Below, in pieces: positions 1 to 20,000 of a DNA stretch of 20,000 bases. Made by a program: the position numbers and the translations under genes. The stretch is from Sanchytrium tribonematis (Eukaryota), in the NCBI GenBank assembly GCA_018985235.1, contig JADGIG010000005.1, positions 50,511 through 70,510 of the forward strand, written 5' to 3'. Every line of letters begins with the position of its first letter. The first letter of the stretch is position 1. The notes under the pieces were generated by a model. It was not told the origin of the DNA. It ran no database searches and was given only the letters and a program-made list of their open reading frames with translations.

Positions 1-1
1 A

Positions 2-790
2 ATATCTCCATTGATGCATTTAAACATATACCCAGAAGAAAAACCTACAAGTATAGACTGCAGATACAATCTTGTTGCAGTTGGATATCTCAATGGAGAG
101 GTTGCGCTATTCAAATTGAACGAAATACCGTCGGCTGTTAAGCCCTTCTTTCACAAGTATACCCATTCGTCAATTGTCAGCCGCGTTCATTTACCTGTCT
201 ATTTGGGGAATCCAACTCAACCTAAATTTGTTATTTCCTGCGGCCTGAACGGAAAAATCATATATAGTGAATTTTCAATCAAACAGGCCCATGGCGGTAT
301 TGCTTATTCAACTACAACTGCTCTGAGTAACTTTTGCTATTTAAATTTTGTCGATGGAGTTCTCTTTTGTGACACTGATGATACTGTAAAATTTGCGACC
401 AGCTTTAGTCGAACAGAAACAAGAAGGCTAGTGACTGTCCGCTCTGGGATTCGGGAATATGCTACATCCAATTTACACCCATTTATCGCAATGGGAGGAG
501 GTGCTGGCTGCTTAGTGATTCACAACGCAAATCAAAGTCGTGTTAAACATGGAAAAGTCTATATATATAGTTATTCTTATATTAAAGAAGTTGATGACTG
601 TCTCGAGATGTATATGATGGACAATTCTAAACTTCCAAAAGACCCGCCTCAGAGTCTTAGGCCTGATGGTTCGATGGTAGCAGTCCAAAATTCAGGCAAA
701 ATCAATGCGCTGAGCTGGTCCCCAAATCCAGAAAACTGCGGTCAAATTGCGCATTTAGGAAATAGCGTTTTAAGTATCTTCACATTATAA
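2..790 (+). CDS. WD40 protein, probable TFIIIC subunit (Tfc6/Sfc6/GTF3C2-like), 5' end outside window
   Basis: Frame is open from base 2. WD-like blades (VAVGYLNGEVALF, VISCGLNGKI); C-terminal motifs SNLHPFIAMGGGAGCLVIHN and INALSWSPNPENCGQIA resemble the Tfc6 family from memory. Confidence 0.6.
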   Translation: MSPLMHLNIYPEEKPTSIDCRYNLVAVGYLNGEVALFKLNEIPSAVKPFFHKYTHSSIVSRVHLPVYLGNPTQPKFVISCGLNGKIIYSEFSIKQAHGGIAYSTTTALSNFCYLNFVDGVLFCDTDDTVKFATSFSRTETRRLVTVRSGIREYATSNLHPFIAMGGGAGCLVIHNANQSRVKHGKVYIYSYSYIKEVDDCLEMYMMDNSKLPKDPPQSLRPDGSMVAVQNSGKINALSWSPNPENCGQIAHLGNSVLSIFTL

Positions 791-794
791 TTAT

Positions 795-3700
795 TTATTG
801 CCAAGAGGACATATTTAAACCAAGTACCATATCTTCAATTCTCGTATTAGTAAAAAACTTTTCTCTATAATACTGAATGCAAGCTTCTCTGTTCTTATGA
901 GGAAATAGTTTTTCTTGTTTAGAATCAATCCAAGTTTTGCTAGACATCCGGTTTAATGCCGATAACACAGTAATCAAAATAAGTTGTGGTAAAATTTCCA
1001 TAGGGATTGAACAAGTTCCGTCCAATGGTCCAAAATTTTGAATGTTCTTTCGCTTATACAAAGTCACAAATGCATTTTCGCGATCAGGCCTAATGACAAT
1101 GACAACATCACCAAAATCTCCTGAAATTGTCCATGGCATATATGGAATAGACCCTTCATCCCAAACAATATGAATGCTGTCGTTTCCTATATGTTTTTTC
1201 AAATAACTTTCGCCTCTACCTTGAATAAGTTGATGATCATGAAAAACAATTTCGTTGATTGCTGTAGTGATAATTCTACACTTGTCTTCTTCTTCAAGAC
1301 CTCCAGAAAATCCAGAATAGCTATCTAAATCAATAATCGGAGCTAGTTTGTTTGCAAAAGCAGTGTATTCTGGACTGAATCTAGTAGTTGAAAAGATTTC
1401 TTTTTCTGATTTTGCATCTTTAGCAACAAAAAAGAGACCGGCCTTGAAAGTTTCTCTTCCAAAAGATTTATCAACATTTTTCATCATCTTTTGAATATAG
1501 GTTGTATCTTCACTATACAAGATACCTCGATCTCTAAAATTACCAGTATTGGTTATACCCAAATGAATTAGAAACCTAACTAAATCATCACTCTTTTCTC
1601 GTCTGCCTTAACATCAAACCCTCAGTCACAGCCATTAATTTAAAATAAAAGTTTTTCCGATTCTAAATAAATAAAAAATACTTTTCCAAGCTTGTTTTCA
1701 CTAATTCCGTATCACTCCTTTTAAAATATTGTACTTCTTTCAAATTGACTCTAGGTGAAGTTGGCGCATTGGTCATAGGCAATGGTTGAAATGATAACTT
1801 CTTAGATCTTTCTGTGACATCGTCAATTTGAATCTTACTCGAATTAAAAAGTGTTTTAATACCAATAACATTAGTTGTATTGTTATTTAACAACAGTATA
1901 CTCTTTGGCAAACTTATGCATTTTTGAGGAATTTCTTTAAAATTTGAATCGTATAAATCCGTCTTATTATACAAATGAATCAGACTTGATTGACAAATTG
2001 CACTCAAAGTTTTTAATTCATTGGCGATATGCGCATTTTTGAATGGATTAGGTTCAATCTTGGAGAAATCTTCTAATGAAGAAATAGCATTTAATACTGG
2101 CAATATAATTTGCACCACATTAGATTTAGATTTGTATAAACAGCAACTATCTACTAGAAAGAAAGCCTGCTTTTCGATTAATCTAGCTCGAATAAGTTCT
2201 CTATCATGATCAGCGATTATGATACGCTTTTGTTCCTCAAGAGCTGTGACCATTTTACAAAGAATATTCAATAATAAATCCCCGTTGGAAATGCTGTTAA
2301 TAACATCAAAACAGCCATAGGTTAATGTATAGAGCAGATCGATGGAGCTATTCATGATTTCAATATTATCAGAACGACTTAAAATCAAACAATGACTAAC
2401 AATATCTTCAAGGTGCTTAAGGTGAGTTCCTTGAACATCTTTGACATTAAATTTTGCGACTGCATACAAGCCTAAAAGTTTCATTGAGTTGCAAATAAGT
2501 GGAACGTTCTCATCTTTCGAGATTTCTTTATCACGTTGCTCATAGAGCAATACATACTTTAAAAGATAGTTGATAATAAATTCGTGATTCAAGTCAGTGG
2601 AATCAGCATATAGAAATAAGTCTTGGCCAAGTCTCCAGAAATAGCTCAAATCCAATTGTGATTTCGATTTTAAGTCCTCTAAAACACTTACGGCTTTTTC
2701 TTTCTTATTAGAAGCAAATAAAGCAGCCATTAATTTAAAATAAAAGTTGTCCGATGAGATACTTTGGAGCTTCTCAACTAAGTATTTTGGTTTTAGCTGA
2801 TACAAAATATCAAAAATAAACAAAACCGGTGCAGCCGTGTCTGGTGCGCTAAAAAGCAATTCCAGATAATCCATATTTCCAAAAATATATTTGTCGACAA
2901 GAAACTCCGCGTGGTCGAATAAACTGGCATTCCTATTAGTCCAAGCAGCGAGCACTACCCGAAAAAGCATTTTTACTTGAGTTTTTGCAATAATTCTCTT
3001 TGCGGTAACACTCAACTTCAAATTTTGTGATTTTGCGAAAAAATCCATCATCAAGTATGTTGTTTCTCTGGTTAATTTCGTTTTCTCTAGAAGATTATAA
3101 GGATAATACCAGTTGGACGACCATTGTGAATCTCCTATTTTTTGGGCAGCTTCCACTGTAAAATACTCACTTTCAGTAAATAATTTATGGTTCGTTAAAC
3201 TAAATGTTTCTAATGCTTTTAAATTGAAGATCTCATTAGCGTTCATGTGTTTTAAAAAGGCAGAATATGTAATATCGCTCCATCTTTCAATAATGTAATC
3301 TACGAAATAAGCTCCTTGAATATTTTCGATCTGGTTCAAATGTGACTGAGGGTTTGATGTTAAGGGTACGACCAAAAATACTGTAGCGAATGATTCAGAC
3401 AGTGCAATCTTTTCCATGGTGGACGTACTGTTTTCATGAACAGATGAATAAATACTTTGAAAAACATGTATACAACTTCCGCAAATCATGTCCCAATCTG
3501 TATTTGGGGTTGAAAAGCATCTTTGAACAATACCTCGAAGAAAGTATAAGACTCTACTTACACCAGCTTGTTGCAAAGTATCAGAGCGAACATTGTTTAA
3601 AATTTGACATAACGTCGATACATCTTTTTCCTCCTGTTCGTGCCAAAATAATCGAAACGAGCTATCCTGAAGCCATCTTTGCAAAACATTCCAGCCCCAT

Positions 3701-4608
3701 TTAGGCTCAACAACCGTCAACTTTAAATCACTTTCAGCAGCATGTTTTAATGCAACCTGACAAACCATTCCAACCGCAGAATTCCAAATAAGTTTGTACG
3801 GTTCACCGAATTTTGATTCATGTGGAATATCACTATGCAATTTAAATTTCAACAGACTTACCCATGCAGGAAGAGGCTGCTGGACAATTAAATTCATATA
3901 TGGCGTAGCAATACTTTCTAAAATTCTAGGGTCAGGCGAGGAAGATTTTGTACCAGAATAAGAGTAGCCAAAATGATGTACTAGATCAGGCAAGTAATTC
4001 TTCACGACAGAATCCAACAACACTTGAACCAAATTACGTAGTCTTGTCCAACAGAAATGAGATGGTAAAAATCTGTCTCCTAATGCCAACGTAAAGACTG
4101 AACCACCATGCGCCCAGAGCTCATTTCTCCTTATTGTTTGAATTTCGTGATACAGGTATGGCGACGCAGCCACTATCAAACTTAAGGCTGCTGAGGTAAA
4201 CGCGACTTGCTGGTCGATGTTTAGTTCAAATGTCTTAAATGTGCCAGATGAGAACATAGTAAGAGCCAATATTGGCATCCCATCTTCAGGCTTTGCAGCA
4301 ATAGAAAACTTGATAAGATCTTCGAGTTTTGAGTCAGTCTTACCCATGGAATCACTCCATAACAATATGCAAAATTGTAATACTGCCCATTTTTCGGTTG
4401 AGTTATCATGTATAAGTGCAGTCAGAACATCAGCCGCATAATCTTTTATGACTAAGGCCAACTCTCCTTCAAAAATATCGGCCTTTAAAGGAAAGATCTC
4501 GTGATGAAACTCCTTGGCTAACTTGGATTTCCTATCGTCCACTTGACTGGCGTACTTCTTGTATTGTTTTGACTTCTTACCAGCTAGGTTTAAATTGGAA
4601 GAACTCAT
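795..4608 (-). CDS. RalGAP-alpha/tuberin-like RapGAP-domain protein; exons 4608-1682 and 1662-795, with a 48-nt stop-containing insertion at 1606-1653
   Basis: C-terminal RapGAP domain: RETFKAGLFFV, FSGGLE, EIVFH, KKHIGND (Asn thumb), GDFGDVVIVI, FGPLDG. The upstream motif VRFLIHLG is in frame with it. The 19-nt intron puts the long helical N-terminal ORF in the same frame as the GAP ORF. First in-frame ATG is at 4608. As assembled, four in-frame stops fall inside the insertion. Confidence 0.75.
1606..1630. repeat. 25-nt exact inverted copy of 3341-3365
   Basis: CCTTAACATCAAACCCTCAGTCACA is the reverse complement of TGTGACTGAGGGTTTGATGTTAAGG at 3341-3365. Confidence 0.95.
1629..1653. repeat. 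25-nt exact direct copy of 2724-2748
   Basis: CAGCCATTAATTTAAAATAAAAGTT occurs at both loci; both are followed after 1-2 nt by TCCGAT (1656-1661 and 2750-2755). Confidence 0.95.
1663..1681 (-). other. 19-nt spliceosomal intron (phase 2)
   Basis: GTATTTTTTATTTATTTAG; fits the consensus of the six other introns; splicing puts exon 1 in the frame of the GAP domain. Confidence 0.8.
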
Positions 4609-4787
4609 CTGTTTCAATAGTTGCACGTCGCCATCTTTTTTTATTTATTTTTCAAATTTTGTAATTAATTGTTTAACAGCATAAGCTTTAATTGTGTAGA
4701 CATCTGACTTAAGCTTCAACGATTATAAATTTATTTCTTCTGAGTATGACCGCAGTAAAACCCAAAAAAATTAATTTACTTCAAATT

Positions 4788-6153
4788 TTAAGTGATGGAG
4801 ACTCGCTTTTGAACGTCTTCTCTTTTCGTCATTTCGCTAGATTGTTTTATAATGCCGCGTTTCTTATTTTCGGCTGCTTGAATAAGTTTGATGTATTCAA
4901 ATGTAGTTTCTCCCATTTCAACACTGTCCATTCCTTCTTCATATTGCTCGTCATTTAATTGTAATTTCAGTCCCGGGATTTTTCCCATAACGTATAAAAT
5001 TGCCACAGTCCAACAAAATGACCATGCCCCACATACAATACAATCTAAAATTTGCCATCCTAGTAGCTGATATTCTCCTTCAATAATACCACTATATTGA
5101 ACAGAAGTACCATCGAGAGCCGGCCAGTATCTTTCGCAAAATACTCCATTTAAAATATTACCGACGACACCTCCAACCCCATGAACACTAAATACGTCTA
5201 ACTAAGTTAAATTAGATTACAGTATCATCAAATCTCATTTTTTCCTTAATTTTACCGCTTAAAAAGCAACAAACTGCTCCTATGTGCCCAATTGCAATAG
5301 CACTTGAGGGCGACACAAATCCAGCGCAAGGCGTTATAGCTACAAGACCACTTATTGCACCTGCGCAAAATCCGGTTGATGTTATTTTTCCTTTTTTCAT
5401 AAAATCCATAATCATCCAAGTCATAGAAGCTGCTGCAGCGGCTAGATTAGTCGCTACAATTGCAGCAGTTGCACGTCCATCAGCCTTTAATGCACTACCG
5501 CCATTAAATCCATTCCAACCAAACCAAAGTAATAGAGTTCCTAAAACAACACTGACAGGGGAATAAGGATCTCCAGATTGCTGTTTTTTGTTTTTTCGCT
5601 GTCCAACCATTAAGACATAAGCCAATGCTGCAAAACCACTAGAAATATGCACTGGTGAGCCACCAGCAAAATCCAAGACTCCATTTTTGAATAACCAACC
5701 ATTTGCGTTCCAACACCAATAAGCGATAGGATCATAGACAATAAATGACCAAATAAATACAAAAATAAGTTTAGGAAACATTCTAGCTCGGTCAGCGGCG
5801 CCTCCGATAACCAATGCAGGCGTTATACATGCAAACGTTGCCTGAAAAAATACAAACGCGTATTCAGGATATGGGCTAACTCTAGTAATATCTATATTTT
5901 GGAAAAATGCTTTGTCAAAAGCACCAATAAAACCACTACCATTTTCTGAATAGACGAGTGAATAACCTGCAAAAAACCATTGCATCATTACAATTGAATT
6001 AGCTATATAACATAATAATAGAATTGATAATGCAGATTTTTGATTCGTAAGTCCAGAGTAAAAGTAACCCAAGCCTGGTATCATTATAAACACCAAAACC
6101 GCGCTTAACAACAAAAAAGCTGTATTTCCATCATAGTCATCAATCTCGACCAT
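4788..6153 (-). CDS. Ammonium transporter, Amt/Mep family; exons 6153-5221 and 5201-4788, 448 aa
   Basis: MIPGLGYFYSG, FQATFA, DFAGGSPVH, LWFGWNGFNGGS, GLVAITP. Splicing gives FDDT|LDVFSVHGVGG, supplying the second conserved pore His. Confidence 0.95.
5202..5220 (-). other. 19-nt spliceosomal intron (phase 0)
   Basis: GTAATCTAATTTAACTTAG; removal rebuilds the Amt motif DDTLDVFSVHG. Confidence 0.95.
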
Positions 6154-6322
6154 TATATCAAGCCACCTCTTCAAAAATTCAAATAAATTATATGTGAATT
6201 TGTAAAATTAATAATTATATAAATCAGTTAAAACGAACGTTCTATTTATTATGACCCTAGACCTTTTTTAATTCAATCGAAAGATCTCTCTCTAATAAAT
6301 TCAGCAATTTAATTCTCGAATA

Positions 6323-7063
6323 CTAATTTTTTAACTCCGTAATAGGTTCGAGACCATCAGAAATTCTCTTGATATTAATTTCCTCTAATGTCAATGTTGG
6401 TAACGAAAAATCAATTTTCTCAGGAATCTTTGTTTTTTTCTTAAAAAGCTTCGACGCTTTATTTTTACTATAGCCATGCTTTGCACTAGCCTTGTTTTTG
6501 ACATTGATGTCTGGAACAGCTTGAGTTTCGTTTTCTTCAACACTGTCTTCATCATTCAAAAGCTTACTAATCGGAGAAACATACAACGGTAAACCGTAAA
6601 TATCTTCAAGTACAGCACGTTTCATTATTCTCGGCAAAATGATACTACACACTCTTTCTTCATTTAAGAGTTTATCGATGAATTCGTCCATGTGTATAAT
6701 CTGAAATTCTGATGTGGTCCTATATCTGAGTTTTTGATATTTTGAGAAAAATGGTTCTAAAGTTTGATATATTGATGATGCATCCATCGTCATTCGAAAA
6801 TACAATAAGCCTAATGCAGATAAGTATTTAAAGGAGCTGTTGTTTATGTAGGCTAAAACTATTTCTTTTGAGGGTTTTATTATGGAAAGCCTATACAACA
6901 AACAAATAAATTCTGAAGCTTTTTGATTACCTCCAAAAGTTCCACCTACATATTGAAGTTTTACAGCACGATCCACGATTGTAGCTGCATTTAAACCGAA
7001 GCACATTTCCTTATAATAATTTGATTGTAGAATTCTATGAACTACAATTTCTTCAAAAATCAT
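6323..7063 (-). CDS. PRP38: Pre-mRNA splicing factor Prp38 (PRP38A-type)
   Basis: RILQSNYYKEMCFGLNAATIVDRAVKLQYVGG, FICLLYRL, FKYLSALGLLYFRM, HMDEFIDKLLNEERVCSIILPRI. Confidence 0.92.
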   Translation of the reverse strand: MIFEEIVVHRILQSNYYKEMCFGLNAATIVDRAVKLQYVGGTFGGNQKASEFICLLYRLSIIKPSKEIVLAYINNSSFKYLSALGLLYFRMTMDASSIYQTLEPFFSKYQKLRYRTTSEFQIIHMDEFIDKLLNEERVCSIILPRIMKRAVLEDIYGLPLYVSPISKLLNDEDSVEENETQAVPDINVKNKASAKHGYSKNKASKLFKKKTKIPEKIDFSLPTLTLEEINIKRISDGLEPITELKN

Positions 7064-7077
7064 GTTTTACAACTCCT

Positions 7078-7942
7078 TTATTGAGAGAGCGATTGCATAT
7101 ATGCATACCTTACAGCGTGCTCTTTCCAACTATGTTGTAATTCCTTGGCATCCACTATCGAGTGCCAATCTTTCGTCATACTTTTTCTCCAAACTTTCAG
7201 AGCTTCAATCGGATCCGCACTTAAAGACATCAAAAACTCGTACCGGTATTGTTCATCTAGCATTTTGGATTTTAAAGCAGACATAGCTTCCGAGGTATCT
7301 TTCGATTCAGGATATGAGAGATTGGCACTATAAACGGTAATCAATTTTTCTAAATTATTGAAAATTACCACCGGTATCCTCCTTCAAGTCGATTACTACC
7401 TTGTCAATTGATTTGGTTAAAGTTGAAATCTTTTCATCCAAGACATCTAGGGTCAGGCTATCCCGCTTGAAAATCTTTTTAAGCATTGAATCACACTGAA
7501 TAATATTATCGTGGAAAATTTTATGTAAAGTTGCATACTGAATAATAATGGACTCGATATAAGCTAAATTAAAGGCCACATCAGACCCCACAACAATTTC
7601 CATAAACTTTTTTAACTCGCCTATAGGTTGCACCAAAGTTCCAGAATTTAATTCTAAAACTAGTGATGAAGGGCGCGAAGGACGTTGGCAATTGAATACA
7701 GATTTTGGATGTGATTCAGTAGGCTCATAAGTCACTTTTTCGTCGGCATATATAATTTCCATTCTTGTTATGTAAGCACTTAAATGTGTACATGTAATAT
7801 TTAATGTTTTATCTTTAATTTGCCATTTCAGTAGTTCGCGGTGACCTTTTAAAGGCATGGAATACAGCTGAGACTGCAGTAATAAGTCCAACTTTGAATT
7901 CAACGCATTTATGGTGTCAATTTTGCTTTGCAAAGGAAACAT
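7078..7942 (-). CDS. SWI/SNF-RSC subunit, Snf12/BAF60 (SWIB domain)-like, shortened; exons 7942-7369 and 7349-7078, 281 aa
   Basis: SWIB-like IIQYATLHKIFHDNIIQCDSMLKKIF; C-terminal RYEFLMSLSADPIEALKVWRKSMTKDW and WKEHAVRY resemble the BAF60 C-terminus. Confidence 0.75.
7350..7368 (-). other. 19-nt spliceosomal intron (phase 1)
   Basis: GTAATTTTCAATAATTTAG; removal joins the two ORFs as DTG-E-KLITV. Confidence 0.9.
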
Positions 7943-7973
7943 TTAATTTCTCCAAGTATCAAGTGAATAAATA

Positions 7974-9332
7974 ATGGCAAACTCCAAGACGACAGATTGC
8001 CAACACCCATCAGTCTATGGCTCACTTTGCGTCGTTTGCGGTCAAGAAGTGGTGGAAAACAATCAGAATGATGAAGAATACCACTCTATATTGCATGATA
8101 ATATACATTTAAAAATGAATAAATCCAATAGGGAAATTGATGCTACGAAACAAGTTCAAGGCTTGCAAAAATCTAAACAACTAGTATGCATTCTAGATTT
8201 AGACCAGACTATCCTTCATTGTTTAACAGGAAAAAAAGATGAAGACGAGGAAGTATTTGATTTTCAATTGCAACACGAAACTTATAGAATATATTTTCGA
8301 CCACATTTGACAAATGTTCTAAACACTTTGAATTCAATCTACACAACTCACATATATACCATGGGAACAAACGAATACTGTGAAAAAATAACTAATTATT
8401 TAAAAGCAGAAATGAACTTCGACGTACTGTCGAGGTGGATGGGTAGAGATAACAACGTGCTTCCAAAGGACGAATTTCATATGAAATCAATTTTGAGGTT
8501 CAATTGTCCCATAGATTTAACCGTGGTACTAGATGACAGGCTGGATGTTTGGAAGCAACAAGACAATGTGATTCCTATACTACCTTACTATTATTCGCTC
8601 ATCGGAGACATTCATGGCTCAGATCGCTTTGAACTCCATCAAAGTGTCGTTTTTAGAATGGATAATCACTTAATATATGTCAATAGATTGCTTCAATACC
8701 TCCATGAGGCTTTTTACAAAGAGGACGAAAACGGAAATTCAATTACAACGAGTGTCCCTAAGCTCCTTAAAAAAAGACTGAATATTTTTTGCAATTGCTT
8801 CTTTGTTTTGTCGGGATTTATCCCAAATAATAAGAACTACATTCCAATTTTTCATTTGATTGAAAAATTCGGGGGTACTATTACAGAAACGGTGAACGAA
8901 AAAACAACGCATTGCATTTGTATGTATGAAGGCTCAGTCATAAATAAGGATCAATTTGAAGATGAAGAAGTTCCTATTCCAAGAGATCCTAGTGATGATA
9001 AGCAAATTGCGGCTTTTTTGCTTCAAAAATCGGAGCTTCCTATAAAAATTACTGATAAGGTTAAAGATGCAAAGAAAAAATGCTATATGCTTCCACCTGA
9101 GTGGGTATATTTAAGTTGTTATTCATTCTACAAACTAGATGAAACCATTTATAACTACAAAAATTCACTTCCTCTAGGAAGCCCATTTGTTCGCTCCAAA
9201 AATTCATCTATTAAAGTTAAAGAAAAAAATTTAAAAATTGCTGGTGAAAGAAATAGAGTTAATTCGATTTCCTCCATTTCTTCCGGTGAATTGGACTCCT
9301 TTGCAGACAATCTCGAAAAAGACCTAGAATAA
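7974..9332 (+). CDS. FCP1: RNA polymerase II CTD phosphatase Fcp1
   Basis: CQHPSVYGSLCVVCG, catalytic LDLDQTILH (DxDxT), HIYTMG, VVLDDRLDVW, C-terminal BRCT-like region (FVLSG, KFGG, TTH, PEWVYLS). Confidence 0.93.
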   Translation: MANSKTTDCQHPSVYGSLCVVCGQEVVENNQNDEEYHSILHDNIHLKMNKSNREIDATKQVQGLQKSKQLVCILDLDQTILHCLTGKKDEDEEVFDFQLQHETYRIYFRPHLTNVLNTLNSIYTTHIYTMGTNEYCEKITNYLKAEMNFDVLSRWMGRDNNVLPKDEFHMKSILRFNCPIDLTVVLDDRLDVWKQQDNVIPILPYYYSLIGDIHGSDRFELHQSVVFRMDNHLIYVNRLLQYLHEAFYKEDENGNSITTSVPKLLKKRLNIFCNCFFVLSGFIPNNKNYIPIFHLIEKFGGTITETVNEKTTHCICMYEGSVINKDQFEDEEVPIPRDPSDDKQIAAFLLQKSELPIKITDKVKDAKKKCYMLPPEWVYLSCYSFYKLDETIYNYKNSLPLGSPFVRSKNSSIKVKEKNLKIAGERNRVNSISSISSGELDSFADNLEKDLE

Positions 9333-9390
9333 ATGTAAATGGCAATAATTTTATTCTTCAAATTAATTTGAGACGATCTAAAATTAATTT

Positions 9391-10863
9391 ATGGACAGAA
9401 ATCTCCTCACATTTAAAAATGCTTTGCAAATTGTTCTAGATTACAAAAAGAACTATACCAAAGAAGGTGATAACCATGATTTGCATCAAAGGAGTGCCGA
9501 TAGAATTCTTGAAATAGCGGAAAGAAATGGAGGGGTTTATATTAAGCTTGGACAACATCTGAGTTCCCTTGTTTATTTGGTTCCTGATGAGTATGTCACA
9601 ACTTTGTCGAAGTTATATGACAACTGCCCAGTCTCCTCCATAGAGAGTATTGGCGAAATGGTCAAGGAAGAAACCGGAAGCGAATTAATAGATTTATTTA
9701 AAGATATAGATCCAATCCCAATTGGAACCGCTTCCTTGGCACAAGTTCACAAGTTCGGAGATTTTGCTTTGAAGTTCCAACATCCCAACATGATCAAGTA
9801 TGCTGCGAAGGATATGAACTTGGTTAGTAGAATAACAAAATTGGTGAAATACACCTTTCCAGCATTTAATCTCAGCTGGCTTAGCGAAGAGATGAACAGA
9901 AATTTACCTCAAGAAATGGATTTTCGTTGCGAAGCATCAAATGCTGAGACACTTCGAGGTAATTTTTTTGGCCATAGATACAAAATTAGAAGCACTCCAT
10001 GTTTATTCGAGCCGGATAAAATCAAAACCAAGTCATTAAGGACTTTTGGTGGAGTGGAAAAAGTGTTGAAAATTCCAAAGATTTATTTTGCGACTAAGCG
10101 TGTGCTCTGTATGGAATACATATATGGCGCGAAAGTTGATGATATAGATTATATGATAAAGCACAATATAAAGCCTCACCAAGTAGCAAGATCGCTCAGT
10201 TATCTATTTGGAAATATGATTTACCTCCATGGATTTACTCATTGTGATCCACATTTGGGAAACCTCATGATTCAAGCTAGGCCAAGTCGCGGCTTTTTTG
10301 ATACTTTTTATAAATTGATTACAGGAACCCCCAATTTTTATCTAGTGCTGCTGGACCATGGACTCTATAGAGGACTCGAGCCCGAGTTTAGGTTGAGTTA
10401 CGCCTATCTTTGGAAGGCATTGGCTTCGGGAAATGAGAAAGATATTAAATATTGGTCAAACAAAGTCGGCAATGGAATTTCGGCATATAGGCTTTTTTCG
10501 AGTATGCTAACTGGTCGCAGTTGGGAAACCATATCTGACACAGGGTTGAACTCGGAAAGATCTATTAGAGAACAACAGGCGATGTCTAGAGCAGGAATTT
10601 ATATTACCGATATTGCGGATATTCTTGCAACTATTCCGCGGGAACTTTTACTAGTACTGAAGACAAATGATTTGTTGCGCAGTCTTGACTACAAACTGGA
10701 CTGTGGCCCGTTTATATCATATTTTTGTCTTTTAAGGCTTGTTAATCGAAGCATTTATAATAAGGAAGGTCGTTTTTTTGAATTTATAAAAGAAGATATT
10801 AAATGGAGGACTTTGGATTACAGTTTGGGCTTCTACTACAATTTAAAATATTTATTGTTTTAA
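9391..10863 (+). CDS. ABC1/UbiB atypical kinase (ADCK1/Mcp2-like)
   Basis: NGGVYIKLGQ, PIGTASLAQVH, LPQEMDFRCEA, HCDPHLGN, LLDHGLY, LLVLKTNDLLR. Confidence 0.92.
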   Translation: MDRNLLTFKNALQIVLDYKKNYTKEGDNHDLHQRSADRILEIAERNGGVYIKLGQHLSSLVYLVPDEYVTTLSKLYDNCPVSSIESIGEMVKEETGSELIDLFKDIDPIPIGTASLAQVHKFGDFALKFQHPNMIKYAAKDMNLVSRITKLVKYTFPAFNLSWLSEEMNRNLPQEMDFRCEASNAETLRGNFFGHRYKIRSTPCLFEPDKIKTKSLRTFGGVEKVLKIPKIYFATKRVLCMEYIYGAKVDDIDYMIKHNIKPHQVARSLSYLFGNMIYLHGFTHCDPHLGNLMIQARPSRGFFDTFYKLITGTPNFYLVLLDHGLYRGLEPEFRLSYAYLWKALASGNEKDIKYWSNKVGNGISAYRLFSSMLTGRSWETISDTGLNSERSIREQQAMSRAGIYITDIADILATIPRELLLVLKTNDLLRSLDYKLDCGPFISYFCLLRLVNRSIYNKEGRFFEFIKEDIKWRTLDYSLGFYYNLKYLLF

Positions 10864-11069
10864 TATTTGGTGAAAAATTTATCATAAATGACTGTATTTT
10901 CCATTTGTTTTACACTCACTTCCATATCTTGTATCTTCAAATTTAGTGATTTTTGAGTTTCCACCAATTCATTCGCCAACATTTCCCACTGTGGCTCTCG
11001 CCTCTCAATTTTTAATTCTTTAAGTTCTTTTAAAGAGTTTAATAGCTTTTCAAGTTGGATATCTGACAT
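10860..11069 (-). CDS. Small coiled-coil hypothetical protein (69 aa)
   Basis: ATG-initiated ORF that fills the gap between two genes in a genome with almost no spacer DNA; heptad-like composition; family not recognised. Confidence 0.65.
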   Translation of the reverse strand: MSDIQLEKLLNSLKELKELKIERREPQWEMLANELVETQKSLNLKIQDMEVSVKQMENTVIYDKFFTKY

Positions 11070-11101
11070 TTTGTTTCGAATATTTCGAACATAATCAAGG
11101 G

Positions 11102-13265
11102 ATGCAACAGATTAATCAATTATCTCATGTAGAATCCACTCCTATACAAATTATTAAATATCTGGATGCAGGTTCATTTTCGCAAGTATTTCTATGTCAA
11201 ACCCCCACAAATCTAGCCGTATTGAAGATCACTTCGTCCCCACCACATATGCAGAGCATTTCTAAAGAGTTAGATATTCTGAAAGCTTTAAAAAAGCAAC
11301 AAAATGACTATCTAGGGGCGTTCCTTGTAGGATATTATGCTGGAGAGGTCACTCATAGTCATGCATGTTTATTATTAGAATACTGCAAAATGAATCTTGT
11401 TCAATACATGAATAGCATGATGCCAAATCAATTTCCCATCACAACCGTGCTTCATATTATGTATGATATTTCACAGGCCTTATATTTCTTACACGCAAAT
11501 GGCATTATACATAGAGATGTTAAATTAGAAAATGTTTTGCTAAAAGACCAAAGACAATCTGGAAGCACATATACACCAACCTATTGTCTTTGCGATTTTG
11601 GCAGTTGTACAACTAAAACTATTCCATATAATACGTTACCTCATAACGTTGAAGAAATCAAATATGATATTGAGCAATTCACCACACTGCAATATCGGGC
11701 ACCTGAACTTATCGATCTTCATCTTAGAAGAGGAATTAGTACTAAAGTGGATGTATGGGCCCTTGGTTGCTTATTGTTCAAACTCTTGTATTACCGAAAT
11801 CCCTTTGATAATGAATATGGAATTTTGAGCTACAATAATAATATTACACAACTTCTTTTACAAACAAATAAAACTATACCCTTGGAAGTCAAAGCCATGC
11901 TTGAAAAGAGCTTGTGGACCGATCCAGTTGATAGATGGAACGTTTGGAATGTTTTAAGCCAGTTATGTGAAATCAAAGGCTCAAACTGTCCATTACAAAA
12001 TATTTTTCAGGAAGAACAGATACAAAGGCAAACAGTGGCACCCGCTGATAAAAGCGTTCATCCTTTGATAAAGGCTGCCACCAACTCCCAACAGGGATTG
12101 CTTAATCAAGCAGTAGGCATGACTGATCTGGCTCAACAAAGAAGGGCAAATAGAGCGAAAACTCATCCTGTTGATTTAAACGCATCCCTTGTTGATTCTT
12201 TTGAGGATTCAAACAAATTCCCATCATTAGAGAAGCTAAATTCTCCCCGTATTTCTACAACTTCAGCAATACCAAGCCTGCCTCAAACTGATATGTTCCC
12301 GGATTTGGACTCGTTTGAAGCATCTTACGGAAATCGATCCAGTGTACCGGCACCACTTTTTAATCAGTTTGAGCCACAAAGCGACTCAAATCTTTCCCCT
12401 CAAGGAAATAATTTCTCAAGCGGCTCAAGAAAAGCCAGTCTTAAGCATTCAAACATAGTTGATGATCCAGCATTACTTCTTCAAAACATCATCAAATCCA
12501 CAGACCTTGAGGATATTGGTTTACTTTTGAAGTGGTCATGGCAAAAATATCACGCAAAAGAAGACCCCATAGCTTCAATTCTCGCCCAAATTAGAATTTT
12601 GATGGGACAAATTGGGGTTATCACTACTAATGTTCGAAGTGTTTTTAGAGCATGTCTTGCCCTTCATTCTTTATTATTATATGGCCCCAGCACTGTACCA
12701 AGCCAATCTAATTTGGAAAGTGTCTTGCAGTCATTAGAAGGATACCAAAATAGAATGTCCAGTTTTTATGCAAGGTATCTGCGGGAGTTTTGTTCACTTT
12801 TAAAGCAAAATAGTATGAGTGGTCGATATCGAGGTGGCAAGGCAAGAAATCTTACCACTTTAGCGAGAGCCATTTTGACTCACATTCAAATTCATGTAGA
12901 TAGATTTTTAAATATGAGAGAAGCTATGGGTGCTAATAGCGATATTGGATTGTGTTTGTTTTTGTTCTCTCAAGATGCAATGATGGCAATTGCTTCCGTT
13001 TCTGAAATGATTACAAATGGTATTTATTTTTGATTTAGATGTAGCTATGTCTGCCTTTGTCAAGCAAGCCATCAAGAAAGTGGCGGAATTAATTGATAGC
13101 TCTATTCAGTATTTCGAGCCATTACAAACGGAACTTCCTTTAGCTTTTGCCATGCTACAGCATACCAGAATATCTCTCTCCCCTTCAATGTACATACCCG
13201 AGCCTAAAGATGGAGAAATTAATCTAGAGGAAGATTTTCAAAAATTTTGGTGGGTATTCGCTTAG
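11102..13265 (+). CDS. NAK-family (Ark1/Prk1/AAK1-like) Ser/Thr kinase with C-terminal ANTH-like region; exons 11102-13019 and 13039-13265, 714 aa
   Basis: HRDVKLENVL, LCDFGS, NAK-typical TTLQYRAPELIDL, KVDVWALGCLLFKLLYYRNPF. Confidence 0.88.
13020..13038 (+). other. 19-nt spliceosomal intron (phase 1)
   Basis: GTATTTATTTTTGATTTAG; removal joins the two ORFs as ITN-D-VAMSAF. Confidence 0.9.
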
Positions 13266-13298
13266 TAAATTCGAGAATGGATTTATTGAATTAATAAG

Positions 13299-13799
13299 CT
13301 AAAGAAAATCAGACTGATTTAATTCTTTGAATAATTTTGGTACAGTCGTTATCATATCTGGCTGGTCCTGCAAACTTCTTATAATTGCAGTTCTCCAAAC
13401 TTGATATTGAGGATCATCAAATTTAATTGATTCCCAATTATCGGGTAAAATATATTTTTCTTTAGATTCTACGAGCGGCCTGATTCTTGGTCTTAAATCA
13501 TTTTCCTTGGCTGTCAAGGATTCATTTGTTTGGTTTAAATTCTGACTCGCTAAATTGTGTTGCGACTTTTTGACACCAGGTCTCTCTGCTGGTATTGGGC
13601 GCTCTCTAGCAACGGGTGTTGGCTTAGTCTTATTATTTGCTGGAGATTTTTCGGCGTAATACAAAATTTCTTTTGAACGGGAGACATTATTTGGAGATTC
13701 TGAATTTTTCTTGTTAAGCTGCTGTGGTAAGCTTTCTTGCATTTCTTGAACTAAATTGATAATTTCAGCTATTATCTGTGACTCTAATTGATCGCTCAT
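13299..13799 (-). CDS. Hypothetical protein (166 aa)
   Basis: ATG-initiated ORF filling the gap between two genes; helical N-terminus, low-complexity middle, compact W-containing C-terminus; family not recognised. Confidence 0.7.
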   Translation of the reverse strand: MSDQLESQIIAEIINLVQEMQESLPQQLNKKNSESPNNVSRSKEILYYAEKSPANNKTKPTPVARERPIPAERPGVKKSQHNLASQNLNQTNESLTAKENDLRPRIRPLVESKEKYILPDNWESIKFDDPQYQVWRTAIIRSLQDQPDMITTVPKLFKELNQSDFL

Positions 13800-13874
13800 T
13801 TCGAAATTATAATTGTTTCAGAATTAAAATTTATAATCCTAAAACAATATTTATTTATTTGAAAGGATAAAACT

Positions 13875-15210
13875 CTACAAATTCAGCAATGTCTTATCTA
13901 CCTCAGAAACAACTTTAACTGGAACCAACCTCCTGGTCACTAGTTGGAAAAACGAGCCAAAAAACAACATTGAAGCAGTCATGGTTAAAGTTATCACATT
14001 ATAGGGCATACTGAAGTCTGGTAGTGGTAATGTTGTTATTCTATTATTGCCATATATGTGGATGTTATCAACTTTAAAAGTAGCCGGACTATGTTAGTAC
14101 AATATACCCGAAATCTAACCCTCTATGAGCGTCAGGTTTGTATTCTTTGTAACGTAAAAATCCCTTCTCAAATTCAATCGAAAAAGTCAACTCTGACTTT
14201 GCTGGAACTTTTAAAAAATAATGTAGCACCGCTGGTTGTATTCTATCCTTACTGGGAAGGAAAAGAAAATTTTCTAAAAATGTTTCATTTCCTGACGATA
14301 ATTTCCACTTAGATGTATGCAAGTATAAACGAAAGTACCACGGAATTTGCTCATAATATTCAAGAGCAAGTGGAAAATCGTTATTATTTCTTAAAACAGT
14401 AATTAATTTGCCGGAATCATCTCCAAAACCACCTAACCAGCTGGAAGACACAAAATTGTGATAAGTTTCCATCTTTGACAATTCAGAAATTGGTGAGACA
14501 TCAATATTTTCCAAAAGGAAAACTCCGTCTTTTAATCTAGATTTAACATCAAATGGTTTAAAGGGTTCATATTTAATATTTAGCGCCAATGGTGGACAAG
14601 TTTCTATTCCAGAAATCTCCAACTTCAACAAACTGTTCAAAGTCTTATGTTGTTCTTTTCGCAAAATAGACTGAAAAAATATGTTGGTTACGTAAGACCC
14701 ATTTTTGAGTGTGCTCTTTAGGCTCATGCTGTAGTAGTAGCCATCAAATAGTGCAAGTGGATTTAAAAGTTCCGCTAATCCCATTCTTTTGCTACAGGGC
14801 AACAATTTGATAAAAGGTGTCAGATTTTCCGTGCATACAGCTTCTTGAGGCAATCTACCATGGAAATAGTTGCCAAACTTATTGACACTTTCAATCGAAG
14901 TTAAACTTGCACAAAATATGCCACTTAACACAGAATAAATTTGTTTAAGTGAAGTTTTTGAGTTAACTAGGATATTAGCGCCTACAGGTGATATGTTATT
15001 CATCCAATTACGGTCAAGTTTTGGTGAAAGACCTTTCCCAAATTGCAACTGCAATTCGCTTACATTTAATTTCGTCATGATATCAGATATTTGGGTACTT
15101 TGAATATCATTGAATTCGAACATAAGTCCAACCGCGTCATTAGGCTTATAAATTTCTACATTAGGGTATATTGTTAGCACTTCGGTTGCAAAAATAGGCA
15201 AAAAAAACAT
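13875..15210 (-). CDS. GPI16: GPI transamidase subunit Gpi16/PIG-T; exons 15210-14108 and 14088-13875, 438 aa
   Basis: LSGIFCASL, LPQEAVCTENLTPFIKLLPC, EYKPDAHRG; exon 2 (missing from the ORF track) encodes LPLPDFSMPYNVITLT and the C-terminal TM helix. Confidence 0.93.
14089..14107 (-). other. 19-nt spliceosomal intron (phase 2) with a perfect TACTAAC branch sequence
   Basis: GTATATTGTACTAACATAG; removal gives RGLDF-G-PATF and leads into the conserved PDFSMPYNV. Confidence 0.95.
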
Positions 15211-15233
15211 CTCCTGGGTTTTAAATTAGGTTT

Positions 15234-16547
15234 ATGACTATTTCTCATTTAAACCGTCAAGGATTGCAAAGCGATCTTGCAATAAAAGTACACTGCGATC
15301 ATTGCGCCAAAAATGTCAGTGATATAGTGAGAGTCAAATGCGCTGAATGTGAGGATTTTGATCTTTGCGTTGAATGTTTTAGCCAGGGAAAAGAAATGAG
15401 AGACCACAAAAATACTCACGACTATCATATTTCTGATCCATTAGCATTCCCTTTATTCAAATCAAATTGGACCGCAAGCGAAGAACTGCTTTTGTTAGAA
15501 GCAATTGAGCAAAAAGGAATGGGAAACTTCAGCGATATATCAATCTACTTAGGGTCTAAATCAACCCAAGAATGTAAAGATCATTATTATGAGTTGTATT
15601 TGGACAGTTCTTACTATCCAGTTCCTGATTTAAGGCATTTATTGCCGAATATATCCTTGATTCCATATCGCGAACCCCAAAATCGAGAATTACCTCAAGA
15701 ACTAGTTCAGAAACCGACACCATCAGTACCAGCTAACCATGAAGTTGGAGGATACCTGAGTGGTAGAATGGAATTCGACATGGAGTACGATGCTGAAGCA
15801 GAAAATATTGTGAAGGACTTGGAATTTTTCAACGATGACACAGAATTAGAAAGAAAACTTAAATTTACATTGATGGAAATTTATAACCGCAGCTTAGATC
15901 TAAAGTATCACCGCAGGCAACTTTTGTTAGAGCGTGGATTATTAGATTACAAAAAGAATGCAATGTTAGAAAGAAAAAGAAATCCTGAAGAAAAAGCAGC
16001 TTTGCATTTGATGAAGCCTTTTTCAAAATTCATATCTGTAGAAGACCATGAAGAATTGTTGGACGGATTGGTCAGATCGGCTGTAATTAAGAAAAAAATT
16101 AATGATATTCGCACGAAGCGAAGCTCGAAAAACTTGACATTTGCACAACTGAAAAAAAAGGAAGACGATCTCGCACTAAAGCAGCACACTTTTACTTCAG
16201 GTCAATTTATTATGAATGCACCTATGTTGGAAGGCCCGCCTAGTCTTTCAGCGACACCTCCACCGTTTTCACCTTCGAATTCTACGCCAAATTTACTGGA
16301 TATCAAAACGATGGATTTCTACGACTTTTTAGATGATAATGAAAAAAAATTCTGCGCGATTAGTCACTTGGCGCCAAAAGTCTTCTTAAGCTTTAAAGAT
16401 TTAATATTTGCGGGCGATGAAAACATTAGTAGGCAAACTCTAAGAGAAAAATTAAAATTGTCCGAAGCACAGTCGGATAAAATTTACGATTATTTTTGTG
16501 CAGTAGGTGCAATTTCTAGCCCTGAAATTGTGATGATGGATGATTGA
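15234..16547 (+). CDS. ADA2: Transcriptional adaptor Ada2 (SAGA)
   Basis: ZZ finger (CDHC...CAEC..FDLCVECF), SANT (WTASEELLLLEAI..GMGNF), GRMEFDMEYDAEAE, C-terminal SWIRM-like KIYDYF. Confidence 0.95.
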   Translation: MTISHLNRQGLQSDLAIKVHCDHCAKNVSDIVRVKCAECEDFDLCVECFSQGKEMRDHKNTHDYHISDPLAFPLFKSNWTASEELLLLEAIEQKGMGNFSDISIYLGSKSTQECKDHYYELYLDSSYYPVPDLRHLLPNISLIPYREPQNRELPQELVQKPTPSVPANHEVGGYLSGRMEFDMEYDAEAENIVKDLEFFNDDTELERKLKFTLMEIYNRSLDLKYHRRQLLLERGLLDYKKNAMLERKRNPEEKAALHLMKPFSKFISVEDHEELLDGLVRSAVIKKKINDIRTKRSSKNLTFAQLKKKEDDLALKQHTFTSGQFIMNAPMLEGPPSLSATPPPFSPSNSTPNLLDIKTMDFYDFLDDNEKKFCAISHLAPKVFLSFKDLIFAGDENISRQTLREKLKLSEAQSDKIYDYFCAVGAISSPEIVMMDD

Positions 16548-16590
16548 CCAATAAATTATTTTCAGGAAATTGTCTTTCTGAAACAGCAAA

Positions 16591-17581
16591 ATGGTCAATA
16601 TGAAGCATCTCTCACTTGTGACGCTTGTTGTCCAAAATTCTATGCTTGTATTGATTCTTCGGTATTCCAGAATCGCTAGCGATTATTTATCGACCACCGC
16701 CGTTTTAATGTGCGAAGTTTTGAAATTATTAATTTGCTTTGGTATTTATCTTAACGAGGCTGATGAAGTCGGAACTCCAAAGACGCCACTAGCTAAGCTT
16801 CAAGATATTGCTCATCCAAAGCACCAAAGTTGGAAATTAGCCATTCCTGCTTGTTTATATGCCATTCAAAATAATTTGCAATACGTGGCTGCATCTAACT
16901 TGAGCGCAGCTTCATTTCAAGTCATATACCAATTGAAAATTCTAACAACTGCGCTTTGTTCAGTTTGGCTATTGAATCGCAAATTGAGTATGCAGAAGTG
17001 GATTGCTCTAATAATTCTTACTGTTGGCGTTGCTTGCGTACAGTACAAAGGCGATAGCACTAATAATGAGAAAGGGAATTCGACTATTGGATTCATGGCA
17101 GTTCTTACAGCTTGCATGCTTTCAGGATTAGCTGGTGTTTATTTTGAAAAAGTACTTAAAACAACCAAAACTAGTTTGTGGGTCAGAAATATTCAACTGA
17201 GTGCTTGGTCTTTAATACCAGCTAGTTTTGGATGTATATTTGTTGATGGGGCAGCCATCAAGAATGAGGGATTTTTCGTCAATTACACTCACTGGACCAT
17301 TTGGGCAATTCTCTGCCAGGCATTAGGTGGACTAATTGTTGCGCTTGTAGTCAAAGTATATATAATTTATTTAGTACGCTGACAATATCTTGAAAGGCTT
17401 TGCCACTTCTATATCAATCATACTGAGTAGCATAGCTTCAATTTTCTTGTTTGGATTTGAAATTACATTATTATTCTTTATAGGGGCTTCTCTTGTGATT
17501 TATTCAACATATATTTACGGTTTGCCAGATAAGACTTCATATTTACCGATCAGAAAACAAGATACCAAAGGTGGCGAATAA
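16591..17581 (+). CDS. Nucleotide-sugar (UDP-galactose-like, SLC35A/Gms1) transporter; exons 16591-17355 and 17375-17581, 323 aa
   Basis: [56 protein letters not shown]; splicing rebuilds [15 protein letters not shown]. Confidence 0.93.
17356..17374 (+). other. 19-nt spliceosomal intron (phase 0)
   Basis: GTATATATAATTTATTTAG; removal rebuilds the SLC35A motif [10 protein letters not shown]. Confidence 0.95.
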
Positions 17582-17583
17582 AT

Positions 17584-19999
17584 TCACTCATTATGACTAA
17601 AGTAATGCATTCCATGATGCATTTCTGGTAAAACTTTAACTTGCATACCTTTTGACGGCCGTATTAACAAGCTACTATGATCATAATCTATAAAACAGTC
17701 TGGTAAAAGCAACATTCCTACTTTAAGTGGTTGCAATTGAAGTTTGATACTATCCGATTTTTGCAACCTTTTTCTAAACATTCCTTTAATAATCCATTCA
17801 GGTCTATCTTCTATGTGTGCCACATAGTTCAGTGCATCTGTTTCGATTTCGTATTCAACATTAAAAATCTGACTAACATGGTATACTTTTTGCTCAAATT
17901 TGTGGGTTATCTTAAAGGTTTCTGGTATAGTTCTCGGAGGTTTAATCACTTGATTTAATTCACAAGGAAATGACACATCTCGAAGGTCGTTCGTGAGCAG
18001 AGGCGCTTCAAAGTCTTTTAAGATTTCTTCGATATTGATATGTTTTTTAAATTCATCCGGCAAAATTTTGAAAAGGTCTTGCAGATCAGAGAATTGAGCA
18101 AAAGCTTTTTCTGCAATGTGTACGAAATTGACATGAAGCAAGAACTGAAATTTTAATTCATGCCTAAGAGCATTGGGCAATTTTACAACTTTTTGAATAT
18201 GGCCTAACATTTTTTGAAAAATGACTAAATAAATAAAATTTACAGCTATCTATAAAGCTGAATTGCAAATCCAGCTCGTAGTTGTCTTTAAAAAATATGT
18301 TGTACGTTTCACTTGGCAAAATTGTGAATTTTTCATATTCATTCAGCTTATGAACAAGCATTGCAAATTGACTAGTATTTTTAAGCATAAGATTATTCGC
18401 TGTGTGAACTGCCTTTACTTCCATTAATATAGGTTCCCTATAAATAAATATTTCTTCGACGCTACAGACATGATTTTTGCCAATGGCGTCGTCAAATGAA
18501 AATATGCAATTTACAGTAGAAGTTTTGGATATATTCACATTTTTTAACTTCAAGCTAAATTCTGCTACATTGCTCATCTCAGGAAGTATGATTGTTCCAT
18601 TTTGCTCGATTTGTAATGGTTTCTCATTTATATGACACAATTGCGGTATGATTGACTTTGAGTCGTGCTTCGTATGTAAATTGAACCTCCCATTTATAAT
18701 GTCGCTTAAAGGGCCACTTATATGAATTCCCAGTTGGTGAGTGTCGTCAAAATATTCAAAAAATTCAACATTGAATGCTGAAATTATAGGTGGAATCTCG
18801 ATGATAATGTTGTCACTGTAGTTGATAAAAAATTTAATCTTGTCTAGCAGAAAATTGTTGCAGACAAGTTTGTATTTGCCAGTCGGAATAACGTACAGAC
18901 TGGTATAAGTAAGAAGCGTATCGCCTTTCAGATCTAGCAAATTGCAACTAAGAGTGTATTGCTTTTGATTTGTCAAAGATTCAATTGTTAAAACACTCTT
19001 GGAAAAACGTATTTTGAATTCGAAATGATTATGAAACAAAATATCCAAGCACACCAAATTATTAACTTCTTTCACGGTGTTAGGCACTACCTTGGGCATA
19101 TGAAATATTTGCAGCAGCTCATATTCCAATTCATTAGTTTTGAGCTCCAGAATTTGATCCCATAAATTTTTAACATCTTGGAGATATAATAGTTGCTTTG
19201 ATAACTGTCTTAACAACACTTTACATTTTTCGTTAGTGTTTTTAAGGAAATCAAAGCACCTAAACAAGCTGGACAGCATATCATTTCTCATTTTATGAGG
19301 AAGCTCAATTTGGCGAAAGGAAAGCAAATTTTGAAGATATCCTACTGCTTCATCGTAATATTGAAGAATTTCATAGCAAACAGCTAGCTCTTTCTTCATT
19401 TTTATTGCATGTCTTTGCATCCCAATAGTCTCATACTTTTGGGCTGCACTTATACAAGCAGTCTCAATAAAATCAATGGCATTGTTTCTATTGTCCAAAA
19501 TCTCGAGAAAGAGTGCAGAAGTGGTCGACCATTTCATTTCGGGATTTTTCTGGATAAGGGATTTGACCAGCTGCACCTGATAGTGACTAAGCTCTCCAAA
19601 ATCGCTTTGCAATTGAAACACTTGCTGGTCATTAAGGTGAGTAGACGTCACTGCTCTTTTTAAATAGTTCAAGATTGAATTGATTATAGATACCTTCCAA
19701 GAAACTACAGATTCTTCTCCCAGCTTAATTTTGTTTCCATAGTTGATAAGAAAACTTTTGACATTTTTAGAGATATCTTCTGGTGTGTTTCTGAAATCGT
19801 ATATTAGGACTTTTTTATGCAAAATATAGTGAATAAAATCGAAATCACTTATCTTTGCTTCTAATATTAATTGTTGATAATTCTTATTTGGAATATCTAT
19901 AAGATTTATATTTGGGTTAAAGTCTTTTTCAGATTCAAATCTAGATATTTGCTCATAGGCTGCCTCAATTTCTTGGTACTCTATTAGTGCTTCATAAAA
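17584..19999 (-). CDS. TRAPP II subunit Trs130/TRAPPC10-like, 5' end outside window; exons >19999-18244 and 18224-17584
   Basis: Frame is open to the window end (FYEALIEYQEIEA, ISDFDFIHYIL); C-terminal WIIKG...LQPLKVGMLLLP...QVKVLP resembles the TRAPPC10 C-terminus. Confidence 0.8.
18225..18243 (-). other. 19-nt spliceosomal intron (phase 1)
   Basis: GTAAATTTTATTTATTTAG; removal joins the two ORFs as IDS-F-IFQKMLG. Confidence 0.9.
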
Positions 20000-20000
20000 C

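Follow-up and report, generated by a model that had tools for sequence, protein, structure and literature searches.

The GPI16/PIG-T gene of Sanchytrium tribonematis, an algae-parasitic sanchytrid fungus of the phylum Sanchytriomycota, is interrupted by 19 nt that start with GT and end with TAG. This raises the question of whether so short an element is an ordinary spliceosomal intron and, if so, where its branch point might lie and what kind of spliceosome might handle it. We analysed the 20,000-nt stretch of S. tribonematis DNA that harbours the gene, hereafter called the window. Positions within the elements are numbered 5' to 3', with negative numbers counted from the 3' end.

Seven 19-nt elements and their genes

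The GPI16 gene is encoded on the (-) strand. Exon 1 (14108..15210) and exon 2 (13875..14088) were delineated from the ORFs and the Pfam matches. They flank the phase 2 intron GTATATTGTACTAACATAG (14089..14107, 19 nt), which is supported by the reading frame, Pfam and related proteins. The Pfam Gpi16 profile is matched over 372-488 and then 502-559 on either side of the intron. All four close relatives of GPI16 break at the same site, and the database protein P0001 corresponds to exon 1 read through as far as the TAG of the intron. The start of exon 2 is backed by the read-through tail of a relative, with 26 of 31 residues compatible. When splice choices were compared by homolog alignment, removal of 19 nt came out at the top of nine frame-open alternatives, tied with removal of 67 nt (108.7 vs 108.5). 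As claimed in the earlier note, the intron contains a perfect TACTAAC branch-site consensus (14093..14099, (-); intron positions 9-15), whose predicted branch A is found at window position 14094, i.e. at position 14 or -6. This motif is predicted to pair fully with the branch-recognition motif of U2, and we infer from the sequence that it serves as branch site. With 438 aa, the spliced product is far shorter than distant homologs (550-640 aa). Among named homologs, those of Amoeboradix gromovi are the nearest, with 64% identity for GPI16 and 78% for the nucleotide-sugar transporter described below. The predicted start codons of GPI16 and ADA2 are divergent and 23 bp apart (window 15210-15234).

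The consensus GTAW-N7-T-N-A-Y-W-TAG, previously read from seven aligned introns, has exactly seven matches in the window compared with 0.12 expected, and none of 200 shuffles reached seven. This test is circular, as the pattern was derived from the same seven elements; restoration of the reading frame represents an independent test. Six of the seven elements join two ORFs in frame once the 19 nt are removed, whereas the seventh does not join its ORFs.

Two of these six putative introns, both of 19 nt and in phase 0, are in genes for transporters. The ammonium transporter (Amt) gene harbours GTAATCTAATTTAACTTAG (5202..5220, (-)), with Pfam matches over 1-305 and then 305-398, and the nucleotide-sugar transporter gene harbours GTATATATAATTTATTTAG (17356..17374, (+)), with matches over 3-266 and then 267-315. 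Both spliced proteins align gap-free to their homologs, and in both cases 19 nt is the best of 15 frame-open GT/GC-AG alternatives. Named Amt paralogs are from A. gromovi and S. tribonematis. The other three introns are also 19 nt long, in phase 1, and were identified by frame restoration. They are found in a SWIB-like gene (7350..7368, (-), GTAATTTTCAATAATTTAG), in a gene that codes for a kinase and an ANTH-like region (13020..13038, (+), GTATTTATTTTTGATTTAG) and in a TRAPPC10-like gene (18225..18243, (-), GTAAATTTTATTTATTTAG). The SWIB match is weak (E=0.016), and PDB sequence searches with the two exons of that gene returned nothing significant. The TRAPPC10 match, in the last exon, is weak as well (E=0.027). 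The region 11102-13265 (+) codes for a protein kinase, presumably of the Ark1/Prk1 type, and a weak ANTH-like match (E=0.13) comes after it without a change of frame. It is possible that a kinase and an endocytic adaptor domain are fused there.

The seventh element, GTATTTTTTATTTATTTAG (1663..1681, (-), 19 nt), matches the consensus where a 993-codon ORF ends, and its removal leads to a stop codon nine codons on. An intron of 79 nt with the same donor (1603-1681) would join this ORF to a Rap-GAP ORF (795-1607, (-)); this longer candidate, which ends with CAG, likewise carries T(-8) and A(-6). The element may be a terminal intron whose last exon is short, or it may mark the beginning of the 79-nt intron. 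No pair of short introns (12-30 nt) joins the two ORFs around it, and none of 150 Rap-GAP proteins is similar to the 993-codon ORF. The Rap-GAP ORF is devoid of a start codon of its own near the conserved N-terminal part, and it needs the 79-nt intron, an intron of an unusual kind or a single-base assembly error following an ATG upstream. In a relative, the GAP part corresponds to a 282-aa protein.

The earlier note had described T12 and A14 as invariant. Shuffling of positions 4-16 within each intron bore this out for the A column (p=0.002) and for the T-N-A pair (p=5e-5), but the T column is not significant by itself (p=0.31). Column counts gave no +5 G in any of the seven elements, as had been proposed, with A or T at +5 and mostly T at +6. 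The gap from A(-6) to the AG is 3 nt (Y-W-T) in all seven, and there is indeed no space for a polypyrimidine tract. Approximately 0.31 of the intron bases are A. Beyond the splice signals, A/T richness is the sole thing that the seven elements have in common, and the exon ends of the window introns carry no compensating AG.

Other candidates were discarded. A 21-nt one (+13445-13465) is antisense to an ORF and joins nothing. Five other 19-nt GTA…TAG strings lie within intact coding frames; T12 and A14 occur together in none of them, and A14 in three. Relaxed scans of the window for elements of 14-45 nt yielded eight more matches, none of which coincides with a junction of ORFs on their coding strand.

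The six frame-restoring introns are located at 0.68-0.90 of the coding sequence (P=0.016 for all of them being in the 3' half), one of the genes being 5'-incomplete. The motif scan of the window identified no element near gene starts. This 3'-ward placement is the reverse of what is reported for Stentor and yeast, in which introns have a 5' bias.

Introns of related proteins

The window ORFs are present in EukProt in read-through form. In unspliced ORF calls the C-terminal tails run into the intron, and we deduced the intron bases of relatives from the amino acids of these tails. The set comprises 24 close relatives (seven of the transporter, 13 of Amt and four of GPI16), which represent four intron sites and are not independent. 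We call those not assigned to a named species sanchytrid-like on the basis of identity and the common break, not of a tree; P0005 is at 37% identity. The intronless S. tribonematis Amt paralog P0153 and the cluster duplicate P0258 were excluded from the set, and a tally of distant Amt homologs based on a loose motif was excluded from the break evidence.

A GT-compatible codon is present at the break in all 24 relatives. All seven close relatives of the sugar transporter break at the same site as the window gene, as do 12 Amt relatives, whereas P0139 breaks elsewhere in Amt. A set of 112 more distant homologs of the sugar transporter includes three chytrid gene models with a break at this very codon of the transporter. 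Thus, at least one of these introns is likely to be ancestral and to have shrunk in place.

In 12 relatives, the intron length is fixed by a readable downstream exon, at 19 nt in nine and 20 nt in three, although five of the 12 formally permit a longer end at a stop codon, without exon support. All six frame-restoring introns of the window are 19 nt long, the 79-nt candidate being a possible exception to this uniformity. Of the 12 relatives, 11 force A(-6), one leaves the base free and none contradicts it. Position -5 is a pyrimidine in all 12, and -3 is T in 11. With A at its frequency in the intron bases, 11 forced A out of 11 would have a probability of ~3e-6 if the cases were independent, or ~0.01 if the four sites are counted. 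Two further relatives end at a stop codon that would be the TAG (21 and 19 nt), and both force A(-6) and T(-8). For the remaining relatives, five tails stop at codon 5 and give no length, and five are uninformative. The A stays at -6 while the length is 19 or 20 nt, and in one case 21 nt; it thus tracks the 3' end. The claim that the branch point is at A(-6), fixed relative to the 3' end, with a predicted 14-nt loop in 19-nt introns and a Stentor-like geometry, is likely to hold.

A +5 G is ruled out in 22 of the 23 readable tails, and +5 is T in 19, in line with the window. The A at +3 is not universal, as P0005 has C. Among nine phase 0 introns of 19 nt, four have a Thr codon (ACN) at -10..-8 and all have a pyrimidine at -9, which matches the WCTRAY branch consensus. 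Both named A. gromovi tails of fixed length force ACN-AAY-YTAG.

The S. tribonematis Amt paralog P0153 has no intron at the common site. The Amt relative represented by P0139 and P0258 has a 19-nt intron upstream of that site, and its tail fits a CTAAC-type branch site. In scans of JGI metagenomes, the GPI16 alignment gave 364 pattern matches, none of which was confirmed, and a degenerate pattern for the Amt tiny intron gave no match.

Putative branch point and splicing machinery

Based on these sequences, we consider it probable that the 19-nt GT…TAG elements are ordinary U2-type spliceosomal introns that have shrunk to 19-21 nt, with A(-6) as the branch point. They have GT…YAG ends, six of seven restore the frame, and all three that are testable by alignment align best at 19 nt. 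Pairing with U2 GUAGUA with a bulged A is perfect for one of the seven window elements and partial, with G-U pairs or mismatches, for the other six. Like the constrained branch-AG introns of Yarrowia and Trichomonas, the elements have a fixed spacing and no pyrimidine tract after the branch; they lack the strong, near-invariant branch consensus of that kind, the motif being perfect in one of seven. They also resemble ultra-short uniform introns, nearly all of which are below about 25 nt, both in the window and in the relatives. GTATCCTT is the 5'-site motif of U12-type introns, and the conserved 5' site of that type is absent from the elements. The near-identical copies at new positions that characterize introner elements were not found either, and an Rfam search of the window gave no hits.

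In the mechanism that we propose, U2 would pair with positions 9-15, through matches to TACTAAC that range from weak to perfect, and A14 would be bulged out. In the first step, A14 would attack G1 to yield a lariat loop of 14 nt and a tail of 5 nt; for introns of 20-21 nt the loop would be 15-16 nt. Because the A keeps its place relative to the 3' end and sits in a CTRAY-like motif of the fungal type, a 14-nt loop is likely in the 19-nt introns. The first TAG past the branch would dock directly, without scanning or a pyrimidine tract. With a weak 5' site, which consists of GT and mostly A/T, the intron would be defined by the branch-TAG block and a short, fixed span.

We searched for the corresponding machinery in the sister species A. 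gromovi, using its sheet of the eggNOG table in supplement file 4 of PMC8371127 and KOG/KO identifiers. The proteins of this inventory were predicted without introns, and intron-blind prediction fragments genes. Fourteen of the 19 factors that we looked up have a row. The rows include U2AF65, SF1, U1-70K, U1A/U2B'', Prp40, Luc7, a METTL16-like protein and Dbr1, as well as Prp8, Yju2, Cwc25, Isy1, Prp17 and Prp22-type helicases. U2AF35, SF3B1/2 and Brr2 were found by keyword search. In this sheet, U1C, Prp39, SNRNP27, Slu7 and Prp18 have no row (5/19, about 26%), and no K1289x rows, which we take to be SR/hnRNP-type, were found. Absence from this table weighs little, given the proportion of factors with no row, the intron-blind proteins, the use of a sister species and the reliance on look-up identifiers. 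The early and catalytic core of the spliceosome appears largely conventional in A. gromovi. In the window itself, a gene for the spliceosomal protein Prp38 is found at 6323-7066 (-); its Pfam match begins at profile position 10, and its N-terminus looks trimmed.

This inventory bears on the earlier proposal of altered U1/U6 pairing and reduced U2AF, SF1 and U1 proteins. The same introns and branch point might be served by a remodelled early spliceosome, in which the 5' end of U1 or the ACAGAGA box of U6 is changed and the set of U1, U2AF and SF1 proteins is smaller. The lack of +5 G in the window and its exclusion in nearly all readable relatives, the frequent +5 T, the exon ends without compensating AG and the missing U1C, Prp39, SNRNP27 and K1289x rows are consistent with such a change, but the U2AF, SF1 and most U1 proteins are present in the A. 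gromovi table, which goes against the proposed reduction: on the U1 side, the gaps are limited to the first three of those factors. Changes of U1 or U6 are not required, since Stentor, with an equally weak 5' site, has a canonical U1 5' end, U2 GUAGUA and U6 ACAGAGA. Canonical snRNA motifs are also reported for other ciliates, with those of U2 persisting across the group (PMC13685798), and myxozoans with 22-27-nt introns are described as keeping the U2 branch-binding region and U2AF. We therefore regard remodelling of this kind as unlikely. It is more improbable still that A(-6) belongs to an extended 3'-splice-site signal read by a protein, with branching at another A. It is true that A/T-rich sequence, several As and a degenerate branch motif are found in most window introns, and that the 3' consensus of C. 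elegans is extended, with conservation at -6 and -5. However, the motif is in register with the fungal WCTRAY, with one perfect TACTAAC, its bases are forced in both named A. gromovi tails of fixed length, and an upstream branch would make the loop shorter still.

As for the introns themselves, the breaks could represent assembly errors, pseudogene lesions or translational frameshifts. The published sanchytrid assemblies are from whole-genome-amplified material (PMC8371127), and the region of 1663-1681 may contain an error. Nevertheless, six breaks have one length and GT…TAG ends, breaks recur in the 24 related proteins from several assemblies, and the sister species encodes Prp8 and Dbr1, which leaves very little room for this reading. 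A recent transposon-derived, introner-like family or a non-spliceosomal one would account for the uniform length, but the elements share nothing but A/T richness beyond the splice signals, the sequences of the relatives differ and one position is common to chytrids, so that we give such an origin hardly any credence.

Returning to shrunken U2-type introns branching at A(-6), their branch point would be 5 nt from the 3' end, compared with about 10 nt for the proposed yeast Prp18 ruler. In yeast, the natural minimum branch-3'SS distance is reported to be 10 nt, Prp18 has been proposed as a ruler of about that length, and Slu7 and Prp18 are dispensable when the distance is short (PMC10711555, PMC10158995). 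In Stentor, Slu7 and Prp18 were not found by BLASTP plus TBLASTN, and U2AF, SF1, Prp16, Prp17 and Prp22 are kept (PMC9505925, Table 1). The likeliest adjustment in sanchytrids might be that the second-step pair Slu7-Prp18 has been lost or has strongly diverged, a suggestion based on annotation that we make with reservations. This gap is a better lead than loss of U2AF, SF1 or U1 proteins. Nevertheless, Cyanidioschyzon is described as devoid of Slu7-Prp18 despite long branch-AG distances, and the link between the loss and a short distance is therefore not obligatory.

A broader scenario, which we put forward more tentatively still, is that Sanchytriomycota genomes contain thousands of unannotated introns of 19-21 nt, the shortest modal length in fungi and perhaps in opisthokonts, with a 5-nt spacing below the Prp18 ruler and a loss of Slu7-Prp18 convergent with Stentor. 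If this is true, it would point to a general rule: once the branch point is fused to the AG, the Slu7-Prp18 module becomes dispensable or a hindrance, and introns can shrink when the module is lost. These introns would offer a natural test of whether the module sets the minimum distance between the branch and the 3' site.

Precedents and consequences for annotation

Every element of this organization has a precedent, A(-6) in Stentor and Yarrowia and tiny introns in several lineages. The closest likeness is to the 15-16-nt introns of Stentor coeruleus (PMC9505925), which start with GUA, are A/U-rich, have no +5 G in their commonest form, and place the branch A at -6, leaving a tail of 5 nt, at every length. 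As in the A. gromovi table, U2AF and SF1 are kept, and Slu7 and Prp18 were not found. Stentor is a ciliate, however, its loop is 10-11 nt as opposed to the 14-16 nt predicted here, and no strong branch consensus is reported for it, whereas a fungal CTRAY-like motif is visible in the window. Among fungi, Yarrowia lipolytica (PMC2483917) has its branch motif 2 nt from the AG, with A at -6 and no pyrimidine tract; a branch point fused to the AG is thus already known in a fungus. Its introns are long (median 204 nt) with a strong ACTAAC, in contrast with the weak consensus and 19-21 nt of the window type.

Introns of similar length are known from other lineages. Those of the Bigelowiella natans nucleomorph (PMC6009652) are in the same length class (18-21 nt), with GT-AG ends. 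Nevertheless, this is a relict green-algal nucleus, in which the branch A is reported as not discernible and there are ~3 introns per gene, compared with ~0.4-0.5 in the window. The parasite Mikrocytos mackini has uniform introns of 16-17 nt (PMC10245619); it is a rhizarian with 224 introns of highly conserved sequence and only 17-19 spliceosomal proteins, far fewer than in the sanchytrid table. Microsporidia and Rozella are fungal or near-fungal parasites with short introns (PMC6349667), of about 25 nt in the former, as derived from 76 nt being given as about threefold longer, and of about 30 nt in the latter. These introns are longer than those described here and belong to a separate lineage, and the microsporidian ones are few and poorly spliced. 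Myxobolids and Dicyema, opisthokont parasites with median intron lengths of 22-27 nt (22 nt in myxobolids; PMC13644364), have a 5' site cut to GTa and keep U2AF. In these introns, the conserved As are farther from the AG the longer the intron, whereas the sanchytrid A stays at -6.

Introns of 19 bases would be the shortest that we found reported for a fungus. A survey of introns in 263 fungal genomes (PMC8476143) yielded no minimum-length figure in its accessible parts, and nothing on introns was found in those of PMC10459994. We found no description of sanchytrid introns in the literature covered, in which subscription journals are thinly represented. What is new is the lineage, with unannotated, probable U2-type introns of 19-21 nt and a fixed branch-AG spacing. 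They would represent an independent origin of spliceosomal introns below 20 nt, in a fungus, with the branch site still readable.

The sanchytrid proteomes were predicted with TransDecoder directly on the contigs, as plain ORFs, and in the accessible text of the article the word 'intron' occurs in a reference title alone (PMC8371127). Intron-bearing sanchytrid genes are therefore truncated or split. In the window, about 6-7 of roughly 15 genes bear introns. As a rough extrapolation, 6-7 introns per 20 kb scaled to 11.2 Mb would give ~3,400-3,900 introns genome-wide. Gene counts, 'lineage-specific' proteins and claims of loss for Sanchytriomycota may thus need re-annotation. The GC content of the window is 35.2%, and those of the genomes of two sanchytrid species are given as 34.64% and 36.27% (PMC8371127). 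Intergenic gaps in the window are tiny, as exemplified by stop codons at 17581 and 17584.
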